In this document: positions 1 to 64,000 of the stretch, in pieces
Numbering within the stretch: the stretch's first letter is position 1
Layout of the letters: every line of letters begins with the position of its first letter
Source: Patescibacteria group bacterium
GTDB lineage: Bacteria; Patescibacteriota; Patescibacteriia; UBA9934; GWF2-40-263
DNA: 64,000 bases
Assembly: GCA_041661745.1 (NCBI GenBank)
Contig: JBAZTR010000003.1
Coordinates: forward strand, 11,965 to 75,964
Reading direction: 5' to 3'
Notes under the pieces: generated by a model
What the model saw: the letters and a program-made list of their open reading frames with translations, nothing else
Database searches by the model: none
What the model was told of the DNA's origin: nothing
Made by a program: the position numbers and the translations under genes

Positions 1-3000
1 CACAGTCACTGTCTTCGTTACAAGCAACGTCAGCTCCGGCAACTTTTTCAGAACAAAAACCCGAACCATAACAGAAATCAGTTGTCCCGGATCTAAACCA
101 ACCGTCGTAAGTGCCACTACCAATAGTCACGCCGCTCTTATATTCACAATCTTGCTCGCCAGGATCTTTAAAGTAGTAATTTCCGTCTTTGGTCGAAGCC
201 CATTCGGCACAGAACAATTCATCGTTCGAACACTGAATCGCCCCATAATTATCAGGCTGGTTTAAGACGTAGGTTGAAGTGAAACTTTCCACAACCGTGC
301 GATCCTGACTGAAAGTCGGTTTCCCGACCTCGATACAGCCCATATTATCGGCTTCGCAGGTAAAGCTCTGGTCAACCACAGCATACTTAACTTCATCGGC
401 CGGCACATAAACCGCTTCCGGGCCAAGTTTGATATTGTTTGGCAAAGGCACCGGCAAATTACCGTCGTAATCAAACTGACAATTGGTGTATCCGGCGACA
501 ATTGTACAAACTTCTTCGTCAGCCTCGTCAGCACCGTCCATGTTTTGATCAAAATGACAAACCGTGGCCGAAACCGCCGCGGCCCCGCTGTCGGTATAAC
601 AACTTAAATTATAATATTCAGTATAAGGCGAAGCGGAATTTTGCGTGTCATAAATTGCTTCACAACCAACCACTTCTTCCGAACACAAATCAGAGAATTG
701 ATAGAGGTACAAGGTTTGATCGTTTTGGTCGGTATATTCCTCGCAACCCAAATAATATTGATCCGACGGCGCGCCATCTGGCGTTTCGTCGCAGGTCGAC
801 GGGGTTACCCAGGAATCCTTAATAAGCGTTAAGTTTTCTTCGGTTTGTTCAAGCTGGACATTATCAATATAGAAAATCTGATCTTCATCAGAAGCAAAAA
901 AGGTTAGAACGGCGTTTTCATCAAAGCTAGAATAATCACTGCCCGAGGTATCAAGCGGCCCCAGTTCAAACAACTGCCAACCAGTGGTTAATTCCACGGC
1001 GTCATCAAAATTATGAACATCCCCTGCCCCACCGCCTTCGACTAAACTGGCGGTTAAACTGCCAGTACCCTTGGCCCAAAAACTGACAACAAAAGTTTTT
1101 CCAGCTGTTAATTCATCAACCAAAACGCCACAGTAGGTTTCACTATAATCAACAGTACACACGCCGTCAGTTGATTCGCAACCGGCTTCATCAGTGCAAG
1201 TCGAGCCAGTGGCACTGACATCATGAAGAACCTGAAAGGCATCGCTGCTGGAGCCGGCAACAACTCGCAAGGAGTGACCGTCAACGGCAACTGATTCATT
1301 GCTAACAGAAAGGGCTGGCGAACCATCAAAAATTTCCCAATTGTCGTAGCTCCCTTCCTCGAAGTAGTCATTAAAAATAACCGAGGAATTGCGACTGGAC
1401 CCGCCGGTGTATTCGCGACAACCGGCCGCGGCCGCGGAACAAGCTGTGCTTTCGTTTGGTTCAACAAAATATCGACATTCACCGGAAGCTGTAAAGTAAC
1501 CGCCCGAAGCGTCACAGTCGGTTTCGTTAGCATCGGTTTTGCGATAAGCTGTGCAGTCATCGGAAATACTGACAGTCTCTGAATATAAGCGATAGTGAAT
1601 ATCGCCGCTTTCATCGTAGAATTCGCGGCAGTCCGGCTCGGTCAAAATATCGGCGTGTTCGTTACATTCATTAAGGGCGGCCAAAGTCGCGGAATTGTCT
1701 TGGCATTCCAAAGTGCTTTCCGAAGTAACTTCCCAATTGGTACAAGGGGCATCACCGGCCGCGGTGTCATCAACCCCGGAGGTTTCCGAATAATTTATTG
1801 TGGCCGAAGAAGAAAGGTTGGATTTTAACAATTGATACGAAACCAGTTGGTAACCGGTTTGGTCTGATCCCTCCCAAGTAAAGTAAACAGCCTCGGCTTC
1901 GTCATCAGCCATTTCCGAAGTAACGCAGGCACGCAGATAGGAATAAACCTCAACTTGCTCGGTTTCTAAATTAGTAAATTCGTCACAGCCGACTTCGGAA
2001 GAACCGCAAGCCTCGGCCGTATCGGCAATAAAATAAAGCGGAAATTCGCCGGTATCGTAAGCCGTGTCTTCCTGAGCGTAAGTGGTGTAACCAACGCATT
2101 CCGCCGGACACTCATCGCCATCGGCCAAAATCGCGGGCACAGCCGGATCGCCGTCAACCGGTGTATAAAGTGAGCAACCGGCATCAGTGGCCGAACAAGA
2201 CGCGGCGTAATCTCGACAAGCGGCGGAATCGTTTTCATCGCCCGAACAACCAAGCCAATCGGGTGCCAACTGTAAATATTTTGCCGTTTCCGTACCACTA
2301 TTGTAGCCTTCGTGGAAACTTGACGGGCTGGTCTTGGCCTCCAGCTGAATAGCGTCAACATACAAACCACCACTGGTCGGCTCAATGGACAAACCAGCAA
2401 TAATAAACAACCGTTCGTCATCCAAAATTGGTGTGGTAAAAGTACAATCAAAGCTTTCCATTTCTTCGTTGTCAGCATTGGAAAGACTTAAAGTAACCGA
2501 ATCAGTGGCAATAGTGCAATCAGAGCTATAGCCGGCCAAATCCACAGCCGAATTGTCCGAAGCCACCAAATCTAAAGTAATAACACCGTCATCAGCGGCC
2601 GTGTCACCTTTGGCAAAAACGGAAATGGTGTAGAAAGTTCCCTGCTGAAGGGGAATGCCGCTTTGCGTTAACAAATCACTGGTCGAATCCAATAAATGAT
2701 AAGAATCGGTTCCGGAATAACTGTTGGAACCTTCTTCGTCATAATCAGACGAAGCCGAAAGTCTTGCTTCCCAGTAATCGGCCACGCCATTATCGTCTTC
2801 GTCATCCTCAAAACCGGGATTGCGAATAACGTTCAACGATACTTCGTCGCCAACCGGATACACTTCAGAACAACCAACCGAGGCCGCGGAACAAGATTGA
2901 ACATCGGCATTAAAATAAATTCTGTCTTCGTAAGAATAAGTATCGTAAGAGTAATCGGCCGTGCCATCATTGCTTGTGTCGTAAGAATAGGTCACCCGCG

Positions 3001-5011
3001 GGGTTGAGACCCCGGCCGAAAAAGCCAAAACATCGTTAGCGCGACCGTCGGCAACATAAACTTCGTCCCCCGGTAACCATTCGTAGCTGTCATCACTTGC
3101 ATCAGCGGTTCCGGCGTCGTCAAAATACTTATTGGTGCGATACCACATGCAACCGGCACTACTCGCCGAGCACAATCCTTGATCCAAAGTATTAAACAAC
3201 CAGGTGCCCGCGGCCGAGGTATCAGCATTGGTAAAACTTAAACAGCCGGCATATTCCGCAGGACAGGAATCGCCATTAAAATTCCAAGTGTTCATTTCCC
3301 GGGTGCAATAGCCGTAGCCTTCGCAACTGCCATCAGCGCCTTGGGACAAACAGCTGGGCGAGTCCACGCAAGCGCCAGAACGACCGGAAATCATGGTGGT
3401 TAAAGTTTGCTCGCCAATCATGGAGGCTAAACACTGTTGACTGGGGTATTTTAAAACCCAATTTGGATCAATTAAGTGGCACCATGGATGCTCGGCATCG
3501 GCTTTATCATCGCTATTACAATAATTAAAACCATCAACTACTTCTTGCAAAGTAATCGGACTACCCCCGGAATTTTGTTCAGAGGCTGCAGCTAATTCCC
3601 AACCAATGGGAATAATGCGGGCTTTACGCATTTTTACCAAGTTCCCGTAACAGTAGCCATAGGTGTAACAAAGTGGATCTTGGTTATGTCTTAAATCATC
3701 CGATCGGTAAAGCGGCCACTCGCCATGCAAAAGACCATCATTAATAGCCTGAGAGACGGTCATGGTTTCGGTAACCGTGGTTCGAGAAACAGCTTGAAGA
3801 AAGTTAGCATCCATGACGCAGTTGTTGATTTGGCGGGTCATGGTGGAAGAGGCCGGGCAAGTAACAAATTCGGTTAAAACACTATAACTATCCAAGCTGA
3901 GCTTGGTGGTGGAAACCAGGCCGGAATAAAATTCTTCGGCCGCGCCGCGATCCCAAGAGGTTGAGCCGCCAATTCCTTCACTTAAATCTATTTCTTCATA
4001 AGTAATTCCCTTAAGAATACCGGTTTGAATTTCATCAAACCATGTCGACAATAAAGTATTGGTGAAAATCGAAAGAGCACTCATGCCAACCTTGGACCAA
4101 ATCGACGAATCAGACATGATATCGTAAAGGGCGCTTGTTTTGGTGTCATCAGCTTGGGAAAATTTACTATTAACTGTTGATTCAACCAAAGTGGCCGGCG
4201 TCTTAACTTTGCCGGTTACCACATCAACAACATCTTTAATTCCATTTTTAGCCAAGTACTCTTCAAATAAAACCCCTTTTGTTTCGGCCACTTCTCCCTG
4301 CACCGTCATATTAACTCCCACCACATAAGACAAGGTGCTCTGCCCCGGTTCCAAACTTTCGGCAAATTTTTCCAACATGTATTTGGAAGGATCTTCGGCT
4401 GTCTCTACCGCACTCTGATAAAAACTCGACCAATTGGTGGAAATCTGTTGCCAATCGCATTTGGGCTTGGGCGGATCGTACATCCCGACAATACCGAGCT
4501 GTAAACTTAAACGAAGCATTGGGTCTGGTGGCGCACAAAGGTTGAACTCAACATCGTAATAATCACTAATTTCCTCGCTTAAACTGCCGATGGCGTTGGC
4601 CGCGACATCAAGACCAAAAGTATTCCAAGCCTCTTTGCCGGTAAAAATTTCCACTAAGGGCGTCTGGCCATCGGCACCGGTCGCGAGCCACACCGCTGTA
4701 TTATAAGCCATGGTATCAACCAAATAACTGATGGCATCAAAAGACAAAGTGGCAATAATTGCCTGAATTACTGGACTAATGACGTTGTTATGAACATCGT
4801 CAACAGTTTTTGACACGGCTTCCGCAGGTTGTGAAACAAGCGGATTAGGCACGCCACTAGCCGAGGTAGCGGCTGATTTTATGATTTGTTCGGGAATTGA
4901 CAGCGGCACTGTTTTATCATTTGAAGCGGCCGAGGCAAAAAGTGGCGTTGATAAAAAAACTGAGACTGTTACCAACCCCAACAGAGACATTAATATTTTT
5001 TTGCGCAACAT
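1..5011 (-). CDS. Giant Cys/Asp/Glu-rich secreted protein. Partial: ATG at 5011 (minus) and open to the window edge, more than 1660 aa inside the window.
   Basis: The minus frame with first codon base at positions congruent to 1 mod 3 is not interrupted by any ORF-track ORF across 5 kb. Start MLRKKILMSLLGLVTVSVFLSTPLFASA is a signal peptide. Many Cys pairs and acidic residues; the first 60 nt spot-checked stop-free. Absent from the ORF track because it has no stop inside the window. Confidence 0.7.
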   Translation of the reverse strand, partial: MLRKKILMSLLGLVTVSVFLSTPLFASAASNDKTVPLSIPEQIIKSAATSASGVPNPLVSQPAEAVSKTVDDVHNNVISPVIQAIIATLSFDAISYLVDTMAYNTAVWLATGADGQTPLVEIFTGKEAWNTFGLDVAANAIGSLSEEISDYYDVEFNLCAPPDPMLRLSLQLGIVGMYDPPKPKCDWQQISTNWSSFYQSAVETAEDPSKYMLEKFAESLEPGQSTLSYVVGVNMTVQGEVAETKGVLFEEYLAKNGIKDVVDVVTGKVKTPATLVESTVNSKFSQADDTKTSALYDIMSDSSIWSKVGMSALSIFTNTLLSTWFDEIQTGILKGITYEEIDLSEGIGGSTSWDRGAAEEFYSGLVSTTKLSLDSYSVLTEFVTCPASSTMTRQINNCVMDANFLQAVSRTTVTETMTVSQAINDGLLHGEWPLYRSDDLRHNQDPLCYTYGYCYGNLVKMRKARIIPIGWELAAASEQNSGGSPITLQEVVDGFNYCNSDDKADAEHPWCHLIDPNWVLKYPSQQCLASMIGEQTLTTMISGRSGACVDSPSCLSQGADGSCEGYGYCTREMNTWNFNGDSCPAEYAGCLSFTNADTSAAGTWLFNTLDQGLCSASSAGCMWYRTNKYFDDAGTADASDDSYEWLPGDEVYVADGRANDVLAFSAGVSTPRVTYSYDTSNDGTADYSYDTYSYEDRIYFNADVQSCSAASVGCSEVYPVGDEVSLNVIRNPGFEDDEDDNGVADYWEARLSASSDYDEEGSNSYSGTDSYHLLDSTSDLLTQSGIPLQQGTFYTISVFAKGDTAADDGVITLDLVASDNSAVDLAGYSSDCTIATDSVTLSLSNADNEEMESFDCTFTTPILDDERLFIIAGLSIEPTSGGLYVDAIQLEAKTSPSSFHEGYNSGTETAKYLQLAPDWLGCSGDENDSAACRDYAASCSATDAGCSLYTPVDGDPAVPAILADGDECPAECVGYTTYAQEDTAYDTGEFPLYFIADTAEACGSSEVGCDEFTNLETEQVEVYSYLRACVTSEMADDEAEAVYFTWEGSDQTGYQLVSYQLLKSNLSSSATINYSETSGVDDTAAGDAPCTNWEVTSESTLECQDNSATLAALNECNEHADILTEPDCREFYDESGDIHYRLYSETVSISDDCTAYRKTDANETDCDASGGYFTASGECRYFVEPNESTACSAAAAGCREYTGGSSRNSSVIFNDYFEEGSYDNWEIFDGSPALSVSNESVAVDGHSLRVVAGSSSDAFQVLHDVSATGSTCTDEAGCESTDGVCTVDYSETYCGVLVDELTAGKTFVVSFWAKGTGSLTASLVEGGGAGDVHNFDDAVELTTGWQLFELGPLDTSGSDYSSFDENAVLTFFASDEDQIFYIDNVQLEQTEENLTLIKDSWVTPSTCDETPDGAPSDQYYLGCEEYTDQNDQTLYLYQFSDLCSEEVVGCEAIYDTQNSASPYTEYYNLSCYTDSGAAAVSATVCHFDQNMDGADEADEEVCTIVAGYTNCQFDYDGNLPVPLPNNIKLGPEAVYVPADEVKYAVVDQSFTCEADNMGCIEVGKPTFSQDRTVVESFTSTYVLNQPDNYGAIQCSNDELFCAEWASTKDGNYYFKDPGEQDCEYKSGVTIGSGTYDGWFRSGTTDFCYGSGFCSEKVAGADVACNEDSDC

Positions 5012-5015
5012 AAAA

Positions 5016-5735
5016 TTATTCTTCGACGGTTCCGGTCGAAGTGGCGGTTTCGTCTGGACTGATCAACGAGTCCAGTTCCCCGGAAGTTTCGGCTTGTGCC
5101 AAAGCTGTTTGCAACAAAGCCATAACTTCCTCGTCACTCATTTTATCGACAGTGTCTTTAGGCACCCCTTGAGTTATTAAAATAGAACGAACTTGATCAG
5201 CCCCCATGTTTGAAAAATAATCGGTAATTTCATCGGTCGATTCAAAAGTTAAACTGGAACCAGTACCGTTCCCCATTCCCAAAAGCTGAGACAACAAGTC
5301 ACTGCCTTCGGAGTCGCTTGTTTCTTCGGCCGAAACCAGAGTCGAGGCGCTACAATCCTTCCCTTCCGGACAGTTGGGATTATTATTGGAAAAAATTTCC
5401 GTATTGTCATCAAAACCATCGGAATCAGAATCAGCCAAATACGGACTGGTTTTATAAATATACAGCTCGTCGTAGTCCATGAGGCCGTCGGAATCGGAAT
5501 CAGTGGTTTTTTGCAATTCAACCGCGGCCGCTTCCTGTTCGGAAAGTGTTAAAAATTTCTCGCCCTGATAATTAGCCAACTGAACTTCGAACGGCCGACT
5601 AAGACTGGCAGAAAAAGATTTAAAACCAAAAGTTACGCCCAAAATTCCAATTATCGCCAACAAAACAAAAACTGCCTTTTCTTCTTTTGAAAGGTTCTTT
5701 TTTATTCTATTTCCAATCTCCCTTTGATCAGCCAT
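5016..5735 (-). CDS. Membrane-anchored protein with thrombospondin-type-3-like DSDSDG calcium-binding repeats
   Basis: 239 aa. One N-terminal TM helix (VFVLLAIIGILGVTFGF), then two DSDSDGxxDxxE motifs. The stop is 4 nt before the ATG of the giant downstream gene. Confidence 0.55.
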   Translation of the reverse strand: MADQREIGNRIKKNLSKEEKAVFVLLAIIGILGVTFGFKSFSASLSRPFEVQLANYQGEKFLTLSEQEAAAVELQKTTDSDSDGLMDYDELYIYKTSPYLADSDSDGFDDNTEIFSNNNPNCPEGKDCSASTLVSAEETSDSEGSDLLSQLLGMGNGTGSSLTFESTDEITDYFSNMGADQVRSILITQGVPKDTVDKMSDEEVMALLQTALAQAETSGELDSLISPDETATSTGTVEE

Positions 5736-5808
5736 AGACTGAGAGTATTATAACACATTTTATTAACGATTGGGGGAGAAAAAACTGTCAAAAGAGCCAG
5801 GGTGTGGA

Positions 5809-6612
5809 TTATTTTTTAAACAATAACGAAAACAACTTTAACCAATCGTTCGGGGTCAAATTTTCCGCTCTGGATTTTTCGTCCAAAGCGATTTTTTTAA
5901 GAGTTTCTTTGGCTTTTTCTGAGGAACAGACTTTGGTCTTAGCTAAATTGCCATGCAATTGTTTTCGACGAGAGGAAAAGCCAGCTTTCACAATTTTTAA
6001 AACCTCTTCCGGATCAATACCACCCAACCGTTCGGTTCTTAGGTCTAATCGAACCACAGTGGAATCAACTTTCGGCGGTGGATTAAAGGCGCCGCGCTTA
6101 ACTTGCATCATTTTTTTGCCTTCAGCATACAGCTGACAAGCAATGGAAAGAACACTGGTCTTGGGCGGAACCGCCAACAAACGATCGGCGACTTCGCGCT
6201 GAACCATTAAGGTTAAACGCTTTGGCCGCGGTTTGACAGTAAATAACTTTTCCAAAATCGGCGAAGTAATGTTGTATGGAATGTTGGCAACAACAGAATA
6301 ATCTTTATTAATAACACGACGGAGTTCTTTCCAAACTTCGTCAGACAAAATATCACCGTAAACTAACCTCACCCCGTCCCTCTCCTTCGTAAGGAGAGGG
6401 AGAATTCGTTGCAATGGTTCAATTAGATCTTTGTCGGCTTCCACGGCCACAACCTTGGCCCCGGCCTCAAGCAAGGCCGTTGTCAAACTTCCCCGCCCCG
6501 GGCCTATTTCTAATATCAAATCGCCGGCCTTAACGCCGGCCGCTTCAACAATTTTACGGACAATATTTTTGTCCGTAAGAAAATTCTGCCCAAAAGATTT
6601 TTTGGCTCTCAT
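5809..6612 (-). CDS. rsmA: 16S rRNA (adenine1518/1519-N6)-dimethyltransferase RsmA/KsgA
   Basis: SFGQNFL and LEIGPGRGSLT motifs; NIPYNITSPIL. Contains an in-frame GC-rich palindrome (see repeat 6367-6401). Confidence 0.9.
   Translation of the reverse strand: MRAKKSFGQNFLTDKNIVRKIVEAAGVKAGDLILEIGPGRGSLTTALLEAGAKVVAVEADKDLIEPLQRILPLLTKERDGVRLVYGDILSDEVWKELRRVINKDYSVVANIPYNITSPILEKLFTVKPRPKRLTLMVQREVADRLLAVPPKTSVLSIACQLYAEGKKMMQVKRGAFNPPPKVDSTVVRLDLRTERLGGIDPEEVLKIVKAGFSSRRKQLHGNLAKTKVCSSEKAKETLKKIALDEKSRAENLTPNDWLKLFSLLFKK
6367..6401. repeat. GC-rich palindromic mini-element inside ksgA: CCTCACCCC GT CCCTCTCCTT cgt AAGGAGAGGG (10-bp stem, 3-nt loop)
   Basis: Perfect inverted repeat 6378-6387 / 6391-6400. 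Near-identical copy in opposite orientation in valS (24849-24883). Translates in-frame as ILPLLTKERDGVR. Confidence 0.75.
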
Positions 6613-7190
6613 ATTTTTATTGAACCCTCGCGCAAAACAATAATCTTGCCATCCTTTTCGGTAATTATTGTCGAGGGGCGACGGTGTGGTAAACGACCAG
6701 CATCCAAATAATCATCAGGGCGATCACCTAATTGTTTTTTTACCGCTCGCGCCGAGTAACAAGTTGGCCGCCCGGACAAATTGGCCGAGGTGGAAACAAT
6801 CGGCCGACCCAAACGTCGCGACAAAGTACGAGCGATCGTGTGCGATGAAGCACGAACAGCAATTGTCCCCTTCTGAACCACACCAGATGGTAGTTTTACA
6901 CCATGGCGAAGTGACACAACGACCGTTAAAGCCCCCGGCCAATATTTTTTTACCAATTTTTTAATGGCCGGCGAAAAAACCGCATATTTTTCGGCCATTT
7001 TTAAATCAACGACAATCAAGGGAAAAGATTTTTCTTTTGTTCGCCCCTTAATAACAAAAACCTTGGCAACCGCCTTGGCATTAGTTGCATCAGCCGCCAA
7101 ACCATAAGCGGTTTCCGTTGGGAAAACCACAACCCCACCAGCTTTTATGGTGGCCACGGCTTTGTTTATTATTTTATCTGATAAAGACAC
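6609..7190 (-). CDS. tsaC: L-threonylcarbamoyladenylate synthase TsaC/YrdC
   Basis: TETAYGLAADA and STSANLSG motifs of the YrdC/Sua5 family. 4-nt overlap with ksgA. Confidence 0.85.
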   Translation of the reverse strand: MSLSDKIINKAVATIKAGGVVVFPTETAYGLAADATNAKAVAKVFVIKGRTKEKSFPLIVVDLKMAEKYAVFSPAIKKLVKKYWPGALTVVVSLRHGVKLPSGVVQKGTIAVRASSHTIARTLSRRLGRPIVSTSANLSGRPTCYSARAVKKQLGDRPDDYLDAGRLPHRRPSTIITEKDGKIIVLREGSIKI

Positions 7191-7192
7191 AA

Positions 7193-8131
7193 TTAACGTC
7201 CTTTTTGTTTAAACCACTCGACGGTTTTTTGTAGCCCGTCGTCAATTCTAACCTGTGGCCGCCAAGCCAGTTCCTTGGCGGCTTTACGACTATCCAAAGC
7301 CGAACGGAAAACTTCGCCCGGGCCCGGTGGACCATGACGCTCTGGTAAGTCAGAATTGGTAATTTTTTTAAGTTTTCTAAAAATTTGATTAATATTAACT
7401 TCTTTCCCGGTTCCCAAATTAAAAATTCCATGAACGTTTTTTGTTAAAGCTAACATGTTGGCGCGAACAATGTCTTCAACAAAAACAAAATCTCGCGATT
7501 GTGTTCCGGCTCCGTTAATGGTTATCGGCCGACCAGCCAACATTCGTTCGGTAAAAATAGCCACCACCCCGGCTTCCCCATCCGAACGCTGACGCGGGCC
7601 GTAAACATTGGCATAGCGCAAAACCACGCAGTGAAGGCCGCGGACCGCGTGTTCAAAATTTAAATACATTTCCGTGGCCCGTTTAGAAATGGCATAAGGT
7701 GAAAGTGGTTGTTCCACGGTTTTTTCGGAATAGGGCGGACGAATGGAATCCGAATACATAGCTCCGCCGGAGGAAGAAAAAATAATCTTTTTAACCCCGT
7801 ATTTTACGGCCGCTTCGGCCAAAGCCAAAGAACCCAAAAGATTAATTTTGGCATCGTTAAGTGGATCTTTAACCGAATGACGAACATCAATTTGCGCCGC
7901 CAAATGAAAAATCACGTCGGGTTTAATTTTTTCGATCAACTTCGGCAAGAGTGGACTAGTTATGTCCATCTTAAAAAACTGGGCATTGGGATTAACATTT
8001 TTCTGACTGCCAGTCGACAAGTCATCAACAACAAAAGTCTTAATTCGTCGTTGAATTAAAGCATCAACAATGTGCGAACCAATGAAACCGGCCCCACCGG
8101 TTACCAAAGCTCTTTGAATTTTTTTTGCCAT
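7193..8131 (-). CDS. NAD-dependent epimerase/dehydratase (UDP-glucose 4-epimerase-like)
   Basis: N-terminal GGAGFIGSH Rossmann motif; YANVYGPRQ catalytic-region motif. Confidence 0.8.
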   Translation of the reverse strand: MAKKIQRALVTGGAGFIGSHIVDALIQRRIKTFVVDDLSTGSQKNVNPNAQFFKMDITSPLLPKLIEKIKPDVIFHLAAQIDVRHSVKDPLNDAKINLLGSLALAEAAVKYGVKKIIFSSSGGAMYSDSIRPPYSEKTVEQPLSPYAISKRATEMYLNFEHAVRGLHCVVLRYANVYGPRQRSDGEAGVVAIFTERMLAGRPITINGAGTQSRDFVFVEDIVRANMLALTKNVHGIFNLGTGKEVNINQIFRKLKKITNSDLPERHGPPGPGEVFRSALDSRKAAKELAWRPQVRIDDGLQKTVEWFKQKGR

Positions 8132-8164
8132 ATTTCTTGTGTATGGACAACCCTGGAGTTGTCC

Positions 8165-9284
8165 TTATGTGTCTTTATTTTCTTTGGCCCAACGATCGGA
8201 ATCGCCCAAAAGCTTTCTTAAATAAGCTTCAATGAATTGATCAATTTCGCCATTCAAAATTCCTTGCGTATCGGCTGTTTCAAAATCAGTCCGATGATCT
8301 TTAACCAACTGATACGGCTGAAGAACATAACTTCTGATTTGATTGCCCCATTCGGCACTCTTGAATTCCCCGCGCAGTTTCTTTTTCTCGGCCGCCAATT
8401 CCTGTTCTTGTTTATGAAAAAGTTTGGAAGCCAAAATCTTCATGGCCGTTTCCTTATTCTGTTGTTGACTGCGTTCGTTTTGGCATTGCACGGTAATGTT
8501 GGTGGGAATATGAACAATGCGCACGGCCGAATAAGTGGTGTTAACCGACTGACCACCCTTCCCGCCCGACATAAAAGTATCAATGCGCAAATCTTTAGGA
8601 TCAATGGCAACCGCGGAAATTTCTTCGAGTTCGGGAATCACCTCAATTAAAGCAAAGGAGGTGTGACGCATTTTTTCCGCGTCAAAAGGCGAGATACGCA
8701 CCAAACGATGGACACCGGCTTCGGATTTCAAATAACCAAAAGCGTAACGGCCGGCCACGCGAAAAGTCACGGATTTAAAACCAGCTTCCTCACCGCGCGA
8801 TTCCCACAAAACATCAACGGAAAAATTTTTCTTTTCGGCAAAACGTGTCAACATCCTAAACAGCATCTCGGCCCAATCCATTGCCTCGGTTCCCCCGGCT
8901 CCGGCGTGAATGGAAACAATGGCGTTGCTGGTATCGTGCTCACTGCAAAATAAAACAGTAAACTCCAACGCGGAAAATTTCTTTTCAATATCGATCAACT
9001 TATTCTGAATTTCATCACGCAAATTTTCGTCACCTAATTCAACCAAATCTTTGAGCTCGACTAATTCTTTTTTTATTCCCTCCCAAACTTCAAGTTCAGT
9101 CCGCAAATCAGCCGCCTTTTTGGAAACCTGTTTAGCCTTATCCTGATTAGACCAAAAATCCGAAGAGGCCATTTCGGCCTCTAGTGCTTTGACCTCAATT
9201 TTTACCCGATCAAGGTCAAAGTAACCCCCAAGTCGCGACCACGCGTGCCTGGAGGCTCTCAATTTTATTTAATAAATCTTTCAT
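8165..9284 (-). CDS. prfB: Peptide chain release factor 2 with programmed +1 ribosomal frameshift
   Basis: GGQ motif (SGGKGGQSVNTT). True ATG at 9284 gives MKDLLNKIESLQARVVATWGLL, then in-frame TGA within CTT TGA C (9215-9221) preceded by an internal GGGGG SD mimic. The +1 frame continues DLDRVKIEVKALEAEM. The ORF-track TTG start at 9262 is an artefact of the shift. Confidence 0.85.
9215..9230 (-). promoter_or_regulatory. RF2 autoregulatory +1 frameshift site (TGG GGG TTA CTT TGA C)
   Basis: Same architecture as the E. coli prfB site AGG GGG TAT CTT TGA C. Confidence 0.8.
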
Positions 9285-9287
9285 AAG

Positions 9288-9327
9288 GGCTGGAGAAGCT
9301 TGAGAGGCCGGAAAGGCTAGAAAGGCC
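9288..9327. repeat. Tandem about 9-bp repeat array (GAGAAGCTT GAGAGGCC GGAAAGGCT AGAAAGGCC), left arm of the inverted pair around the IVS-protein gene
   Basis: Purine-rich units on the plus strand. The mirror array is at 9704-9746. Confidence 0.7.
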
Positions 9328-9718
9328 TTATTTCGGTCCCAATTTTTTTGATGAATCTAAACAGCAAGAAATCCGTCTGTGTCCTCAGGTCTTCAAGATA
9401 TTCATATTCAGTATCGTTTAGGTACCCTAAGTCTTTCGAAAGTTTCAAGAAAAACTGACATTCCCACAAAGACCCTTTGGCTATATTAAGAAAACGTAAA
9501 AAATCTTTATCCGACGGCTTGGCACGACCCTCAACAATATTGGCTGAAACAGATACCGCGGCTCGGCGTAATTGACTTACAATTCCGTATTTCTCTTCGT
9601 TTGGAAAAAACTTGGTCAGTCTATAAACTTCGATGACAAATTCATAACTCTTTTGCCAAGCCAAAATATTTTGATATGGCTTATTTGTAATAATTCCATC
9701 CATAAGCCTCTCAGGCAT
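9317..9718 (-). CDS. Four-helix-bundle protein of the 23S rRNA intervening-sequence (IVS) protein family (Avd-like fold)
   Basis: Family signature KYGIVSQLRRAAVSVSANIVEG. Both termini (MPERLM.. and ..RPF) are encoded by the flanking repeat units. An alternative start is the second Met at 9703. Confidence 0.75.
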   Translation of the reverse strand: MPERLMDGIITNKPYQNILAWQKSYEFVIEVYRLTKFFPNEEKYGIVSQLRRAAVSVSANIVEGRAKPSDKDFLRFLNIAKGSLWECQFFLKLSKDLGYLNDTEYEYLEDLRTQTDFLLFRFIKKIGTEIRPF

Positions 9719-9746
9719 TTCAGGCCTTTCCAGCCTTTCAAGCCCT
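9704..9746. repeat. Tandem about 9-bp repeat array (TCAGGCATT TCAGGCCTT TCCAGCCTT TCAAGCCCT), right arm and inverted copy of 9288-9327
   Basis: Pyrimidine-rich units on the plus strand, i.e. the reverse complement of the left array. Confidence 0.7.
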
Positions 9747-10074
9747 ACAACTTAATCTGCTTGGCATACCTACCCAAAACCGGAATCTCCCATTCCTCAC
9801 CATTAAGAGCATGAACAATTCCAAGAATAACCAACACCAACAAAATTATCGAGCCCAACATCCAAACCAACTGACCAAGAATCGGCACAATGTTGCAAAC
9901 CCAAAGCACCAACCAAGCAATAAAAAGGACTAATCCCTGTTTACCGTGAAATTGGCAATAAGCACTGTCTTTTTTGGCCAATAATGGGACAAGGCAAAGC
10001 AGCCCCAGATACCCAACAGCGGCAACCAATTTGTTTTCATCAATATCCTTAGTGTTACGTGGTGTTTTTTCCAT
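9745..10074 (-). CDS. Small integral membrane protein (DUF4870-like)
   Basis: 109 aa with two hydrophobic segments; GYLGLLCLVPLL...KDSAYCQFHGKQGLVLFIAW pattern. Confidence 0.45.
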   Translation of the reverse strand: MEKTPRNTKDIDENKLVAAVGYLGLLCLVPLLAKKDSAYCQFHGKQGLVLFIAWLVLWVCNIVPILGQLVWMLGSIILLVLVILGIVHALNGEEWEIPVLGRYAKQIKL

Positions 10075-10092
10075 AATAATTTCAATTAATTT

Positions 10093-10742
10093 TTACTGCT
10101 TAATTCTAACAAATTGACGAAGATTTTCAAGAGCTAAATTCGCCGTCTCCTTACCGCTGACATGAATGGCTCGGCCACCCAGGCCAGCGAAAAAATTACA
10201 CGTGTTCAAAGAATCATCAATTAAAAAAGAGTCATGAATCGGCACACCAAACTCGCGCAAAGCTGCCAAAAAAGACTCCCCGTCTTTTTCTGTTTTCAAA
10301 TATCCCAAGTCGGAAGAAACAACGATTTTATCAAAAACTTCGTCGAGTTTTAATGCCGGTACGGTAAAACGAGTGAAACAATCCATATTCCCGGTAACCA
10401 AAACAACATAAGCCGAGGAACGAAGTTTATAAATAGCTTCTCTCAAGGCGTTATCTAAGACCATAGTACAACCAAGGCGTTATCTAAGACCATAGTACAA
10501 CAGGTCGCGGTAAAATCTTGCCACAACAGGTCGTATGGCAAACCGGTCCATTCGGCAACCAAACTATTTATCTCCTCTGAAGAATATTGCCCGCGCATCC
10601 AGTCGTCATGCAAGGCTGGTCCATCACCAAAAATTTTTTCGTGGGCAACTTTCATTTCATCCTGGTCACGCAGACGACGCCAAAATTTATCACAACAAAG
10701 GGTACCGGACCAGTCGACAAAAATGACGAATTTCTTATCCAT
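10093..10742 (-). pseudogene. HAD-superfamily hydrolase gene disrupted by a 29-bp tandem duplication (split into ORFs 10455-10742 and 10093-10464)
   Basis: The N-terminal ORF has FVDWSGTL (HAD motif I-like) and ends ..CCTMVLDNALVVLWS*. The C-terminal ORF restarts MVLDNALREAIYKL... The peptide MVLDNAL is encoded twice by the duplicated 29-mer. Confidence 0.65.
10444..10501. repeat. Exact 29-bp direct tandem duplication CAAGGCGTTATCTAAGACCATAGTACAAC x2
   Basis: Copy 1 is 10444-10472 and copy 2 is 10473-10501. 29 is not a multiple of 3, so it frameshifts the HAD gene. Confidence 0.9.
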
Positions 10743-10765
10743 AACTTTGTTAAATTACCATAATT

Positions 10766-10781
10766 AAAACCAGCCGTCGAA
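10766..10781. repeat. 16-bp direct repeat AAAACCAGCCGTCGAA (left boundary of high-GC island 1)
   Basis: Identical copy at 11483-11498. Confidence 0.8.
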
Positions 10782-10884
10782 GGTTATTAAATACCAATGA
10801 ATATTGACCGCCTGGTCGAAACCTGCTAAATTAAACGGCCGACTGAAACACGATTGCCGCCCAGTTAGGCGGATTGGAGGAATT

Positions 10885-11430
10885 ATGGTCGGACGCAAAC
10901 ATTCCAAGACCGAGCTCGCCATCCTCGCCGGGATGCTGGTCTGCATCATCATCGGCGTGACCACCGCAGTGTGGTCTGGTGAGAAGTCCGCGCCGACTGT
11001 CCAGGATTTCCCGCCCGTCGGCAAGTACGGCATGCTCCTCTGTGTGCCGCAGGGCGGCAAGGAGGGCGATACCCTCGAGATCTACCTTGCCAACTCCACC
11101 CTGATGAACTGCCAGCCCACCCAGCCGAGCCGCATACTCGTTCTCCGGCCCGAGGGAGACAAGGGGATGTGCGGCAGGGTCGACGCCTGCCTCAACCCCG
11201 GCACTGCCACCGAGATCAAGGTGATGGGGCCGCCGCCGTTCGGACAGGTTGATCTCTGGTCGTACTGGGCGAAGACCCGGGACGGCTCGGGGTCCGAAGT
11301 GCGAGGCGAGGGACGGATCATCCTCAAGGCCGAGAACGACTTCAGCGCCGTGGTGCTGGTCGTGTCCCGGCTCGCGACCTATGGGCTCATGATAGAACGG
11401 CCCGATTCCGTGGGGCCGCTCGCCAAGTGA
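10885..11430 (+). CDS. Hypothetical membrane-anchored protein encoded in a high-GC island
   Basis: GGAGG 6 nt before ATG 10885. 181 aa with N-terminal TM helix (LAILAGMLVCIIIGVTTAVW). GC3-rich codons. Own terminator follows. The antisense ORFs are compositional artefacts. Confidence 0.5.
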   Translation: MVGRKHSKTELAILAGMLVCIIIGVTTAVWSGEKSAPTVQDFPPVGKYGMLLCVPQGGKEGDTLEIYLANSTLMNCQPTQPSRILVLRPEGDKGMCGRVDACLNPGTATEIKVMGPPPFGQVDLWSYWAKTRDGSGSEVRGEGRIILKAENDFSAVVLVVSRLATYGLMIERPDSVGPLAK

Positions 11431-11440
11431 GCGCGGCTTC

Positions 11441-11474
11441 CTCATGTCCTGTTCGTGGAAACGACAGGACTTTT
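11441..11474 (+). terminator. Intrinsic terminator after the island-1 ORF (GTCCTGTTCG tggaaa CGACAGGAC TTTTTTATTT)
   Basis: Hairpin followed by a T-run. Confidence 0.5.
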
Positions 11475-11475
11475 T

Positions 11476-11500
11476 TATTTCAAAAACCAGCCGTCGAAAC
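11476..11500 (-). terminator. groEL intrinsic terminator (CCAGCCGT cgaa ACGGCTGG, with a U-run on the minus strand)
   Basis: On the minus strand it reads CCAGCCGUUUCGACGGCUGGUUUUUG. It contains the right copy of the 16-bp island repeat (11483-11498). Confidence 0.55.
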
Positions 11501-11516
11501 GGCTGGCTAAAAACCT

Positions 11517-11548
11517 ACAAGCTACTTCCTACCTCCTACAAGCTAGTA
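11517..11548. repeat. 7-nt-periodic CTAC repeat (CTACAAG CTACTTC CTACCTC CTACAAG CTAG) in the groEL 3' UTR
   Basis: Related copies at 17803-17835 (inverted) and 17884-17908. Overlaps the groEL stop codon. Confidence 0.6.
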
Positions 11549-13162
11549 CATCATCCCTGCCCCACCACCATGCTCGTGTTCCGGTTCTTCTTTTTTCGGC
11601 AAATCGGTCACCGCTGCCTCAGTGGTCAAAACCATAACCGCAATGGAGGCGGCATTTTGTAACGCTGAACGAGTTACTTTAGCCGGATCAATAATGCCAG
11701 CCATCAGCATGTCTTCATAAACATCAGTCTCGGCGTTGTAGCCAAAACCGGCTTCGCCTGATTTAACTTTATCAACCACCACTGATCCATCTTTACCGGC
11801 ATTGGCGGCAATCATACGAATCGGTTCCTCCAAAGCGCGACGAAGGATATCAAGACCAATGCGTTCTTCGCCAATAGTAATAACTGTGTCGAGAACTTTT
11901 AAGACACGCAAATAGGCCACACCACCGCCCGGGACAATTCCCTCTTCCACTGCAGCTTTGGTGGCCGCCACGGCGTCTTCAATACGATGTTTCTTTTCTT
12001 TCATTTCGGTTTCCGTGGCCGCACCAACTTTGATAACTGCCACACCGCCGGCCAATTTGGCAATACGCTCTTGAATTTTTTCTTTTTCAAAATCAGATTC
12101 CGTTGTCTCTAATTGCTTTTTAAGACTCAGAACGCGTGCTTCAACAACATCTTTGGCTCCGGCTCCGTCAACAATAATAGTATGGTCCTTATCGGCCACA
12201 ACTTTTCGTGCTCGACCAAGATCAGCGAGCTCAATAGCATCAAGTTTCAAACCAACTTCGTCGGAAATAACTCGCCCGCCAGTGACAATAGCCAAATCTT
12301 CCAACATGGCTTTGCGACGATCACCAAAACCCGGGGCTTTAACTGCCAAAATATTATAAACGCCACGAAGTTTGTTGTAGACAAGAGTCGTTAATGCTTC
12401 GCCGTCAACATCCTCGGCAATAATCACCAGCTCCTTACGACCGGTTTGCGCCACTTTTTCTAGAAGCGGAAGCAAATCTTGAATCGAACTAATTTTTTTA
12501 TCAGTGATTAAAAGCAAAGCATCGTTATATTCGGATTCCATGCGATCGGGATTGGTAATCAAATAGGGCGAAACATAACCTCGATCAAATTGCATTCCTT
12601 CAACCACCTCAACCTCAACACCAAACGACTGCGATTCTTCAACCGTAATCACCCCGTTCTCGCCAACCTTGGCCATAGCCTCGGCAATCTTGCAGCCGAT
12701 CTCTTTATCATTGGCCGAAATGGAAGCGACCTGCTCAATCTCCGCGCCTTTAATTGGGGTGGCGATTTTTTTAATCTCACTGACAATCGCTTCAACCCCT
12801 TTTTCAATCCCGCGACGTAAAAGTTGCGGATTGGTACCGGCCGTAACATTGCGAATACCTTCGGCGATAAGGGCTTGAGCTAAAACTGTGGCCGTAGTTG
12901 TACCATCACCGGCCACATCATTGGTTTTGGAAGCAACTTCTTTTACTAATTCTGCGCCAAGATTTTCAAACTTGTCTTCAAGTTCAATTTCTTTGGCCAC
13001 GGTTACGCCATCTTTGGTCACGGTCGGTGCGCCATAGCCTTTATCCAAAATAACATTACGACCGCGTGGCCCCAAAGTAACTTTCACAGCATTGGCCACT
13101 TGGTCAACGCCTTTTTTTAATTTGTGACGAACCTCTTCGTTGAAAAGTAATTGCTTAGCCAT
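11543..13162 (-). CDS. groL: Chaperonin GroEL (60 kDa)
   Basis: [37 protein letters not shown]...; [24 protein letters not shown]; C-terminal GGGAGMMY tail. Confidence 0.95.
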
Positions 13163-13163
13163 A

Positions 13164-13454
13164 TTATTCAATAATCGCGATTACCTCGCTTAAATTAATT
13201 ACCAAAAAAGTTTGCCCGTCGATTTTAATTTCCTCGGGCGAATACTTTTTAAAAACAACTTTCTGGCCAGCCGAGACTTCCATTGGCGCGCGTGAACCAT
13301 TATCAAGAATCCGGCCTGGACCAACAGCAATAACTTCGCCGCGCTCCGGACGATCTTTGTCAACGGTATCCGGCAAAACAATACCGGCTTTGGTTATTTC
13401 CTCATTGGAAAGTGGCTTCACAATAATGTGATCGCCAAGTGGTTTTAAGGTCAT
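13164..13454 (-). CDS. groS: Co-chaperonin GroES (10 kDa)
   Basis: [15 protein letters not shown]...AGIVLPDT...[10 protein letters not shown]. The start is taken at the internal Met of the ORF-track ORF. The stop abuts the groEL ATG. Confidence 0.9.
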
Positions 13455-13466
13455 AAAAAATAAAAG

Positions 13467-13491
13467 ATAATAACCATCTAAGGTTATTATC
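13467..13491. promoter_or_regulatory. Perfect 10-bp inverted repeat GATAATAACC atcta GGTTATTATC, 13-37 nt upstream of the groES start (candidate heat-shock operator; not a CIRCE consensus)
   Basis: Seen directly in the sequence. The position relative to groES suggests regulation. Confidence 0.3.
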
Positions 13492-13513
13492 TTGTCGTTT
13501 TTTGATAATTTTG

Positions 13514-14788
13514 TCAACTATTAATTTGCTGGTTAGTGGGCTTGGAGATAACCACCAAAACCACGGCCACTAGGGCCAAACCAGCCCACTGGCTCCAAAG
13601 ATAATGATCAAAGACACCGAGAACAGCAAGAGAAACAAGGGGACTAAGGGACGGGAGAGACTGAAGAGACTGGCCGGAAAAAAGTACCCACAAAAAATAG
13701 ATTAAAAAAACCAAACCCAATAAACCAGTCTCAGCAAAGAAAAGAAGGTAGGAATTGTGCATTGGTTGATACGACCAGACCGGTTGGCCGGGATAAAGTT
13801 TTTCTAAAGCTAGAGTGTAGGCACCTGGACCAACACCGACAAACGGATTTGTTTTTATTACTTCGCCGATCATGTGATACTCACTCTGCCGTTCCGTTAA
13901 CGATTGTTCTTCCAAACGATCGGCCGCGGCCACGCGAGTAAAAACCGCGTCGGAAAATAGGGCAAGCGGAGCGGCCGCGGCCAAAATGACAATAATCAAA
14001 CCAAGTAAAAATTTTTGCGGTATTTTTTTTCTGGAAATAACACTGCTGACAAAAAAGAAAATTATTCCGACAATCAAAGCCAACCAGGCCGAACGGGAAA
14101 ATGTCACTACCAAAGTTGATGACAATAAAACCAGGATCGCCACAAGAGCTGGCCGCTTTGAAAATCGTAACAAAATCATCATCACGACCACGGCCAAATA
14201 TCCACCAAAAATATTCGGGTGGGCGAAAGTGCCATAGGCCCGCATCAAACGCTCGCCAATTACTTCAACCACCGAGGTGCCGGGCGTTGCCGCCAAATGT
14301 TCGGCTAAACCGAACAGGGTCGAAGCCGGACTGACACCAACAAAAACTTGCCACCAACCAATAAGACTCGGCACAATCAGCCCAAGCGAAAAAAACCAAA
14401 TAATTTTTCTAGTCTCGATTCGTTCATCAAGCAAAAGCCAAAACAAAAGCAGGGCGGAAAAAAGATGAAAAAGAAAAGCCCCGGACAAATAAAAATTTAT
14501 TGATAAAAAAGAAACAAAAACCGTGGCCGCAAAAAACAACCAAAGGGTGGCCATTATTTTTTTAGTCGTCTCGTTCTTCTTCGCTTCCCATCTCAACAAA
14601 ACAGCAACAACAATTAAGGCTTGAACAGCATAATGGGTCATCTTACCGTACTCCCACCCTTCCCCGCCGAAGGTTCCGAGCCCGGTCGAGGAGTTAAGGG
14701 TCAGTGAATTATAAATCCACACTGTCTGCCACGGCAGAAGAAACAAACAAAGATAGGTTAAAAAATTAGCTAGCTCCGTACGCTTCAT
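13514..14788 (-). CDS. O-antigen ligase/polymerase family (Wzy_C-like) polytopic membrane protein
   Basis: At least 10 TM segments; FSRSAWLALIVG motif typical of the O-antigen ligase domain. Confidence 0.7.
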   Translation of the reverse strand: MKRTELANFLTYLCLFLLPWQTVWIYNSLTLNSSTGLGTFGGEGWEYGKMTHYAVQALIVVAVLLRWEAKKNETTKKIMATLWLFFAATVFVSFLSINFYLSGAFLFHLFSALLLFWLLLDERIETRKIIWFFSLGLIVPSLIGWWQVFVGVSPASTLFGLAEHLAATPGTSVVEVIGERLMRAYGTFAHPNIFGGYLAVVVMMILLRFSKRPALVAILVLLSSTLVVTFSRSAWLALIVGIIFFFVSSVISRKKIPQKFLLGLIIVILAAAAPLALFSDAVFTRVAAADRLEEQSLTERQSEYHMIGEVIKTNPFVGVGPGAYTLALEKLYPGQPVWSYQPMHNSYLLFFAETGLLGLVFLIYFLWVLFSGQSLQSLPSLSPLVSLAVLGVFDHYLWSQWAGLALVAVVLVVISKPTNQQINS

Positions 14789-15719
14789 AAATTTTTTTCC
14801 ATTCGTCGCGAAAATGGGCGCGACGGTCGTTTAGATGAAATTTAAGAACACTGTCAGAAACAACAACTCGCGAATCTAGATTAGCCGCGTTTTTTATTGG
14901 TTCGGGGAGAAACTTTTGCTGAAAACGTTTGGCTAGGGTTTCGAGAAAATCCCCCACCCCTTTTCGCCACGTCTGGTGGGGCGACCTTCCCCTCCCCCGG
15001 GGTTGGGAGGGGACCAGAAATGCATTTGGTAAAAAATTAAAAGCCCAGTTATTTTTTTCGTTAAGACGGTTTTGAATTTCATCGCGATCAAAAACCGGAA
15101 CAAGCGAAGCTAGCCAATAAGCCATGTACGGATCCCCTTCGGACAAAAGAAGATCTTTTAAAGATAAATTTTCGTCAGTAACAAAAAAGGAAAAACAGAA
15201 CGGATCAACGGTTGTTTGCTTCGGTCGACGGCCGAGCAGACGGAATGGTGTCACCAGCAAAAGCCGGGTTAGCCAAATTGTCCCTGGCGAAACAACAATA
15301 AACAAATCAATATCACTTTCCGGTGCCGTGTGATGCCAGGCTAAAGTATTGCAAGCAAAAACCGCCCGGACAAAAGGGAAAAAAGAAAAATATTTAGCCG
15401 CCCACCCAAGTTTTTTAAACTTGCGGGCCGCATCCAAAAAACGTTCCTGATGAGTGGCAATAATACCTTCAGCTGAACGGCCGCCCAAAACGAATAAACC
15501 TTCTTTGGCCTCCAGTCGACCACGAAGCCAAAGGCTGGTTCGCAGAGTTTCCTCAACTTCGGCAAATGAACTTTTTACTCCCAACCACTTCCAGATATCA
15601 AAGGCAGTTAAGGGATAATCAAAAAGCGAAAACCAAGCCACGGTTTTGACGATGCCGGCTTCTAGAACTGATGGTTTGACCTGATCCATACGCAGGTATC
15701 TTATCACGCCCAAAATCAA
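14766..15719 (-). CDS. Hypothetical protein with a nucleotidyltransferase-like DIDLFIVV motif
   Basis: 317 aa. Carries the in-frame GC-rich palindromic insert at 14951-15014, encoding ..SQPRGRGRSPHQTWRKGVGDF.. Confidence 0.45.
   Translation of the reverse strand: MILGVIRYLRMDQVKPSVLEAGIVKTVAWFSLFDYPLTAFDIWKWLGVKSSFAEVEETLRTSLWLRGRLEAKEGLFVLGGRSAEGIIATHQERFLDAARKFKKLGWAAKYFSFFPFVRAVFACNTLAWHHTAPESDIDLFIVVSPGTIWLTRLLLVTPFRLLGRRPKQTTVDPFCFSFFVTDENLSLKDLLLSEGDPYMAYWLASLVPVFDRDEIQNRLNEKNNWAFNFLPNAFLVPSQPRGRGRSPHQTWRKGVGDFLETLAKRFQQKFLPEPIKNAANLDSRVVVSDSVLKFHLNDRRAHFRDEWKKIYEAYGAS
14951..15014. repeat. GC-rich double-hairpin element inside a coding sequence (CCCCACC..GGTGGGG and CCCCTCCC ccggggtt GGGAGGGG)
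   Basis: Far more G+C-rich than the surrounding gene. The reading frame is maintained. Confidence 0.65.
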
Positions 15720-15764
15720 ACCTTGTGGATAACAAAATCGCTCCGTGATGGAGCGATTTTTTGT

Positions 15765-16505
15765 TTATTTTGTTTCGGCAACGGCAACTGTTTCAACCTT
15801 TTTTTTCTTAAAAGCCAAAGCTTGTTGCAGAATGGCAAAGAGGTTCATGATAATCCAGTAAAGAGTGAGACCGCCAGGCAATGTTGCCCCAATAACCACA
15901 GTCATGACCGGCATAAAATACAACATTGATTTGTTCATTTGGGCCATCATGTCTTCGTCCTTGGCCCCGGGATCCTTACGAACAGACAACGGTGGACGCT
16001 TAGCCATTAACATTTTGGTCTGAATGAACTGCAGAATACCGGCCAAGATGGCCATGACAATGTACGGCTCGGCCAAATTGATAAAACCTAAAAAGTTTAA
16101 ATTAATTGATTCTGGCCGCGCGACAAATGAATACAGGTTAACCAAACTATCCATGTTCATGCCGTCGTTTAACACGCGATAAAGTGCCCACAAAATCGGC
16201 AACTGAATCAGCAAAGGCAAACAAGACGACATTGGATTAACCTTTTCTTCTTTATACAAATTCATCATGGCTTTGGCCAAGGCTTCTTTATTGTCCTTAT
16301 ACTCAACCTTTAAAGCTTCAAGTTTTGGCTGAAGATCTTGCAAGGCTTTTTGTGACTTGATTGAGGTCCGTGACAATGGCCATAGTGCCAATCTGACCAA
16401 AAGAGAAATGCCAATAATGGCAAAGCCCAAGTCCTGACCAGGAATGACATTATAAAGCCAAATCAGCAGGTTAAAGAGCGGTTGGTATAAAATTGTATGA
16501 AACAT
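15765..16505 (-). CDS. yidC: Membrane protein insertase YidC/Oxa1 (short form)
   Basis: 246 aa, 5 TM segments; N-terminus MFHTILYQPLFNLLIWLYN typical of short YidC. Confidence 0.85.
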   Translation of the reverse strand: MFHTILYQPLFNLLIWLYNVIPGQDLGFAIIGISLLVRLALWPLSRTSIKSQKALQDLQPKLEALKVEYKDNKEALAKAMMNLYKEEKVNPMSSCLPLLIQLPILWALYRVLNDGMNMDSLVNLYSFVARPESINLNFLGFINLAEPYIVMAILAGILQFIQTKMLMAKRPPLSVRKDPGAKDEDMMAQMNKSMLYFMPVMTVVIGATLPGGLTLYWIIMNLFAILQQALAFKKKKVETVAVAETK

Positions 16506-16514
16506 AAAGGAAAA

Positions 16515-17795
16515 TTATTCCTCGGTTTTCTCTTCGGTTTCTTGTTCTTTTACTTCTTCGATTTTTTCAGTTTTCTCAGTCTCTTCAGTACCATCAGTCC
16601 CCTCAGTCTCTGCCACAGCCACCGCACCATCCTCAGTCACATTAATCTTCCAGCCGGTTAAGCGCGCGGCCAAACGAACATTTTGTCCGCCCTTACCAAT
16701 AGCCAAAGAAAGTTGATCAGCGGCCACTTTAACTAAAGCTAAACGCTCGGCTTCAACCAATTCAACGCTTTTAACTTTAGACGGGGCCAAGGAATGGGAA
16801 ATAAAGGCCACCGGGTCATCGCTCCATTCGATTAAGTCGATCTTTTCACCACCCAGAGCGGCAATAACGGTTTGAATACGAGTGCCACGCTGACCAATAC
16901 AAGCGCCAATCGGATCGAGGTTTGGGTCAATGGCCGCCACCGCGACCTTGGAGCGGGCGCCGGCTTCGCGAGCCACGACTTTAATTTCCACGCCACCTTC
17001 GGCAACCTCAGGAATTTCCGTTGTAAACATGGCCTTAACCAATTCTTCAGAAGTGCGAGAAAGTAAAATTTCCGGACCACGATTGCCAATAGCCACTTGG
17101 CGAACAAAAAACTTTAAACGGTCGCCCGGGGCATATCGTTCGTTTTCGATTTGATCTTCCGGTTTTAAAATTCCAACAGTTCGACCAAGATCGACCAGAA
17201 CAATTCGGCCTTCGCGGCGCTGAACAGTGCCGGACAAAACCTTACCTTCTTGATCCTTAAATTCATTAAAGACAATTTCGCGCTCGGCCTCGCGGAGCTT
17301 TTGCATAACGACCTGTTTGGCAGTCATGGCCGCCATACGTCCAAAATCACCCGGCACTGACAAATCGGTACGAATAATATCACCAACCTTTGAACTAAAC
17401 TTTAAGACCCGAGCTTCAGAAATCATGATATCGGTTTTAGGATTAAACTTTGGACCCTCGTCTTCTTCCCCACCAAACACCATGGACGAAGCGTCCTCAC
17501 CACGCGCCCGCGCTTCTTCGCGCGCCTTAGCCGCGGCTTCAAGTTTAACTTTTCGTTCTTCTTCTTTTTTAGCCAACTCTTCCAAATCAACATCCTCAAC
17601 CACGGTCTTAACATCAAAAACTTCCATGTCGCCGGTGGCCGGATCAAAATTAACTTCAATATTTTGGTTGGTGTCACCGAAGTCTTTACGATAAGCCGCG
17701 GCCAAAGCGCTACGAATGGCGTCAAGAACCGTGTCGTAAGACAACCCTTTTTCCTCGCAAATTTGCCGCATGGCTTGTTCTATTGGACTGGACAT
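16515..17795 (-). CDS. nusA: Transcription termination/antitermination factor NusA
   Basis: N-terminal domain, S1 and two KH regions (GACIGQRGTRIQ), and a Glu/Lys-rich insertion with acidic tail. Confidence 0.9.
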   Translation of the reverse strand: MSSPIEQAMRQICEEKGLSYDTVLDAIRSALAAAYRKDFGDTNQNIEVNFDPATGDMEVFDVKTVVEDVDLEELAKKEEERKVKLEAAAKAREEARARGEDASSMVFGGEEDEGPKFNPKTDIMISEARVLKFSSKVGDIIRTDLSVPGDFGRMAAMTAKQVVMQKLREAEREIVFNEFKDQEGKVLSGTVQRREGRIVLVDLGRTVGILKPEDQIENERYAPGDRLKFFVRQVAIGNRGPEILLSRTSEELVKAMFTTEIPEVAEGGVEIKVVAREAGARSKVAVAAIDPNLDPIGACIGQRGTRIQTVIAALGGEKIDLIEWSDDPVAFISHSLAPSKVKSVELVEAERLALVKVAADQLSLAIGKGGQNVRLAARLTGWKINVTEDGAVAVAETEGTDGTEETEKTEKIEEVKEQETEEKTEE

Positions 17796-17802
17796 AATAT
17801 TT

Positions 17803-17908
17803 AGCTTGTAGCTGGTAGGAGGTAGCTGGTAGGTCAGGATCTATTTTAGAGTCCGCCTACAAGGCCAGCTAAGCTGGCCAAGCTACAAGCTACTTCCTAC
17901 AAGCTGTA
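17803..17908. repeat. Inverted pair of CTAC-periodic repeats (17803-17835 and 17884-17908) forming a long imperfect hairpin in the nusA 5' leader
   Basis: AGCTTGTAG at 17803 is the exact complement of CTACAAGCT at 17889. Same family as 11517-11548. Confidence 0.6.
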
Positions 17909-17966
17909 AATTATTTGCTTAACAAGAGAACCCGTCTTACGACAGGTTCATGATGTCAAGAGCTTA

Positions 17967-18356
17967 TCATTCTTCCCCGCCCGTGTCAACGGCTTCCAAA
18001 TGCTCAATTTCGAAGCTTCCATCCTTTTGGAGAAGCATAGCAATAATATCAAATCTGAATGGAGAATCGACGACTTTATTCTGTTCCATATAGATTTCAG
18101 CTGCCGCCAACATCTTACGCAATTTGGCTTGACCGACCGCGTCTTCCGGGTAACCGAAGTCCAAATTTTTTCTGGCCTTAACTTCGACAAAAATAAGTTC
18201 GTTGTCTTTTTCGCTAATTAAATCAATCTCGCCATGCGGTGTCCTGAACTGATGGGCTAAAATCCGGTAGCCCTTCCCTTCTAAATAACGCGCCGCGGCC
18301 ACCTCTGAAGCGTTACCAAAACGGCGCCGTTTATCCATCGAGCTCGGCTCGAACAT
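17967..18356 (-). CDS. yraN: UPF0102 family endonuclease YraN
   Basis: AAARYLEGKGYRILAHQFRTPHGEIDLISEKDNELIFVEVKAR matches the YraN family. Confidence 0.8.
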   Translation of the reverse strand: MFEPSSMDKRRRFGNASEVAAARYLEGKGYRILAHQFRTPHGEIDLISEKDNELIFVEVKARKNLDFGYPEDAVGQAKLRKMLAAAEIYMEQNKVVDSPFRFDIIAMLLQKDGSFEIEHLEAVDTGGEE

Positions 18357-18361
18357 AAAAA

Positions 18362-18778
18362 CTATTTTTTACGCGGCAGATATTTTTCTCTTTGACGACG
18401 TAACTCTTCATTTTTCTTTTCCTGCGGAGCAACATGAAAATATCCGTGCCAGATAAAAAACAACCAAACTAATAAACCAACCAACCAAAGCGGGTACCAA
18501 AAGCGCGCGCCAAAAAGGGTAATTTCTTCAAAACTAAAAAACAAAATTAATAAACCCAAACTCCCCATAATCAAACCAAGATGACTCAAGCTCTGCCAGG
18601 TTCGGCTTTTAATACGATCGAGTTGTTTTTTGGCATGGCTCTTAAAACGAAAAAATACTCCAAAAGCAAAGACGAATATAAAGAACGCCAATAAAATCTT
18701 TTCCGTTAAACCGGCTAAAGGGGCCGGCGCAAGAGTAAGCCAATATTTTGGCATGAGGAGAGTGGAGAAATCTAACAT
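18362..18778 (-). CDS. Hypothetical membrane protein
   Basis: 138 aa, 3-4 TM segments, basic C-terminus. Confidence 0.4.
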   Translation of the reverse strand: MLDFSTLLMPKYWLTLAPAPLAGLTEKILLAFFIFVFAFGVFFRFKSHAKKQLDRIKSRTWQSLSHLGLIMGSLGLLILFFSFEEITLFGARFWYPLWLVGLLVWLFFIWHGYFHVAPQEKKNEELRRQREKYLPRKK

Positions 18779-18786
18779 AATTTTAA

Positions 18787-19371
18787 TTATCTTATTTTTT
18801 CAAATAAAAAGCCGTAATGGTTCATTCCGGCTCTTAAAGTTTTTAACAAACGAAAACCGCTAGCTTCCAAGGTTTCTTTAATTTTATCCGGTTCAGCTGG
18901 GTGGGCCGACATCAAACTGCCTAGACGAGAATTTTTAAACCAATCGACAATAAGCAGCCGCCCGCCGTTTTTTAAGACGCGATTAACATTCCTAATTGGC
19001 GTACGGCTCTTAAAAAGTACACCAGTAATGTTTATAAGGGAAGCCAGGTCAGCCGAAGCTGCGGGAATTTTTTCCGTGCCGCGCTCGTGTTCCAAATCAC
19101 CCCAAATTGTTTCCAACGGTAAAATTTTTTCCGTTCTAGCCCGTTCGTTAATAGCCGTCAGCGCCCCGGGCAAAATATCAAAAGCATAAACCCGACCCTT
19201 TGTGCCAACCAAGCCAGCGGCCGGAAGAACAAAGTGACCAAGCGTTCCACAACCAAAATCAACATAGGTCTGCCCTTCGGACAAACCGGCCTCTTGTAGA
19301 ATTTTTGCCGCGTCCAATAAGGCACGGCCGGTATGAATGGTCATATTAACCTGCAACGAACAGACCGGCAA
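18787..19371 (-). CDS. Class I SAM-dependent methyltransferase
   Basis: VDFGCGTLGH (motif I) and RVYAFDILPGAL. Confidence 0.7.
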   Translation of the reverse strand: MPVCSLQVNMTIHTGRALLDAAKILQEAGLSEGQTYVDFGCGTLGHFVLPAAGLVGTKGRVYAFDILPGALTAINERARTEKILPLETIWGDLEHERGTEKIPAASADLASLINITGVLFKSRTPIRNVNRVLKNGGRLLIVDWFKNSRLGSLMSAHPAEPDKIKETLEASGFRLLKTLRAGMNHYGFLFEKIR

Positions 19372-19597
19372 AACTGTTTAAAATATCGGAAATTAAATTA
19401 GTTGCAATAGCCACACCAATAAAGCACACACCCGCGCCGATCAGTTTTAAAAAAGTATTCGTTCCGCCTGAGCCAAGTTTTTCTTCGGCAAATTCAATCA
19501 CTCCGGTCCACTCCTGATAAAGCAAGGTTTTCCAGACCATGTGAAAACCGACAGCCATGACTACCAGGCCCAAAACTAGACGCCAAAAGAGAGACAT
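19346..19597 (-). CDS. Small membrane protein (start placed at internal Met MSLFWRL; the longer ORF-track version would overlap tRNA-Leu)
   Basis: Two hydrophobic helices. Confidence 0.35.
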   Translation of the reverse strand: MSLFWRLVLGLVVMAVGFHMVWKTLLYQEWTGVIEFAEEKLGSGGTNTFLKLIGAGVCFIGVAIATNLISDILNSFAGLFVAG

Positions 19598-19620
19598 ATT
19601 GGTCTTTATTATAGCACAAA

Positions 19621-19651
19621 ACAAAAATAACCGAACAGATTCGGTTATTTT
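19621..19651 (-). terminator. Hairpin AACCGAAtctgTTCGGTT plus U-run, downstream of tRNA-Leu
   Basis: Seen directly in the sequence. Confidence 0.5.
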
Positions 19652-19737
19652 TGGTGCGGACGGAGGGATTTGAACCCTCAAGCTCTTGCGAGCACTAGCC
19701 CCTCAAACTAGCGCGTATACCGTTCCGCCACGTCCGC
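19652..19737 (-). tRNA. tRNA-Leu (anticodon GAG), encoded CCA, long variable arm
   Basis: Folded by hand: acceptor GCGGACG/CGTCCGC, T-arm GAGGG-TTCAAAT-CCCTC, anticodon loop TTGAGGG, variable hairpin GCTCGCAAGAGC. Confidence 0.85.
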
Positions 19738-19780
19738 GAATTGCGCCAGTACTATAGCCAAATTTCAAAAAAATGGCAAG

Positions 19781-19811
19781 ACTCGACAATTATCTTAAAA
19801 AAGATTAGAAT
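19781..19811 (+). promoter_or_regulatory. Candidate sigma70-type promoter for tRNA-Val (TCGACA, 18 nt, TAGAAT)
   Basis: Sits in the spacer between the divergent tRNA genes. Confidence 0.3.
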
Positions 19812-19824
19812 GTTGAGGAATTTT

Positions 19825-19901
19825 GGACGCTTAGCTCAGCTGGTTAGAGCGTCTCGTTTACACCGAGAAGGTCATAGGTTCAAATCCTATAGCGTCCACC
19901 A
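19825..19901 (+). tRNA. tRNA-Val (anticodon TAC), encoded CCA
   Basis: GGACGCT acceptor, D-arm AGCTCAGCTGGTTAGAGC, anticodon loop TTTACAC, T-loop TTCAAAT. Confidence 0.9.
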
Positions 19902-19907
19902 GAATAA

Positions 19908-19945
19908 AAAAAGAACGGCCTTGGCCGTGCTTTTTATTTTTTTTA
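19908..19945 (+). terminator. Intrinsic terminator ACGGCCTTGGCCGT GCTTTTTATTTTTTTT
   Basis: GC hairpin plus a long T-run. Confidence 0.6.
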
Positions 19946-20728
19946 AAAAGCTCGCTTTTTTCCCGTCACCACTTTAAGAGTTTCCGGCTCAACAGAAAAA
20001 TCAAAACGCGTTCCGTCGCTCGGGACACCGTCAATAAGAATTGTCACTGGCTCCTGCGTTTTAACATCAAAATTTTTAAGTGGTAAAACTGATTCGCCTC
20101 GTTCACCTTTCCAAAAACGCCAGCCGCCGCCCTTGGTGGCGATATTAATCACCACTTCCAACCGTCCATCAAACGGATTTGACACTGGCCCAGGTTCGCC
20201 TTCGTTTGGAATAAAAAGATTGCGCACACCAATAGTGCCCCGACCTTGTGGCGTAACCTTATAATTGTTTTCACAATTTATTTCCGCTTTGGCCGCCGGA
20301 ATACTGACCTCGCAAATAAAACGTTTGTTGTTTACCACGCCGGTGTCGATGGTTTCAACAATTCGGGCTGACAATACGTCGCATGCTCCTTCACCCTCTG
20401 GTACGCCGAACATATTGGCAATGCGGTTATCCGGCCCAAAAGGAATAATTCCTAAAACCACCTTCGCTTCCACCGCAACATCTATGACTTGGCGCACCGT
20501 GGCATCGTTACCTACAGCCACTACAGTCGTCGCTCCGCCGCGTTTTACTTCATCACGAATAAACTCGTCAGCACGCCTAAAAAGACCTAGCCGAACAATC
20601 TTTCCGGCTATTCCCAAGTCCGTTAAGCGATTTTCCACCTTCTGCAATTCTTTTTCGTATTTTTTATCTTGCACGAAGGCGTCATAGATATATAAATACA
20701 CAAAACGAGAATCAAGCGGCCGCCTCAC
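19943..20728 (-). CDS. Lipid kinase of the diacylglycerol-kinase catalytic-domain family (YegS/BmrU-like)
   Basis: TVVAVGNDATV and IIPFGPDNRIANMFG resemble DAGK_cat motifs. Confidence 0.5.
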   Translation of the reverse strand: MRRPLDSRFVYLYIYDAFVQDKKYEKELQKVENRLTDLGIAGKIVRLGLFRRADEFIRDEVKRGGATTVVAVGNDATVRQVIDVAVEAKVVLGIIPFGPDNRIANMFGVPEGEGACDVLSARIVETIDTGVVNNKRFICEVSIPAAKAEINCENNYKVTPQGRGTIGVRNLFIPNEGEPGPVSNPFDGRLEVVINIATKGGGWRFWKGERGESVLPLKNFDVKTQEPVTILIDGVPSDGTRFDFSVEPETLKVVTGKKRAF

Positions 20729-21077
20729 CGTTTTTTCCGTTCATTGTTACCCGGCCGTTTATTTTAGCGCCCGGAGCCACGGAAAAGACAGCAACCGTTA
20801 CATCACCATCCAAACGAGAATTCTCCAAAAGATCGAGTTTTCCGGAAACAATAAAGTTACCGGAAATCTCCCCGGCCACCACAGCCGAGCCAGCCGAAAC
20901 ATCGGCTTTAATTTTTGCGTCAGGACCGACTTCAAGATGTCCCGCCGCCTTAACCGATCCGATTACTTCCCCCTCGATCGTCACATTGCCATCACTGACA
21001 AAATCACCCTCAACTTTCACCCCACGGGCGATTATTGTCATTGCTCCTTCTCTTCCTCCCTCATCGCGATTAAACAT
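20712..21077 (-). CDS. Bactofilin-family cytoskeletal protein
   Basis: Repetitive beta-helix pattern (VKVEGDFVSDGNVTIEGEVIGSVKAAGHLEVGPDAKIKADVSAG...). Confidence 0.7.
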   Translation of the reverse strand: MFNRDEGGREGAMTIIARGVKVEGDFVSDGNVTIEGEVIGSVKAAGHLEVGPDAKIKADVSAGSAVVAGEISGNFIVSGKLDLLENSRLDGDVTVAVFSVAPGAKINGRVTMNGKNGEAAA

Positions 21078-21112
21078 ATTTCTTTTGGTTATCGATTAGT
21101 ACTTTAATTAAT

Positions 21113-22822
21113 TCACATTTCCTCAATTGTTTCAATCCCCATCATCGACAGGCCGTTTTTTAAGACCGTGCCTACTGCCTCGACCAAACCAAGCCGAGCG
21201 GCCGCGGTTTCCTTATCTTCGGCCTGAGTGACCGGAACATCATGATAAAAAGTGGCAAAGGTTTTCGCCAAGTCAAACAAATATTCAGCCAAACGGTCTA
21301 GTTTAAAGTCTTGGGCAGTCGCTGAAACGGTTTCCGGATATTTTGCCAATTTTACAAGCAGCTGATTTTCGATCGGCAGAACCAATCTTTTGGTTTCAAT
21401 CTTCGCTGTTAATCGACCGGCCTTCTTTATAATCGAACGAGATCGGGCATAGGTGTAAAGAAGATACGGACCGGTATAACCATCAAATGATAAGGCCTCG
21501 GCCATGTCGAAAATTATTTTTTTATTCGGATCTTGACGCAACATGCCAAAGCGCATGGCCGCAAAGGCAATGGCCCGAGCCACTTCCTCAATTTTTTTAT
21601 CTTTCCATTCAGAGTGTCGTTTTTTTGTTTCCTTTCGTGCCGAGTCAATCATGATGTCACGAAAAGTTTCGTAACGAATAATATTTCCCTTTCGCGATGA
21701 CATGACCCCTTCCTTAAGCGTGACAAAATCGTAGGACAGGTGAACCAACTCGCGTTTGAAACCCATTCGCTTTAAGGTGGCAAACAGTTGTTTCATGGCC
21801 AGGGACTGACGGGTATCAATCACGTAAACACTCTTTTCCGGATGATATTCTTCCTCCTTGCGAAAGGCGAGGGGAATATCTTTAGCGTTGTACAAAAGCA
21901 TGCCGTCGGATTTAACCAACAGATTGGCCCCCAAACCCTCTTCAGACAAATCAACAATCAAAGCTCCCTGACTTTTAACGGCTATTCCCTTCTTTTCCAA
22001 ATCAGCAATAATTTTTCTGGCCGGTCTAATTAATTCTGATTCGAAATACCAAACTTTAATTGGCAGACCAAGTTCGGAAAAAACTTTCTTTAAATCATTA
22101 ACCGACCATTTCCTGGTTTTTTTCCATAAGGCCACTGATTCACCTTTCCCGGCTTCGAGCTCGTGAAAAATTTTGGAAATTTCTTCCTTAACTTTAGGAT
22201 TTTTTTCTTCGGCCTTGGTGGCTTCAGTGTAGACCTTGCCCAAAAACGAGGTAGCATCTTCTTCTTTTAAATCATAATCACCGTAAAACTTTTTTAGACC
22301 CCAAACACATTTGGCCACATGTGTCCCCAAATCATTAATGTAAGAAGCTGGAATAACTTCATGACCAACGGCCTGTAAAAGATTTATTGCAGTCTGCCCG
22401 ACAAAAAAGTTTCGTAGATGCCCGACATGAACTTCTTTGTGCGTGTTGGGATTGGCATATTCAACCATGACTCGAGTATTCCGGCCGTCTTTGGCAAAGC
22501 CGTATTTTTCGCCTTCACTTTTAATGTCTTCCAAAACCGCCTTGCCAAAAGTTTCGCTCTTTAAAAAGAAATTGACATACGGTCCCTTGGCCTCAGCTTT
22601 TTTGATCCAGCCCTTAGGTTCAACTTTGGCCGCCAATTCCCGAGCAATATCGGCCGGGTTCTTTTTCAGTCCCTTAGCCAAGGTAAAACACGGGTAAGCA
22701 AAATCACCCAAAGCCGTATCCGGCGGGCTTTCCAAATCGTTAGTTATCGGCGAGTACTCTTTACCAAGAGCCGTTTTTAACGATTTAATTATTTCTTGTT
22801 TAGCTTTTGATAACGCGGACAT
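21113..22822 (-). CDS. argS: Arginine--tRNA ligase
   Basis: HVGHLRN (HIGH), MSSRKG (KMSKS-like), N-terminal Arg-tRNA-binding domain. Confidence 0.9.
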   Translation of the reverse strand: MSALSKAKQEIIKSLKTALGKEYSPITNDLESPPDTALGDFAYPCFTLAKGLKKNPADIARELAAKVEPKGWIKKAEAKGPYVNFFLKSETFGKAVLEDIKSEGEKYGFAKDGRNTRVMVEYANPNTHKEVHVGHLRNFFVGQTAINLLQAVGHEVIPASYINDLGTHVAKCVWGLKKFYGDYDLKEEDATSFLGKVYTEATKAEEKNPKVKEEISKIFHELEAGKGESVALWKKTRKWSVNDLKKVFSELGLPIKVWYFESELIRPARKIIADLEKKGIAVKSQGALIVDLSEEGLGANLLVKSDGMLLYNAKDIPLAFRKEEEYHPEKSVYVIDTRQSLAMKQLFATLKRMGFKRELVHLSYDFVTLKEGVMSSRKGNIIRYETFRDIMIDSARKETKKRHSEWKDKKIEEVARAIAFAAMRFGMLRQDPNKKIIFDMAEALSFDGYTGPYLLYTYARSRSIIKKAGRLTAKIETKRLVLPIENQLLVKLAKYPETVSATAQDFKLDRLAEYLFDLAKTFATFYHDVPVTQAEDKETAAARLGLVEAVGTVLKNGLSMMGIETIEEM

Positions 22823-22830
22823 ATTTACGA

Positions 22831-22880
22831 AGGGGTCTTGAAGGGTTAAGAAGGGTTTGGAGGGGCTTTAAAGGGATTGG
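22831..22880. repeat. Five tandem 10-bp units (AGGGGTCTTG AAGGGTTAAG AAGGGTTTGG AGGGGCTTTA AAGGGATTGG) filling the tyrS-argS spacer (argS 5' leader)
   Basis: Seen directly in the sequence. On the mRNA strand the units read as pyrimidine-rich YNNRNCCCYU. Confidence 0.8.
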
Positions 22881-22883
22881 AAA

Positions 22884-24074
22884 TTATCGAACTACTCTAA
22901 CAAATCCACGCTTGCCTTTTTGTACCACGATTCCTTTCGGCACGACAAAGTCATAAGATTTAACGACTTCCCCATCAACCTTAACCCCGCCACCATCAAT
23001 TAAACGGCGAGCCTCGCCTTTGGAAGCAGCTAACTTGGTTTCCACAAGGACATCGATAACATTCATTGAACCAGAAATTTTAACTTCCGAAATTTCCTCG
23101 GGGATTTCTTTGTCGCGGAACATTTTATCGAAATTGGCTTGTGCCTCGGTTGCAGCTTTTTCAGAATGAAAAATTTTGACCACTTCAAAAGCCAAACGAG
23201 CTTTTTGATCGCGCGGATTGGCCATTTCTTTTTTTAATGCGGTAATTTCTTCCGAAGCTACGTCGGTAATTAACTCGAAACCTCCGTCGATCATTTCATC
23301 TGGCCAACTCATGATTTTGCCAAACATTTCATCAGCTGAATCCATGAGGGTAATCATGTTGCCTTCGCTCTTCCCCATCTTCTTACCAGTCGGATCGGTC
23401 AGAAGTTTCATAGTCATGACAAACTTTTCTTTTTTCTTCAAAATCTTCATCAAATCCCGCCCGGCCAACATGTTGAAAGTCTGATCGTTCCCGCCGATTT
23501 CACCATCGACATCCATTGCCACAGAATCGTAAGCTTGCATTAAAGGATACAAAAATTCATGAAGATGAATCGGTTTGCCTTCGGACATGCGTTTTTGAAA
23601 CATGTCGCGCTCAAGCATTTGTTGAACTGTAAAGTTGGAGGCCAATCCGACCACATCAACAAAGGACATTTTGGCCAACCATTTGCTATTAAACTTAATA
23701 ATGGCCGAATTTTTTCCAGAAAAAGAAATAAATTTCGAAGCTTGTTTTTTGTACAACTTACAATTAGCCAAAACTTGTTTTCTGGTAAGCATTTGGCGCG
23801 TGGCCGACTTGTCGGTAGGGTCGCCGATCGTGCCGGTAAAATCACCAATAAGAAGAACGACTTTGTGGCCAAGCTCTTGAAACAACTTAAGCTTGCGCAA
23901 GTTAATGGCGTGTCCCAAGTGAAGGGTTGGGCCGGTCGGATCGATACCAAGATATAAAGTCAGCGGCTCTTTACCCATTAATTTGGCACGGAGAAAATCG
24001 GCTGTGGGATAAACATTTTCCACGCCGCGAGTTAGAAGCTGATTTATTTTATTTTGGTCATGGATAGGTTTCAT
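22884..24074 (-). CDS. tyrS: Tyrosine--tRNA ligase
   Basis: LYLGIDPTGPTLHLGHA (HIGH), KMGKS, C-terminal S4 domain. Confidence 0.9.
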   Translation of the reverse strand: MKPIHDQNKINQLLTRGVENVYPTADFLRAKLMGKEPLTLYLGIDPTGPTLHLGHAINLRKLKLFQELGHKVVLLIGDFTGTIGDPTDKSATRQMLTRKQVLANCKLYKKQASKFISFSGKNSAIIKFNSKWLAKMSFVDVVGLASNFTVQQMLERDMFQKRMSEGKPIHLHEFLYPLMQAYDSVAMDVDGEIGGNDQTFNMLAGRDLMKILKKKEKFVMTMKLLTDPTGKKMGKSEGNMITLMDSADEMFGKIMSWPDEMIDGGFELITDVASEEITALKKEMANPRDQKARLAFEVVKIFHSEKAATEAQANFDKMFRDKEIPEEISEVKISGSMNVIDVLVETKLAASKGEARRLIDGGGVKVDGEVVKSYDFVVPKGIVVQKGKRGFVRVVR

Positions 24075-26722
24075 AGAGTGGAAATTTGTTGGTTCAAGGC
24101 TTCGGCTTTTTTGGCCGCCTCGTCCCGTTTTTGTTTCATGTCCTCGACTACTTTAGCCGGGGCTTTGGAAATAAATTCCTGGTTGGCAAGTTTGCCATCG
24201 AGACTGACAATATATTTTTTGGCTTCTTCAAGTTCAACAGACAAACGTTCGCGCTCTTTACCGGCGTCAATTTGACGATCAACTTTAAATTGATAATCAA
24301 ACGAGCCGTCTTTATTTTCCTCAATCACGAGATTTTCCACGCGCGACAAAGTTTTGATAATTTCAAGATTAATTTCGTCTTTAAAAATTTCAAAATATTC
24401 GCCAACAATAAGGGTCACATTAATTTTTTCTTTTGGTTCAACCTTGTTCTCGGCACGCCAGTTACGAAGTTTCTCGATTATTTCTCTCAAGCGTTCAAAT
24501 TCGGTATTGTTTTGTTTTGAAACCTTTACCTCCGGCCAATCATGAACAATCAACATTTTATCTGAGCCAAAATTGCTCCAAAGCTCTTCGGTCACAAACG
24601 GCATGAATGGATGCCACAAAACCAAAACTTGTTCCAAAACGTAAAGAAGAATCTCGTCGGTATTTTTCTCGAGTTTGGAATCCTTTCGTTGAATCTTGGC
24701 GATTTCCAAATACCAATCAGCCAATTCGCTCCAAGTAAAATCACGAAGAACTTCACCAGCTTGCGAGAACTCATATTTTTCCAAGTGATTGGTAACTTTT
24801 TCCGTCACCTCGGACAAACGACCAAGAATCCAATTATCGGCTAGTGTCATTGGGTTCGCCCTCTCCCTGAGGGAGAGGGTTGGGGTGAGGGATGTGGTTG
24901 TCAAAACAAAACGTGAAATGTTCCACAACTTATTTGTAAAGTTACGGAAGCCGGCAATCTTCTCTTCGTACATTTTGAAGTCATTGCCCGGACTGGTACC
25001 AATAACCATCGAAAGTCGCACTGCGTCAGCTCCGTACTTTTCAACCATCTCAATGGGGTCAATAGCATTGCCGGCTGACTTTGACATCTTCTTCCCGGCT
25101 TCGTCGCGAACAAGGCCGTGCAAATAAACATTTTTAAACGGTACTTCGCCAAGAGTGTAAGTGGTCATGAGAATCATGCGGGCGACCCAAAAGAAAATAA
25201 TGTCATAACCGGTCTCGAGGACAGTGGTCGGATGATACATTTCAAAATCTTCGGTCTTGTTCGGCCAACCGAGAGTGGAGAAAGTCCATAGGCCAGAAGA
25301 AAACCAAGTGTCGAGAGTATCCTCGTCGCGTTTCCAATCGTCACCAGGCGCTTCTGAACCAATATTAATTTCGTCGCCGCGATACCAAACCGGCACTTGA
25401 TGCCCAAACCAAATCTGACGACTAATATTCCAATCACGCAAGTTATCAATCCAATGAAAATACGTGCCGACGAATTGTTCGGGAATAATTTTTATCTGAT
25501 TAGAACACACCACGTGCTGCATTAGCTCTTTCAAAGTAATTTCCTGATCATCTTTCAAACCTTCGATCGGCGCGTGTTTCGAAGCGTGGAACTTGAACGG
25601 TTTATTTACACCAATAAACCATTGAAGTTTAGGTAACGGTTCAACCGCTGCACCACAACGATAACAAACCGAAAGATTTTGCGGCGTTTCTTCTTCTTTT
25701 TCAATCAACCCCTCGTTTCGCAGTTGCTCAATAATTTTTTCTCGGGCTTCAAGGACCGACAAACCAGCAAAAGCTCCGGCTTCGGCAGTCATAACGCCGT
25801 CTTCCCCGATCACAGTTATAACTGGCAAATTATTTTTCTGTGCCATCTCGGCGTCGATTTGACTGTGAGCCGGGGTAACCCCAAGCGCGCCGGTTCCGAA
25901 AGCCGGATCAACAGCTGAATCGGCAATAACTTTTATGGAAAGTTTTTGACCAACAAAATTCGCTTCAAGTGTTTGCCCGATAAATTTCTGGTAATGTTCA
26001 TCATCAGGATGAACAGCCACGGCCGTATCACCAAGTTTAGTTTCCGGACGTGTTGTAGAAATGGAGATTGGAAAATTTTTGTCGTATTTAAAAGTATAAA
26101 ACTTGGCAGTTGTTTCCTTGTGTTCCACTTCATCATCAGCCAAAGTTGATTTGCAACGCGGGCACCAGTTGATAACGCGGTGACCACGGTAAATCAAACC
26201 ATCGTCATACATCATTTTAAAAACTGTGTTGACAGCTTTGTTTCGGTCTTCGTCCAAAGTGTAACACTCACGCGACCAGTCGAGCGAAGCCCCCATTTTT
26301 TTAATTTGATGAACAATGGTGTCGTGCGAGGCCGCGGCAAACTTTTTTACTTCTTCAAGAAAAGCTTCACGCCCAAGTTCGCGGCGCGGATCTTTCATGC
26401 CTTTTTTAATAAGTTCTTTTTCAACCTTGGTTTGAGTGGCAATAGCCGCATGATCAGTGCCAGGAATCCAAAGAGCCCGTTTTCCCTGCATGCGAGCAAA
26501 ACGAGTCATGGTGTCCTCTAGGGCCAACATTGAAGCGTGACCCAGGTGAAGAATACCGGTGACATTAGGCGGTGGCAGAACCATGGAAAAAGTTTCTTTG
26601 CGCTTTTCAAGATCAGGCAGGTTTTCCGGACGAAAAAAACCGCTCTTTTCCCAAGCGGCATAAATATTGTCCTCATGATTTTGCGGCTCGTAAGCCTTGG
26701 GGAGGTCTGGTTGATTGGGCAT
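24071..26722 (-). CDS. valS: Valine--tRNA ligase
   Basis: PPNVTGILHLGHA, KMSKSAGN, editing domain, C-terminal coiled coil. 4-nt overlap with tyrS. Confidence 0.95.
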   Translation of the reverse strand: MPNQPDLPKAYEPQNHEDNIYAAWEKSGFFRPENLPDLEKRKETFSMVLPPPNVTGILHLGHASMLALEDTMTRFARMQGKRALWIPGTDHAAIATQTKVEKELIKKGMKDPRRELGREAFLEEVKKFAAASHDTIVHQIKKMGASLDWSRECYTLDEDRNKAVNTVFKMMYDDGLIYRGHRVINWCPRCKSTLADDEVEHKETTAKFYTFKYDKNFPISISTTRPETKLGDTAVAVHPDDEHYQKFIGQTLEANFVGQKLSIKVIADSAVDPAFGTGALGVTPAHSQIDAEMAQKNNLPVITVIGEDGVMTAEAGAFAGLSVLEAREKIIEQLRNEGLIEKEEETPQNLSVCYRCGAAVEPLPKLQWFIGVNKPFKFHASKHAPIEGLKDDQEITLKELMQHVVCSNQIKIIPEQFVGTYFHWIDNLRDWNISRQIWFGHQVPVWYRGDEINIGSEAPGDDWKRDEDTLDTWFSSGLWTFSTLGWPNKTEDFEMYHPTTVLETGYDIIFFWVARMILMTTYTLGEVPFKNVYLHGLVRDEAGKKMSKSAGNAIDPIEMVEKYGADAVRLSMVIGTSPGNDFKMYEEKIAGFRNFTNKLWNISRFVLTTTSLTPTLSLRERANPMTLADNWILGRLSEVTEKVTNHLEKYEFSQAGEVLRDFTWSELADWYLEIAKIQRKDSKLEKNTDEILLYVLEQVLVLWHPFMPFVTEELWSNFGSDKMLIVHDWPEVKVSKQNNTEFERLREIIEKLRNWRAENKVEPKEKINVTLIVGEYFEIFKDEINLEIIKTLSRVENLVIEENKDGSFDYQFKVDRQIDAGKERERLSVELEEAKKYIVSLDGKLANQEFISKAPAKVVEDMKQKRDEAAKKAEALNQQISTL
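24849..24883. repeat. GC-rich palindromic mini-element inside valS (CCCTCTCCC tga GGGAGAGGG TTGGGGTGAGGGA), same family as 6367-6401 but in opposite orientation
   Basis: Encodes SLTPTLSLRERA in-frame within a variable linker. Confidence 0.75.
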
Positions 26723-26851
26723 AACAGTATTAGAAGTATACGAAAAAATGGCCTTTTTCGCAATACTGAATTTTACACTTCCCTTTTGTCTAACTTACTG
26801 CTAAATTACCGGAGCGAAAAAACTCCAACTCCGACTGGGAGGCAAACTCCG

Positions 26852-27178
26852 ATGGACGATCCTTTCCGAACCTTTTGCATTTGCTGGTTGGTACCTCATG
26901 TTCTCCACTCCAGCGAGCAGATCTGCCCCCACCGTGCCCTCCTGGCCAAGGTCCTCGACCGCACCGGGTCGGCCGTGTGCATGCCCTGGCAGCTCGCTCT
27001 GACGCCCGAGGCTTACCTGGAGCGCCTGGGCTTCGACAAGGCCGAACTCGAGGAGTGCAACGCCTTCCTCGGCCAGTTCGGTCTGCACCTCGGCATGAAC
27101 GCCGACGACCTGCCGGAGGGCGACTTCCCGTGGTGCAACGAGATCTTCACCCTTCCCGACTTGGCTGCGGCCGCCTAG
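26852..27178 (+). CDS. Hypothetical small protein encoded in high-GC island 2
   Basis: GGGAGG 9 nt before ATG 26852. 108 aa (MDDPFRTFCICWLVPHV...). GC3-rich. Followed by a GC hairpin plus T-run. Confidence 0.45.
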   Translation: MDDPFRTFCICWLVPHVLHSSEQICPHRALLAKVLDRTGSAVCMPWQLALTPEAYLERLGFDKAELEECNAFLGQFGLHLGMNADDLPEGDFPWCNEIFTLPDLAAAA

Positions 27179-27204
27179 TCTCCAAGACCCTGAGGCCAGT
27201 CGAA

Positions 27205-27240
27205 GGGCTCTGCCCCGAGCAATCGTCTCCGGGGCTTTTT
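27205..27240 (+). terminator. Intrinsic terminator (GCCCCGAG..CTCCGGGGCTTTTT)
   Basis: Hairpin plus T-run after the island-2 ORF. Confidence 0.45.
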
Positions 27241-27387
27241 AATACCAACCCCTGACAAAAACCTTAACGCCCTATAATGCCCGAACGCCGCCTAGCCAAC
27301 CACTTCCCTTGACCTTATCCGCCTGGGCGGGTAATATAACTCCTTAACCATTCCTTCCCCATGCTTAAGGGTTAATACAAAAACTAG

Positions 27388-27419
27388 TCTCCTAGGCTCC
27401 TAGCTTCCTACCCTCCTAA
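27388..27419. repeat. 8-nt periodic pyrimidine repeat TCTCCTAG GCTCCTAG CTTCCTAC CCTCCTAA in the nrnA leader
   Basis: Contains CCTCCT (anti-SD-like) instead of an SD. Confidence 0.5.
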
Positions 27420-27430
27420 TCAAAAAAAGC

Positions 27431-28561
27431 ATGGTCTCCGAAACCCCAAAACAAATATTTGAAGCAATCCGCCGCAGTTCGGCGCCACTTTTAGTTTTGC
27501 CGCGCGGGGCCGGAGCCGATGGTTACGCCAGTGCTGTTGGTTTTTATAAATTGATTGAAGGTATGGGTAAACCGGTCGAAATGGTGGCGGCCGACGGTGT
27601 CACTCCAATCAACCTTGGTTTCCTGCCCGGCATGGAAAAAATAAAACCAGCTGTCGAAAACTTGCGCCAACTGATGATAGAGCTAGACACTAGCCAAACA
27701 CATGTTCAAGATATGCGCCACGAGGAAAAAGACGGACGGCTTTCTATTTCTTTCACCCCACATCAGGGTGGATGGAGTGAAAAAGATGTTCGAATTTCTC
27801 ATTCCGCTTATCGTCATGATTTGATTATTTGTTTCGGAGCGTCTGATCTTGAAGCTTGCGCCCACCTTTATCATGACCATAAAGATTTCTTCTTTCGCAC
27901 CCCAATCATTAATATTGATCACTCACCTGACAATGAACATTTTGGCCAAATCAACCATGTCGACCTGACCGCTTCGGCTATTGGTGAAGCCTGCTTTGAA
28001 CTAGTTCACTCAATCAACCCAACCCTTATCAACGAGGAAATCGCCACGGCTTTTTTAACCGGCATGATTGCCAAAACTCGTAGTTTCCGTACTCCACATT
28101 TAACCCCGAAAACCTTGGAAGTGGCCGGAAAACTAATGTCCCTCGGTGCTCGTCGCCAAGATATTGTCCGTAATTTATTCCAAACTCGTTCCGTTCAAAC
28201 TCTGCGCTTGTGGGGCCGCGCCCTGGCTCGATTAAAATCTGATCCCGAAGCAAAAATCGTTTGGACAATGCTTTCCCAGCAAGATTTCTTACACGCCGGA
28301 GCCCGTGAGGAAGATTTACCTGATGTGATTGATGAATTAATTTCCAATTCGCCGGAGGCAAAAATCATTGTTCTACTCTACGAAAATCATGCCCGTCATA
28401 TTTGTGGCATTATCCGCGCCGAGCCACCACACGATGCCCGTCGGCTAGCTGAATTATTTTCGGCGGTCGGAACCAGGGGAGAGGTTCATGTTTGCCTGGA
28501 GAAAAAAACAATCGTTGAGGCCGAGAAAGAAATTATTGAAGCAATTAAAAAACTGGTTTAA
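27431..28561 (+). CDS. nrnA: DHH-family phosphoesterase, NrnA-like (nanoRNase/pAp phosphatase)
   Basis: DHH motif NIDHSPDNEHFG; DHHA1-type C-terminal region. Confidence 0.75.
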   Translation: MVSETPKQIFEAIRRSSAPLLVLPRGAGADGYASAVGFYKLIEGMGKPVEMVAADGVTPINLGFLPGMEKIKPAVENLRQLMIELDTSQTHVQDMRHEEKDGRLSISFTPHQGGWSEKDVRISHSAYRHDLIICFGASDLEACAHLYHDHKDFFFRTPIINIDHSPDNEHFGQINHVDLTASAIGEACFELVHSINPTLINEEIATAFLTGMIAKTRSFRTPHLTPKTLEVAGKLMSLGARRQDIVRNLFQTRSVQTLRLWGRALARLKSDPEAKIVWTMLSQQDFLHAGAREEDLPDVIDELISNSPEAKIIVLLYENHARHICGIIRAEPPHDARRLAELFSAVGTRGEVHVCLEKKTIVEAEKEIIEAIKKLV

Positions 28562-28565
28562 ATCA

Positions 28566-28600
28566 AAAACTCCGCCCGATAATCGAGCGGAGTTTTTTTA
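28566..28600. terminator. Bidirectional terminator AAACTCCGC ccgataatcg AGCGGAGTTTTTTTATTT between nrnA and the convergent secreted-protein gene
   Basis: 9-bp stem plus a T-run. Confidence 0.6.
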
Positions 28601-28609
28601 TTTCGGAAA

Positions 28610-31345
28610 TTACTGAGCTAGTTCGGCCAATTCAACGCGAGTCTGCATAATACTCATATCCACTTCGTCACTTGTCGACATGTTGTCGCCAACAGTGAAA
28701 CGGGCAAAAGTGGTTGGTTCGAGATCAATTATGTAGTCTGCCCAATCTGCGCCATACAATGCCTCGGCTGTAGCCTCGCTAGGTACCCAGCGCAGGACAT
28801 TGCCGTCGTCAATGGCATAGGTCTTGGCATCAGATTGAATCTTGACCAGGACTGAGCCAGGTTGTGGCATAATCGGCGAGGCCAGCGGCAATGTTGGCAA
28901 GGTGGCATCGGTCACCCAAATAACAATGTCGAAAGAATCAGCGTAAGAGAAGAAGGAATTAGCGTCCCAGAAAGGATGACGACCTTCGGAATCAATGAAA
29001 TAAACGGTGTTGAAGTAATTGGAGCGAATAAACCAACCTTCACGAACTTCGGAAATTTCTTGGGCTAATCCAGTTACCGGTGACAAACCATTTTCACCGG
29101 AGTTGTTGGCAACCATACGCCCTTCAGAATCGAGTTCGGTATTATCAAGAATTTCTACAACCGCTTCGTCTGTAGTGGACGTGATGTCAAAAGCTTCGGT
29201 TACATCCGTGTCCAAATTCGCCTTACCGGTATCATAAGCTGTGATTTTCACTAATACATCGCTGGCATCAATGTTTGGAACCGACCAGCTATAAGTACCC
29301 AAACTCTTGCTAACGTTATAAGCAATTTGTGTATAGGTCGAACCGTTATCGATTGAATAACCGAGTTCAACTGTATCAATACCGGATCCAGCTGTGGACC
29401 AAGTGATCGTTGCGGTGTCTCCACCGGTTTGATCGGCTAAATCAGTAATGGTAACAGCCGGCTCATTACCGGCTGTCGCGCCGCCACTGCTACCGCTACC
29501 TGAGGAAGAACTAATAAATGTGTTGGTCAAGGCAACAGCTGTATCGGAAGCAATATTATAGGAAGTGGTTCCTCCTTCTTCAACCACGAACGAAGTGATA
29601 TCTGTTACACCGGCATAAGAAGAGGTGATATTCGCTAAAATAATCGTTCCAGTTGTTCCGGTGGTACCAGCAGTAACATCACAAGTTAAAACCTGGGCAG
29701 CATCATCACATTCAATGGTTGCGCCGCCGTCATCGTCAAAAGTTCCAGTGGCTGTTTCGGAAAGTCCTGTTATATCTATAAAAGGCGGGAAGGTGATAAC
29801 AACTTCATCGCCTACATTTAGAGTAAACGGAACAGTCAAAGTAATTGTTGTGGTTCCAACCCGACTTGGGGTTGTGTTATTTAAGAGAACCACTGTAGCG
29901 GCGGCATCGGCGGCCGTGACGTTTGTCAAACCCGTTGTAACGTCATTAGCGATTATATCAGTATCGTTGCCTTCGTCTTGTACTTCAAGAACTGTAATAT
30001 CATCTGTTCCAGCATAATAGAATTTAATACCTGACAAAAGAATATCTTCGGTTCCATCGCCATTTCCCATAACTCCGCCAGCTGTACAGGTTACTTTCTG
30101 TGAACTTGGGACACACGCGGTGAAATCACTAGGTCCTTCAAGAAAGGTCGTTGAGAGATAAGCTGCACCAGATACGTTCACGTAATCCGGAAAGGTGATT
30201 TCAACAGTATCAGCGGCGTCCAAATCGGTCGGCAGGGTCAAGGTAATAGTAGTTGTAACAGCTGTATTACTAACAACTGATGCTGAAAAAACAACAGAGG
30301 CGTTGGCAACTCCGGCAGTCACAGTTGTTACAGCGACTGTCGTATCAAGTGCAATATCATTTGCCGGGGTGTTTTCATCATAAATCTGAAAATCTGTGAT
30401 ATCGGTGGTTCCGGCATATCTCGCGGTAATGCCGGTCATAATAATCGACCCAGAACCAGCACTAACCGTGTCACTTGCACTACAAGTTAAAGTCTGAGTA
30501 GAAGCGGAACAGGAAAAAGTCCCGCCCCCGCCAAAATCTTCTGAGCCAACGGCAACATCGGCAATATTTATATAAGCAGGAATGGTCATTACAACCTTGT
30601 CGTCGGTATCGACAGAAACCGGTAAAGTGAATGACAAGGTCACATCACCAGCAGCACCCACAACAGGATTAGCCAAAACTATTTCAGCGTTGGCCGCAGC
30701 GGCAGCCGTAGCTATTGTTGGAGGTGTGCCAATGGTCGTAAGGTTGTCCGCACCAGTGTCATCAGTCTGAATCACAACGTTGGCAGCGGCTCGAACATAA
30801 TTAGAGTCTTTAACAGCCGCCCAAATTGTGAGAACATCGCCAGAGTCCATTTGTTCAGTAGCCTGAATGGTTATCAAACCTGTATTTACCGCAGCGCTTG
30901 CGGTAAAAGCAATGGCTGTGTTGTCTGTCGCTCCACCATTATCAAGATAAGTTGGCATCCATTCACCAACAGTATCTATGTTAGTTAACGCAGCCTCTTC
31001 GTTTGTATCCCACGTGTTGGCAGGAAACAAATTAGTATTTATTTGAACCGTTATGTTGTTTTCTGCGGCGACAATACCACCAGCACCAATTGTAATAGCA
31101 ATTTTTAGGTAACTTTGTGTCCCTACGGTTACAGTACCAGCAGCACTGGGACCAACATAGGTGGTGTTATAAGCGTCCGTGCTTCCTGTACCTACATCAA
31201 TAGTAGCTGTACCTGCACCGGCCACGGCCTTAACCGTCCTGGTAGGCATTACCTGCCAAGTTCCGATTGTAAGGGCTAGAAGCAAAAAAGCCGCCATCGA
31301 CCATGGCATCACTTTAAAGAGCCCTTTTCCTAAGATTTGCGCCAT
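28610..31345 (-). CDS. Large Thr/Ala/Gly-rich secreted protein with three internal ~100-aa repeats and a conserved C-terminal domain
   Basis: Signal/TM anchor MPWSMAAFLLLALTIG. Repeats centred on ..LTCSASDTVSAG.., ..VTCTAGGVMGNG.., ..LTCDVTAGTTGTTG.. The C-terminal about 110 aa are homologous to 37880-39580 and 49397-50191. Confidence 0.7.
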   Translation of the reverse strand: MAQILGKGLFKVMPWSMAAFLLLALTIGTWQVMPTRTVKAVAGAGTATIDVGTGSTDAYNTTYVGPSAAGTVTVGTQSYLKIAITIGAGGIVAAENNITVQINTNLFPANTWDTNEEAALTNIDTVGEWMPTYLDNGGATDNTAIAFTASAAVNTGLITIQATEQMDSGDVLTIWAAVKDSNYVRAAANVVIQTDDTGADNLTTIGTPPTIATAAAAANAEIVLANPVVGAAGDVTLSFTLPVSVDTDDKVVMTIPAYINIADVAVGSEDFGGGGTFSCSASTQTLTCSASDTVSAGSGSIIMTGITARYAGTTDITDFQIYDENTPANDIALDTTVAVTTVTAGVANASVVFSASVVSNTAVTTTITLTLPTDLDAADTVEITFPDYVNVSGAAYLSTTFLEGPSDFTACVPSSQKVTCTAGGVMGNGDGTEDILLSGIKFYYAGTDDITVLEVQDEGNDTDIIANDVTTGLTNVTAADAAATVVLLNNTTPSRVGTTTITLTVPFTLNVGDEVVITFPPFIDITGLSETATGTFDDDGGATIECDDAAQVLTCDVTAGTTGTTGTIILANITSSYAGVTDITSFVVEEGGTTSYNIASDTAVALTNTFISSSSGSGSSGGATAGNEPAVTITDLADQTGGDTATITWSTAGSGIDTVELGYSIDNGSTYTQIAYNVSKSLGTYSWSVPNIDASDVLVKITAYDTGKANLDTDVTEAFDITSTTDEAVVEILDNTELDSEGRMVANNSGENGLSPVTGLAQEISEVREGWFIRSNYFNTVYFIDSEGRHPFWDANSFFSYADSFDIVIWVTDATLPTLPLASPIMPQPGSVLVKIQSDAKTYAIDDGNVLRWVPSEATAEALYGADWADYIIDLEPTTFARFTVGDNMSTSDEVDMSIMQTRVELAELAQ

Positions 31346-31471
31346 ATTGGAAAATTATTTTTCTTTTTAAAAGAAAATTATTATTAAATGTTTTAAGTTG
31401 ATATTATTTTATCACAAAAAATCAATGAAATCAAGAGGAAAAACGGCCCTGTGGACAAGTTGTGCGTTTTT

Positions 31472-33928
31472 TTACTCACTTTGCACTTCCCCACCCTCAA
31501 CTGTAGTCGCGGTTTCTTCACCTTCTTCAACCGGTGTCGGGACTTGGGTAGTCAATTGGCCGGACTTTAATTTACTAAGTCTGGTTTGCACCGCCTGATT
31601 GCCCGGATTTAGTTCAGCCACCTTAGCAACCTGATTGATTGCCTCGTTCAATTTTCCGTCAATTTCATACATCGAAGCCAAATACCAGCGAGCATTTGAA
31701 TAGTTCGGAGACAACTCAAGTATTCGCTCTAATTCCTTTTGTGCTGAATCATAATCAGTCAGACGAATATAAAGCATGGACAATTGGAAACCGAGACCAA
31801 CATCCAACGGTTTATAATCGCGAAGCGCGGCCAAACGGGCGGCGGCATCTTTTAACTTGCCTTGGCGTTCCAAAACTGCCGCCAAATAATAGTGGGCCGG
31901 GGCGTAATCCGCCTTCAAAACAATCGATTGGTTAAGGTATTGTTCGGCCGAAACTAAGGAATTTTTTTCCGATTCAACGGCCGAGGCCGCCAATTCCTTA
32001 TTAGTGGAGCTCTTTAAATTACGGGCCCGATCGGATACGGCCAAATAAAGACGAGCTAAACCGGTTGAATAAGCCGGATTATTATCTTCCAATTCCATGG
32101 CTTTTAAGTAAGAAGCGGCGGCAACATCCTCAGCGCCGGTTACCACCGGCATAACATCACGATATACATTACCCCGTTGAACCCAGTTACTGACATTGTT
32201 TGGCGACAAATACGCGGCACGGTCAGCCGAGGTCATGGCCGCCTTAACCAACTGTTGGATAATCGAGGCTTCGTTTGCGTCAATTTTCGATTCATCGGCT
32301 GTGGCTGTGGTTATAGTGTCTTTAGTTCGCAAAAGAAAGGCTTGGCTTAAGTTTCTGTAATAAATATCAGAAAGGCTGTTTAAAGAGACAGCTTCGCCTA
32401 GTTTGGCGGTAATTTGTTCAATGGGCGCGCCGGCGTTATCCAGCTCAACGGCCTTAGCAAAAGCAACTTCCGAAGCATAGCGTTGCCCGGTCACAAACAA
32501 AGTTACGATAACTCCGACCGACACCAAAACAAAAGCAAAGGAAAAGACCAAACCGAGTTTTGGAGAACTGACAAAGCCGGTCTCTTTTATTTTAAGAGCA
32601 ACTTGGCTGGCCAACAATCCGGTCAAAGCCCAAAACAAAAAGGTTAAGGACATGTTAGAGGAATAAAGCAGGTTGGCCAAAATCAAGGTGGCCCAAGAAG
32701 CAAAAAGAACGTAGGTTATTTTCCATTCATCGTGTTCGCGCTCCTTAAGCAAGCGTCCCAAAGCCTTAAGTCCGATCACCAAAACTAACAGTAACCAAAA
32801 GCCTAAACCAACTACACCAAAAGTGGCGAGGGTGGTTAGACCTTGAGATTTGGCACGATCGAAATTGGTGTCCCAAAATATTGTCTGGTTAACCTCGTCC
32901 GGTTTGTACTTGGTATAGTCAAAAGAGAAAGTTCCGGGGCCTGAACCAAAAATTAAAGGCATTGGGCCGTCGGACAAAACTTGTTTGGTTATATCCCAAC
33001 TTGTGCCATAACTTGGACCAATTACCAAAGGAAGATTTAACTTGATTGGACTGGTTAAGAAAAGCAAAAAGATGCTGATCAGGATAATTATCAGAGGAAC
33101 GATAAAACGGTTGGATTTACCGAATTCGTTTTGTTGTAAAAAAACAAAAACCATCACCAAAAGCATACCGAAAATCGCTAGAACCCAAAGAACCCAAAAA
33201 TCAATCGCCACAAGAAGAATTGTAGTAGCCACTGATAAAAAGATAACTAAACCACGCGTCACCGCCCCTTTAATGCCAACTGGAAAAAAATCGTTTCGTT
33301 CTTTTTTACCAACCAACCACATTCCCATGCTAAAAACCATCATAATTGTTAGGAAGACGGTAAAGGAGGTGATTGTCCCAACAGTGTTGGCCCCATGTGC
33401 TGTTAAGAACGGGATAAAACCTAGGCCAAAAATATTCAGCAAGGTAATCAAGGCACTAAGCGAGGTGGCCGATAAAATAGCAAAGAAAATATTTCTTTGA
33501 ACCGTGGTTTCGCCAGCCTTGTTCATCAAAACGTAAAAAATAACCACGGAAACAGCTAGGGTTAAAAAGCTGGTGTATTCCTGCGAGGACTGCCCCACCC
33601 ATGATTGATATCCGGCTAAAGAAAAAATTGAGGAAACCAACCCGCCGAGCAAAAGCAGGGCCGGCAATAAGTTTAACCAACCAGCCCGAAAGGCCAGTTT
33701 TTTTTCCATGACCATTGAACCGAGCCAAGCCAACAGGGCGACAAAAGCCAGAATAACCATCAAGGTTTGTTTGCTGACCTCAAAGGCCTCGTTAGTAAAC
33801 GGAAGAAAGAAGATCGGCAAAAAAAAGAAAAGGGCGTAGAGTGACCAACGAATTACCGTCTCGTAGAGACCGGCGTTCGCCAAAGAAACTCTCTTTCTTT
33901 TTCCAACCGAGGTTGAAGCGATATCCAT
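31472..33928 (-). CDS. Polytopic membrane protein: O-antigen-ligase-like domain fused to C-terminal TPR repeats
   Basis: At least 12 TM segments in the N-terminal 480 aa; C-terminal TPR-like repeats. Confidence 0.65.
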   Translation of the reverse strand: MDIASTSVGKRKRVSLANAGLYETVIRWSLYALFFFLPIFFLPFTNEAFEVSKQTLMVILAFVALLAWLGSMVMEKKLAFRAGWLNLLPALLLLGGLVSSIFSLAGYQSWVGQSSQEYTSFLTLAVSVVIFYVLMNKAGETTVQRNIFFAILSATSLSALITLLNIFGLGFIPFLTAHGANTVGTITSFTVFLTIMMVFSMGMWLVGKKERNDFFPVGIKGAVTRGLVIFLSVATTILLVAIDFWVLWVLAIFGMLLVMVFVFLQQNEFGKSNRFIVPLIIILISIFLLFLTSPIKLNLPLVIGPSYGTSWDITKQVLSDGPMPLIFGSGPGTFSFDYTKYKPDEVNQTIFWDTNFDRAKSQGLTTLATFGVVGLGFWLLLVLVIGLKALGRLLKEREHDEWKITYVLFASWATLILANLLYSSNMSLTFLFWALTGLLASQVALKIKETGFVSSPKLGLVFSFAFVLVSVGVIVTLFVTGQRYASEVAFAKAVELDNAGAPIEQITAKLGEAVSLNSLSDIYYRNLSQAFLLRTKDTITTATADESKIDANEASIIQQLVKAAMTSADRAAYLSPNNVSNWVQRGNVYRDVMPVVTGAEDVAAASYLKAMELEDNNPAYSTGLARLYLAVSDRARNLKSSTNKELAASAVESEKNSLVSAEQYLNQSIVLKADYAPAHYYLAAVLERQGKLKDAAARLAALRDYKPLDVGLGFQLSMLYIRLTDYDSAQKELERILELSPNYSNARWYLASMYEIDGKLNEAINQVAKVAELNPGNQAVQTRLSKLKSGQLTTQVPTPVEEGEETATTVEGGEVQSE

Positions 33929-34072
33929 ATCTAAAGATTAAAAAAATTATTTTTTAATTTAAAAAGAATTAACGTTGTCTATTCTAACGCAAAAAATACC
34001 AAAAGGCAAAAAAACATCCACACACAAAACACCAAGTTTTAAAAAATTACGTAAAACAAAAATCCGACCTGG

Positions 34073-34149
34073 TGGTGGGCGCAAGAGGACTCGAACCTCT
34101 GACCTTCACAATGTCAATGTGACGCTCTAACCAGCTGAGCTATGCGCCC
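34073..34149 (-). tRNA. tRNA-Val (anticodon GAC), encoded CCA
   Basis: GGGCGCA acceptor, anticodon arm TCACA-TTGACAT-TGTGA, T-loop TTCGAGT. Confidence 0.9.
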
Positions 34150-34181
34150 GGCATCAGGCCGGATTTTTTTGGTTTTACACT

Positions 34182-34970
34182 TTACAACGAATCTTGATTT
34201 TGGAAAAGGGCCACGGCATACTCCCAGTACTTCCCTTGCTCACCGGCACACTCGGCCGCTTCGGCGGCATTCTCGGCCTGATCGTGGAAAGAAAGGGGGA
34301 AATCGCGGAGTACCCATCTTACCTTACCGGAATAATCTTTCAAGACCTGTTGCATGGTCGCGTCAAAACCCTGGCAATAAGGACATTGAAAATCAGTGTA
34401 GGTAACAATTGTAATATCGCCTGAACCGGCAATATGATCGCTTTCGGTTACCGCGGCCAAGGTGCCGGAGACATCGGCTGTAGTAGCCGGTGTACCAGAA
34501 ACCGTGTTGCCCAAAGTTTTATCCAACAAGGCTTTCATGGAGGCGTAAGGAACCGCGCCGCCGGTAATCTGTTTAACTGAGCCGTCTTTATTAATTAAAA
34601 ACGAAGACGGTGTTCCTCGGACACCAGCGGCCGAGGCACTAGCCTGATCTGTTTTAATAATCGCCAATTTACTATTAGACGAAAGACAGGCATTGAAGGA
34701 ATCCAAATTAAGTCCGACTTTGGTGGCCAAATCTTTAAAAAGCTGATCCGGAGTAGTGGCCACAACATCAGTATTGGTATTATCAGCCGTTCCACCGGTG
34801 GCAACGACATTGTCGGTGTTGTTGGAACTACCGCCCTGCAAAACATAAACACCCAGACTGATAAAACCAGCCGTGCCAAGAATCAATAAAGAAGCGACGC
34901 AACCGATAATAAACGACTGCCTTGGTGAAAAAGCGTCGAAAAAAGATTTCTTTTGGAAAGGATTGTCCAT
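34182..34970 (-). CDS. DsbA-like thiol:disulfide oxidoreductase, membrane-anchored
   Basis: N-terminal TM; thioredoxin fold with FQCPYCQGFD (CxxC). Confidence 0.75.
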   Translation of the reverse strand: MDNPFQKKSFFDAFSPRQSFIIGCVASLLILGTAGFISLGVYVLQGGSSNNTDNVVATGGTADNTNTDVVATTPDQLFKDLATKVGLNLDSFNACLSSNSKLAIIKTDQASASAAGVRGTPSSFLINKDGSVKQITGGAVPYASMKALLDKTLGNTVSGTPATTADVSGTLAAVTESDHIAGSGDITIVTYTDFQCPYCQGFDATMQQVLKDYSGKVRWVLRDFPLSFHDQAENAAEAAECAGEQGKYWEYAVALFQNQDSL

Positions 34971-34982
34971 ATTTTTATTTTT

Positions 34983-35396
34983 TTAATTTTCGTCAGAATT
35001 CAACCCGTCTAATTCTAGCTTTTCTGTGAAGGTTGTCAACCATGTCCGATCCTTAAAAGAGGAGAGCTTAAGAAGAACAAAACCAATAAGAATTAACGAA
35101 GCAAAACCAACAACGGCCGAAATAATAAGTTGGACCCCACCGCAGGAAAGTAAAATAACAAGGCTATCTTGGTCCCGAGGAAAAGCAAAACAATCGCTAG
35201 CCGTTCGTTCCATCCAAGTCGTGCTAACCCACGCCGCGGCTAAAGCACAAAGGGCCGCGGCCAAAGAAAACAAACAGCTGAACCGAACCTTTCGCAAACG
35301 AATAAGACGAAGCAGGGCCACGCAAGCGAAAAAAATGCCACCAATCATCCAATAAAGAAAAAACCAGATCACGGCTAAAGTGGCAAAAAAAATCAT
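34983..35396 (-). CDS. Hypothetical membrane protein
   Basis: 137 aa, 3 TM segments. Confidence 0.4.
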   Translation of the reverse strand: MIFFATLAVIWFFLYWMIGGIFFACVALLRLIRLRKVRFSCLFSLAAALCALAAAWVSTTWMERTASDCFAFPRDQDSLVILLSCGGVQLIISAVVGFASLILIGFVLLKLSSFKDRTWLTTFTEKLELDGLNSDEN

Positions 35397-35575
35397 ACGT
35401 TAAACGCGAAGTTGCCGGTAAAGAGAATGATTATTCCCCAAAGCAGCAGAAAAACCCCGGCCAATATTAAAGCGAGCGATCCGTTTTTTACTTCGTGCGA
35501 ATTGGATTTAGCCCCCCAACGAAAAAGCAAAATCCCAATCGTTGTGATAAGTAAACCAAGAATAACAAAAGGCAT
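35393..35575 (-). CDS. Small hydrophobic protein (60 aa)
   Basis: Two TM helices. Translationally coupled to the upstream ORF. Confidence 0.3.
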   Translation of the reverse strand: MPFVILGLLITTIGILLFRWGAKSNSHEVKNGSLALILAGVFLLLWGIIILFTGNFAFNV

Positions 35576-35579
35576 AATT

Positions 35580-35656
35580 TGGTGGGCCCACCTGGACTCG
35601 AACCAGGAACCTCCGAGGTATAAGCTCGATGCTCTAACCAGTTGAGCTATAGGCCC
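35580..35656 (-). tRNA. tRNA-Ile with anticodon UAU (reads AUA), encoded CCA
   Basis: GGGCCTA acceptor with U6-G67 wobble pair, anticodon stem TCGAG/CTCGG, loop C-U-UAU-A-C, T-loop TTCGAGT. Confidence 0.8.
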
Positions 35657-35754
35657 AGTTAATAAATATGGGAAATTACAATCTTTGGGCTAAATCATCT
35701 TATCGGAAAATGACCCTTTTGTGAAGTCTCTTCATCTGGTACTATGAAAACGCT

Positions 35755-36633
35755 ATGAAAAAAGAACGCCTAGACAAGTCTTTGGTTAAAACAAGCGGGT
35801 TGGCCCGCGGTTTAATACAAAAAATGATAAAAAACAGCGAGGTTTTTGTGAACGAAAAACCCATAACCACCCCGCATTTTTCGGTTTTACCGACAGATAA
35901 GATTGAGATAAGAAAACAAAAGGTCACCACAAAAAAATACGTTCCGCCAAAACTCAAGGTTTTTTATGAGGATGGTGATGTAATTGTCTTCGAAAAACCG
36001 GCTGGCATTATGGTGCACGAAGCCCCAGGCAAAAAAGAAGCAACAATTGTCGATGCTTTGGTTAAACACTATCCGTCCATTAAAAAAGTCGGCGACAACC
36101 CCAGCCGTCCGGGTATTGTTCATCGTCTCGACAAACTCGCTTCCGGGGTTATGATCGCGGCCAAGACACAGGCGGCGTTTGATTTTCTAAAAAAACAATT
36201 TTCCGAACACTATGCCAAAAAAGAATATCTGGTTTTGGTTTATGGCATACCAGCCAAAGACATTGGCACAATTTCTTTCCGTTTAGCTCGTTCAAAAAAC
36301 AAGGGCCGAATGGTTGCTCGTCCGGCCGATGGTGAAGGTAAGGAGGCGGTGACCCATTACGAAGTCATTAAAAAAATAAAAAATCTTGCTTACCTCCGCG
36401 TCCAAATTGAAACCGGCCGTACTCATCAAATTCGCGCCCACATGCGCGCCCTTAATTTGCCGGTGGTCGGCGATCCGCTCTACAAAAAAACGCGCATGAA
36501 AAATATTAAACCGCTTTCCCTGCCCCGATTGTTTCTTCATGCTCATAAATTAACTATCCCCCTGCCAAACGGTGAAACTAAAACTTTTGTCTCACCACTA
36601 CCCGAAGAACTGGAAAAAATAATTTCTGAATAA
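35755..36633 (+). CDS. rluD: RluA-family pseudouridine synthase (RluD-like) with N-terminal S4 domain
   Basis: HRLDKLASGVMI catalytic motif; S4-like N-terminus. Confidence 0.85.
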   Translation: MKKERLDKSLVKTSGLARGLIQKMIKNSEVFVNEKPITTPHFSVLPTDKIEIRKQKVTTKKYVPPKLKVFYEDGDVIVFEKPAGIMVHEAPGKKEATIVDALVKHYPSIKKVGDNPSRPGIVHRLDKLASGVMIAAKTQAAFDFLKKQFSEHYAKKEYLVLVYGIPAKDIGTISFRLARSKNKGRMVARPADGEGKEAVTHYEVIKKIKNLAYLRVQIETGRTHQIRAHMRALNLPVVGDPLYKKTRMKNIKPLSLPRLFLHAHKLTIPLPNGETKTFVSPLPEELEKIISE

Positions 36634-36636
36634 AAT

Positions 36637-37191
36637 ATGGTTATCACCATCGCTGGTTTGCCAGGCTCCGGTAAAACCACTATTGCCAAAATGATTTCCG
36701 AATACTACAAAATTCCGTGGTACTCGATGGGCGACCTGCGCGGTAGAATGGCCATAGACCGTGGCATGATGCTTGATGAATTTAATAAACTGGGTGAGAC
36801 CGAAGCTTTTACCGACAAAGAGGTTGATGATTATCAAACCAAGCTCGGTCAATCCGGCGAGTCGTTTGTTATCGATAGCCGCCTGTCTTGGCACTTTATT
36901 CCCAACGCCTACAAAATCTTTTTAGATGTCGATCCGAGCGTGGCCGCCGAACGTATCATGGGCGCTTCACGGGCCGACCGACAAGACGAAAAACCATACG
37001 CCTCGGTTGAAGAAGCAAAAGCTGCCTTGGCCGAACGGGTGGCTTCGGATGAACGACGTTACCAAAAATACTATAACCTCGATATTCTTGACCTTAGCCC
37101 TTACGACCTGGTTGTCGATACTTCGCACAAAACCCCCGAGGGAATCATGGCTGAAATAAAGGAAAAAGTGGACGCTTGGCATAAATCTTGA
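36637..37191 (+). CDS. P-loop nucleoside-monophosphate kinase (archaeal-type cytidylate kinase-like)
   Basis: GLPGSGKTT Walker A; about 180 aa. Confidence 0.55.
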   Translation: MVITIAGLPGSGKTTIAKMISEYYKIPWYSMGDLRGRMAIDRGMMLDEFNKLGETEAFTDKEVDDYQTKLGQSGESFVIDSRLSWHFIPNAYKIFLDVDPSVAAERIMGASRADRQDEKPYASVEEAKAALAERVASDERRYQKYYNLDILDLSPYDLVVDTSHKTPEGIMAEIKEKVDAWHKS

Positions 37192-37302
37192 CGTTTTTCC
37201 TTAATTCAGCTAAGATAACGCCGCTTTAACATTAATGCTCGCAACGAACGCCTCCCTTATTTTAAAGGGAAATACCGGTCCTCTTGGAGCGAAAATTAAC
37301 AT

Positions 37303-37785
37303 ATGTCCGATGAAGAAAAGAAAGAGCCCGAGGTCGCCGCAGAAACCGCGACCGAAGAAGCTCCGGTGGTTGAACCTACCGTTGAAGAACCAGTAATCGA
37401 AGAAGTCGCCCCGTTAGCCGACGAGGTGGCCGAAAAACTCCCGGGAACAGAAATCAGAATTACTGACGTTAAACCCGGCATGACCATCCGTGTCCACGAA
37501 CGTATCAAAGATCTAAACGCCAAAGGCGAAGAGCGTGAGCGTGTTCAGATCTTTCAAGGTATGGTTATTGGTATCCATGGCGCTGGCGTTTCCAAGACCA
37601 TGACTATCCGTCGCGAACAAAAAGGTTACGGCGTGGAAAAAATATATCCATTAATCAGTCCAACGGTAACTAAAGTAGAATTGGTCAAAACGGCCAAAGT
37701 CCGCCGTGCTAAACTGGCCTATCTGCAAAATCTCCGCAATCGCTTCAAGCGCAAGCTCAAAGAGGAATGGGCCGTGGCTAAATAA
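37303..37785 (+). CDS. rplS: 50S ribosomal protein L19 with acidic N-terminal extension
   Basis: VHERIKD..GEERERVQIFQGMVIGIHGAGVSKTMTIRR..GVEKIYPLISP. Confidence 0.9.
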   Translation: MSDEEKKEPEVAAETATEEAPVVEPTVEEPVIEEVAPLADEVAEKLPGTEIRITDVKPGMTIRVHERIKDLNAKGEERERVQIFQGMVIGIHGAGVSKTMTIRREQKGYGVEKIYPLISPTVTKVELVKTAKVRRAKLAYLQNLRNRFKRKLKEEWAVAK

Positions 37786-37792
37786 TATTACA

Positions 37793-37840
37793 AAACCCCG
37801 CACCTTTGAAAAAAGGTGCGGGGTTTATTTTTACCAATTT
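37793..37840. terminator. Bidirectional terminator CCCCGCACC tttgaaaaaa GGTGCGGGG TTTATTTTT
   Basis: Perfect 9-bp GC stem plus a T-run. Confidence 0.7.
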
Positions 37841-37879
37841 TATTCCTACCGAAGCCCCATCATATGGGGCGAAGGGGAA

Positions 37880-39580
37880 TTAGATGCTTTGCACATCGCT
37901 TTCCTCATCGATTGTAGATCCGAATTGCAGTTGGGTAGTATCAGCCATATTGAATTCGACGATACCCTTGTTCCAAGTCTGTCCGAAAATATTGTAAGCA
38001 ATAAGTTGAGTGGTAATCCAGTGGAGTTTTCCATCGGAGCCAACCATATAAACCTTAGGGTCATTGGCCATCTTAAGGCGAGTGCCCGGGGCATAGGTGG
38101 CGTCACCGCCGTCCTTCAAAGCATTGAAGGAGGTGGAAGAAATTGTCTCCACATCATTCCAACTGTCAAACCAGCTGAAATAAGTTTTTTCGTTTTGGAT
38201 CCAGTAGGACGTATCATCAAGCACAAGATAAACACGGGAAGAACCAGAAACTTTAACCGCACGGACATCAGATGTACCGGTCATGGCATGAAGCGACAAA
38301 GTGGCTTCATAAACATGATTATCAGAACCATACCAATAAACGTGCATGTCATCGGAAATCACGGCGTTTGAACCGAAACCGAGATTAATTTTACGATCAG
38401 AAGCAGTATCTAAATACCAGATATTACCAGTCGTATCTTCACCAACCACGATGCTACCCAAAGCATCAGTTACAGCAAAAGGATAGGTGGTGGTGGTTTT
38501 TGTGGCAAAATCATACATCTTGCCAACTGTGCCCGAGGAATAATAAAGGGCGGTGTCAGTCAAGGTAAAAGTCTGCGGGTAACCAATGGTGCCAAGGTCG
38601 AGGTCAACGCCAGCGCCACTTACATGCAAACCATCTTCAGGGTCAAGCCAAGCCATACGGCCGTTCACAACCTGTAAGGATTGCTCGTAACTATGATACC
38701 AACTTAATGAATCACCTTGAGCCACTGTTGTTTTACCGTCATAGATAAAACGTTGATATCTGTCAAAAAATTCTATAGTACCATCGGTGCGAAAGTGGGC
38801 ACCAACAATGTCTTCGCTTTCCTCGGTCCAGGTATTAGGCACGGCTTCGGCTGTCTTGGGATCGGCCATGGTGTCGTAAACCCACAATTGTTTAAAACCA
38901 GATTCAAAAACCATTTTTGACAAAATCTTACCATCTTTAACGTCTTGAATTTCATCACGCTGTTGAGTCCATTGTTTCGCAATAACCTTAACCGAATCAG
39001 ATAACTGATCGTATTGATAAATTACTGCGTTGGTAAAACCTTTATGATCGTTCCAATTCAAAGAAGCGTTGATAAAATATTCTCCATTACCTTCCATAAC
39101 ATCGGCGTCTTGGATACCGTCCATGAAGAATTTTTCCAACTCAATGTTTTTTTCGCCAGTAGCTAAATCAAGACTGACAACTTCCCAATAATTGTTGCTG
39201 TCAGCATCAGCGGAATTGATATAAACCAATTCCTCACCATTGTTATAAAAACGTTGTTCGTCCACGGTTTCGTGCGGCACATTGCCGACGAACATGGCCA
39301 TACCGTCGCGAAGCACATACAAATCGTAGCGTTCGCAACCAGTATCAGAAGCACAGGTTCCAGCCGCTTTGGCCACAACCACATTGTCACCTAAAGATAA
39401 CGGACCGTTGAAATCATCAGTGCCGAAATCAAGACGTTCGACTTTGTAGTCGTCGTAGGTCCAAGCCGCAGTGGCTTGAATATAGCTCCAGGAACCGGAA
39501 TCGGCTTGCACAGCCGACGGCATGATCGGTTGAGCGACCATGGCCACGGTAGCCAGAGAGATAAGGGTCTTTTTAAACAT
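37880..39580 (-). CDS. Secreted protein (signal peptide) with the conserved C-terminal ~110-aa domain shared with 28610-31345 and 49397-50191
   Basis: MFKKTLISLATVAMVAQPIMPSAVQA signal. C-terminus ..NDPKVYMVGSDGKLHWITTQLIAYNIFGQTWN.. Confidence 0.6.
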   Translation of the reverse strand: MFKKTLISLATVAMVAQPIMPSAVQADSGSWSYIQATAAWTYDDYKVERLDFGTDDFNGPLSLGDNVVVAKAAGTCASDTGCERYDLYVLRDGMAMFVGNVPHETVDEQRFYNNGEELVYINSADADSNNYWEVVSLDLATGEKNIELEKFFMDGIQDADVMEGNGEYFINASLNWNDHKGFTNAVIYQYDQLSDSVKVIAKQWTQQRDEIQDVKDGKILSKMVFESGFKQLWVYDTMADPKTAEAVPNTWTEESEDIVGAHFRTDGTIEFFDRYQRFIYDGKTTVAQGDSLSWYHSYEQSLQVVNGRMAWLDPEDGLHVSGAGVDLDLGTIGYPQTFTLTDTALYYSSGTVGKMYDFATKTTTTYPFAVTDALGSIVVGEDTTGNIWYLDTASDRKINLGFGSNAVISDDMHVYWYGSDNHVYEATLSLHAMTGTSDVRAVKVSGSSRVYLVLDDTSYWIQNEKTYFSWFDSWNDVETISSTSFNALKDGGDATYAPGTRLKMANDPKVYMVGSDGKLHWITTQLIAYNIFGQTWNKGIVEFNMADTTQLQFGSTIDEESDVQSI

Positions 39581-39704
39581 AAAAACGATTGTTTATTTAG
39601 CTTAATTTTGACCGACTAATATACCATAAAACAACGGTTTTGTCAATGAGGCAATAAGAAAAATAGGCTTAAATTAGCCTATTTTAATAACATTAAAACT
39701 GGTT

Positions 39705-40550
39705 TTAAGATAGAAACTTCTTTACATCGGCCAAAGTAACCTTTTTCCGACCTGGCTGGTTTTTGTAACCCCAATTGTCACCTTCCCCGAAAACAAAGCC
39801 GCCAAATTTCTTTAAAAAAGCTTCGGCGATTGGTGTTTCCTGCACGCTTATAGCGTTGCGACCGTTCTCCACCAAAATAATTGGCGGTGATTTTTTAAGC
39901 CGCTGCCAAACCAATTCGGAAAGATAAGCCCGCAAGCCAAATTTGGAATTTATCGTTACAATAAAAAATCCGTTCCATTCTTTTCGTTTTTGCCAAGCCA
40001 ATCGCGCTTTCTTTTGATAAATCTTTTCTTTGGCCGGATCAACAAAAATTATGTTTAATTTTTTTCGAAAAGAAAAGACTTTTTTTATTTCCACGGTTGA
40101 ATAACCGGCTCGGCCTAAAGCTTCGATAAAGCCGCGATCTAAAATTCCAATACCGCGCACCAGACGCGGTGAAAAACCCAAAGCCGAAAGTTTTTTATCA
40201 GTCAGATTGAATAATTTTAAAAATTGTTCGAGGGAGGATGGTTTAATTTTTCTCTTGACATCATGGGCACGATCAAGCGTTCCGTATTGGTGATGATCGA
40301 TGATAACTAATTCCCTTCCGGCTTGCCGCAACTTCGTTTCTGTTTTAATCCCTGGCATTTCTACGATAAAAATCTTTTGATATTTCCCGGCTTGAATCTT
40401 TTTTAACAAACCCTTCTCTTTATCTAAAGTTGCCCCATGTTCTTGCCACGAAGCAATGATCGGCAAACCAATGGCCGCGGCAAGTTTGGCAATCAAAACC
40501 GCTTCGGCATCATTGATAGGAATAACGATCACGTTGTCTTTTAGATTCAT
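39705..40550 (-). CDS. Hypothetical protein (start at internal Met MNLKDNVIV)
   Basis: 281 aa; no family recognised with confidence. Confidence 0.4.
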   Translation of the reverse strand: MNLKDNVIVIPINDAEAVLIAKLAAAIGLPIIASWQEHGATLDKEKGLLKKIQAGKYQKIFIVEMPGIKTETKLRQAGRELVIIDHHQYGTLDRAHDVKRKIKPSSLEQFLKLFNLTDKKLSALGFSPRLVRGIGILDRGFIEALGRAGYSTVEIKKVFSFRKKLNIIFVDPAKEKIYQKKARLAWQKRKEWNGFFIVTINSKFGLRAYLSELVWQRLKKSPPIILVENGRNAISVQETPIAEAFLKKFGGFVFGEGDNWGYKNQPGRKKVTLADVKKFLS

Positions 40551-40570
40551 AATGGTTTGATTATAACAAA

Positions 40571-40642
40571 ACTCCCTTCCGCCAACCACTGGGAAGTGAC
40601 TGAAAGAAGGGGGCCGTCGAATTCGCTTTCGACGGGAAGATG
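40571..40642. repeat. Repeat element R_X (CTCCCTTCCGCCAACCACT...GAAGGGGG GCCGTCGAATTCGCTTTCGACGG GAAGATGG), 3' of island gene A
   Basis: The 5' half recurs at 41065-41112 and the hairpin half at 41879-41911. Confidence 0.7.
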
Positions 40643-40661
40643 GTTAGCGACCTTACGTTGA

Positions 40662-41039
40662 CTACAATTCCGCGGTCTCGATCGAGACGCGGATGAGCCG
40701 AACGTAACGGTCAAAGGCGAAGACCGCCCGGCCGGCCTCGTCGGTGCCGGCGACGATCAACCGCCCGGTCGCGTCGCGCTTGAACTCGGCGCGGAGCAGC
40801 GGGAAGGTGATTTCGCTGCGGGCCCCGAGGAGGCGCGCGAGGATCGGGAGAGGGGCGACCACTTCGGCCGCCACAACCTCGCCGACCTCGGCCGCCAACC
40901 GAGCCACCGTTCCGATGGGGTCGTCGCCAAAGGCGACGTCCATCGTGACGATTTCGAGGTCAATGCCGAACTTGGCACGGAGCCAGTCTTCGGCCGCGGG
41001 GAGGACGGGGTGACGGGTGATTCGGAGGAATTTGGACAT
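40662..41039 (-). CDS. Hypothetical protein A (125 aa) of the high-GC cassette array
   Basis: AGGAG 7 nt before the ATG. GC3-rich codons. 3' end encoded by a 14-bp palindrome GTCTCGATCGAGAC. Confidence 0.5.
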   Translation of the reverse strand: MSKFLRITRHPVLPAAEDWLRAKFGIDLEIVTMDVAFGDDPIGTVARLAAEVGEVVAAEVVAPLPILARLLGARSEITFPLLRAEFKRDATGRLIVAGTDEAGRAVFAFDRYVRLIRVSIETAEL

Positions 41040-41064
41040 GAGGAACTCCTAGGTTTGTTTTTCT

Positions 41065-41112
41065 CCCTTCCGCCAACCACTCGAGAGTGATTAGAAAAAG
41101 GGAGCTGTCGTG
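41065..41112. repeat. Repeat element R_Y (CTCCCTTCCGCCAACCACTCGAGAGTGATTAGAAAAAGGGAGCTGTCG)
   Basis: About 80% identical to the 5' half of R_X. Confidence 0.7.
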
Positions 41113-41234
41113 GAACAAGTACGATCCACAACAGGACGATTGTTTGGCCTTCCGCCCCCGCGGGCTAGGCTATACCTCCATTAAAGGTTAGGGGTTAAAG
41201 ATGGGCCGACCCGGCCGCCTTTCGGAGTTACCTC

Positions 41235-41723
41235 CTACTTGGCAGCCGATGCCGTTTTGGCCGGAGCCGAAGCCGCCCGCTTGGCCGCGGCCGAGCTGAT
41301 GCCAGACGCCTCGAGGGCGGCCGCCATCTTCTCGGCATTGGCCTCCGCCTCGATGCGCGCGGTGAGGCGGGCGGCGTGAGCCACCGCAACCTCGAGCCGC
41401 GCGACGCTGCGTCGGTGGGCCTCGAGAACCTCGACCAGCCGATTGGCCGCCAGTCGCTTGGCCGCAAGGGCCTCGCGACGAGCAGCTTCGGCGGCCCGCC
41501 CTTCCGCGATCGGCGCCTGGCGGGCAGCCGACCTCTGGAAGGCGGCGTCGGCCGCGACAAAGGCGGCGTCGGCATTCCGGCTTTCGACCTCGCGGTCGAA
41601 GAGGCGTGCCTCGACAGCCTTGAGGTCGGCCTGAGCCGGTCTCACCGCGAGCTTGATCTGGCGGTGGAGCTCGTCGGCCGGGGTAACGACGCGAGGGGCA
41701 CGGACAATACGAGCATGGAACAT
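41235..41723 (-). CDS. Ala/Arg-rich coiled-coil protein B (162 aa) of the high-GC cassette array
   Basis: AGGAGA 6 nt before ATG 41723. MFHARIVRAPRVV... The longer ORF-track versions (41846 start, or the Arg/Gly-rich alternate frame) are rejected. Confidence 0.5.
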   Translation of the reverse strand: MFHARIVRAPRVVTPADELHRQIKLAVRPAQADLKAVEARLFDREVESRNADAAFVAADAAFQRSAARQAPIAEGRAAEAARREALAAKRLAANRLVEVLEAHRRSVARLEVAVAHAARLTARIEAEANAEKMAAALEASGISSAAAKRAASAPAKTASAAK

Positions 41724-41878
41724 GACTGTCTCCTGACTGGGGGTAGAAGGAAAAGACCAGGAATAAATGATTGCTTGCCGTGGATCTCGGCCGGAACCAA
41801 GGAGGTGACCGAACGACCTGGCAAAGATCACATAGCAAGCAACCAAGAAATGATTTTATAAAAAATCAGCTCTTGGTT

Positions 41879-41911
41879 GCCGTCGAGTTCGTTCTCGACG
41901 GGAAGGATTGG
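41879..41911. repeat. Repeat element R_Z (GCCGTCGAGTTCGTTCTCGACGGGAAGGATTGG), hairpin half of R_X, immediately 3' of gene C
   Basis: CCGTCGAG..CTCGACGG inverted repeat. Confidence 0.7.
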
Positions 41912-41916
41912 CCGTA

Positions 41917-42078
41917 TCACACGGACCCGGTGCAGACGCGACGGATGATCTTTCCGTCACGCCGAACCACCACCACCTTCGGCCGCTTGGGCTTTGGGGT
42001 GGACCGGACGAGAGCCTCCGGATTGGTGGTGAACCAGGTGGCCAGATGCATTACGACGCCGTAGGACTTGGTAGTCAT
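41917..42078 (-). CDS. Small basic protein C (53 aa; below the ORF-track size cutoff)
   Basis: AGGAG 6 nt before ATG 42078. Hand translation: MTTKSYGVVMHLATWFTTNPEALVRSTPKPKRPKVVVVRRDGKIIRRVCTGSV*. Confidence 0.4.
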   Translation of the reverse strand: MTTKSYGVVMHLATWFTTNPEALVRSTPKPKRPKVVVVRRDGKIIRRVCTGSV

Positions 42079-42407
42079 CAGAAACTCCTGTTAAGGGGTG
42101 ACAACTTTTTTGGAAACATAAAGGGGACTTTGCAAGTCCCCAGAATATTTTTTGCTCCGGAAATTTGCCCGACACTTCCCCACCATTCGCCCAGGTCTGG
42201 GGTCCCAAACTAAGACAGGTTTGTGCCGAACAAATTTCCGGATCCGATCGAATTAACCTAATCCGATCAGTACGGCTAAAGTAGCCACCGCTGAAACTAT
42301 ATAAGTGATTGGGTACAACATAGAATTTCTTCTGCTGATAACAAGCATGGGGTTATCGGCAAGAGAGATTCGCGCAATCGGTTAGCCAAACCGACTGCGC
42401 GAGACGT

Positions 42408-42436
42408 GCCCCGAGGCTTCAGCCTCGGGTGTTTTG
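42408..42436 (+). terminator. Intrinsic terminator CCCGAGGC ttca GCCTCGGG TGTTTTGG
   Basis: 8-bp GC stem and tetraloop. The T-run follows on the plus strand only. Confidence 0.55.
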
Positions 42437-42475
42437 GACACACCTCCGGAAGTTTTTCGTTTATCCCCTGTTTTA

Positions 42476-42500
42476 GCCGTTGTCCAGACGGCTTTTTACC
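42476..42500 (+). terminator. Weaker terminator AGCCGT tgtccag ACGGCT TTTTACC
   Basis: 6-bp stem plus T-run. Confidence 0.35.
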
Positions 42501-42954
42501 AAGAAAACCTCGGCACGTGCCGAGTGCACGCATAGAGTGTTGGCCATACACTCCGCCTTGATTTTTCGGAAAACATGGGGTGTTAAGCGATCCGCAACAG
42601 GATCCGGAACATCTAATCTCTCTTAGAATGTTCCGATTTCTGTAGCGGATTTTACTCAATACATAATTTTTGCTGTATTGAGTCCAGATTGCCGAATTGG
42701 AACCTCGGACAAGGGTAAAACCCATGTTTTAACTGAATTCTGGGTGAAGTTGCCTATTCGAACAGTCCAGATCGCTTAGTGGCTCTTCGCTCACTTGTTC
42801 ACAAGCATTGAACGTTGCACTCTAACATAAACATAAAATACTGTCAAGGGTTAAAGTACCAAATCGACTATTTTGGCTAAAGTTAGAATAAAAAAATGTC
42901 CACGGTAAGTGGACAAATACTATTTTTTATCTAATATTAGCTGTATTTTACCCC

Positions 42955-42990
42955 TTGACAAATTTCCTGATTGTGATATTATAGCTTGTC
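42955..42990 (+). promoter_or_regulatory. Near-consensus sigma70 promoter: TTGACA, 16-17 nt, TATTAT/ATTATA
   Basis: cTTGACAaatttcctgattgtgaTATTATAgcttg. The predicted transcript starts near 42992 and is antisense to the 3' side of the TrmB-family gene. Confidence 0.5.
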
Positions 42991-43357
42991 TTTCAAAGGG
43001 GAAACCCAATGATTGACCGCTGCTGGACATCCGTTCAGCAGACCAGAGTCAGGTCGCCTCATCGCGACCTGGAGGACGACATGAACGGCTAACCCCCCCC
43101 TCTTCTAGTGCGGGGTGTTGGCAAAACTCCCATTCGTTGAATGGAGTCAAAAGGGGCAGAAACGTCCGTGAACAAAGAAAACACGGGCGACCGACAACAA
43201 GAACTTCGCCCCTTTAATCATGGATCATGGTCAACCTGACCCCGGTCCAAGACAAGACTCTTCAACGGAGGTGCGTTATGGGAGGCGCCTAACACCCCCA
43301 CAGCCCCCGCGGCACCAATGGTCTCGACGACCTGCGGTGCCCGGGGGTTCGTGATAT

Positions 43358-44104
43358 CTAGCGATCTTTTTCCGCGCCGTCCCAGGCCGCGTCAAACAAA
43401 ACCTTAGCGGTTTCGGCAAAAATTTTATTTTCCAAAACTACGGCAATTATTTTTCCAACAAAAGAAACAAAGGCAACACGGTTCCCATAGATCCAAATGT
43501 CACCATGAAATTCACCTAATTTATTTTTATCTAAAAAACGATAAGTAACCTTTTCACGTCGATGGGTCAATTCCCCGATGTGCAGAAGGTTAATTTTTAT
43601 TTTACCGGGATCAAGAACCATCCGAACATCTTTCAAAAGTTCAGAGTCTAAAAGATTATAGACATCCTCCATGTTAGATAATTCGCGTAAAGAATCTGGG
43701 GCAACTGAAGCCACGTCGGTAAAAATAGCGCTTAGAGCTTCTTGGCCCTCAAAAAAACGCACGGCTGGACGTTCGCCGCCACCCAACATTTTCACCTCTG
43801 GTAAAACCTTGTTTAAAGTTTCCAACTTTTCCTGCATTTCATGAACATGTTCTTTAAAATGCGATAAAGCGCGTTCCGGCTCTTCGGCAGCAAAAACCCG
43901 CTTCTTGCCACGTTCGTGAGAAGACATTAAACCGCGGTTTTGTAAGGCCTCAATATTGGTATAAGTGGCCGTGCGAGAGAGGTTGGCTTTTTTGGCAATT
44001 TCTTGTACCGGGGCTGGGCCAAGGTTCAAGCTGGCAAAATAAACCTTAGTTTCGGTTTCCGATAAACCGAGCGAGGTAAATAATCGAAAGATATCAGTTG
44101 ACAT
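43358..44104 (-). CDS. TrmB-family transcriptional regulator (N-terminal wHTH plus C-terminal domain)
   Basis: Start of protein ..KVYFASLNLGPAPVQEIAKKANLSRTATYTNIEALQNRGLM.. is a TrmB-type HTH. Confidence 0.7.
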   Translation of the reverse strand: MSTDIFRLFTSLGLSETETKVYFASLNLGPAPVQEIAKKANLSRTATYTNIEALQNRGLMSSHERGKKRVFAAEEPERALSHFKEHVHEMQEKLETLNKVLPEVKMLGGGERPAVRFFEGQEALSAIFTDVASVAPDSLRELSNMEDVYNLLDSELLKDVRMVLDPGKIKINLLHIGELTHRREKVTYRFLDKNKLGEFHGDIWIYGNRVAFVSFVGKIIAVVLENKIFAETAKVLFDAAWDGAEKDR

Positions 44105-44180
44105 AACGGGGGTATTATATCAGAGAGGGTTAATGGTTAGAAGAGGGACTATTTTTTTGAACAGACGCTCGGGCGTTAAG

Positions 44181-44215
44181 GCATTAAAAAACAGAGCCAG
44201 CTGGCCCTGTTTTTT
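44181..44215. terminator. Hairpin CAGAGCCAGCTGGCCCTG flanked by A- and T-runs (ileS terminator on the minus strand)
   Basis: The minus strand reads ACAGGGCCAGCUGGCUCUGUUUUUU. Confidence 0.5.
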
Positions 44216-44222
44216 TATTTTA

Positions 44223-47111
44223 TTAAACCTTAATAAAACCAACGGTTATATCGCACTCGTTAAGACGAAAGGCCTCACAAATTTCCGGGCGTTCGCCAGT
44301 TGTACGGAGATTGTTGGCTAAAGTGCCAACACGAATCGTCTCCCCATATTCTTCAATCATTTTCTGAGCCTCGACTTCAGCACTTTCGAAATAAATTTCA
44401 ATGCGATCTTCGATGGTCAATTTATTATTCTTACGCATTTCGTTAATGCGACGAACCAGGTCGCGAGCCATGCCTTCACGAAGCAATTCTGGCGTAAGAT
44501 TAACATCGAGCTCAACGTTGTACTCGCCTTTTTCAACAATCACGGCTTTTACATTAACTTCGTCTTTAATGATTTCAATAAGTTCGGCATCCAACTCCCC
44601 TTCTGGCAACCATACAGTGGCTGAAGCGAGTGGTTGGCGCACCGGTCGGCCGGTTTCAGCCCGGGCTTCCAAAATTTTGGAAACGACTGAACGAGCACGA
44701 GCCATGCGCTCCAAAAGTTTTTCATCAATTAATGCGACGTCAGCCGTCGGCCAATCATCAAGATGAACCGAAGCCTTGCCCCCTTGAAGTCGCAAGTAAA
44801 TAGCGTCAGACAAAAACGGAGTAAACGGGGCCATGAGTTTGGTAATGCCAAGCAAACATTCACGCAAGGTGAAAATAGCCGCGGCTTTGTCAGCTTCGTC
44901 CGATCCTTTAAAGCGATCGCGACTGCGGCGGACAAACCAGGTTGAAAGATCATTGATAAAATCAGCAATGGCCCGTACCGGTTCGGTCACTTTATAATTT
45001 TCCAACTGTTCGGTTGAATCTTTTATTAATTGATTCAGGCGAGATAGAACCCAACGATCCAAAACATTTTCCTTCTCTTTTTCTCCCTTTATTTCCCTTT
45101 CCTTCCCTTCATAGAGTTCGTAAAAAGTCATGATGTTCCAAAGGATCATGAAAACTTTCTTAATCATTTCATCGAGCGATTTCAAATCAAACCGTTTGGA
45201 ATCACCAGGCTGATTAATGGAATACATGTACCAGCGCACGGAATCAGCTCCGTATTTATTTATGGTCTCGACCGGATCAACAACGTTGCCGATGGACTTA
45301 GACATTTTCTTTCCTTGAGCATCAAGAACGTGTCCCAAACAAATGACATTTTTGTAAGGACGTTCTTTGCCAAGCAAGGTGGCCACAGCGAGCAGAGTGT
45401 AAAACCAACCGCGGGTTTGATCGATAGCCTCGGAAATATAATCAGCCGGATAGGCTGTCGCTTGCCCCTCGGAGCCCGGCGAAGTGGGGTCGATCTTTTC
45501 TTTATTCTCGAAAGGATAATGCCATTGAGCGAAAGGCATACAACCGGAATCAAACCATACGTCGCAGACTTCCGGGATGCGTTTCATTTGTTCGCCACAG
45601 CTGTCGCATTTAATCAAAACATCATCAACAAAAGGACGATGCGGATCAAACGGCTCGGCCATAGGTGTGACTGCCTTGGCTTTCAATTCTTCAAAACTTC
45701 CAATGCAAGTTTTTTGGCCGCAGGAACAGGTCCAAATCGGCAGTGGTGTACCCCAGTAACGCTCACGGGAAAAGGCCCAGTCCTTAACTTCACGCAGCCA
45801 TTCACCAAAACGACCTTCCTTAATATAATCAGGCTCCCAATGAATGTTTTCGTTTCCTTCAATCAGTTTATCGCGCAAAGAACTCATTTTGATATACCAA
45901 GAAAACTTGGCCAGATAGAGGAGCGGGGCTTTGCAACGCCAACAGAAAGGATAGGTATGACGATAAGTTTCTTCTTTATATAACAAACCGCGATCCAATA
46001 AATCTTTTTTAATATCTTCGTCGGCCTTTTTCATGAACTTACCAAAGCCCGGTGACTTTTCCGAACTAACCATGCCGGTTTGATCAACAGTAAAAATAAC
46101 TGGCAATTTTTCCGCGTCACCTAAACGTGAGTCATCCTCACCATAAGCCGGAGCAATATGAACAATTCCCGAACCATCGGTCGTGGAAACGAAATCAGCG
46201 GTGTAAACTTTGTAAGCTTTTTCTTTTTCTCGTCCGGGGGTGTCGTAATAGGTTTCGTAGAGCGGAACATATTTCATTCCAACCAATTCTGATCCGTTTT
46301 TCTCCCACACGGTTTCAAAAGATTCACTAACTTTTCCAAGTAGTCCGCTGGCTAAAATAAATTTTTCACCATTAGCCAACTTAATCTGTGAATATGAAAT
46401 ATTTTCACCAATAGCCAAAGCTACGTTACTCGGCAAGGTCCACGGAGTGGTGGTCCAAACTAAAAAGTAGCTATTCTCTTCCCCTTCAATTTTAAACTTA
46501 ATGTAAACCGACTGGTCATCGACCTCTTTGTATCCTTGAGCCAACTCGTGTGAAGACAAAGTTGTTACACAACGTGGACAATGTGGCACGACTTTATAAT
46601 CTTGATACAAAAGATCCTTGTCCCAAATCTGTTTAATGATCCACCACAACGACTCGACGTATTCGGAATGATAAGTGACGTACGGTTTGTCGAGGTCAAG
46701 CCAGAAAGCGATGCGCTTGGTAATTTTTTGCCAATCCTCAAGATACTTCCAAACACTTTCGCGACATTTTTTGTTGAATGGTTCAATGCCAAAATTTTCA
46801 ATGTCTTTCTTACCGGAAAAACCAAGTTGCTTTTCAACTTCAATTTCCACCGGCAAACCATGGGTGTCCCAGCCAGCCTTGCGATCGACTAAATACCCTT
46901 GCATGGTGCGGAAACGCAAAAGGCAATCTTTAAAAGCGCGCGACTCGACGTGGTGAATGCCGGGTTTACCATTGGCAGTAGGAGGCCCTTCAAAAAAAAC
47001 AAAACGGCCTTTGGGGGCAGCCTTGGCCAGGGTTTGTTCAAAAATCTTTTCTTTCTCCCAGTTTTCCAGGAGTTGTTCCTCGATTTGAGGAAAATTTGGT
47101 CTATCGGACAT
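44223..47111 (-). CDS. ileS: Isoleucine--tRNA ligase
   Basis: PPTANGKPGIHHV (HIGH region), KMSKSIGN, editing domain. 962 aa. Confidence 0.95.
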   Translation of the reverse strand: MSDRPNFPQIEEQLLENWEKEKIFEQTLAKAAPKGRFVFFEGPPTANGKPGIHHVESRAFKDCLLRFRTMQGYLVDRKAGWDTHGLPVEIEVEKQLGFSGKKDIENFGIEPFNKKCRESVWKYLEDWQKITKRIAFWLDLDKPYVTYHSEYVESLWWIIKQIWDKDLLYQDYKVVPHCPRCVTTLSSHELAQGYKEVDDQSVYIKFKIEGEENSYFLVWTTTPWTLPSNVALAIGENISYSQIKLANGEKFILASGLLGKVSESFETVWEKNGSELVGMKYVPLYETYYDTPGREKEKAYKVYTADFVSTTDGSGIVHIAPAYGEDDSRLGDAEKLPVIFTVDQTGMVSSEKSPGFGKFMKKADEDIKKDLLDRGLLYKEETYRHTYPFCWRCKAPLLYLAKFSWYIKMSSLRDKLIEGNENIHWEPDYIKEGRFGEWLREVKDWAFSRERYWGTPLPIWTCSCGQKTCIGSFEELKAKAVTPMAEPFDPHRPFVDDVLIKCDSCGEQMKRIPEVCDVWFDSGCMPFAQWHYPFENKEKIDPTSPGSEGQATAYPADYISEAIDQTRGWFYTLLAVATLLGKERPYKNVICLGHVLDAQGKKMSKSIGNVVDPVETINKYGADSVRWYMYSINQPGDSKRFDLKSLDEMIKKVFMILWNIMTFYELYEGKEREIKGEKEKENVLDRWVLSRLNQLIKDSTEQLENYKVTEPVRAIADFINDLSTWFVRRSRDRFKGSDEADKAAAIFTLRECLLGITKLMAPFTPFLSDAIYLRLQGGKASVHLDDWPTADVALIDEKLLERMARARSVVSKILEARAETGRPVRQPLASATVWLPEGELDAELIEIIKDEVNVKAVIVEKGEYNVELDVNLTPELLREGMARDLVRRINEMRKNNKLTIEDRIEIYFESAEVEAQKMIEEYGETIRVGTLANNLRTTGERPEICEAFRLNECDITVGFIKV

Positions 47112-47218
47112 ATTGTGTTAGGGAAAGGGAGTTAAAGGGAAAGAAAGGGAGGGAACGGGAGGGAAAGAAGATAAAATTTCCTTCTCTTTAATTCCCTTTT
47201 CATCTCTTTCCTTCTCTT
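47112..47218. repeat. Polypurine (GGGAAAGGGAGTTAAAGGGAAAGAAAGGGAGGGAACGGGAGGGAAAGAAG) / polypyrimidine (TTCCTTCTCTTTAATTCCCTTTTCATCTCTTTCCTTCTCTTC) mirror repeat in the ileS leader
   Basis: Seen directly in the sequence. Potential long imperfect hairpin or H-DNA. No T-box motifs seen. Confidence 0.6.
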
Positions 47219-47385
47219 CTAAAAACTGGGCAAATAATAACATTTATAGGCAAAAATGACAAATTTGTGAGATAAAAAACCGCGTGGCCGTGAAGCCATG
47301 CGGGAGGGGAGGGTGGATGCGAGAGTGTCCAAGGTCCAAGGAACCAAGAGCCATGCCAAGGGCAGAGGGCCAAAGAATCCCAGGG

Positions 47386-47958
47386 CTAGGAAACCTTGCG
47401 GAGAGCGAGGAAGCGGCAATGGGCATCCCAGTCGTCAGCGCCGTGGTCGATGTACAGGCGGCGCTCGCGGTCACCGCGATAGAGACAAGGGAAGAACAGG
47501 CGGCCGTGGCGGCGCCAGGCCTGGCCCAGAGCCACGATGGGGTAATTCCTCTGTTCCTCGGGGCACTTGGCTCCGTAGGCGAGGAGCTCAGCCGCCGAGG
47601 CGGGGATGACCCCCAACTGTTCGATCTCGTGGAGAGCTTCGTTGGTCGAGGCTCGACCGAGGTAGACGAGTACGGGCTCGTACTTGATCACGCCGGTGGA
47701 CTTGTTCGGGAAGTGCTCGGCCGTGACATCCATATCGCGACAGTTGTAGTGGCCGGCCGCGACCATCGCCTCGAAGGCGAGGTCATAGTTGACTTCGAGA
47801 ACGGAGTCCTCGAACCGCCCTTCGATGATGGCTTGGAGGGCGAGGCTGAGCTGCGCCGGGCTGAACGGGTAGCCGCCCCTCTGCCGGAGCTGGCGCTTGA
47901 TCTCAGTGAGCTGGCCGTCCAGATCGTAATACTGTTCGCCGGTGACGATGGGCGCCAT
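47386..47958 (-). CDS. Hypothetical protein D (190 aa) in high-GC island 4
   Basis: GGGAGA 6 nt before ATG 47958 (MAPIVTGEQYYDLDGQL...). GC3-rich. The antisense 260-aa ORF is rejected. Confidence 0.45.
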   Translation of the reverse strand: MAPIVTGEQYYDLDGQLTEIKRQLRQRGGYPFSPAQLSLALQAIIEGRFEDSVLEVNYDLAFEAMVAAGHYNCRDMDVTAEHFPNKSTGVIKYEPVLVYLGRASTNEALHEIEQLGVIPASAAELLAYGAKCPEEQRNYPIVALGQAWRRHGRLFFPCLYRGDRERRLYIDHGADDWDAHCRFLALRKVS

Positions 47959-48263
47959 GACGAATCTCCCTTTGTTGTGGCTTATGCCCGCCAGCGCCGT
48001 ATGCGCCGACAGACCTTCGCCGTCGTAGACCAGTTGTTGTCCCGATCTTCTTTCAAATTTCCTTAGAAAAACCTGAAAGAAAACCGCGAATTTAACGACT
48101 GACAATAACACAAAGTGACTGATTTGTCAATTCAAAACCCCTTCATCCTCCCTTGCCCTCCATAGCTCGCCTTGAGCGACGGAGGGTTCGTCCCCTTCAA
48201 CCTCTTCGTCCCCCAGCGCCCGCCATAGCCCAGCGAAGGCGGGTTTGATACAATACAAACTGT

Positions 48264-48710
48264 ATGACTCAAAAAATCTACCTTGGTGCCGACCATGCCG
48301 GTTGGGAACGCAAGGAAAAAGTTAAAGAATGGCTGGCTGCCGATGGTTTGGCTGTGGAGGATTTAAGCAACCCCGAACTTAACCAAGCTGATGATTATCC
48401 GGACGTGGCTTTCAGGGTGTCCGAACGAGTGGTGGGCGACGAAGAGGCTTTGGGAATCCTAATTTGCGGCAGTGGTATTGGAATGTGTATGGCCGCCAAC
48501 AAGGTGAAAGGAATTCGTGCGGCCACGGTATATAATGTATGGGCAGCCGAGGCGAGTCGAAAGGACAACAACGCTAATGTTCTTTGTTTGCCAGGGCGAG
48601 TCCTTGATGACGAGGAGGAAAAAGAAATTATTAAGGTCTGGCTTGTGACAAATTTCTCCGGCGAGGAGCGGCACAAGAGAAGAATAAAAAAAATTAACAG
48701 TTATGTCTGA
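48264..48710 (+). CDS. rpiB: Ribose-5-phosphate isomerase B
   Basis: LGADHAGWERKEKV...ILICGSGIGMCMAANK. Confidence 0.85.
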   Translation: MTQKIYLGADHAGWERKEKVKEWLAADGLAVEDLSNPELNQADDYPDVAFRVSERVVGDEEALGILICGSGIGMCMAANKVKGIRAATVYNVWAAEASRKDNNANVLCLPGRVLDDEEEKEIIKVWLVTNFSGEERHKRRIKKINSYV

Positions 48711-49356
48711 GATAATTCCGGCTATTCTTGCCAACTCGAAACAGGAATTTGAAGAAAAATTACGTATCGCCGAAAAATTTGCTCCGGTAATCCAAATCGA
48801 TATTCTTGATGGCACGCTCTTCCCTTTTTCCAATTGGCATGACGCGGAGGCGGTGGCGGCCATGGAAACCCCGGCATCTTTTGAACTGCATTTAATGGTT
48901 AATAATCCTTTACCGATAATTGCCGAGTGGGTGGCGAAGGTTCCAAATGTTAAACGAGCCATCATCCACGCCGAAATCGAACGACCGCTTGGAAAAATTT
49001 TGGAAGAAATCCACGTGACTCACTTAATCGAGGCTGGTGTGGCCATAAACCCGGAAACGCCACTTGAAGAAATTCACGCTGTTTTACCTGACCTTGATGC
49101 TTTAATGATTATGTCAGTTCACCCCGGACAGGCCGGACAAAAATTTGAAGGTGACTATATTCTAGAAAAAATCAAAAATGCCAAAAGCCGCGCTCCTGAG
49201 CTTAAAATCGAGGTTGATGGTGGGGTTACAATCGAGCTTATCCCCAGTCTAAAAAAAGCCGGAGCAACACGCTTTGCTGTAAATTCCGTGCTTTTTAAAG
49301 CGGAAAACAAGGAATTGGCTTGGAAAAACTTAAATGAAGCCCTTCAAACCATTTAA
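48703..49356 (+). CDS. rpe: Ribulose-phosphate 3-epimerase
   Basis: IQIDILDGTLFP...MIMSVHPGQAGQKFEG. 8-nt overlap with rpiB. Confidence 0.8.
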   Translation: MSEIIPAILANSKQEFEEKLRIAEKFAPVIQIDILDGTLFPFSNWHDAEAVAAMETPASFELHLMVNNPLPIIAEWVAKVPNVKRAIIHAEIERPLGKILEEIHVTHLIEAGVAINPETPLEEIHAVLPDLDALMIMSVHPGQAGQKFEGDYILEKIKNAKSRAPELKIEVDGGVTIELIPSLKKAGATRFAVNSVLFKAENKELAWKNLNEALQTI

Positions 49357-49396
49357 AAAAAGTGTTATAATAAAATGGATAAAATTTTAAAAACTT

Positions 49397-50191
49397 ATGT
49401 TCAAAAAAATATTTTTCGCTCTCACTGCTTTTGCTTTAATCATTAGTAACATGGGACTAGCCCGACCAGTCGCGGCCGCCACGGCTTTGGCTGATCTTGA
49501 GGCCGGCGATTTAATTCGCGGACAATCGCTTTCCGCTGTTTACTACTTTGCCAAAGACGGTTTCCGTTATGTTTTCCCGAACGACAAAACTTATTTTACC
49601 TGGTACACCAATTTCGATAGCGTAAAATGGTTGTCCGACGCTGATCTTGGCAAACTACAAATCGGCGGCAATGTTACCTACAAGCCGGGAACCAAAATGA
49701 TCAAAATCAACAGCGATCCAAAAACTTATGCGGTTGGTGAAGACGGCACCTTGCACTGGGTAACCACGGAAGCGGTGGCCATTTCCCTTTATGGTTCAAA
49801 CTGGAACACCAAAATTGATGACGTTCCGGATGGCTTCTTCTCTAACTACACCATGGGTTCTGATATTGCCGAGACCGGCGATTTCTCCCCGGCTAACGAA
49901 ACAGCCTCGGCCACCAACATTGATTCTGACAAGAGTCTGAAAGCTCCATACATCATCAATTTAACCGACAGCGGCTATTCTGACACTGATGTAACCATCG
50001 ATGCTGGCCGAGCGATCAAGTTCACGAACACCGGCAGCTCCAAGCACACGGCTACAGCCGAAGATTTGACCTGGGGTTCCGGAACCTTGAACGCTGGCGA
50101 TTCCTTCATTCGTTACTTTAACGATGCCGAAACGATTGAATACTTCTGCAGCTATCATTCCTCAGAGACCGGAACAATTACCGTTGAATAG
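49397..50191 (+). CDS. Secreted protein: signal peptide, conserved ~110-aa domain (shared with 28610-31345 and 37880-39580), C-terminal cupredoxin-like region
   Basis: ..NSDPKTYAVGEDGTLHWVTTEAVAISLYGSNWN.. C-terminus ..HTATAEDLTWG..YFCSYHSSETGTITV. Confidence 0.6.
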   Translation: MFKKIFFALTAFALIISNMGLARPVAAATALADLEAGDLIRGQSLSAVYYFAKDGFRYVFPNDKTYFTWYTNFDSVKWLSDADLGKLQIGGNVTYKPGTKMIKINSDPKTYAVGEDGTLHWVTTEAVAISLYGSNWNTKIDDVPDGFFSNYTMGSDIAETGDFSPANETASATNIDSDKSLKAPYIINLTDSGYSDTDVTIDAGRAIKFTNTGSSKHTATAEDLTWGSGTLNAGDSFIRYFNDAETIEYFCSYHSSETGTITVE

Positions 50192-50257
50192 TTTTTCCAA
50201 AATCGCGGCAGCGCCCATAGCGCTTCCGCGATTTTTTGTTACAATGTAAACCATGGT

Positions 50258-51829
50258 ATGAGAATCCAACGAAATACTATTATAACCCTGGTGGTTTTTA
50301 TTTTTATCGCCGCTCTTTTGATAATTTTTGAAAGTCGAGCAAACTTCCCTGATCCAGATTCTTTTTATCACGCCAAAATGGCGACAATTATTCGTGATCA
50401 AGGTTTTATTGAGACTTTTCCTTGGTTCCAGTGGACTGATTTAAAAAACACTTACGTTAATCCGCATCTTCTTTATCATGTTTTACTAATTCCTTTTGTT
50501 ACAGTTTTTAATCCCCTGGTTGGAATAAAAATTTCGGCCGTGATCTTTGGCTTATTAGCCTTCTTAGCCATATATCTAGCTGCCCGCTCCTTTAAAGCGC
50601 CTCACCCCTGGCTTTTCCCGTTGGCCGCCGCACTTTCACAAAGCTTTATCTTCCGAATGTCCCTGCCCCGCGCCCCGGCCTTATCTGTCGTTGTCCTAAT
50701 TATGGCCACTTGGGCCATGATGAAGAAAAGAACTAAAACTTTATTTTTTGTCTCGATTATTTTTGCTTGGCTTTACCACGGTTGGCCAATAATTTTCTTG
50801 TCACTTGGTGCGTTATTCGTCGCTGACTTTTTAACCAGCACAATTAACAGGGAAAAATCGTTTTGGCACCTTTTTAAAAAAACTATCAGCCGACAAAAAG
50901 AAAATATCGCGGCCACAAGCGCCGGAATTTTAGCCGGCATGGTCATAAATCCATACTTTCCAGAGAATATTGCCTTTAGTGTCTTAGATATTTTTAAAAT
51001 TGGCGTCGTTAATTATCAGTCCTTGTTACCAGTCGGCCAAGAATGGTTTCCTATTTCTCTTGGCGGTTTTTTAACCGGTTGTTTTCCGGCTCTTTTGGTG
51101 ACCGGTCTAACTCTGGCTTTTTTTGTCCCTGGTTTAATTTCCAACAAAAAAATACCACCCTTTGACCAAACCGTCTCGATCTTCACTTTTTTGTTTTTAG
51201 CCGGCGGTTATTCTGTTTTATGTTTTAAAGCCAATCGTTATGTCGAATACGCCGTGCCTTTCATGGTTTTGGAAGCGGCTGTCTTAATGCCTTTTACTAT
51301 TTCTTTTTGGCAACAAGAACTATGGCCGGTTCTTAATGAGGTCCTAAAAAAAGGCCGAATAAAAAAGATAGCTATTATCACTCTTCTCTCAATAACTATC
51401 TTGGGATTGGCCGCCGGGGCGATTCAGACAACGACTGGGAGTAACGACTACTACCAAGCTAAACAATACGAACCGGCAACAGAATGGATTAAAAACCACG
51501 TCCCGGCCGGCGAAAATGTTTTTCACAACAGCTGGGATTATTCGCTGATCCTGTGGTATCTCGACGACACTCATTATTATTTAGCCGGCCTTGATCCGAC
51601 TTTCATGTATGACTATAACAAAGAAGACTACGAGTCGTGGTGGAAGTTGTCGACCGGCGAAGACAAAGATGTGTCAAAAATAATCTATCTTTTTAAGGCT
51701 CGGGTAGTTATAATCGATAAACGTTTCGGAACAGCCGAAACTTTTGGCAAAAATCTAATTACCTCCGGTCTGTTTGAAAAAGTGGTGGAAAACGAATGGC
51801 TTGAGGTCTATGCCGATACAACTTTATGA
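50258..51829 (+). CDS. GT-C-fold membrane glycosyltransferase (PMT/ArnT-like; family assignment tentative)
   Basis: 523 aa, about 12 TM segments, N-terminal loop with DPDSFYH. Confidence 0.5.
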   Translation: MRIQRNTIITLVVFIFIAALLIIFESRANFPDPDSFYHAKMATIIRDQGFIETFPWFQWTDLKNTYVNPHLLYHVLLIPFVTVFNPLVGIKISAVIFGLLAFLAIYLAARSFKAPHPWLFPLAAALSQSFIFRMSLPRAPALSVVVLIMATWAMMKKRTKTLFFVSIIFAWLYHGWPIIFLSLGALFVADFLTSTINREKSFWHLFKKTISRQKENIAATSAGILAGMVINPYFPENIAFSVLDIFKIGVVNYQSLLPVGQEWFPISLGGFLTGCFPALLVTGLTLAFFVPGLISNKKIPPFDQTVSIFTFLFLAGGYSVLCFKANRYVEYAVPFMVLEAAVLMPFTISFWQQELWPVLNEVLKKGRIKKIAIITLLSITILGLAAGAIQTTTGSNDYYQAKQYEPATEWIKNHVPAGENVFHNSWDYSLILWYLDDTHYYLAGLDPTFMYDYNKEDYESWWKLSTGEDKDVSKIIYLFKARVVIIDKRFGTAETFGKNLITSGLFEKVVENEWLEVYADTTL

Positions 51830-52554
51830 GATTTTCCCTTGTTATCCCGGCTCACAATGAAGAAATCGACATAAAACAAAGCATCGAGACGACTATTTTA
51901 TTTCTACAAAATAAATTTTCTGATGGTGATTGGGAAATCGTGATTGCCGAAAACGGATCAACTGATGAGACACGGGGGATTGTCCAGGACCTAGAAAAAA
52001 AATATACCAATCTTCGATTATTGATTATTCCGACGGCTGGTAAAGGCTGGGCTGTCCGGCAAGCTTGGGACACAGCCACGGCCGAACTGTTAATTTTTAT
52101 GGACGCGGACTTGGCGACCGATTTAAAACACCTACCGGATTTAATTGAAGCCTTAAAAGACAACGACTTGGTTATCGGAACACGTCGTTATCCTTCTTCA
52201 CAAGTCAGCCGCTCGTGGCAAAGATCTTTAACTTCTTTTTTATACAACCGTTTGGCTCGTATTATTCTTTCTCTTCCCTTCTCTGATTTGCAATGCGGTT
52301 TTAAAGGAATCAAAAAAACCGCCTGGCAAAAAATTTCGCCGTATTTTACCTCAACTGGATTCTTTTTTGACACCGAGCTTTTAGCTCTGGCCAATAAATT
52401 TAAACTAAAGACCGCGGAACAACCAATTACCTGGAAAGAGCATCGCAATAAAAAAAATAAGAGTAAGGTTCGCCTCGTGAAAACCGGAAAAGAGCTAATA
52501 AAAAATTTATTGTCTCTTAAAAAACGGCTGACCCGCCTTCGCCCCTCTTTATAA
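51826..52554 (+). CDS. Family-2 glycosyltransferase (polyprenyl-phosphate sugar synthase, DPM1-like)
   Basis: VIPAHNEE...ENGSTDET...FMDADLATD (DxD). 4-nt overlap with the upstream GT-C gene. Confidence 0.8.
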   Translation: MRFSLVIPAHNEEIDIKQSIETTILFLQNKFSDGDWEIVIAENGSTDETRGIVQDLEKKYTNLRLLIIPTAGKGWAVRQAWDTATAELLIFMDADLATDLKHLPDLIEALKDNDLVIGTRRYPSSQVSRSWQRSLTSFLYNRLARIILSLPFSDLQCGFKGIKKTAWQKISPYFTSTGFFFDTELLALANKFKLKTAEQPITWKEHRNKKNKSKVRLVKTGKELIKNLLSLKKRLTRLRPSL

Positions 52555-52599
52555 AATTGACCAATTAGGCTCCGGCGAGGTAAATGTGCTAAAATAGGA

Positions 52600-53466
52600 A
52601 TGCTTATGCATTTCTTACATGATAATAAACTGAAAAAAATGGAAGAAACGGCAGTTTTGATTCGTGAGGATATCATCAAAATGTTAACCGCGGCCGGCTC
52701 GGGCCATTCGGCCGGAACCTTGGGGTTAGCGGATATTTTCACGGCTTTTTATTTTCATATTTTGAAGCATGATCCTAAAAAACCGAATTGGTCCGAACGC
52801 GATCGTTTAATTCTTTCCAACGGTCATGTCTGTCCGGTGCGTTACGCGGCCATGGCCCGGGCCGGTTATTTTCCTAAAGAAAAATTGGTCACCCTGCGCC
52901 GATTTGGTTCACCTTTACAGGGCCATCCTGAACTCGATCGCTTGCCTGGTGTGGAAACCACCTCCGGGCCGTTGGGCGAAGGTTCGTCACAAGCAGTTGG
53001 TTTGGCTTATGCCGCTAAAATGGATAAGGCCAAATGGCGCGTTTACTGTGTCCTCTCTGATGCCGAATTACAAGAAGGTCAAACTTGGGAGGCCTTTATG
53101 TTCGCGGCCAAATATAAACTGAATAATTGCACTTTTATTGTTGATCGTAATTTTATTCAAATTGGGGGCAACACCGAAGAGGTTATGCCACTAGAACCGT
53201 TGGCTAAAAAATTCCGGGCTTTTGGCCTGCATGTGGAAGAATGCGCCGGTAACAACATTGGTGATTTTGTTAACGCCGTAAATCGCGCTCAACAAGTTAG
53301 CGATTATCCGACAATAATTATTGCCTACACTATTCCCGGCTGTGGCGTTGAATTTATGGAAGGTCAGTTTGAATGGCATGGTCGCGTGCCAAATGTTACC
53401 GAGGCTAAACAGGCTTTGGGTGAACTGCACACCTTACAAGGACAATTAAAAAATTTTCATCACTAA
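52600..53466 (+). CDS. tktA: Transketolase, N-terminal (TPP-binding) subunit
   Basis: GSGHSAGTLGLADIF...LSNGH...GPLGEGS. Confidence 0.85.
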   Translation: MLMHFLHDNKLKKMEETAVLIREDIIKMLTAAGSGHSAGTLGLADIFTAFYFHILKHDPKKPNWSERDRLILSNGHVCPVRYAAMARAGYFPKEKLVTLRRFGSPLQGHPELDRLPGVETTSGPLGEGSSQAVGLAYAAKMDKAKWRVYCVLSDAELQEGQTWEAFMFAAKYKLNNCTFIVDRNFIQIGGNTEEVMPLEPLAKKFRAFGLHVEECAGNNIGDFVNAVNRAQQVSDYPTIIIAYTIPGCGVEFMEGQFEWHGRVPNVTEAKQALGELHTLQGQLKNFHH

Positions 53467-53476
53467 CCACAAACAT

Positions 53477-54433
53477 ATGAAGCAAAGAACTAAATGGATT
53501 CTAGCCGCCGCGGCCGCGGTTATTGTCCTAATCCCGATTATAATTATTGCGGCGGCCGTGGTGTCGGTTATTGGCTCGTCCAGTTCCTCAAGCTCGGTCG
53601 GCACATACCGTTCCGTGTCCGATGGACAATTCGCCCTAACCAGCGATAACGCCGAAATGGCAGTAACGGCCAGTGCTCCTTCGAGCAGTAGAGACATGAT
53701 GTTTTTTGAAGAACCAACGGCCGGCAGTACGGCCGCCGAGGTTGATCAAAAAATCATCAAGACTGGTTATTTAGAAATGGTCGTTGATTCAGCCAACGAA
53801 GCGGCAACAAAAATTTCCGCTTTAGCCACCGGCATGGGCGGCTATACCCAAGACTCGTCAATTTCCGAAGATGAAAGCGGCATCAAATACGGCACGGTCA
53901 CTGTTCGCCTACCGACTGATGTTTTTGAAAACGCCATGACTGAAATTAAAAAGATTGCTGTCTCGGTCGCGACCGAGTCGTCCAATGCTCAAGATGTCAC
54001 CGAAGAATACACTGACTTAGAGGCACAACTTAAAAACGCTCAAGCTCAAGAGACAGAATATTTAGAAATTCTTAAAAAAGCCGAAAGCGTGGAAGATATT
54101 CTTTCCGTTCAATCTTATTTGGGAAATATCCGCAGCCAAATCGAATCCCTTCAAGGTCGGATTAAATATTTGAGTAACTTAACCAGCTACTCGACCATCA
54201 CCACTTATCTTTCGGAAGATCCGACAATAAATATTCCTTCGAAAGAATTCCGCCCATGGGCCGCCATAAAGGAAGCGGCACAGGCTGTAGTTTCTGTTCT
54301 CCAAGGTCTGGTTATCACACTGATTTGGCTGGTAATTATGGGGGTGGGTGTTCTAGCTCCGATTGCTCTCGTTATCTGGTTGGTCGTTTGGGTGGTTAAA
54401 AAGATCTGGCGCAATCGCCGCAGCAAAAAATAA
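53477..54433 (+). CDS. DUF4349-like membrane-anchored protein inserted between the transketolase halves
   Basis: N- and C-terminal TM helices, poly-Ser linker, central TGYLEMVVDS...YGTVTVRLPTDVFENAMTEIKKIA. Confidence 0.6.
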   Translation: MKQRTKWILAAAAAVIVLIPIIIIAAAVVSVIGSSSSSSSVGTYRSVSDGQFALTSDNAEMAVTASAPSSSRDMMFFEEPTAGSTAAEVDQKIIKTGYLEMVVDSANEAATKISALATGMGGYTQDSSISEDESGIKYGTVTVRLPTDVFENAMTEIKKIAVSVATESSNAQDVTEEYTDLEAQLKNAQAQETEYLEILKKAESVEDILSVQSYLGNIRSQIESLQGRIKYLSNLTSYSTITTYLSEDPTINIPSKEFRPWAAIKEAAQAVVSVLQGLVITLIWLVIMGVGVLAPIALVIWLVVWVVKKIWRNRRSKK

Positions 54434-54436
54434 ATT

Positions 54437-55405
54437 ATGTCGATAAAGTTTCGACAAAAACCGAACTTTAAACACGCCGCCACCCGTGATGGTTTTGGCG
54501 AGGGGCTACTTGAAGCTGGCAAAAAAAATAAAAGAATCGTCGTCCTTTCGGCCGACCTGACTGAATCAACCCGTTGTTTGCCTTTCAAAACAAAATTTCC
54601 GGAAAGATTCATTCAGCTTGGCGTGGCCGAACAATCCATGGCCTCGATTGCCGCGGGCTTGGCTTTGGGTGGAAAAATTCCGTTCATTACAAGCTACGCA
54701 ATCTTCTCCCCCGGTCGCAATTGGGAACAAATTCGCACCAACATTGCTCTGCAAAAAACCAATGTTAAAATCATTGGCAGTCATGCTGGTTTAAACGTCG
54801 GCGCCGATGGCGCGACTCACCAAATGTTGGAAGACATTGCCTTAACTCGTGTCCTCCCCAACATGACTGTGATCGTTCCCTGCGACGCCCTCGAGGCTAG
54901 AAAAGCTACACTGGCTGCGGCCACCATCAAAGGGCCAGTTTACTTGCGACTAACTCGCGAGCCGTCGCCGGTGTTTACCAAACCATTAACCCCGTTCAAA
55001 GTTGGCCGAGCCGAAACTTTTTATAAAGGTAACGACGCAACAATTATCGCGGCTGGCCCGATTCTCTTCGAAGCTCTCAAAGCCGCGGTAAATCTGAAAC
55101 AAAAAAACGGAATAAACGTTCGGGTAATAAATTGTCACACTATTAAGCCGCTCGACACAAAGACAATTCTTGCCGCCGCCAAACAAACCGGGGCTATTGT
55201 CACGGTCGAAGAACATATGGTGGCCGGTGGCCTTGGTAGCGCTGTGGCCGAACTTCTGGCTGAACATTGTCCGGTACCAATGGAATTTGTCGGGGTCAAA
55301 GACAAATTTGGTGAATCTGGCAAACCCGAAGAACTGTTAGAAAAGTATGGCTTGAAGGCTAAGGACATCATGGCCGCCGCAATAAAAGTTATCAAAAGAA
55401 AGTAA
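54437..55405 (+). CDS. tktB: Transketolase, C-terminal (pyrimidine-binding) subunit
   Basis: FIQLGVAEQSMASIAAGLALGGKIPF...GADGATHQMLEDIAL. Confidence 0.85.
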   Translation: MSIKFRQKPNFKHAATRDGFGEGLLEAGKKNKRIVVLSADLTESTRCLPFKTKFPERFIQLGVAEQSMASIAAGLALGGKIPFITSYAIFSPGRNWEQIRTNIALQKTNVKIIGSHAGLNVGADGATHQMLEDIALTRVLPNMTVIVPCDALEARKATLAAATIKGPVYLRLTREPSPVFTKPLTPFKVGRAETFYKGNDATIIAAGPILFEALKAAVNLKQKNGINVRVINCHTIKPLDTKTILAAAKQTGAIVTVEEHMVAGGLGSAVAELLAEHCPVPMEFVGVKDKFGESGKPEELLEKYGLKAKDIMAAAIKVIKRK

Positions 55406-55443
55406 ACAAAAAAACACTCCGAGAAATCGGGGTGTTTTTGTTT

Positions 55444-56982
55444 TTACATGGTTTTAATTATTTCTTTAACACGGGCCATGGCCTCGGCCGGATCATAATG
55501 ACCCTCTTCGTTGATAATTTTAGTGATTTCTCCGACCCATGGGCCGCCCGGGCGATCTTCCCCTTTTATCTCTCGCCACAGAGTCAAAACTTCCTGACCT
55601 TGAATAACCGGACCAAACGGTTTTTTAAGCTCGCTGATAATTCTGGTAATTTCCGCTAATTGGCGAAAAGGCGGTTTATCTTTTTTGGGGTTACAACCAA
55701 AATAATCAGCCTCACACACCACTAAAAATGCCTGCCACGGAAAACTCCTATTTTGATCAAGCTGCAATCTGTCCAAAAATCTTTTAGTCGCTTTTTTATA
55801 CTGATCTTCACTCATTTTTCCGGCAAAAAATAATTCACCTTGATCACCCGGTAAACTATGAAGTCGAACAATGCGTAAAACAACATCCAAAACCTCCTCA
55901 GAAACATTTAGACGTTTTAAAAAAGCTCTTGCCGGTTCTATCCCAGCCGTTTCATGATCAAAAGAGTGAATTTTTCCGTCATCTCCGCGCTTGGTAACGG
56001 ACAACTTACCAACATCATGGAGAAGAGCCCCCAACATAACGGAAAATTTAATCTTTTTGTATTCACCCTCAGCCGTTTCAGACGGACAAGGAAACCTTTT
56101 TTCAAACAACATCGCCGCGGCATCAACCACCAACTTGGTATGTATCCAAACATCACCTTCAGGATGAAAAAATGGATCCTGTTCACAACCAATCATGTTA
56201 TTAAGTTCTGGGAAATGCCGTTCCAAAATACCCAAGTCGCGCATTAATTCCAAACCAACCGAAGGCTTTTCCGATTTAGTCAAAAGTTTTTCCATCTCAC
56301 CACAAATTCGCTCGGCCGGAAGATGGTCAAGAGCACCGTTGGCCACCATTTCTTTCATGAAGGAAAAAGTTTTTGGCTCAACAGTTAATCCAAAGCGCGC
56401 GACAAATTGTACGCCGCGCATGACCCGCAACGGATCATCTTTAAAAGTTTTCTCATCAACTAGCCGCAGAATACCTTTTTGTAAATCTTCCTTTCCGCCG
56501 AAAGAATCAATAATTTCTCCACTCAAAACATCCATGCTTAAAGCGTTAATGGTAAAATCACGACGACGTTGGGCTTCAATTATCGACAAATTTGGGTCCC
56601 CCTTAACTTCAATATCTTTATGCCCTGCCCCAACCCCGCGAGAATCAATCCGCGGAATGGAGACATCGAGTTCCAAACCGCCCGGCAAGGCAACTTTTAT
56701 AACACCGAATGATTTCCCAACCTCGTTCACGCTTTCACTGCCAAAAAGTTCTTGTAAAACCTCAACTAATTTGTCTGAACCAACTCCAAAAACCTCAACA
56801 TCAGCGTCTTTCGGGTTGCTACCACGTAAAGTATCGCGAACAAAACCACCAACAATCATTACTCTCGGTCTAACAGAATTAGATAAAGATAAATCTGGCG
56901 GTAAATTGTTTACCGCTTCAGAAATTTTTTTGGCTGCGATTATTAAATCGTTGACTTCTTTCATAACAGTCATACTATCCAA
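55444..56982 (-). CDS. cca: tRNA nucleotidyltransferase (CCA-adding enzyme) with HD domain
   Basis: GGFVRD...DADVEV polymerase-beta head; HD motif LLHDVGK. Confidence 0.85.
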   Translation of the reverse strand: MDSMTVMKEVNDLIIAAKKISEAVNNLPPDLSLSNSVRPRVMIVGGFVRDTLRGSNPKDADVEVFGVGSDKLVEVLQELFGSESVNEVGKSFGVIKVALPGGLELDVSIPRIDSRGVGAGHKDIEVKGDPNLSIIEAQRRRDFTINALSMDVLSGEIIDSFGGKEDLQKGILRLVDEKTFKDDPLRVMRGVQFVARFGLTVEPKTFSFMKEMVANGALDHLPAERICGEMEKLLTKSEKPSVGLELMRDLGILERHFPELNNMIGCEQDPFFHPEGDVWIHTKLVVDAAAMLFEKRFPCPSETAEGEYKKIKFSVMLGALLHDVGKLSVTKRGDDGKIHSFDHETAGIEPARAFLKRLNVSEEVLDVVLRIVRLHSLPGDQGELFFAGKMSEDQYKKATKRFLDRLQLDQNRSFPWQAFLVVCEADYFGCNPKKDKPPFRQLAEITRIISELKKPFGPVIQGQEVLTLWREIKGEDRPGGPWVGEITKIINEEGHYDPAEAMARVKEIIKTM

Positions 56983-57027
56983 GATTTTAGCTCACTTGTC
57001 AAAAATTTGTTATAATATTGACACCTT

Positions 57028-57951
57028 ATGTTCACCACTCTTCCCTATGTTCTTGATATGGCCGAACGCGGTCATTACGCGGTTGGAGCTTTTAATGTTT
57101 ACAATCTTGAAACAATTCAAGCAGTCATTGCCGCGGCCGAGGCCGAAAGAGCGCCGGTGATTATCCAGACCTCAGAAGCCGCCATTAAATACGCCGGAAT
57201 GGACACTTTGGGCGCCCTGGTTCACCTGCTCGCTAAAAAAACAAAAGTCCCGATAGTTTTTCATCTCGATCATGGAAAAGATGAGAAACTAGTAATGGCC
57301 GCCATAAAAAGTGGTTGGTACAGCAGCGTCATGTTTGATGGTTCGGCTCTGCCCTACAATAAAAATCTGACGGTCACTAAAAAATTAGCAAAGCTGGCCC
57401 ATACTAATGGCGTAGCTTTAGAAGCTGAACTCGGGGCCATTGCCGGTATTGAAGATTTTATCTCGGTTAAAGAGCGCGATGCTCACCTAACCGATCCCAA
57501 GCAAGCAGCCGAGTTTGTTTATTTAACCGATTGTGATGCTTTAGCCATCGCTATTGGCACCAAACACGGGGCTTACAAATTTAGCGGCGAAAGTCGCCTT
57601 GATTACAACCGTTTAAAAGCAATTGAGGACGCGGTCGAACTCCCCTTGGTTCTTCACGGTGCCTCGGGGGTGCCAAAAAACATAAAAGATATAGCCATAA
57701 AGTACGGGGCCAAAATTGAGGAAGCCAAGGGCGTCTCCGATCAATCAATTCGTCGGGCAGTATCACTCGGTATTCGCAAAATAAATATCGACACCGACCT
57801 CCGAATTGCTATGAATGCCGGGGTTCGCCAATACTTAAAGGATCACGCCGAAGAAATCGACCCGCGAGCGGTTCTTGGAGCCGGTCGTGATCTAATGACT
57901 GAAGTAATTAGACAAAAAATAAAATTATTTGGTTCGGCTAACCGAGCGTAA
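57028..57951 (+). CDS. fba: Class II fructose-bisphosphate aldolase
   Basis: VGAFNVYNLE...PVIIQTSEAAIKYAG...HLDHGK. Confidence 0.9.
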   Translation: MFTTLPYVLDMAERGHYAVGAFNVYNLETIQAVIAAAEAERAPVIIQTSEAAIKYAGMDTLGALVHLLAKKTKVPIVFHLDHGKDEKLVMAAIKSGWYSSVMFDGSALPYNKNLTVTKKLAKLAHTNGVALEAELGAIAGIEDFISVKERDAHLTDPKQAAEFVYLTDCDALAIAIGTKHGAYKFSGESRLDYNRLKAIEDAVELPLVLHGASGVPKNIKDIAIKYGAKIEEAKGVSDQSIRRAVSLGIRKINIDTDLRIAMNAGVRQYLKDHAEEIDPRAVLGAGRDLMTEVIRQKIKLFGSANRA

Positions 57952-57952
57952 T

Positions 57953-58921
57953 ATGTACGATATCGTCACCATCGGAGGAGCGACGCGTGATGTCTTCCTC
58001 CTCTCCGATAAATTCACCTTTCTGCACTCGCGCGAATTTGAAACCGGCGTTGGTGAGTGTGTTTCTTTTGGGACCAAAATTGATTTGAATCAAATCGTCT
58101 TTACCAGCGGTGGTGGGGCCACTAACGCTGCCGCGACTTTTGCTAATTTGGGTTATAACACAGCCGCGGTGTGCCGCATTGGCGATGACTTGGCCGGACG
58201 CGACCTTTTAATCGATCTAAAATCACACGGAATAAAAACCGAACTTATTAAAAAAATTGCTGGCGGGCAAACAGCTTATTCTACTCTTTTAACGGCTTCT
58301 AACGGTGAACGTACTGCTCTGGTGTTACGTGGTGTCGGAGCCACCTTTTCCGAAAAAGACATTCCATGGAGCAAAATAAAAGCTCATATTATTTATTTAA
58401 CTTCGCTCGGTGGAGACTTTTCCCTTTCCAAAAAAATTATTGAAAAACTGAAAACTCCAAATATTCTCATTGTTTGGAACCCAGGCAAGGGCGAGCTTAA
58501 AAAAGGTCTTGGAGTATTTAAAAAAATCCTTCCAAAGGTTGATATTTTCAACATTAACCGCGAAGAGGCTGAACTTTTAACAAAAAAGAAAGAAATAAAA
58601 GAAATGTTTGAGGCCCTTGATCGTAAAACCGGGGTGACGATTATCACTGATGGCCCGCGCGGGGCTTATGCTTTCAGTGAAGGCAAGGCTTGGCACGCCA
58701 GTACGACTGGGGCGCGCTCAGTTTCCAGAACTGGCGCCGGCGACTCCTTTGGCTCGGGCTTTGTGGCCGGCTATCTAAGATATGACGAAATCAGAAAAGC
58801 TCTGGCCGTTGGCATAATCAACGCCGAAGCGGTTATCCAAAAAATTGGTGCTAAGGCCGGACTGATTAAAAGCTGGCCGACTGAAAAACAACTCTCTAAA
58901 ATAAAAATCGTCAAAAAATAA
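57953..58921 (+). CDS. PfkB-family carbohydrate kinase
   Basis: MYDIVTIGGATRDV and TGAGDSFGSGFVAGYL (PfkB signature). Start moved to the ATG 1 nt after the fba stop. Confidence 0.8.
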   Translation: MYDIVTIGGATRDVFLLSDKFTFLHSREFETGVGECVSFGTKIDLNQIVFTSGGGATNAAATFANLGYNTAAVCRIGDDLAGRDLLIDLKSHGIKTELIKKIAGGQTAYSTLLTASNGERTALVLRGVGATFSEKDIPWSKIKAHIIYLTSLGGDFSLSKKIIEKLKTPNILIVWNPGKGELKKGLGVFKKILPKVDIFNINREEAELLTKKKEIKEMFEALDRKTGVTIITDGPRGAYAFSEGKAWHASTTGARSVSRTGAGDSFGSGFVAGYLRYDEIRKALAVGIINAEAVIQKIGAKAGLIKSWPTEKQLSKIKIVKK

Positions 58922-58924
58922 TTT

Positions 58925-59914
58925 ATGAACTACAAGATTTTTGTCACCCGCGACATTCCCGACGAAGGTTTGAACATGTTACGCAAACTAAAAAATGTCA
59001 CCCTTAAGGTCTACCCTGGTGACAAAGCTATTCCACGCAAAGAACTTTTAAAACAAGTTAAGGACGCCGACATTTTGTTATCTCTCCTCACGGAAAAAAT
59101 TGACACCCAGTTATTTGAAGCCGCCCTACACCTTAAAATGATTGCCAACTACGCGGTCGGTTTCGACAACATCGATGTTAAGGAAGCGAAGAAAAGAAAA
59201 ATTGTCGTTACCAATACCCCACATGCTAATGTCTCGGAAACCGTGGCCGAACACACCATCGCTTTAATTTTTGCTTTGTCTCATCGTATTCCCGAAGCCG
59301 ATCGTTTTACTCGAGCTGGTCGTTATGAGGGATGGGGACCAAAAATGTTGCTTGGCACTGACCTTTGGAAAAAAACCGTTGGTGTTATTGGTGCCGGTCG
59401 TATCGGTGGGGCCGTACTTCGCCGCTTGCGCGACGGCTTCGAAGTAAAAGTTATTTACAACGATAAAAAACGTAATTCAGAATTTGAAAAAGCAACCGGA
59501 GCAAAATACCGGACCAAAGATCAACTTCTTAAAGAAGCCGATTTTGTTTCTCTTCATGTTCCGCTCTGCCCGGCCACTCGGCATCTTATGAGCACTCGCG
59601 AATTCAAACTCATGAAAAAAACCGCCTTCTTAATCAACACGGCTCGCGGTCCGGTTGTTGATGAAAAAGCTCTACTCAAAGCTTTACGCGACAAGGACAT
59701 CGCCGGCGCCGGCCTTGATGTTTTTGAATGCGAACCAATGATCGATTGTGATCCGCGTGACAATTTGGAACTCCGCCGCATGGAAAACGTGGTTTTAACC
59801 CCACACACCGCTTCGGCCACCATTGAGGCCCGCCAGGCCATGAGCCGCGTGGCCGGTGAAAACATCATTGCTTTTATTAAAGGAAAAACTCCACCCAATC
59901 TCTGCCAAAGCTAG
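58925..59914 (+). CDS. D-isomer-specific 2-hydroxyacid dehydrogenase (glyoxylate/hydroxypyruvate reductase-like)
   Basis: GVIGAGRIGGAV NAD-binding motif; catalytic HTAS..R region. Confidence 0.85.
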   Translation: MNYKIFVTRDIPDEGLNMLRKLKNVTLKVYPGDKAIPRKELLKQVKDADILLSLLTEKIDTQLFEAALHLKMIANYAVGFDNIDVKEAKKRKIVVTNTPHANVSETVAEHTIALIFALSHRIPEADRFTRAGRYEGWGPKMLLGTDLWKKTVGVIGAGRIGGAVLRRLRDGFEVKVIYNDKKRNSEFEKATGAKYRTKDQLLKEADFVSLHVPLCPATRHLMSTREFKLMKKTAFLINTARGPVVDEKALLKALRDKDIAGAGLDVFECEPMIDCDPRDNLELRRMENVVLTPHTASATIEARQAMSRVAGENIIAFIKGKTPPNLCQS

Positions 59915-59960
59915 GGGCTTGCTTTTTACTGTAAAAACTTGTTAAATATAAAGGCTTATT

Positions 59961-60338
59961 ATGAGAAGGAACTTCTTTTTTCCAATAATTATCGCCATAG
60001 CGGCCATAGCCGTTGTGGCACTTTTTGTTGTTCTATTCAAAGCGGGCCACCCCACTCTTCCGTCCAGCGGCCTGACCTTCTTTTACAGCGACACTTGCCC
60101 ACACTGCAAAAATGTCGAAGATTTTTTTGCTGTCAACGAAGTCGACAAAAAAATAAATGTTGAAAAGTTAGAAATCAACGGTTCTACTGAAAATGCCAAA
60201 TTGTTTTACAACGCCAATGTAGCTTGCGGCGTTACCGATCAAAAAGACATGGGCGTACCTCTTCTTTGGGATGGTTCGACCTGCGTCAATGGTGATGAGC
60301 CAATTATAACTTATTTCCAAAACAAATTGGGTTTATGA
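59961..60338 (+). CDS. Membrane-anchored thioredoxin-fold protein with CPHC active site
   Basis: N-terminal TM helix; FFYSDTCPHCKNVE. Confidence 0.7.
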   Translation: MRRNFFFPIIIAIAAIAVVALFVVLFKAGHPTLPSSGLTFFYSDTCPHCKNVEDFFAVNEVDKKINVEKLEINGSTENAKLFYNANVACGVTDQKDMGVPLLWDGSTCVNGDEPIITYFQNKLGL

Positions 60339-60856
60339 AACATTTCGTACAATCGGCCAGCGCAGTTTCGGCCGCGGCTTTTGCCGGTGAATTTCTTTTC
60401 ACTCACAAGGCCGAAGCTTTTTGTCCAGTTTGCACGGTCGCGGCCGGGGCTGGTGTTGGTTTAGCCCGATGGCTCGGTATCGACGATACGATTACCGGTT
60501 TATGGATTGGCGCCCTTTTGGTTTCTGTCACTTTCTGGACAGCTAACTGGATGACTAAGAAAGGCTGGGGCTTTAAAGGACTTACCTTGCTTTCTGGCGT
60601 CTTCTATGTTTTAATCACCGTCGTGCCCCTCTTTTACACTGGTATTATGGGCCACCCGTGGAATACTCTCTGGGGCATCGACAAACTGGGTTTGGGAATG
60701 GCCGTCGGTGCTATCCTCTTCTACGCCGCAGAAAAACTTTACCTGTTCCTAAAAAAGAAAAACAACGGCCACGCCCACTTCCCTTTTGAGAAAGTGGCTC
60801 TGCCGGTTGCCGCCCTGGTAATCTTAAGTGGAATCTTCTACTTCATCACTAAATAA
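60335..60856 (+). CDS. Polytopic membrane protein with CPVC motif (candidate DsbB/VKOR-like redox partner)
   Basis: 4 TM segments; FCPVCTVAAG at the first helix boundary. 4-nt overlap with the CPHC gene. Confidence 0.45.
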   Translation: MKHFVQSASAVSAAAFAGEFLFTHKAEAFCPVCTVAAGAGVGLARWLGIDDTITGLWIGALLVSVTFWTANWMTKKGWGFKGLTLLSGVFYVLITVVPLFYTGIMGHPWNTLWGIDKLGLGMAVGAILFYAAEKLYLFLKKKNNGHAHFPFEKVALPVAALVILSGIFYFITK

Positions 60857-60860
60857 TTTT

Positions 60861-61385
60861 ATGGATTACGATAAAATCAAGGAGTTCGTCGATAAGGTCG
60901 ACCAAATGAAAAAGCAGGACCGTATGGATCTCTCATCCGATCAGGATTTGAGTATTGCCGTCATGAACTTGATTTCCATCGAGGAGCACTTTTTCTTCAC
61001 CGCTGAAAAAACCGGCAAGCGTGAATACTTCGACATGTTGAACGAAGTTCGGGCCATGCGCAAAGAACTTTTACAAAAATTAATTAAGCAGTACGAAGGT
61101 GAAGTCTGGTGCATTTCCAAACATTTGCTCGCCGCCTCAATGCGTTTAATGGAAGTCGGTACAAAAGCCTTGGGTCAAGGTAATAAAGAGACTGCCTACG
61201 AGCTCTTCGATAAGTCCTACAATCTCTATTCCCTCTTCTGGGGTTTAAACATGAAAATGATTGATTTGGGTGATGTTAAAAAAATTGATGATCTTGCCCT
61301 CAATAAACACGACGAAGAAAAGAAAGGTTTTATGGGCAAACTTGGTGAGTTGGTAAAAAAAGCGGTTGACTGTTGCATTGAATAA
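60861..61385 (+). CDS. Hypothetical cytoplasmic protein (start MDYDKIKEF)
   Basis: 174 aa, helical, no family recognised. Confidence 0.45.
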   Translation: MDYDKIKEFVDKVDQMKKQDRMDLSSDQDLSIAVMNLISIEEHFFFTAEKTGKREYFDMLNEVRAMRKELLQKLIKQYEGEVWCISKHLLAASMRLMEVGTKALGQGNKETAYELFDKSYNLYSLFWGLNMKMIDLGDVKKIDDLALNKHDEEKKGFMGKLGELVKKAVDCCIE

Positions 61386-61396
61386 ATTACAAATCA

Positions 61397-61430
61397 AAAT
61401 CCCGGCTAAAAGCCGGGGTTTTATTTTTTC
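61397..61430. terminator. Terminator CCCGGCTAAAAGCCGGGG TTTTATTTTTT
   Basis: GC stem plus T-run. Confidence 0.65.
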
Positions 61431-61505
61431 TGGTGGACCAGAGCGGGATCGAACCGCTGACCTCCTGCTTGCAAAGCAGGCATTCTACCACTGAACTACT
61501 GGCCC
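61431..61505 (-). tRNA. tRNA-Ala (anticodon TGC), G3-U70 identity pair, encoded CCA
   Basis: GGGCCAG acceptor, anticodon arm CCTGC-TTTGCAA-GCAGG, T-loop TTCGATC. Confidence 0.9.
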
Positions 61506-61554
61506 GAAATATTTTATCGTCTTTAGACTACTGCTATATTGTTTTATTTTACCA

Positions 61555-61612
61555 CTGCCCCGCCTCGCTGCGCTCGGACGGGGTCCCGCCATAGGCGGGA
61601 AACTACTGGCCC
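61555..61612. repeat. GC-rich hairpins (CCCCGCC..GGACGGGG; TCCCGCC ata GGCGGGA) followed by a 12-nt duplicate of the tRNA-Ala 5' end (AACTACTGGCCC, also at 61494-61505)
   Basis: Seen directly in the sequence. Confidence 0.6.
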
Positions 61613-61702
61613 ATGTTGCGATGGGAAGTATAAACTGGAATTCGATTTCGGTCAATGATTGGATAAAAATATCCTCGAAAAATTGAGGATATTTTATTTC
61701 TA

Positions 61703-62797
61703 TTATTTTTTTGGCTCTTTATTTTTCTTTCCGCGATATCGGGTGATGATTAGAATAAACAAAAGAATCAGGAGCAATAACCAAAAAGGACAAAAGCCAA
61801 CCGAAATCGCGGCTGATTCCCCAACAATCTGTGGGACTGAGGTTTCAATTGTTTCTATAATTTCTTTAATCTCGGAAATAATTATTGGAGATATTGGTGT
61901 CTCTGGAGTGATGGGTGGAGTAACTTCGGCAGGAGTTGTACAAGGAACTCCATTGACGAGGCAAGGCGTTTGTGGTGGTTCAGTGACAACCACCTCCTCT
62001 TGTTCTTCGGTTTGGATTTGCTCCTGGGTGACACGGAACACAATCGTGTAACTATCCGCACTTGTTGTTGTCTCATGTTCGGCTGTTGTGTAAAAAGAAT
62101 ATCCGCCCTCTAGATTCGTTGTATCAATAAGAAAAGAGTAAATACCGTCCTTATTGGCAATCGTAGACAAAAAAGAAGAGCCGTCAAAACTTTCTTTCAA
62201 ATCAATTGTGCTAAATGGCACACTTTGACCCCACACAGTAACTGTTTGCCCGGCCATAACATCTGATTCATCAAGCGAGATAGATGGCGCAATAAAAATA
62301 TTGTCGACAATAGTGTCGTGACGAGCGATAATTTCAAAAGAAATTGGAAAGAGAGGCGATCTAATTCCCTGGTAATCTTCACTATAAACAAAAAGTGTAT
62401 ATTCCCGGCGTTCTAAATCAGAAAGTATTTCGGAAAATGCTGCGGAACGGTTAGAAGTATCGGAAAGAATGGTTAAACTGTTTTCTGTAAAATATACTTC
62501 TTTATTAGGATAGGCATCTCCAGAAAGAAAAAGACGTGTGCTGATATTCCCTCCGGACCCACCCGAACCGGTCGCAGGATCGGTTTCGTCGTTATCAAGT
62601 CCGGAAGTGCAACCTAGATCGCCAGGAAAATCTGTAAGCCCATCACTGTCGTTATCTACTCCATCAGCGCAGGCAGCAGCGGCTTCAATTGTGACAGTAA
62701 GGTTAGCATTTGGCGAAGCCGCGACACTGAAGGGGAAAAACAAAACAACAAATAACACAAAGAGACATCGGTTAATTTGTTGTTTATAATGTCGCAT
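61703..62797 (-). CDS. Surface protein with signal peptide, DNDSDG calcium-binding-like motifs and C-terminal TM anchor
   Basis: MRHYKQQINRCLFVLFVVLFFPFSVAA...; ..GFCPFWLLLLILLFILIITRYRGKKNKEPKK. Confidence 0.55.
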   Translation of the reverse strand: MRHYKQQINRCLFVLFVVLFFPFSVAASPNANLTVTIEAAAACADGVDNDSDGLTDFPGDLGCTSGLDNDETDPATGSGGSGGNISTRLFLSGDAYPNKEVYFTENSLTILSDTSNRSAAFSEILSDLERREYTLFVYSEDYQGIRSPLFPISFEIIARHDTIVDNIFIAPSISLDESDVMAGQTVTVWGQSVPFSTIDLKESFDGSSFLSTIANKDGIYSFLIDTTNLEGGYSFYTTAEHETTTSADSYTIVFRVTQEQIQTEEQEEVVVTEPPQTPCLVNGVPCTTPAEVTPPITPETPISPIIISEIKEIIETIETSVPQIVGESAAISVGFCPFWLLLLILLFILIITRYRGKKNKEPKK

Positions 62798-62798
62798 A

Positions 62799-64000
62799 TC
62801 AAATAGCGGTCACGGTAAGAGTCAAGTTAATCGAATAACTGCCAGTTACTTGTTCCGCGGGAATAGATTGAGACAAATCGATAGCGGTAATATCCCAGTA
62901 ACAGTCGACGTCTGCCCCAGCTCCGGCCGAGAGTAAGGTAATTGAGTTTGTGACCCCCTCTGAAAACTTAGAACTACTGCCGCGTAAAAAATCAACAATT
63001 GTGCAAGCCACTTCGGGATCAATATCCTCAGCAGCTGGGTTTACCGAGAGCTGACCACCATAACTATCAACATCTCCACCGTCGACAGCCCCGGCGGTTG
63101 GATCATTAAAATCGTATTTAGGTGTTCCGGCCGACCAGAGGGCGGTTGTCCCATCTGTTGCGGCAATCGAAAGTGACCAAGCTGGATTGGCAGAGGAATT
63201 TGAAACACGAATTTTTTGGTCCGCTACCCCCAACGATCCTTCTGTTGTCTGATAATCAAACGAAACCGTTGCGGCGCCAAGGGCTAGTGTTGGCGACCCG
63301 ACCGACACTCCAGAGGCGTCGACGATATCAACGGACAATGTCCCTGATGTTGCGGACCATGTGCCGGAACTCGAAGCTGAACAAGAATTTGATAATCCTT
63401 TGGAATCACAAACGAAGACATAATAGCTATTTGGACTTGTGAGAGCATCACCGGCAAGTGCTGTGTAGGCACCAGTTTGTGGGTTTGTGTCGGTAAATGA
63501 ACCTGAAGCGTACCATGTTGTATCTGTACATCCGCCAGCCGAAGCGCTAACAAGACTATCGGAACTGCAAACGAACATTTTTACGGTTTCCGCGGTGTTT
63601 GCGTCGGTCCATGTACCACTAGAAAATGTTACATCTGATCCAACGGACACTGGGTCCGGCGTATCGCCAACCGTGCCAACGCTTGGTTGACCGTTAATGG
63701 TAATTTGTCCCGGAGAATAGGCGGAAATGTCACCGCTGGTTCCATCGTTCACAATACCGTAAACGTAATATTCTCCAGCGGTCATTCCGGTTGTGTCCCA
63801 GGCACACGTGACCCCTGTTCCCTCCGCAGCTGTGGCGCAAGGCCCGGTAATAGCTACGCCATCGGCGCCAGTATTATTAGTATCATAATAAAACGCGGCG
63901 GTAACAGCGTGGTCTGTGTCGGCTAAGGTGTAGGTAATATTGTAGCTTGCGCCAGCAACCACGGCGTCGCTTGTGCCATCTGGTTGTGCAATTGAAATAT
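62799..64000 (-). CDS. Large Thr/Ser/Gly-rich secreted protein, partial (open upstream of the GTG at 63962 to the window edge)
   Basis: The frame stays open from 63963 to 64000. Stop is 2 nt before the next gene's ATG. Confidence 0.5.
   Translation of the reverse strand, partial: ISIAQPDGTSDAVVAGASYNITYTLADTDHAVTAAFYYDTNNTGADGVAITGPCATAAEGTGVTCAWDTTGMTAGEYYVYGIVNDGTSGDISAYSPGQITINGQPSVGTVGDTPDPVSVGSDVTFSSGTWTDANTAETVKMFVCSSDSLVSASAGGCTDTTWYASGSFTDTNPQTGAYTALAGDALTSPNSYYVFVCDSKGLSNSCSASSSGTWSATSGTLSVDIVDASGVSVGSPTLALGAATVSFDYQTTEGSLGVADQKIRVSNSSANPAWSLSIAATDGTTALWSAGTPKYDFNDPTAGAVDGGDVDSYGGQLSVNPAAEDIDPEVACTIVDFLRGSSSKFSEGVTNSITLLSAGAGADVDCYWDITAIDLSQSIPAEQVTGSYSINLTLTVTAI

Follow-up and report, generated by a model that had tools for sequence, protein, structure and literature searches.

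BoxC/TM_ECO repeats lie in frame within ksgA and valS of a Patescibacteria genome, and the motif is associated with YcjD-like DUF559 nuclease genes

To our knowledge, the BoxC/PIT/TM_ECO repeat has stood in catalogues for some 30 years without a function or a mobility mechanism, and its distribution has been assumed to be intergenic and proteobacterial. Rickettsia palindromic elements (RPEs; Ogata et al. 2000/2002) are 100-150 bp long, Rickettsia-specific and AT-richer. TM_ECO is an intrastrand triplex motif that also bears the names BoxC, PIT element and HPGQ (Holder et al. 2015 PMC4666352; Kaplan et al. 2016 PMC5100583), and its pattern is CCCTCNCCC-N3-6-GGGNGAGGG-N3-GGGNGAGGG, with a single mismatched triplet permitted (PMC4666352). 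All 23 copies in E. coli MG1655 are intergenic, the motif has been described as proteobacterial on the basis of 262 genomes, and PIT elements displayed neither promoter nor terminator activity (PMC4666352). Holder et al. tied the motif to local instability, reported that mobility genes are absent near the E. coli copies, and did not observe a stable triplex in vivo (PMC4666352). Salmonella reportedly lacks TM_ECO.

We examined a 64-kb stretch of a Patescibacteria genome (the window), in which a preliminary description had proposed a new, lineage-specific family of palindromic mini-elements. Instead, the elements in ksgA and valS are copies of the known BoxC/PIT/TM_ECO motif of E. coli, which occurs in many phyla; this assignment, backed by the pattern and the MG1655 copy table of PMC4666352, is to us nearly certain. 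The solo copy in valS (24859..24892, + strand) is identical to MG1655 TM_ECO no. 17 at 32/34 nt and fits the pattern exactly (CCCTCTCCC-TGA-GGGAGAGGG-TTG-GGGTGAGGG). Its + strand, CCCTCTCCC-tga-GGGAGAGGG-TT-GGGGTGAGGGA, comprises a C-arm (24859-24867), the loop TGA, a G-arm (24871-24879), the spacer TT and a third block, GGGGTGAGGG (24882-24891). The near-identical, reverse-oriented sequence had been recognised correctly at the outset, but its span had been given as 24849-24883, shifted by about 10 nt. The host is the ValRS ORF (24071..26722, - strand; ORF and orthologue alignment), the sense strand of which carries the C-rich complement of the element and encodes the peptide SLTPTLSLRERA in frame. 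The site is a variable linker, with the catalytic core (..KLWNISRFVL) on one side and the anticodon-binding domain (TLADNWIL..) on the other.

The solo, in-frame copy in ksgA (6365..6401, - strand) conforms to the same pattern (PMC4666352) with one compensated triad change: in CCCTCTCCT-TACGA-AGGAGAGGG-ACG-GGGTGAGGT, one triplet is altered in register in all three blocks, a variant with a triple A-to-T extension (AAGGAGAGGG / GGGTGAGGTT). The + strand at 6367-6401 reads CCTCACCCC-GT-CCCTCTCCTT-cgt-AAGGAGAGGG. Along the sense (-) strand, C-arm CCCTCTCCTT (6400-6391) is followed by a loop, G-arm AAGGAGAGGG (6387-6378), the spacer AC and the third block, GGGGTGAGG+TT (6375-6365). Positions 6367-6401 encode ILPLLTKERDGVR, and the element as bounded here encodes LPLLTKERDGVR; sequence and translation thus bear out the ksgA palindrome and peptide first described. 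The host RrnaAD ORF (ksgA/rsmA, 5809..6612, - strand) matches PF00398 (E=6.8e-54). In the protein, the insert falls in the loop that connects helix 61-70 to strand 81-85, a loop of lower confidence in the AF2 model. The ksgA and valS copies are identical in the three blocks (9+8+8 nt) and opposite in orientation.

A third, rearranged element at 14951..15014 is assigned, by resemblance only, to a sister subtype (CCCCTCCC / GGGAGGGG / GGGGTGGGG), which also flanks DUF559 genes in other loci (e.g. L270, L277, L283). As first reported, it is a double hairpin with an open frame. One hairpin is TCCCCTCCC..GGGAGGGGA (14988-15013); the presumed third block (complement CCCCCACCCC, 14951-14960) lies about 30 nt apart and has its own partner, GGTGGGG (14975-14981). 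The element is in frame in a variable segment of a 317-aa ORF (14766..15719, - strand) that encodes a hypothetical protein conserved in Patescibacteria, without a Pfam hit. Folded as a whole, 14951-15014 was ordinary for its composition (z = -0.97).

A scan of the 64 kb for C-rich polypyrimidine/polypurine hairpins returned exactly three sites (6378, 14988 and 24859), and mononucleotide shuffles gave a mean of 0.27 hits. Dinucleotide shuffles predicted 0.08 and 0.00 matches for the two element patterns, in agreement with the original view that chance is negligible. The elements were also GC-richer than their hosts, as claimed (0.63, 0.68 and 0.73 vs 0.44-0.45), and the DNA folding energies of their hairpins were -10 to -11 kcal/mol (z = -3.2 to -4.7). 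An Rfam scan of the whole window at gathering thresholds detected five tRNAs and no match at the elements. A further hairpin pair (61555-61600), which had been grouped with the family, does exist but is not polypurine/polypyrimidine, and we excluded it. It sits between a promoter-like site and tRNA-Ala.

We compared orthologues at the occupied sites. The KsgA and ValRS linkers were mostly plain, and close orthologues lacked the elements or carried decayed or different versions. Decayed copies were evident in DNA alignments at the same sites in relatives P0002 and P0122. The window copies very probably represent a derived state. Secondary in-frame acquisition in variable linkers, as first suggested, holds for two elements and arguably for three. 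The idea of a clean insertion did not survive: arrival overwrites a variable surface linker, with a net gain of only about 6 residues in KsgA (+18 nt in the ksgA DNA alignment) and about 3 in ValRS. There was no target-site duplication (TSD) at either copy (flanks ..aaactaa-element-agaattc.. and ..gggttcg-element-tgtggtt..), and the flanks of solo copies were not conserved. Frames across the motif were open in 92.5% and 63% of cases, depending on orientation, vs 55% for random 34-mers.

Occupancy of the KsgA site was patchy and polyphyletic. In neighbor-joining bootstraps, bearer P0002 and empty P0009 were sisters in 99/100 replicates, and five close bearers were monophyletic in 0/100, which excludes one ancestral insertion for the sampled tree; allele exchange is possible, and in this shallow gene tree it could mimic repeated gain. 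An orthologue of ValRS with 82% identity carried an element at the same site. In a neighbouring lineage, a (GGGGTT)n tract occupies the same ValRS linker. More in-frame copies were found in genes of relatives, and the KsgA of one relative contains, in frame, a second, GTAG-tagged REP-like palindrome. These in-frame copies and this palindrome indicate RPE-like behaviour, as the preliminary description had it, but not membership in the RPE families (34 nt vs 100-150 bp).

The exact 25-base pattern was present in at least 120 genome stretches from at least 15 phyla and in at least 120 IMG/VR contigs. In-frame copies occurred in real genes of other phyla (AlaRS, Mfd and HsdR), so that copies within ORFs are not special to genomes of this kind, contrary to the initial supposition. 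Every copy in the window lies inside an ORF; intergenic location is a typical but non-defining trait of BoxC. The window holds two canonical copies and one related copy in its 64 kb, with more in close relatives; no further copies were found in about 9 kb of contig beyond one window end. Evenly spaced copies at two loci (L017, period 78; L009, period ~151) had a CRISPR-like appearance, but their 'spacers' proved to be conserved as well, which marks these arrays as tandem repeats and led us to reject the CRISPR reading.

The elements had been taken for simple palindromes. The motif is instead a three-block structure of a C-rich arm, a complementary G-rich arm and a third block, rich in G and T, that mirrors the G-arm. 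Across subtypes, the third block mirrored the G-arm in 207 cases and repeated it directly in 9. The base facing A in the third block was T in 91 cases, A in 89, G in 9 and C in 8 (A or T in 180/197), as a purine-motif triplex requires. At the KsgA site, the elements of the window and of P0003 differ in register in all three blocks (T-A.T -> C-G.G). Covariation thus supports a triplex-compatible constraint on the motif; that of the mirror block provides comparative evidence that the constraint acts in vivo, and it is indirect evidence for triplex folding of the single strand.

For DUF559 proteins we know of neither transposition nor described cleavage chemistry. Among the motif-selected loci listed, DUF559 was present in 8/120 from genomes and 2/120 from viruses. 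Every DUF559 in those 10 loci lay 7-203 nt from the motif, mostly between inverted pairs, and the gene between inverted copies was assigned to PF04480 (E=5.9e-35). In the reverse test, 76/80 DUF559-selected metagenome loci had a C-rich Py/Pu hairpin within 300 nt, and 33/80 contained the full TM_ECO pattern. Hairpin density at these loci was 4.18/kb near the gene vs 0.048/kb far from it (~88-fold). The search used a 6-sequence alignment as query, the non-YcjD queries came from motif-bearing loci, and the 80 loci were ranked by YcjD similarity; the association therefore holds for the YcjD-like subfamily only. An IMG/VR replicate was consistent with this scope, with the motif at 11/12 and 23/32 close DUF559 relatives and 0/21 distant DUF559-like proteins. 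Within that scope, we regard the association of DUF559 genes with the motif as firmly established.

Cassettes of the form motif-DUF559-motif were in frame in MetRS, LeuRS, RecG and HrpA, that in MetRS occurring in a Variovorax or related strain. In E. coli, BoxC lies 168 nt downstream of ycjD, with the motif on one side only; 3377/5426 genomes of the pangenome had at least 80% of the ycjD+BoxC region, a count uninformative on co-occurrence with BoxC number. DUF559 was absent from the window, the ~9 kb beyond it and ~70 kb from close relatives (best hmmsearch E=0.46). The window copies are therefore solo and fall outside the cassette definition (a YcjD-like DUF559 ORF with inverted motif copies on either side, within ~300 nt). 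A homing endonuclease of the Vsr/DUF559 clade, I-Bth0305I, is on record (as cited in PMC3424549), and inverted-repeat 'programmed inversion' targets are enriched in DUF559 genes (PMC9881135). No link between BoxC and DUF559/YcjD appeared in the literature searched, mostly titles and abstracts.

Our preferred reading, which we consider probable, is that the window copies are solo, non-autonomous BoxC derivatives and that the family as a whole serves YcjD-like DUF559 nuclease genes as a cis partner. The motif could adopt a hairpin fold and, when single-stranded, a purine-motif intrastrand triplex. Two inverted copies bracket a nuclease ORF (Vsr-like PD-(D/E)XK), the whole cassette often lying in frame in host genes, and the nuclease may recognise the folded motif and promote its copying, to new sites or, by break repair, to empty alleles. 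In this Uhrbacteria-like genome, copies would reach surface linkers of housekeeping proteins secondarily, overwriting a few codons. They would persist because the motif is nearly stop-free, linkers tolerate Pro/Leu/Gly/Arg-rich peptides, and ~89% of the genome is coding, with few other sites available; decay would follow arrival. The parts of this reading differ in strength. Mobilisation of the motif by the DUF559 nuclease, argued by analogy with REP/REPIN-RAYT, has a little less than an even chance. More tentatively, BoxC and YcjD-like DUF559 might form a pan-bacterial RAYT/REPIN-like system, in which the small nuclease recognises the hairpin- or triplex-folding 34-nt motif and, through homing or break-induced copying, disperses it along with the gene that encodes the nuclease, in many cases in frame within loops of essential proteins such as aaRS, helicases and KsgA. 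That nuclease mobilisation applies to the window copies themselves is rather doubtful. Alternatively, the motif may serve the nuclease gene as a target or a regulatory signal without being moved by it, and the association would reflect that.

Spread without a dedicated enzyme, as structure-driven selfish or accidental DNA, seems unlikely. A hairpin-, triplex- or G-quadruplex-prone motif would stall replication and spread by template switching, slippage or gene conversion, and sites of this kind would merely attract DUF559 genes, receive them by homing or serve them as signals. The instability link and the lack of mobility genes nearby (PMC4666352) fit this explanation, as do the solo copies, which lack TSDs and overwrite rather than insert cleanly, the G-rich tract in the ValRS linker of the neighbouring lineage, and the window copies without a nearby DUF559. 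However, it leaves unexplained a near-identical 25-34-nt sequence in at least 15 phyla, the regular inverted-pair layout around an ORF, and the ~88-fold clustering at one nuclease subfamily, with distant relatives at 0/21. Benefit to the host, through an mRNA hairpin (translational pause or stability) or a Pro/Leu/Gly/Arg peptide selected in KsgA and ValRS, is improbable. Copies are kept in frame in essential genes, the same ValRS site is filled in the orthologue of 82% identity, and a terminator role has been proposed for intergenic copies in Enterobacter (PMC2869309); yet the peptides of the two orientations are unrelated, the hairpins of P0002 and P0122 are in decay, and the majority of orthologues have no element. 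PIT elements, moreover, lack promoter and terminator activity (PMC4666352), and the motif also occurs in unrelated genes and intergenic DNA of many phyla.

We give very little credence to a REP/REPIN element moved by a RAYT (Y1 HUH) or a classical MITE moved by an IS transposase. The repeats are short, GC-rich and palindromic, at times in inverted doublets, and one relative does have a genuine REP-like palindrome with a GTAG tag, in frame in its KsgA. The motif itself, however, has no GTAG/CGTC tag, no TSD and no terminal inverted repeat (TIR) beyond the motif, and inverted copies enclose a DUF559 gene where a Y1 transposase would be expected; no RAYT or IS transposase flanked by the motif was found in the 10 DUF559-bearing loci (8/120 genome and 2/120 viral, of those listed). 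Chance, ancestral sequence or an assembly artefact is scarcely credible: the sequence is MAG-derived and the elements are short, but the shuffle expectation was 0.00-0.08, no reading frame is broken, the elements are missing from orthologues, and the identical KsgA protein appears in independent assemblies from two samples and in NCBI and JGI records.

These results extend the motif to many phyla and to the essential genes of a CPR bacterium with a reduced genome, and show that it is repeatedly tolerated in frame in conserved proteins. If the proposed nuclease-motif system is real, both an orphan repeat first described in the 1990s and a large, functionally unassigned domain would gain a role, and the system would represent a new class of in-frame selfish insertions that are not spliced. 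The roles of BoxC and DUF559 become jointly testable at the bench, with YcjD on BoxC DNA. In annotation and phylogenomics, DUF559 domains found whole in aaRS, RecG, HrpA or KsgA, and short GC-rich in-frame inserts there, would count as parasitic additions rather than lineage-defining features of the proteins.

Compared with known systems, the window elements share with E. coli BoxC the sequence family, the three-block architecture, both orientations and a link with local sequence turnover; they differ from those intergenic, proteobacterial copies in that their hosts are essential Patescibacteria genes, which they occupy in frame. Like Rickettsia RPEs, they are palindromic repeats in frame in ORFs that add peptides at tolerant surface positions and vary in presence among orthologues, but an element of 34-37 nt, rich in C/G tracts and found in many phyla, is set apart by the description of RPEs. 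Neither copy bears the GTAG/CGTC tag of REPs, and the window contains neither GTAGGGG nor CCCCTAC; with no TIR and TSD, MITE membership was likewise rejected. The resemblance to REP/REPIN-RAYT (PMC3116915) lies in a short, GC-rich, structured, dispersed repeat that forms doublets, with inverted copies around a usually single-copy nuclease-type gene and subtypes that appear to follow the lineage of the flanked gene. The differences are a PD-(D/E)XK DUF559 in place of Y1 HUH, the missing GTAG/CGTC tag, the third mirror block, and the in-frame copies and cassettes. Unlike homing endonuclease genes and inteins, the cassette appears to remain in the protein and the solo 34-nt copies encode no enzyme; like them, it carries a nuclease ORF within conserved genes (aaRS, helicases) with the host frame kept. 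Its nuclease fold belongs to the same clade (VSR/DUF559) as that cited for I-Bth0305I, and the recurrence at a single site in KsgA resembles homing.

Both copies of the element read directly from the window lie in minus-strand ORFs. The ksgA copy (6367-6401; CCTCACCCC-GT-CCCTCTCCTT-cgt-AAGGAGAGGG) sits in the gene for a 267-aa RrnaAD/KsgA protein (PF00398, E=6.8e-54), and the valS copy (24859-24892, placed about 10 nt too low in the preliminary description; CCCTCTCCC-tga-GGGAGAGGG-TT-GGGGTGAGGGA) in that for an 883-aa ValRS. They stand in opposite orientation with all three blocks identical, and read-through yields the peptides ILPLLTKERDGVR (KsgA) and SLTPTLSLRERA (ValRS). Sequences, ORFs and base composition confirm near-identical GC-rich elements in frame in these genes, with 63-73% G+C in the elements versus 44-45% in the hosts; hairpin folding energy, as DNA, was -10 to -11 kcal/mol (z = -3.2 to -4.7). 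A chance origin is negligible, as had been supposed, with 0.08 and 0.00 matches to the two search patterns expected from dinucleotide-preserving shuffles of the window. C-rich polypyrimidine/polypurine (Py/Pu) hairpins occurred at just three sites in the 64 kb, ksgA, valS and 14988-15013 within a 317-aa conserved hypothetical gene, against a mean of 0.27 hits in mononucleotide shuffles.

By sequence, the window elements are members of a family described in E. coli as the BoxC repeat, renamed the PIT element and then the TM_ECO 'intrastrand triplex motif' (PMC4666352, Holder et al. 2015). The valS copy fits the TM_ECO pattern of that study, CCCTCNCCC-N3-6-GGGNGAGGG-N3-GGGNGAGGG, exactly and is separated from MG1655 copy no. 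17 (CCCTCTCCCTGAGGGAGAGGGTTAGGGTGAGGGG) by two mismatches in 34 positions. The same authors counted 3610 copies in 262 proteobacterial genomes, those of MG1655 being intergenic only, and observed a single-strand triplex in vitro with none detectable in vivo, neither promoter nor terminator activity, no mobility genes nearby, and elevated local sequence turnover in the neighbourhoods (PMC4666352). The motif is a G-quadruplex/hairpin switch in Kaplan et al. 2016 (PMC5100583), and the hairpin is present in 100 copies in the Enterobacter sp. 638 genome (PMC2869309).

The hairpin pair at 61555-61600, previously grouped with these elements, was rejected as a BoxC relative; its hairpins are not purine/pyrimidine-asymmetric and are of a different kind. 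The two adjacent GC hairpins lie in the tRNA leader, with a promoter-like site at 61655-61627 on one side and tRNA-Ala at 61431-61505 on the other, both on the minus strand. The window also encodes a tRNA-Ile with anticodon TAT (UAU; 35580-35656), an uncommon bacterial route to reading AUA. A GC-rich island lies at 40600-41600, where the 40-42 kb bin reaches about 56% G+C versus 45.6% overall. It has many runs of at least 78% G+C and overlapping ORFs on both strands; the DNA is possibly of foreign origin, or coding sequence of an unusual kind.

Pattern matching indicates a pan-phylum spread of the BoxC-type motif. An exact pattern of 25 specified bases matched at least 120 stretches in a one-genome-per-species collection, and the motif was also found on at least 120 IMG/VR contigs. 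Among the matches listed, which include isolate genomes, were Pseudomonadota, Bacteroidota, Chloroflexota, Planctomycetota, Cyanobacteriota, Verrucomicrobiota, Acidobacteriota, Gemmatimonadota, Thermodesulfobacteriota, Armatimonadota, a Bifidobacterium MAG, Bipolaricaulota, Omnitrophota, a Nomurabacteria (CPR) MAG and others. No conserved flanks were observed between lineages when motif-selected loci were compared; within one genome, a longer local repeat can enclose the motif. Tandem arrays in a Bacteroidales MAG (L017, 61-251; motif period 78 nt) and Pseudomonas crudilactis (L009, 421-755; about 151 nt) have conserved intervening sequence, the motif being embedded in longer lineage-specific repeat units.

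YcjD-like genes for DUF559, a PD-(D/E)XK nuclease domain, are specifically flanked by the motif, as judged from locus counts in both directions. In locus L039, an inverted motif pair brackets a DUF559 domain (PF04480, E=5.9e-35) in frame within LeuRS. Loci picked by motif alone (120 genome and 120 viral, 1.86 Mb) contained a DUF559 ORF in 8/120 and 2/120 cases, respectively. All ten ORFs lay 7-203 nt from a motif, the majority between inverted copies; on a rough estimate, sequence within 203 nt of a motif makes up about 7.5% of the 1.86 Mb, and the chance of ten out of ten is of the order of 1e-11. Conversely, 80 metagenome loci were picked solely for their resemblance to an alignment of DUF559 proteins with E. 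coli YcjD at its head (ranked by YcjD similarity, the other queries having come from motif-bearing loci). A C-rich Py/Pu hairpin occurred within 300 nt of DUF559 in 76 of these and on both sides in 48, at a density of 4.18 per kb near DUF559 versus 0.048 per kb more than 600 nt away; 53 loci had a BoxC-type hairpin and 33 the complete three-block pattern. In a replicate on IMG/VR loci, the hairpin accompanied close relatives (11/12) and medium relatives (23/32), and none of the distant DUF559-like proteins that served as built-in control (0/21). In E. coli MG1655, BoxC lies 168 nt past the stop of ycjD (b1289, 'DUF559 domain-containing protein'), which adjoins fabI; BoxC was first spotted around envM/fabI. 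IS1 interrupts ycjD in E. coli ETEC6 (hit H1, NZ_CP041627.1, 1404778-1406205), and some O157:H7 and other genomes match only the BoxC part of a ycjD+BoxC query, possibly because their ycjD is missing or has diverged.

About 11 of 89 DUF559 copies are continuous in frame with a host gene, and Pfam assignments identify such cassettes in MetRS (three betaproteobacterial cases, with DUF559 between the anticodon and tRNA_bind domains), LeuRS, RecG and a DEAH/HrpA-type helicase. The closest solved structure to YcjD is 3HRL, an 'endonuclease-like protein'. A PD-(D/E)XK survey joined VSR, DUF559 and DUF2726 in one clade that includes a group I intron homing endonuclease (PMC3424549), and a programmed-inversion screen had DUF559 proteins among its enriched targets (PMC9881135), which implies flanking inverted repeats. 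A link between DUF559 and BoxC is absent from both papers and from the titles and abstracts of the DUF559 papers retrieved.

Motif sequence varied by DUF559 lineage, with the three blocks changing together, as in the subtypes CCCTCTCCC/GGGAGAGGG/GGGTGAGGG, CCTTCCCCC/GGGGGAAGG/GGATGGGGG and CCCCTCCC/GGGAGGGG/GGGGAGGG. Among copies with a non-mirror-symmetric G-arm and a recognisable third block, the third block mirrored the G-arm in 207 and repeated it directly in 9; its base opposite a G-arm A was T in 91, A in 89, G in 9 and C in 8. A.A-T and T.A-T triads are permitted in antiparallel purine-motif triplexes. The T or A opposite A matches these triads by base count, and neutral decay would favour A-to-G. 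At the KsgA site, T-A.T in the window element (CCCTCTCCTT / AAGGAGAGGG / GGGGTGAGGTT) is C-G.G in that of the orthologue P0003 (TCCCCTCCTT / AAGGAGGGGG / GGGGGGTGGTT), in register across all three blocks. The mirror and triad covariation seen in these comparisons lends support to the triplex structure derived in vitro; a triplex in the cell is not implied.

Orthologue alignments indicate that the window copies are derived, polymorphic and decaying, which argues against selection for individual-copy function. The proposal of an insertion rather than an ancestral sequence held for KsgA and ValRS, whose linkers are mostly plain in orthologues, although the insertion was not clean: relative to P0004 DNA, the ksgA element overwrites about 27 nt for a net gain of only 18 nt. 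The majority of aligned KsgA orthologues have '..PLKEKFGDKIxLIxGDIL' at the element site, and the window and six relatives have mutually different Pro/Leu..Gly/Arg-rich replacements at exactly the same place. Assemblies from two independent samples encode a KsgA identical to that of the window, and P0002 ksgA carries a truncated copy at the same junction. Named sources of its identical and related proteins place the host, a Patescibacteria/CPR bacterium, near Candidatus Uhrbacteria. In 100 neighbor-joining bootstraps on the protein minus the element region, the bearer P0002 was sister to the empty P0009 in 99, P0015 was nested in an otherwise empty clade in 96, and the five closest bearers were monophyletic in none. 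As the overwritten linker cannot return to KEKFGDKI by simple loss, we read this patchy tree as repeated gain, or allele exchange, at one site. In an AlphaFold KsgA model (mean pLDDT 92), the element peptide lies in the only internal low-confidence stretch (residues 71-80, pLDDT 69), between helix 61-70 and strand 81-85.

P0009 KsgA (L329:10001-10813) carries in frame (..VGVNGHSPL..) a REP-like 28-nt GTAG-tagged palindrome, GTAGGGGTGAATGGCCATTCGCCCCTAC, that is absent from the window and is also found in the Uhrbacteria-like relatives P0014, P0016 and P0020 (alignment A1), in a loop other than the element site. With both this palindrome and BoxC in KsgA, palindromic inserts of different kinds have settled in these CPR genes. 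P0003 and P0013 KsgA (L330:8736-9620; alignment A1) have an 8-residue insert, KAPQLGSG or QAPRLGSG, inside the SAM-binding GPGxG loop; the DNA of the insert shows no clear palindrome. This CPR lineage also has a conserved giant ORF, lying two genes downstream of ksgA in the loci L121, L123, L124 and L329 and about 3100-3270 residues long, with a faint CBM_4_9 hit.

The ValRS element occupies a length-variable linker preceding the anticodon-binding domain, with a net gain of about 3 residues. An 82%-identical orthologue has a diverged element at the same site and orientation with its stem broken, and P0123 (L126:837-3533) has in this linker, instead of the element, a (GGGGTT)n G-tract run with the peptide GGWGLGVGDGD. 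The L126 ValRS has a BoxC-like in-frame element at a second site (PSPLDPLPQGGRGEE) without counterpart in the window, and the L329 Wzy_C gene a further in-frame copy missing from the window. The 317-aa gene has about 6 extra residues, common to one 74%-identical relative only.

Residence within ORFs is not peculiar to CPR genomes: other motif-selected loci have copies in AlaRS (L069), Mfd (L006, two copies) and an HsdR-like protein (L046), and further in-ORF copies lie in a restriction-modification enzyme (L054), a C-N hydrolase (L012) and LeuRS (L039). In a set of 318 copies, translation with the C-rich strand as sense left 92.5% of frames open, versus 55% in random 34-mers at 45% G+C; openness was 63% with the G-rich strand as sense, because one frame always hits TGA. 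Non-overlapping long ORFs cover about 89% of the window.

By analogy, we infer nuclease-driven copying, in which DUF559 would recognise the folded motif and promote copying of motif and cassette in a RAYT/REPIN-like or homing-like manner. The solo copies in the window would then be non-autonomous products of nuclease activity, whether this took place in their own genome, in an ancestor or in a donor. Counting against this, no DUF559 gene turned up in the 64-kb window, in 9 kb of adjoining sequence or in about 70 kb from relatives, target-site duplications were absent, and we know of no chemistry for DUF559. The principal alternative needs no enzyme: DNA structure itself would drive copying and conversion, and DUF559 genes would be drawn to such sites secondarily.

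The real value of the finding is a bridge from an orphan repeat, BoxC, to an orphan nuclease family, DUF559. The genomic organisation of the BoxC family is like that of REP-RAYT, but the nuclease is another one and BoxC has no GTAG tag. The preliminary description was partly right: the window elements behave like Rickettsia RPEs in being tolerated in frame, but they are not RPEs and belong to BoxC/PIT/TM_ECO.

Follow-up and report, generated by a model that had tools for sequence, protein, structure and literature searches.

An inverted tandem-array cassette carrying a PF05635 four-helix-bundle gene ahead of prfB in Candidatus Uhrbacteria, probably an old copy of an IVS-type element

Background

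Intervening sequences (IVSs) of 23S rRNA that carry a conserved open reading frame (ORF) have posed a puzzle since approximately 1990 with respect to the role of the encoded protein, the origin of the elements and their movement. Stems that enclose cistrons and are processed by RNase III are also familiar, as in the 16S and 23S stems of rRNA operons and in the early mRNA of phage T7. The IVS of Coxiella burnetii contains an S23p ORF within a 28-bp terminal inverted-repeat stem, at which the RNase III cut has been mapped by RACE, and two to three tandem GACAGAT heptamers of strain-variable copy number lie just 5' of this ORF, which is decaying and apparently untranslated (PMC4990558). The protein family concerned, PF05635, has the conserved motif (G)xxRxxxSxxxNxxE, and genes for these intervening-sequence proteins (IVPs) have previously been noted within cas operons (PMC3936711). 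In the openly searchable literature, with subscription literature outside our reach, we found no description of IVP genes outside rRNA that are flanked by inverted tandem arrays.

Terminal inverted repeats composed of short tandem units are characteristic of foldback elements and MITEs such as Drosophila FB. Tandem heptamers are also known as leader arrays, to which the cyanobacterial STRR heptamers are comparable. Heptamer direct repeats of this kind stand ahead of start codons in Beggiatoaceae, cyanobacteria and Bacteroidetes, and the paper describing these TAACTGA leaders mentions no paired inverted array, cargo gene or link to PF05635 (PMC4679880). Here we describe an IVP gene enclosed by inverted tandem arrays in the window, the whole 64,000-nucleotide stretch of patescibacterial DNA that was analysed, and compare it with orthologous loci, with the wider protein family and with the systems outlined above.

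Results and discussion

Architecture of the locus

The features of the locus, in order of transcription, are as follows.

10103-10130, minus strand: promoter-like TTGAAA-16-TAGAAT with TG, upstream of the DUF4870 gene (consensus match only)
9745-10074, minus strand: DUF4870 gene, upstream neighbour, co-oriented (Pfam match to PF09685, E 1.1e-8)
9704-9746, minus strand: 5' arm, approximately 4.6 tandem 9-mers, purine-rich on the coding strand (Tandem Repeats Finder, pairing)
9317-9703, minus strand: IVP cargo gene, 128 aa (profile matches to PF05635/TIGR02436; database gene call P0001 is 100% identical)
9285-9329, minus strand: 3' arm, reverse-complement array, pyrimidine-rich on the coding strand, AAGGCCTTTCTAGCCTTTCCGGCCTCTCAAGCTTCTCCAGCCCTT (repeats, pairing)
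8165-9284, minus strand: prfB, encoding RF2, downstream neighbour, co-oriented (Pfam matches to PCRF and RF-1)

The cassette exactly occupies the spacer between the DUF4870 stop and the prfB start and has the same orientation as both genes; HAD-like and GroEL genes are among the other neighbours in the window. On the coding strand the units of the 5' arm read GGGCTTGAA AGGCTGGAA AGGCCTGAA ATGCCTGAG AGGCTT and extend from the DUF4870 stop codon to the IVP ATG; the stop TAG (9745-9747) overlaps the first bases of the arm, where the stem begins. On the other side, 2 nt separate the 3' arm from the prfB ATG (9284-9282). Tandem Repeats Finder assigned period 9 to both sides (9305-9327, 2.6 copies; 9704-9744, 4.6 copies), and a two-unit 9-mer pattern matched seven times in the 64 kb, each time at the IVP locus, where 0.38 matches were expected and none of 100 shuffles reached seven.

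The arms of the inverted repeat, at 9286-9326 and at 9706-9746, each span 41 nt and show 76% complementarity, which rises to 84% over a sub-alignment of 31 nt and to 87% over one of 23 nt. Paired with each other they give a 35-bp duplex of -50.9 kcal/mol with a mismatch or bulge every 2-9 bp, compared with -22.8 +/- 3.9 kcal/mol for shuffles, none of which (0/200) was as good. When the minus-strand RNA of 491 nt is folded to minimum free energy, the arms also pair around the ORF (z -2.6). Duplex z-scores against dinucleotide shuffles (-2.6 for the window) understate low-complexity arms, and alignment-based tests with ORF controls were used in their place. With the stem closed, the cargo ORF lies in its loop and the DUF4870 stop comes to stand beside the prfB start. 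Rfam families had no match at the IVP locus, the only matches in the window being tRNAs, nor at 20 other cassette loci, and assignment to a known RNA family was rejected.

The cargo protein

The ORF at 9317-9718 matches Pfam 23S_rRNA_IVP (PF05635) at E 2e-35 and 121.7 bits (cut-off 33.8) and TIGR02436, 'four helix bundle protein', at E 2.3e-35 and 121.1 bits (cut-off 24). The RxxxSxxxNxxE motif is present as R47-A-A-V-S51-V-S-A-N55-I-V-E58 in the translation, at columns that are invariant in the sequence alignment. By these profile matches the protein is a bona fide member of the family. Among solved structures, 2GSC/XCC0516, a four-helix bundle forming a pentameric ring, is the nearest in sequence to the window protein (E 8.9e-24); 2RLD is also similar by sequence.

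An upstream ATG at 9718 would give a protein of 133 aa, but the start is likely the second ATG at 9703, as in the orthologues and in P0001, and the 'MPERL' codons within the 5' arm are therefore probably untranslated. At the other end, the stop TAG (9317-9319) and the last four codons lie inside the 3' arm. The first-pass annotation had already recognised the IVS-type protein, the inverted 9-bp arrays forming terminal repeats of about 35 bp, and their abutment on the prfB ATG and the neighbour's stop, all of which hold on these minus-strand genes; its proposal that the repeats encode both ends of the ORF applies to the last residues and probably not to the first.

The protein is under purifying selection, with dN/dS of 0.06-0.18 among six orthologues, a range obtained at saturated dS (at least 1), and it evolves about as slowly as prfB. 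No second IVP gene copy is present in the 64-kb window. None of the PADLOC defence-system models matched the protein at E <= 0.01, and a reading as an anti-phage defence system was dropped on this account.

Comparison with rRNA intervening sequences

The resemblance to 23S rRNA IVSs, known from Leptospira and C. burnetii, extends beyond the shared protein family. In both settings the ORF lies in the loop of a terminal-repeat stem (28 bp in Coxiella, approximately 35 bp in the window), purine-rich tandem repeats stand directly 5' of the ORF (heptamers and 9-mers, respectively), and the overall size is similar (428 nt and approximately 460 nt; Coxiella data from PMC4990558). The window cassette differs in that it occupies an mRNA operon spacer, whereas the IVSs reside in helix 45 or 25 of 23S rRNA, and in that its ORF is under strong purifying selection while the Coxiella ORF is decaying. 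RNase III excision is proven in Coxiella, and for the stem in the window we infer cleavage by analogy. The locus likewise resembles other RNase III processing stems in its long-range pairing around a functional unit of a polycistronic transcript, but the unit bracketed here is optional and mobile-looking, and its stem is built from tandem repeats.

Our preferred reading, which we regard as probable, is that the locus holds a mobile IVS-type cassette that arrived long ago and has since been inherited vertically, and that this copy resides in mRNA rather than rRNA and is looped out and probably cut by RNase III. The unit is a promoter-less PF05635 four-helix-bundle gene with inverted arrays of short tandem repeats at its two ends. 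By analogy with the Coxiella 23S rRNA IVS, the stem in a DUF4870-cassette-prfB co-transcript would serve as an RNase III substrate, and cutting would free the cargo mRNA and disconnect the cistrons on either side; before cutting, or before opening by ribosomes, the stem may keep the starts of the cargo gene and of prfB inaccessible. Such release would account for how essential transcripts, whether rRNA or operon mRNA, tolerate these cassettes. Ten mid-size ORFs of the window were checked for an RNase III gene, and no match was found among these ten.

The four-helix-bundle fold family also includes the DGR Avd proteins. The window protein scores 25.8 bits against the Avd equivalog NF033474 (cut-off 80), and faint PF22296 bAvd matches occur in some of its relatives. 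No reverse transcriptase or template/variable repeats were found near the cassette, no RVT family is listed in the orthologous loci, and there were no phage matches. Membership in a DGR was rejected on the basis of the low score, the lack of phage matches and the lack of an adjacent reverse transcriptase. We know of no Avd genes bracketed by inverted tandem arrays.

Inverted arms across the PF05635 family

Significant inverted arms were called by an alignment-based test at 80 homologous loci and at 177 non-adjacent control ORFs. Arms were present at 57 of the homologous loci (71%, from many phyla) and at eight of the controls (4.5%); the remaining 23 homologues had no arms by this test. Among the armed loci the arms are periodic in 48, with periods of 7, 8 or 9 the commonest, and 54 have a purine-rich 5' arm. 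The cassette is co-oriented with its downstream neighbour in 50 of 57 loci and with its upstream neighbour in 51 of 54. Transition mismatches within the arms comprise 60 of G.U type and 42 of A.C type, a weak excess that is suggestive and not decisive for selection at the RNA level; upkeep of complementarity at the DNA level is therefore possible, for example by template switching between the quasi-palindromic arms.

Operon setting and translation

The promoter-like site at 10103-10130 is the sole one near the DUF4870-cassette-prfB unit, in a window with no more such sites than its shuffles contain, and consensus matching found none in the flanks of the cassette. This arrangement fits a shared transcript for DUF4870, the cassette and prfB. 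A TATAAT-like box approximately 10 nt ahead of the ATG is seen in many genes of the window's genome. Frame 0 of prfB reads MKDLLNKIESLQARVVATWGLL* and ends at the TGA at 9218-9216, within a classic CTT TGA C programmed +1 frameshift site. No Shine-Dalgarno (SD) motif lies between the 3' arm and the prfB ATG, and SD motifs, found at 7 of 59 genes in the window, show no enrichment over the 8.5% background.

This setting raises the alternative that the stem is mainly a translational switch, which would mask the starts of the cargo gene and prfB until ribosomes terminating at the DUF4870 or cargo stop melt it, RNase III being dispensable. The geometry suits such coupling, as the DUF4870 TAG and the prfB ATG lie within a few nt of each other at the stem base and the 3' arm contains the cargo stop. 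At many loci in the survey the 3' arm likewise reaches into the end of the ORF, and the median distance from this arm to the next start is 14 nt. In addition, prfB has no purine-rich leader in filled loci, whereas the empty locus L085 has one. The lack of detectable SD use speaks against this account and leaves weak its specific version in which tandem SD-like motifs in one arm (GAAAGG/GAGAGG) are sequestered by anti-SD motifs in the other (CCTTTC); that version survives as no more than a weak part of the account. The account also leaves unexplained the block-wise gain and loss described below, as well as the same architecture in rRNA, where no translation crosses the stem (PMC4990558). We consider a mainly translational role unlikely, if still worth serious consideration; it is compatible with RNase III processing of an IVS-type cassette and not exclusive of it.

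Orthologous loci and the age of the window copy

The layout is kept in six orthologous Candidatus Uhrbacteria loci (the window, L001, L002, L004, L165 and L166), with DUF4870 as the upstream neighbour also in L001, L004, L165 and L166. Arms of the five orthologues form duplexes of 28-39 bp with energies of -41 to -67 kcal/mol, for which no shuffle in 200 was as good, and in L004 the units GGAGGCAAC/GTTGCCTCC replace GAAAGGCY/RGCCTTTC. As aligned, the arms keep their complementarity while their sequence drifts. When arms were cross-paired between loci in a matrix, only the diverged copies (L004, L009, L167 and L011) paired best with their own partner; the comparison is uninformative among the five close orthologues because the unit consensus is common to them. 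Paralogous cassette copies in Uhrbacteria also differ in arm sequence.

The loci closest to the window by prfB identity, L085 (88%) and L086 (84%), both lack the IVP gene, and filled loci show 80-82% identity. L085 retains only an orthologous array of purine 9-mers, which runs directly into the prfB ATG as its leader, and L086 has an ORF-less repeat hairpin. The motif CTTATG is present in the window at both the 5'-arm/IVP and the 3'-arm/prfB junctions, so a simple deletion between the copies would yield the L085 state. No IVP match was found in the outgroups L093, L095 and L108; the spacer was examined in the first two, where prfB directly follows DUF4870, and in L108 the two genes stand 1.3 kb apart. 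Judged by six-genome synteny, slow evolution resembling that of prfB, and loss in the two nearest relatives, the window copy is not a recent insertion. We infer a single ancestral insertion in the clade that was followed by vertical inheritance and by deletion in the nearest relatives.

Gain and loss of whole cassettes

Plasmids of cultured Nostocales provide a direct view of cassette turnover. The filled plasmid C of Trichormus variabilis and the empty pCC7120beta of Nostoc PCC 7120 and six other plasmids have flanks that are 97.4-97.9% identical and differ by exactly the whole cassette of approximately 430 bp. The insert has heptamer terminal inverted repeats of approximately 38 bp (30/38 matching) extending to both of its ends, and the cassette DNA, including the arms, recurs in unrelated flanks at 82% identity. 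At the same site, pNsp_c carries an ORF-less version, and a 5'-array remnant is present at the cassette site of Nostoc C052 pE. The empty site is a 13-nt spacer with no array, which led us to reject, for Nostocales, the scenario of a gene that fell into a pre-existing hairpin or array. These comparisons support, at the family level, that the cassette is gained and lost as a block. They also suggest that gene-less hairpins and single arrays are decay products of cassettes and not a generic leader. The compact mobile module envisaged by the first-pass annotation finds backing in Nostocales, but the window copy itself is no recent arrival.

Block-wise presence and absence could also be expected if the arms act at the DNA level, as terminal repeats of a foldback or MITE-like element moved by an enzyme encoded elsewhere, with RNA pairing a by-product and the protein an accessory mobility factor. 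The cassettes resemble such elements in their tandem-unit terminal repeats, which reach the ends of the Nostocales insert and are conserved at unrelated sites, and in having ORF-less derivatives with the same arm units; in related Uhrbacteria, an ORF-less repeat hairpin, AATCAAGGTTYAGACA, is dispersed at three different intergenic sites. One filled/empty comparison shows a 5-bp flanking duplication (GTAAT). Target-site duplication is inconsistent, however, being absent in two other filled/empty pairs and not enriched in a scan of the 57 armed loci, where cassette boundaries are imprecise. No transposase or reverse transcriptase was found in or beside the cassette, and the differing arms of the paralogous Uhrbacteria copies are unlike the sites of a single transposase. 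The cassettes further depart from foldback elements in their fixed orientation to host transcription and in the purine/pyrimidine asymmetry of the arms, which point to a constraint at the transcript level, and the window copy has remained immobile over 20% protein divergence. Movement of this kind as the sole function of the arms appears distinctly unlikely.

Other repeats in the window

Further tandem-repeat hairpins or arrays without an IVP gene occur in the window upstream of nusA (17796-17905), of ileS (47115-47222) and of a gene at 27431. Their repeat units differ from the 9-mers of the IVP locus, so any kinship with the cassette would be speculative. The single array at 27384-27418 resembles the L085 state, and both recall the heptamer leaders of cyanobacteria and Bacteroidetes, phyla that also carry cassettes, in having tandem units of 7-9 nt ahead of a start codon.

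Such gene-less repeats, together with the leader repeats reported from other bacteria (PMC4679880), give some footing to the view that the IVP gene is an ordinary chromosomal gene flanked by chance by a generic intergenic feature, either slippage-prone leader arrays or stabiliser hairpins. The first-pass annotation had named a generic leader as the finding that would count against a distinct module, and here the evidence falls on both sides: the exact 9-mers are found nowhere else in the 64 kb, but similar gene-less structures exist at nusA, ileS, another gene and L085. A chance association is hard to reconcile with the frequency of arms at PF05635 genes relative to control ORFs, or with arrays that come and go with the gene and are absent altogether from the Nostocales empty state, and we regard it as highly improbable.

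Implications

A broader and more speculative proposal is that PF05635 cassettes are widespread, undescribed minimal mobile elements of which the 23S rRNA IVSs are a subset, and that they spread through an RNA intermediate. The stem of the arms would allow host RNase III to excise the unit from any transcript, and the excised RNA would be copied into new transcribed spacers by a reverse transcriptase encoded in trans and recruited by the protein, as a relative of Avd. We consider this proposal, taken as a whole, a long shot.

If ORFs in hairpins are common in operon spacers (CPR bacteria, Bacteroidota, cyanobacteria, Acidobacteriota, Planctomycetota and others), rRNA would not be their defining home, and the long-standing question of the IVSs would become testable in cultivable carriers. 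NPUN_RS35280 of Nostoc punctiforme and AVA_RS28115 of Trichormus variabilis are examples, for which Nostoc PCC 7120 offers isogenic-like empty sites. For essential genes such as prfB, the cassettes may alter how the mRNA is processed and translated, and they offer a source for some enigmatic intergenic heptamer arrays. They would also account for the apparent association of PF05635 with unrelated systems such as cas operons, which bears on prediction through guilt by association; in Anabaena sp. 90, an IVP gene lies between cas6 and cas4.

Structure of the window cassette

Every gene around the cassette lies on the minus strand, and transcription runs from the DUF4870 gene through a 5' purine array, the cargo gene and a reverse-complement array into prfB.

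Features of the DUF4870-prfB region
9745-10074, minus, DUF4870 gene (PF09685, E 1.1e-8)
9704-9746, minus, 5' arm, purine-rich, ~4.6 tandem 9-mers
9317-9703, minus, cargo gene, PF05635 "23S rRNA intervening sequence protein"
9285-9329, minus, 3' arm, reverse-complement array
9284-9282, minus, prfB ATG, 2 nt past the 3' arm

The cargo protein is a member of PF05635/TIGR02436, matching Pfam PF05635 in a profile search (E 2e-35), TIGR02436 "four helix bundle protein" (E 2.3e-35) and, by sequence, PDB 2GSC (E 8.9e-24). Frame 0 of prfB reads MKDLLNKIESLQARVVATWGLL* and ends in the classic CTT TGA C +1 frameshift site. The cassette fits the DUF4870-prfB spacer exactly, because the DUF4870 stop codon shares bases with the start of the 5' arm and the 3' arm contains the last four cargo codons and the cargo stop codon. 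The first-pass annotation's observation of a repeat-flanked IVS-type gene is confirmed with two corrections: the arms do encode the last residues of the ORF, as it had stated, but probably not the first, the likely start being the second ATG (128 aa, matching orthologues and the database gene call), and the prfB ATG is one base below the position it had implied.

Both arrays have a period of 9 (Tandem Repeats Finder) and together form a 41-nt inverted repeat with 76% complementarity, including sub-stretches of 31 nt at 84% and 23 nt at 87%. A two-unit 9-mer pattern has seven matches in the 64 kb (0.38 expected), every one at the cassette. The arms also pair, with a predicted RNA duplex of 35 bp at -50.9 kcal/mol (shuffles -22.8 +/- 3.9; 0/200 as good), and the full fold of the 491-nt RNA places them in a pairing around the ORF.

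Conservation of the inverted arms

The nearest homologues of the cargo protein are found in Candidatus Uhrbacteria, where the order DUF4870-cargo-prfB recurs in five further genomes or contigs (L001, L002/L003, L004, L165 and L166). Each has purine-rich tandem 9-mers 5' of the cargo gene and a complementary array 3' of it that ends a few nucleotides short of the prfB ATG. Predicted arm duplexes were obtained for all six filled loci, window included (28-39 bp, -41 to -67 kcal/mol, z -5 to -11), and the unit theme RGGCYKGAA is common to five of the six. The units of L004 differ, yet its 5' units GGCACCAGA GGCAACGGA GGCAAC pair at 26/27 positions with GTTGCCTCC GATGCCTCT GGTGCC; complementarity is therefore preserved while arm sequence changes. 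Arm complementarity could also be kept at the DNA level, via template switching between the quasi-palindromic arms; mismatches in arms are of the G.U type in 60 cases vs 42 of the A.C type, an excess that is only slight. The cargo gene itself is selected and functional, judging from orthologue comparison (dN/dS 0.06-0.18, dS saturated).

To survey the wider family, the homologue alignment was used as query against one genome per species, giving 80 loci from many phyla, including CPR, Bacteroidota, Cyanobacteriota, Acidobacteriota, Planctomycetota, Verrucomicrobiota, Chloroflexota and Desulfobacterota. The upstream flank of each gene was aligned to the reverse complement of its downstream flank, with z > 4 taken as significant. 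Significant inverted arms flank 57/80 PF05635 loci (71%) and 8/177 control ORFs (4.5%) drawn from the same loci and not cassette-adjacent; several control positives are genes beside a cassette, bracketed in opposite polarity because neighbouring cassettes or ORF-less hairpins share units. The inverted-arm architecture is a property of the PF05635 gene family. Periodicity is clear in 48 of the 57 armed loci (period 7 in 24, 8 in 10 and 9 in 9), purines predominate on the coding strand of the 5' arm in 54 (mean 69%), and neighbours are co-oriented with the cargo gene both downstream (50/57) and upstream (51/54), with a median gap of 14 nt from the end of the 3' arm to the next start codon. No Rfam family matched the cassette structures.

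Examples of arm units read from the flanks
Saprospirales genome, GGTGACT x7 / AGTCACC
Nostocales, CAGGAGT x4 / ACTCCTG
Phocaeicola and Prevotella, GGAGTTCA / TGAACTCC
Solibacteraceae genome, GGGAGTAAA

Gain and loss of the cassette

In Nostocales the cassette behaves as a block. The PF05635 gene is present on 34 plasmids of the plasmid collection, mostly from Nostocales. Plasmid C of Trichormus variabilis ATCC 29413 carries a cassette within a conjugation operon, and seven plasmids, including Nostoc PCC 7120 pCC7120beta, retain both flanks at 97.4-97.9% with ~430 bp missing.

Alignment of the plasmid C site
Empty: ...AAAAGTAAT / TAACAAATAATT ATG
Filled: ...AAAAGTAAT / AAATCAGAATTCAGAAGTCAGAATTCAGGAGTCAGAATAA ATG...cargo...TGACTCCTGAGTTCTTCTTT / GTAAT / TAACAAATAAAT ATG

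The arrays therefore arrive with the gene and were not pre-existing. Heptamer terminal inverted repeats of ~38 bp (30/38 matching) extend to both ends of this insert, and 5 bp, GTAAT, are duplicated. In N. punctiforme pNPUN02, Aulosira and Scytonema, flanks of unrelated sequence surround the same cassette DNA (419 nt including arms, 82% identity). Comparison of pNPUN02 with the empty pNsp_b shows that the insertion follows a stop codon and precedes a 3-nt spacer; in Aulosira, compared with Fremyella, it lies within the upstream ORF, at its 3' end, and provides that ORF's stop codon. In neither pair is a target-site duplication seen, and a scan of 57 loci, in which boundaries were imprecise, gave no enrichment of such duplications. 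The N. edaphicum pNe_5 and pNsp_c pair (flanks 96.9% identical) includes, at the corresponding site, an ORF-less ~260-nt version whose units are likewise GGGAAC/GTTCCC.

States that look like decay forms occur in both groups. At the plasmid C site, Nostoc C052 pE has a deletion derivative consisting of the 5' array and ~110 nt from the start of the cargo gene, joined to the downstream ATG, which parallels the state of L085 in Uhrbacteria. L085 and L086 are the closest relatives of the window locus by prfB (88% identity and, over 169 aa, 84% identity respectively, vs 80-82% for filled loci and ~60% for more distant DUF4870 loci); both lack the cargo gene and carry repeats at the site. L085 keeps only the orthologous purine array (GGGGATGAA GGGGTGGAA GGGGATTAA GAGGACGAA GGGATTTT), joined directly to the prfB ATG. 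In the window a CTTATG hexamer stands at the 5'-arm/cargo-ATG junction and again at the 3'-arm/prfB-ATG junction, and deletion between the two copies would yield exactly this state. L086 has an ORF-less hairpin of ~100 nt with tandem 9-mer arms (xxxxTGATT / AATCAxxxx). The simplest history is one gain in the clade ancestor, vertical inheritance and later loss; the window cassette is an old resident copy.

A hairpin with these arms and the core AATCAAGGTTYAGACA is dispersed among related Uhrbacteria at different intergenic spots directly 5' of start codons (L086 390-484, L004 5560-5650, L001 5650-5674, L002 1898-1960), where it precedes prfB, an epimerase gene and a 200-aa gene. Half-elements also occur. 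The hairpin is absent from the 64-kb window, and it behaves like a MITE. Two metagenome contigs, both from JGI sample 3300014208, carry paralogous cassettes: in L167 directly 3' of an RNase J gene (arms GGGCTGCAA... / ...TGCAGCCC, then a terminator-like hairpin), and in L168 3' of a long gene with no recorded Pfam family, where the ORF is longer (149 aa) and a 5' array is present but a 3' arm cannot be recognised.

Relation to known elements

Among relatives with an ORF, only the 23S IVS of Coxiella burnetii has been studied experimentally. This element of 428 nt contains an S23p ORF, a terminal inverted-repeat stem of 28 bp in which RACE mapped the RNase III cuts, and, just 5' of the ORF, two to three tandem heptamers, GACAGAT, whose number differs between strains (PMC4990558). 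All of these parts recur in the window unit; however, the Coxiella element sits in rRNA and its ORF is decaying, whereas the window unit sits in an mRNA and its cargo gene is under selection. By location the window element is not a 23S IVS, and by analogy of anatomy it can be called IVS-like. Identity of the cargo gene as a DGR Avd was rejected (25.8 bits vs a cut-off of 80, no RT nearby, no phage matches).

Foldback/MITE elements likewise have terminal inverted repeats of tandem units and ORF-less derivatives, but the cassette has no transposase, and target-site duplication is not consistent. Cassette arrays overlap with the unexplained heptamer direct repeats that lie 5' of start codons (PMC4679880); an array that stands alone, or a hairpin with no ORF, resembles a decayed cassette. 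For 23S_rRNA_IVP, associations with CRISPR loci have been reported (PMC3936711, PMC10910872), and may represent cassette insertion into operons or arrays mistaken for CRISPR-like repeats. In Anabaena sp. 90 pANA02 (L177, NC_019429 43146-45818) the four-helix-bundle gene has cas6 on one side and cas4 on the other, within a type I-D CRISPR-Cas locus, in agreement with an earlier remark that IVP genes are found inside cas operons (PMC3936711). Searches of openly accessible full texts found no description of non-rRNA IVP genes with inverted tandem-array flanks or of their insertion polymorphism. The window locus points to a general, testable architecture behind a 30-year-old puzzle.

Proposed role in mRNA

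The anatomy is established, as are the arms' ability to pair, conservation and co-variation, specificity across the family, co-orientation with neighbours, and gain and loss as a unit. We further propose a model in which the cassette would be co-transcribed with DUF4870 and prfB. The sole promoter-like site near the unit lies upstream of DUF4870 and no promoter-like or terminator-like sites were found in the cassette flanks, both on weak evidence. By analogy with Coxiella, the arms would pair and RNase III would cut the stem, releasing the cargo mRNA and separating the neighbouring cistrons; consequences for prfB would likewise belong to the model. Removal at the RNA level would account for the insertion being tolerated in rRNA and operons alike.

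Translational masking and coupling may be a second function of the stem, compatible with RNase III cleavage. The stem base brings the upstream stop beside the prfB start and the cargo stop lies within the 3' arm, so terminating ribosomes would open the stem. A version based on tandem SD and anti-SD sequences is weakened by a genome without SD usage, the 59 ATG-start genes of the window showing no Shine-Dalgarno enrichment (7/59 vs 8.5% background). A TATAAT-like box lies ~10 nt before the ATG of many window genes (e.g. 5735, 40550, 44104, 48264, 57028), which suggests that leaderless or very-short-leader mRNAs are widespread in this Uhrbacterium.

Other repeats in the window

An ORF-less hairpin of inverted tandem 7-mers (TAGCTGG... 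/ ...CAAGCTA) at 17796-17905 lies in the spacer that separates nusA from a UPF0102/YraN-like gene and stops 7 nt short of the nusA ATG (fold -48.2 kcal/mol, z -5.0). Its coding-strand polarity, 5'-purine/3'-pyrimidine, is that of the cassette arms, and it may therefore be a cassette remnant. A homopurine/homopyrimidine 10-mer hairpin at 47115-47222 (GAAAGGGAGA x4.5, then TTTCCWTCTC x4.2) ends 11 nt before the ileS ATG with a fold z of only -1.4; a similar 10-mer purine repeat (coding strand) lies ~2 kb downstream within the ileS coding region (45073-45109). The single pyrimidine-rich 8-mer array at 27384-27418 (CTAGYCTC x4.4), 12 nt before the ATG of the plus-strand gene at 27431 and without an inverted partner, resembles a 3' arm on its own.

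A GC-rich island at ~10800-11450 (62-67% GC vs ~42% around) lies between the HAD-like gene and groEL. Each of its strands carries a long ORF (208 aa plus, 204 aa minus); the two overlap and have no Pfam match. The island may derive from foreign DNA or a chimeric join, or be a non-coding element. The HAD-like hydrolase gene is itself broken by a perfect 29-bp tandem duplication at 10444-10501 (CAAGGCGTTATCTAAGACCATAGTACAAC x2), so that it reads as overlapping ORFs at 10455-10742 and 10093-10464; either the duplication is recent and frameshifting, leaving a pseudogene, or it is an artefact of assembly.

Follow-up and report, generated by a model that had tools for sequence, protein, structure and literature searches.

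The segment at positions 10782-11482 of the window—the whole 64,000-nucleotide stretch of DNA that was analysed—is read here, with moderate confidence, as a horizontally acquired, self-contained one-gene cassette, set antisense between the groEL terminator and the HAD/DUF4870/prfB block by homology-facilitated illegitimate recombination and not by transposition. Comparison with relatives shows the interval from groEL to HAD/DUF4870 to be a gene-insertion hotspot in Uhrbacteria-like Patescibacteria, and the segment one foreign cassette within it. Patescibacterial genomes are tiny and the cells presumably rely on others; how new surface or exported proteins are acquired is therefore of interest. 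The hotspot is ordinary in kind, but its footprint here is unusually clear: the locus, in the genome of an uncultivated bacterium, presents a gene gain resolved to the base pair, with a complete foreign unit in a split terminator and different occupants in eight related lineages.

The segment is about 700 bp long, G+C-rich and foreign-looking, with a GC content of 0.63-0.68 against roughly 0.44 in its flanks. In 200-bp windows, GC is 0.63-0.675 at 10.9-11.4 kb versus 0.39-0.47 on either side, and the ORF at 10885-11430 (+) has GC1/2/3 values of 0.615/0.473/0.857, compared with a GC3 of 0.38-0.49 in 12 host genes. Tetranucleotide usage, normalised for base composition, correlates with that of the host at r 0.40 (random 701-bp host pieces, 0.64 +/- 0.10); the islands of the window, when pooled, reach 0.655 against 0.884 +/- 0.034. 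GC, GC3 and tetranucleotide usage are thus all atypical, as in a genomic islet. Bracketing the segment is an exact 16-bp direct repeat, AAAACCAGCCGTCGAA, at 10766-10781 and 11483-11498, for which about 0.05 chance matches are expected in the window even with two mismatches permitted. A near copy at 27643 and the sequence CGGCTGGTTTT at 34863 lie inside host coding regions and were taken as coincidence. The original prediction had described the GC/GC3 discontinuity and the exact bracketing repeat, with its right copy inside the groEL terminator stem, as well as the gene content: one plus-strand ORF of 181 aa starting at ATG 10885 behind a GGAGG Shine-Dalgarno sequence, with an N-terminal transmembrane helix, no recognisable family, and a hairpin plus T-run terminator of its own. 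These descriptive points were all borne out, by sliding-window GC, codon-position GC and tetranucleotide analysis for the composition, and by the sequence and its coding periodicity for the ORF.

The cassette carries a full set of putative expression signals. Its A+T-rich left end, GGTTATTAAATACCAATGAATA (10782-10803), lies immediately upstream of a predicted sigma-70-type promoter on the plus strand, which was absent from the original prediction: TTGACC at 10804-10809, a 17-nt spacer, and a TG-extended -10 element, TGC-TAAATT, ending at 10832 (consensus scan 9/12 plus TG). The related locus L082 holds a homologue of the cassette gene with the same promoter architecture (TTGACC, 17 nt, TGC-TAATAT), and we infer that 10804-10832 would act as a sigma-70 promoter. 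A GGAGG Shine-Dalgarno sequence (10876-10880) stands 4 nt before the ATG of the gene (10885-11430; NCBI MFA6132017.1, locus tag WC702_03060), which shows coding-frame periodicity. Downstream, RNA folding predicts an intrinsic terminator at 11446-11476, made up of a stem-loop (11446-11470) followed by TTTTTT; the 58-nt stretch 11425-11482 folds at -17.2 kcal/mol overall (z -2.05), and L082 has a terminator with a different sequence at the corresponding place.

A 204-aa ORF on the minus strand (10831-11445) shadows the cassette gene and was called as the gene in both the ENA and the Logan gene sets (L083 and L084). This antisense ORF is not a gene—its codon-position GC simply mirrors the plus frame, and in L082 the frame is interrupted, leaving ORFs of 72 aa or less, the plus frame being open there. 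An antisense shadow ORF was also picked by gene callers in L095. These cases illustrate an annotation hazard: in GC-rich islets within AT-rich metagenome-assembled genomes (MAGs), callers may choose the antisense shadow ORF, as they did in two public gene sets here. The MAG origin and the choice of the antisense ORF by both callers could be taken to mean that the island is an artefact, either an assembly or binning chimera or a segment whose true gene is the antisense ORF. We give this next to no credence: three independent assemblies are identical over the island and its junctions (L083 and L084, of the same strain, match both at 100%), an unrelated contig carries a homologous GC-rich cassette in the same surroundings, and a 16-bp repeat is, we infer, too short to mislead assemblers. 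The antisense frame is also the broken one in L082, where the sense protein is conserved (E 4e-19).

The 181-aa product has its Kyte-Doolittle maximum (19 residues) of 2.61 at residues 11-29; the N-terminus of the L082 homologue, P0002, reaches 2.19. An AlphaFold2 model (pLDDT 58) shows a helix at residues 8-28 and 9 strands, and C53, C76, C96 and C102 are invariant between the protein and P0002. A hydrophobic N-terminal segment after a positive start, together with conserved cysteines, is the pattern of an exported or membrane-anchored protein. The model predicts an N-terminal signal-anchor helix and an all-beta domain of about 140 residues with the four conserved cysteines; this is probably a small protein whose helix is either cleaved off or serves as an anchor and whose beta-sandwich-like domain contains cysteines and lies outside the cell. 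Searches of Pfam, PHROGs, PADLOC and NCBIfam returned no family, and a sequence search of the PDB gave a chance-level match only (E 0.42). Foldseek comparison of the weak model with the PDB gave nothing below E 1e-3, only generic beta-sandwiches.

Homologues of the protein are scarce. A HMMER scan of 1.84e9 representatives found one real homologue, P0002, at 37% identity; three other matches were rejected as repeat-protein artefacts (cadherin/Big_9, fasciclin and a coiled repeat). A profile built from the two members found no further ones, a word-indexed search of 5.8e9 clusters returned the protein itself only, and the 90% clusters of the island proteins are private to this genome. Homology to the GC-rich lipoprotein found in the same slot in L095/96 was considered and dismissed (hhalign probability 0.4%).

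The two repeat copies are unequal parts of one structure. The right copy (11483-11498) is half of the groEL terminator palindrome, CCAGCCGT-CGAA-ACGGCTGG, which is complete at 11487-11506, is flanked by an A-run and a T-run, and folds on both strands (-14.5 kcal/mol on the plus strand and -16.5 on the minus; z -5.1 and -4.3). It follows the groEL stop at a distance of 36 nt, with UUUUU next on the groEL strand, and so has the features of a Rho-independent terminator; a hairpin occupies the corresponding position after groEL in L085, L090 and L095. From its sequence, the palindrome reads as a bidirectional intrinsic terminator, serving groEL on the minus strand and acting as a back-stop for the converging cassette gene. 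The left copy (10766-10781) precedes the HAD start codon by 23 nt; in groEL orientation it reads TTCGACGGCTGGTTTT, which covers some of the loop of the palindrome together with its 3' arm and T-tract, and alone it does not fold. Its continuation, TTTTAATTATGGTAAT, is homologous to the stretch that follows the complete hairpin in front of HAD in L090; the hairpin was thus split in its loop, with 16 bp present on both sides. The insertion point therefore lies exactly at the groEL terminator, as originally proposed, and the same hairpin terminates groEL in L085 and L090. Across 8 copies in 5 genomes, the hairpin core has 15 invariant columns (TTCGACGGC, GG and TTT). Such terminator-hairpin duplications are a potential searchable footprint of small gene insertions.

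Evidence for the hotspot comes from the variable content of the slot between conserved flanks. On one side is groEL (11543-13159, minus strand), which is 91-92% identical to groEL of L085, L086, L090 and L091. On the other is a HAD-family hydrolase gene (10093-10742, minus strand), present as two ORFs of 95 and 123 aa with weak HAD matches, a perfect tandem duplication of 29 bp (10444-10501; D18) having interrupted it; intact 206-aa orthologues occur in L085, L090, L092 and L095. Flanking genes are 70-92% identical among relatives, but what lies between them differs: at twelve loci from about eight related lineages, 0-5 different genes separate groEL (or Wzy) from HAD/DUF4870. In L086, L091 and L093/94, DUF4870 directly follows groEL. 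The slot of L085 holds the hairpin and a 165-aa membrane gene before HAD; that of L081, the hairpin, a 166-aa gene and a 142-aa gene; and that of L090, an antisense AT-rich 139-aa gene between two hairpins. In L095/96 the hairpin is followed by a lipoprotein gene that is GC-rich (GC3 0.77) and unrelated, two further genes, half a hairpin and a 188-aa gene before HAD, and L082 has Wzy, a hairpin, an 83-aa gene, a second hairpin, the cassette homologue and a HAD remnant. Conserved syntenic flanks around an interval whose content differs among related genomes are what mark a hotspot islet.

The original prediction had also called for a synteny search for the empty site. No exact empty site (the hairpin followed directly by HAD in a near-identical strain) was found among relatives; a scan of GTDB for a close relative by groEL gave a best match of only 69% identity, a metagenome scan for the hairpin gave L081 only, and exact-protein look-ups of the cassette protein and groEL returned no record. 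The predicted sequence of such a site is CCATAATTAAAACCAGCCGTCGAAACGGCTGGCTAAAAACC.

How the repeat arose is best approached through L090. Its groEL-side hairpin follows a spacer, "spacer A", that is shared with L085, and its HAD-side hairpin follows a homologue of the spacer that in the window separates the groEL stop from the hairpin ("spacer B", 11507-11542, minus strand; CTTGTAGGAGGTAGGAAGTAGCTTGTAGGTTTTTAG on the groEL strand). The different spacers imply that the two copies are of different ancestry, as expected for a donor and a recipient copy. Repeat lengths at the hairpin also vary: 16 bp here, a half copy of about 15 bp based on CGGCTGGTTTT in L095/96, 27 bp in L082 and 34 bp in L090. 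The variable lengths and the mixed ancestry in L090 argue against a transposase footprint and favour recombination anchored in the flank with an imprecise join at the hairpin. Under this scheme, the cell would have taken up DNA from a relative already carrying the arrangement "conserved flank - hairpin - cassette", and integration would have proceeded by recombination anchored in the conserved flank, that is, groEL and its terminator. The other end would then have been fused to the resident hairpin by an illegitimate join within its loop. The groEL side would now hold the complete hairpin that came in with the DNA, and the HAD side the 3' half of the resident one—together, the apparent 16-bp direct repeat. 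A donor-plus-recipient origin for the two 16-mers of this window is argued by analogy with L090; their 16/16 identity would also be expected from staggered-cut duplication.

The original prediction had taken the repeat as a target duplicated by the insertion, and a perfect 16-bp repeat directly flanking a discrete insert does look like the target-site duplication that staggered cleavage by a transposon-like element would leave. A transposase-type origin is highly improbable, however, given that neither terminal inverted repeats (inside the direct repeat) nor a transposase or integrase (within the 701 bp) were found, that the insert is present in a single copy in 64 kb, and that other inserts at the hairpin have other repeat lengths and imperfect identity. 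Bacterial IS families, moreover, are not known to make duplications as long as 16 bp, which counts further against such an element.

The cassette is shared with L082. The homologue there has the same locus, orientation and hairpin junction and is still GC-rich (GC3 0.728); L082 lacks an equivalent of 10782-10803 and the left repeat copy, with CCATAAT-GC directly abutting the -35 box. The original insertion reading therefore holds in part: a compositionally foreign single-gene unit stands, whereas the idea of a unique gene that arrived recently and in this genome only does not, given the homologous L082 cassette with its conserved promoter. Conservation of the ORF and repeat in distant relatives with host-like composition had been named as evidence that would tell against an insertion; a relative does share the ORF and the hairpin, yet the composition of its copy departs from that of the host.

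For host genes of this genome and L082, synonymous sites have reached saturation (NG86 dS 1.6-2.0) and dN/dS values are 0.05-0.14; the cassette ORF and its homologue have a dS of 1.07 and a dN/dS of about 0.7. Neutral decay toward the host GC3 of about 0.45 since the split would, we estimate, have brought GC3 to about 0.56 or less, against the observed 0.857 and 0.728, an argument that is rough, with dS both saturated and biased by codon usage. The high values suggest that the cassette arrived after the split and moved among lineages. A GC3 of 0.73-0.86 in both copies, despite saturated host synonymous sites, would mean either frequent transfer from an unsampled GC-rich pool or a force that maintains composition.

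The same data can be read as an old resident gene, gained once before the L082 split and inherited vertically as a fast-evolving surface protein under diversifying or relaxed selection, with a high GC3 kept by selection or local bias and the repeat a remnant of an old terminator duplication. We regard this as a minority possibility, though one with real points in its favour: locus, orientation, promoter architecture and cassette-hairpin junction are common to both genomes, the dS of the ORF is not above that of host genes and its dN/dS is far higher, for Wzy the closest pair is this genome and L082 (72%), and the unrelated GC-rich secreted-protein gene in the L095/96 slot raises the chance that high GC is a clade trait of small exported-protein genes. 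The relatives are about equidistant, so one ancient gain followed by losses is a possible history. Yet a GC3 of 0.857 would be hard to keep past more than one synonymous substitution per site without an extra force, and the 16/16 repeat, whose left copy is under no evident constraint and is gone in L082, should have decayed. In addition, L085 and L090 are at least as close to this genome (DUF4870 87% and 83%; prfB 88-89%) without having the gene, and they keep what appears to be the ancestral membrane-gene arrangement.

A second competing account treats the palindrome as a recombination site, at which a tyrosine, Xer-like or integron-like recombinase acting in trans would insert circular one-gene cassettes with a partial site, leaving the repeat as attL and attR. 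The hairpin is conserved in sequence and not merely in structure despite saturated synonymous sites, hairpin copies bound four or more independent gene units across four genomes, and homology breaks in the loop, at the centre of an 11-6-11 palindrome when the A/T runs are counted. The cassette-side junction, ...TTTTxATTT(TA)CAAAAACCAGCC, is also alike in this genome and L082. This account is nevertheless unlikely: the motif CCGTTTCGACGG is confined to this locus in the window and all related loci compared, repeat boundaries are not constant (they fall in the loop, in the 5' arm or some 30 nt upstream), none of the hairpin copies read has a recombinase gene beside it, the cassettes have promoters of their own and occur in both orientations, and an A-run, stem and T-run are the normal look of a bidirectional terminator. 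The hypothetical circular cassette junction would read ...GGACTTTTTTATTTCAAAAACCAGCCGTCGAAGGTTATTAAATACC....

More speculative again, and slightly more doubtful, is the idea that the conserved terminator palindrome is the attachment site of an unrecognised cassette-exchange system of Patescibacteria, either integrase-free or served by a trans-acting enzyme, which would shuttle single promoter-bearing orphan surface-protein genes among lineages, their own GC-richness being kept up either by a history passed mostly in a separate, unsampled mobile pool or by GC-biased diversification. If true, this would be integron-like logic operating on ordinary terminators.

No clear donor emerged for the cassette. 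IMG/VR and tblastn searches against phage and plasmid collections found nothing for its protein or for five other island proteins; no homologue was found in any GC-rich genome, phage or plasmid, the only one belonging to a relative whose genome is low in GC. When 90 loci were ranked by tetranucleotide usage, no clear donor stood out, and a 63%-GC Uhrbacteria genome was no improvement as a compositional match (r 0.58).

The window holds five GC-rich islets, but a common origin was rejected: there is no paralogy among their proteins, and the segment studied here (island 1) is no nearer to the others in tetranucleotide usage than random host DNA. The original prediction had seen in a GCCGTCGAA core a hint of a mechanism shared with island 3; this link proved not significant, as two of the three matches in the window are the repeat itself and 3 of 100 shuffles did equally well. 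The motif comprises stem plus loop here and pure stem in island 3, where the 41.9-kb copy reads GCCGTCGAG. Its resemblance to the Neisseria DNA uptake sequence (DUS) was set aside, there being only 3 copies in 64 kb. Rfam gave no matches in the island or at 40-44 kb; an rsmX match of 24 bits, against a gathering score of 56, was taken as chance.

Several known systems resemble parts of this locus. Xer-dependent dif/pdif modules, known from Acinetobacter plasmids, are small gene modules with palindromic sites of about 28 bp, and the hairpin with its A/T runs has the same 11-6-11 geometry. Such modules, however, need a pair of full 28-bp sites, in each of which a 6-bp centre separates the XerC and XerD arms, set in inverted XerC/XerD order. 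At this locus only the right site is complete; the left half site does not pair, and no resemblance to known dif arms was established. Integron cassettes are likewise single-ORF units, mostly orphans, with a palindromic bounding element and different occupants per genome at one site. Their ORFs are promoterless, whereas the cassette here has its own promoter (conserved in L082) and terminator, and an attC site is an imperfect palindrome of 57-141 bp with conserved R''/R' (R/L) boxes, in contrast to a perfect 20-bp terminator. Nor was an array or an intI seen next to the hairpin copies read, and both orientations occur here. Elements that target terminators or REP sequences, such as class C group II introns, IS1397 and IS110-type IS, share the tie between insertion and an intrinsic-terminator stem-loop; unlike them, this locus has no intron RNA (no Rfam match), reverse transcriptase, transposase or element ends.

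Homology-facilitated illegitimate recombination is known from natural transformation in Acinetobacter and Streptococcus pneumoniae, where a one-sided anchor is combined with an imprecise join at the other end, and it can leave donor and recipient copies around foreign DNA. As a putative process in a putatively competent host, it fits the variation in repeat length and the L090 mosaic; the difference is that junctions here recurrently coincide with one palindrome or lie close to it. The closest known system for the locus as a whole is the set of horizontal gene transfer hotspots that lie between conserved core genes (Oliveira, Touchon and Rocha 2017, PMC5635113). As in those hotspots, a short interval between conserved genes holds from 0 to about 5 genes that turn over among relatives, and much of the content is compositionally foreign and without recognisable mobile-element machinery. 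The locus described here differs in its very small scale, with single genes of 0.4-0.7 kb, in its setting in a reduced Patescibacteria genome with five GC-rich islets in 64 kb, and in its boundaries, which are repeatedly duplicated pieces of one terminator hairpin.

Island 1 (10782–11482) lies between a HAD-family gene and groEL in a metagenome-assembled Patescibacteria genome. It is a genuine single-gene cassette of foreign composition, in an insertion hotspot that the clade shares at the groEL terminator. From the HAD start (10742, minus strand) to the groEL stop (11543, minus strand) windowed GC climbs to 0.63–0.675, with a window background of ~0.44–0.46, and the GC-rich segment holds one plus-strand ORF (ORF1, 10885–11430). 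GC at its three codon positions is 0.615/0.473/0.857, as in a coding frame of a ~65% GC genome, and GC3 of host genes is 0.34–0.49 (n=12); the tetranucleotide signature, normalised for base composition, is atypical too. Two further assemblies of the strain (ENA, L083; Logan, L084) are identical across the whole island, which is no artefact. The named relatives that best match the neighbouring gene products are Candidatus Uhrbacteria, and the ORF1 protein is WC702_03060 of Patescibacteria group bacterium in NCBI.

On the plus strand the cassette carries a predicted TG-extended sigma-70 promoter (10804–10832; consensus scan), a GGAGG Shine–Dalgarno sequence (10876–10880), ORF1 with its coding-frame GC pattern, and a predicted hairpin and T-run terminator (11446–11476; RNA fold). 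Downstream of the latter lies the groEL terminator palindrome (11487–11506; RNA fold). A repeat search places the exact 16-mer AAAACCAGCCGTCGAA at 10766 and 11483; on the plus strand the right copy covers the palindrome's A-run, its 5' arm and most of its loop, and the left copy, a half site, has nothing to pair with. Composition, ORF, expression signals, repeat and identical assemblies together confirm in all details what the original prediction had observed here.

Gene calls in ENA and Logan instead annotate a 204-aa antisense ORF (10831–11445), which we reject as a mirror of the GC3 pattern. Its frame is also broken in L082, a contig from a related genome and the sole relative carrying the cassette; the sense frame there stays open and is conserved. 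At the same locus in another relative (L095, 1055–1670), public calls are likewise antisense shadow ORFs (131 and 75 aa), chosen in place of the true gene, which encodes a lipoprotein on the sense strand; such calls inside GC-rich islets are a systematic annotation error.

The 181-aa ORF1 protein begins with positively charged residues, followed by a ~20-residue hydrophobic helix and a remainder of ~140 residues with roughly nine predicted beta strands (AlphaFold2, pLDDT only 58), and we infer a membrane-anchored or exported product. No family was found in Pfam, PHROGs, PADLOC or NCBIfam, PDB sequences gave a chance-level match only (E 0.42), and the model had no significant fold match. A search of 5.8e9 clusters and an exhaustive scan of 1.84e9 representatives yielded a single true homologue, the 179-aa P0002 (37% identity, E 4e-19), with four invariant cysteines; the remaining matches were repeat-protein artefacts. 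ORF1 and P0002 make up a new, two-member protein family. The 4.7-kb L082 contig reads DUF4870 gene, HAD 3'-end remnant, P0002 (antisense) with its own terminator, hairpin AAAAACCAGCCGTCGAAACAGCTGG—the same as in the window—83-aa gene, second hairpin copy and Wzy; the P0002 promoter keeps the ORF1 architecture (TTGACC, 17 nt, TGC-TAATAT). The original prediction had set a foreign insert against an ORF and repeat conserved at this locus in distant relatives with host-like composition; L082 provides conservation of ORF and hairpin but not the composition, P0002 also being GC-rich (GC 0.58, GC3 0.73; L082 host GC3 0.43–0.51).

Between the window and L082, synonymous sites of host genes are saturated (NG86 dS 1.6–2.0); ORF1 and P0002 differ with dN 0.74 and dS 1.07. 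Neutral change at an equilibrium GC3 of ~0.45 would erase most of the GC3 excess and leave at most ~0.56, a rough figure with dS saturated. The values of 0.857 and 0.728 exceed this expectation, which suggests either that the cassette was acquired after the split or that some force holds its GC. The relatives are roughly equidistant from one another, so the tree is compatible with one gain or two.

Relatives' loci, fetched via homologues of the adjacent DUF4870 protein, differ in content. L086, L091 and L093/94 have groEL, a different terminator and DUF4870; L085 has groEL, hairpin, a 165-aa membrane gene and intact HAD; L081 has a 241-aa gene, identical hairpin, 166-aa gene, 142-aa gene and HAD; and L090 has groEL, hairpin, an AT-rich antisense 139-aa gene, hairpin and HAD. 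L095/96 (Uhrbacteria GW2011_GWE2_45_35 type) has groEL and hairpin, then a GC-rich gene for a lipoprotein without homology to ORF1 (GC3 0.77, with a promoter and terminator of its own), an abhydrolase gene, a gene of 176 aa, a half hairpin (TTCGCGGCTGGTTTTTTG), a gene of 188 aa and HAD. With flanking proteins 67–92% identical, this varied content makes the groEL–HAD/DUF4870 interval a hotspot of gene turnover as the term is used in PMC5635113, and single GC-rich genes for exported proteins occur in it repeatedly.

Several neighbouring features were also observed. The HAD gene (10093–10742, minus) carries a perfect 29-bp tandem duplication (10444–10501), shared by the strain's three assemblies, that frameshifts it into ORFs of 95 and 123 aa; it is split elsewhere in L081, a ~35-nt remnant in L082 and absent from L086, L091 and L093/94, and appears to be in decay throughout the clade. 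Between DUF4870 and prfB lies a 23S-rRNA-intervening-sequence-protein gene (9317–9718, minus; PF05635, E 2e-35), present at the same place in L090, L091 and L095/96 and absent from L081, L085, L086 and L093/94, and thus marking a second small variable slot adjoining the first. The prfB ORF (8165–9262, minus) has a TTG start and an odd N-terminus (MRASRHAWSRLGGYFDLD...), and calls in relatives start at MSA(A/V)DFW or are ~23 aa longer, a pattern that may reflect the programmed +1 frameshift usual for RF2. The ENA contig end (L083 1–400, window ~12014–12400) changes to a different groEL allele, with 18 mismatches within 12014–12086 before the alignment ends; the switch is either a join between strains made by the assembler within conserved groEL or a genuine recombinant.

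In L090 a complete hairpin stands upstream of HAD, and the sequence after it aligns with the window's HAD-side half copy (groEL orientation, TTCGACGGCTGGTTTT-AATTATGGTAAT...); the ancestral order was therefore groEL, hairpin, HAD, and the hairpin has since been split in its loop. Repeats at the hairpin measure ~15 bp (L095/96), 16 bp (window), 27 bp (L082, 26/27) and 34 bp (L090, 31/34), and those around island 3 genes 48 nt (81%) and 27 nt (89%). These varying lengths, and the lack of terminal inverted repeats on the insert, argue against fixed-length transposase duplication. A trans-acting site-specific system is possible, since the palindrome is conserved at sequence level and the break falls in its loop; however, the palindrome occurs at a single locus, boundaries shift between cases and no recombinase gene adjoins any hairpin copy. 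In L090, the spacer preceding the groEL-side hairpin copy is the same as that of L085, and the spacer preceding the HAD-side copy is homologous to the window's groEL-stop spacer; the two copies thus derive from two versions of one intergenic region. In the model that this suggests, a relative's DNA would enter and recombine homologously in a conserved flank, and its other end would join illegitimately near the resident hairpin, leaving donor and recipient hairpin copies on opposite sides of the insert. Carried over to the window by analogy, this whole account, flank-anchored recombination and illegitimate join included, is in our view an even bet.

A proposed link to island 3 through a shared core, GCCGTCGAA, is not significant: of its three matches in the window two are the 16-bp repeat itself, at least three occur in 3/100 shuffles, and its structural role in the island 3 hairpins differs (the second has GCCGTCGAG). 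The feature that does recur is a general one, the duplication of terminator hairpins at the edges of cassettes, rather than the 9-mer. Four further GC-rich islets (26801–27350, 40551–42100, 43051–43350 and 47251–48100) bring the total with island 1 to ~3.75 kb, 5.9% of the window. Their ORFs (26852–27178, plus; 40662–41039, 41235–41723, 41917–42078 and 47386–47958, minus) have GC3 within 0.79–0.86, no Pfam, PHROGs, PADLOC, phage or plasmid match, and no paralogy among them. Island 3 bears a footprint of the same kind: the 48-nt repeat (40572–40619/41063–41110) is a host gene's upstream region duplicated either side of ORF 40662–41039, and the 27-nt terminator hairpin (40613–40639/41879–41905) follows ORFs 40662–41039 and 41917–42078. 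The adjoining ~1.2 kb (~42100–43360) has no convincing ORF, many stem-loops (e.g., 42156–42242, 42842–42960), a GC-rich tail (43.05–43.35 kb) and nothing matching in Rfam, even with the cut-off relaxed to E <= 1, and could be unclassified RNA or mobile-element remains. A pyrimidine-rich motif around CTTCCTACC (GGA-rich TAGGAGGTAGGAAG on the opposite strand) occurs just twice in the window, each time immediately beyond the right-hand end of an island (island 1, 11511–11542; island 2, 27384–27420); at least two copies occur in 5/100 shuffles, and its rsmX match is sub-threshold (24 bits, gathering score 56).

The gain of such a cassette is itself an ordinary kind of event; new here is the two-member protein family. 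The event leaves an informative footprint, and high GC persists in the cassette family.
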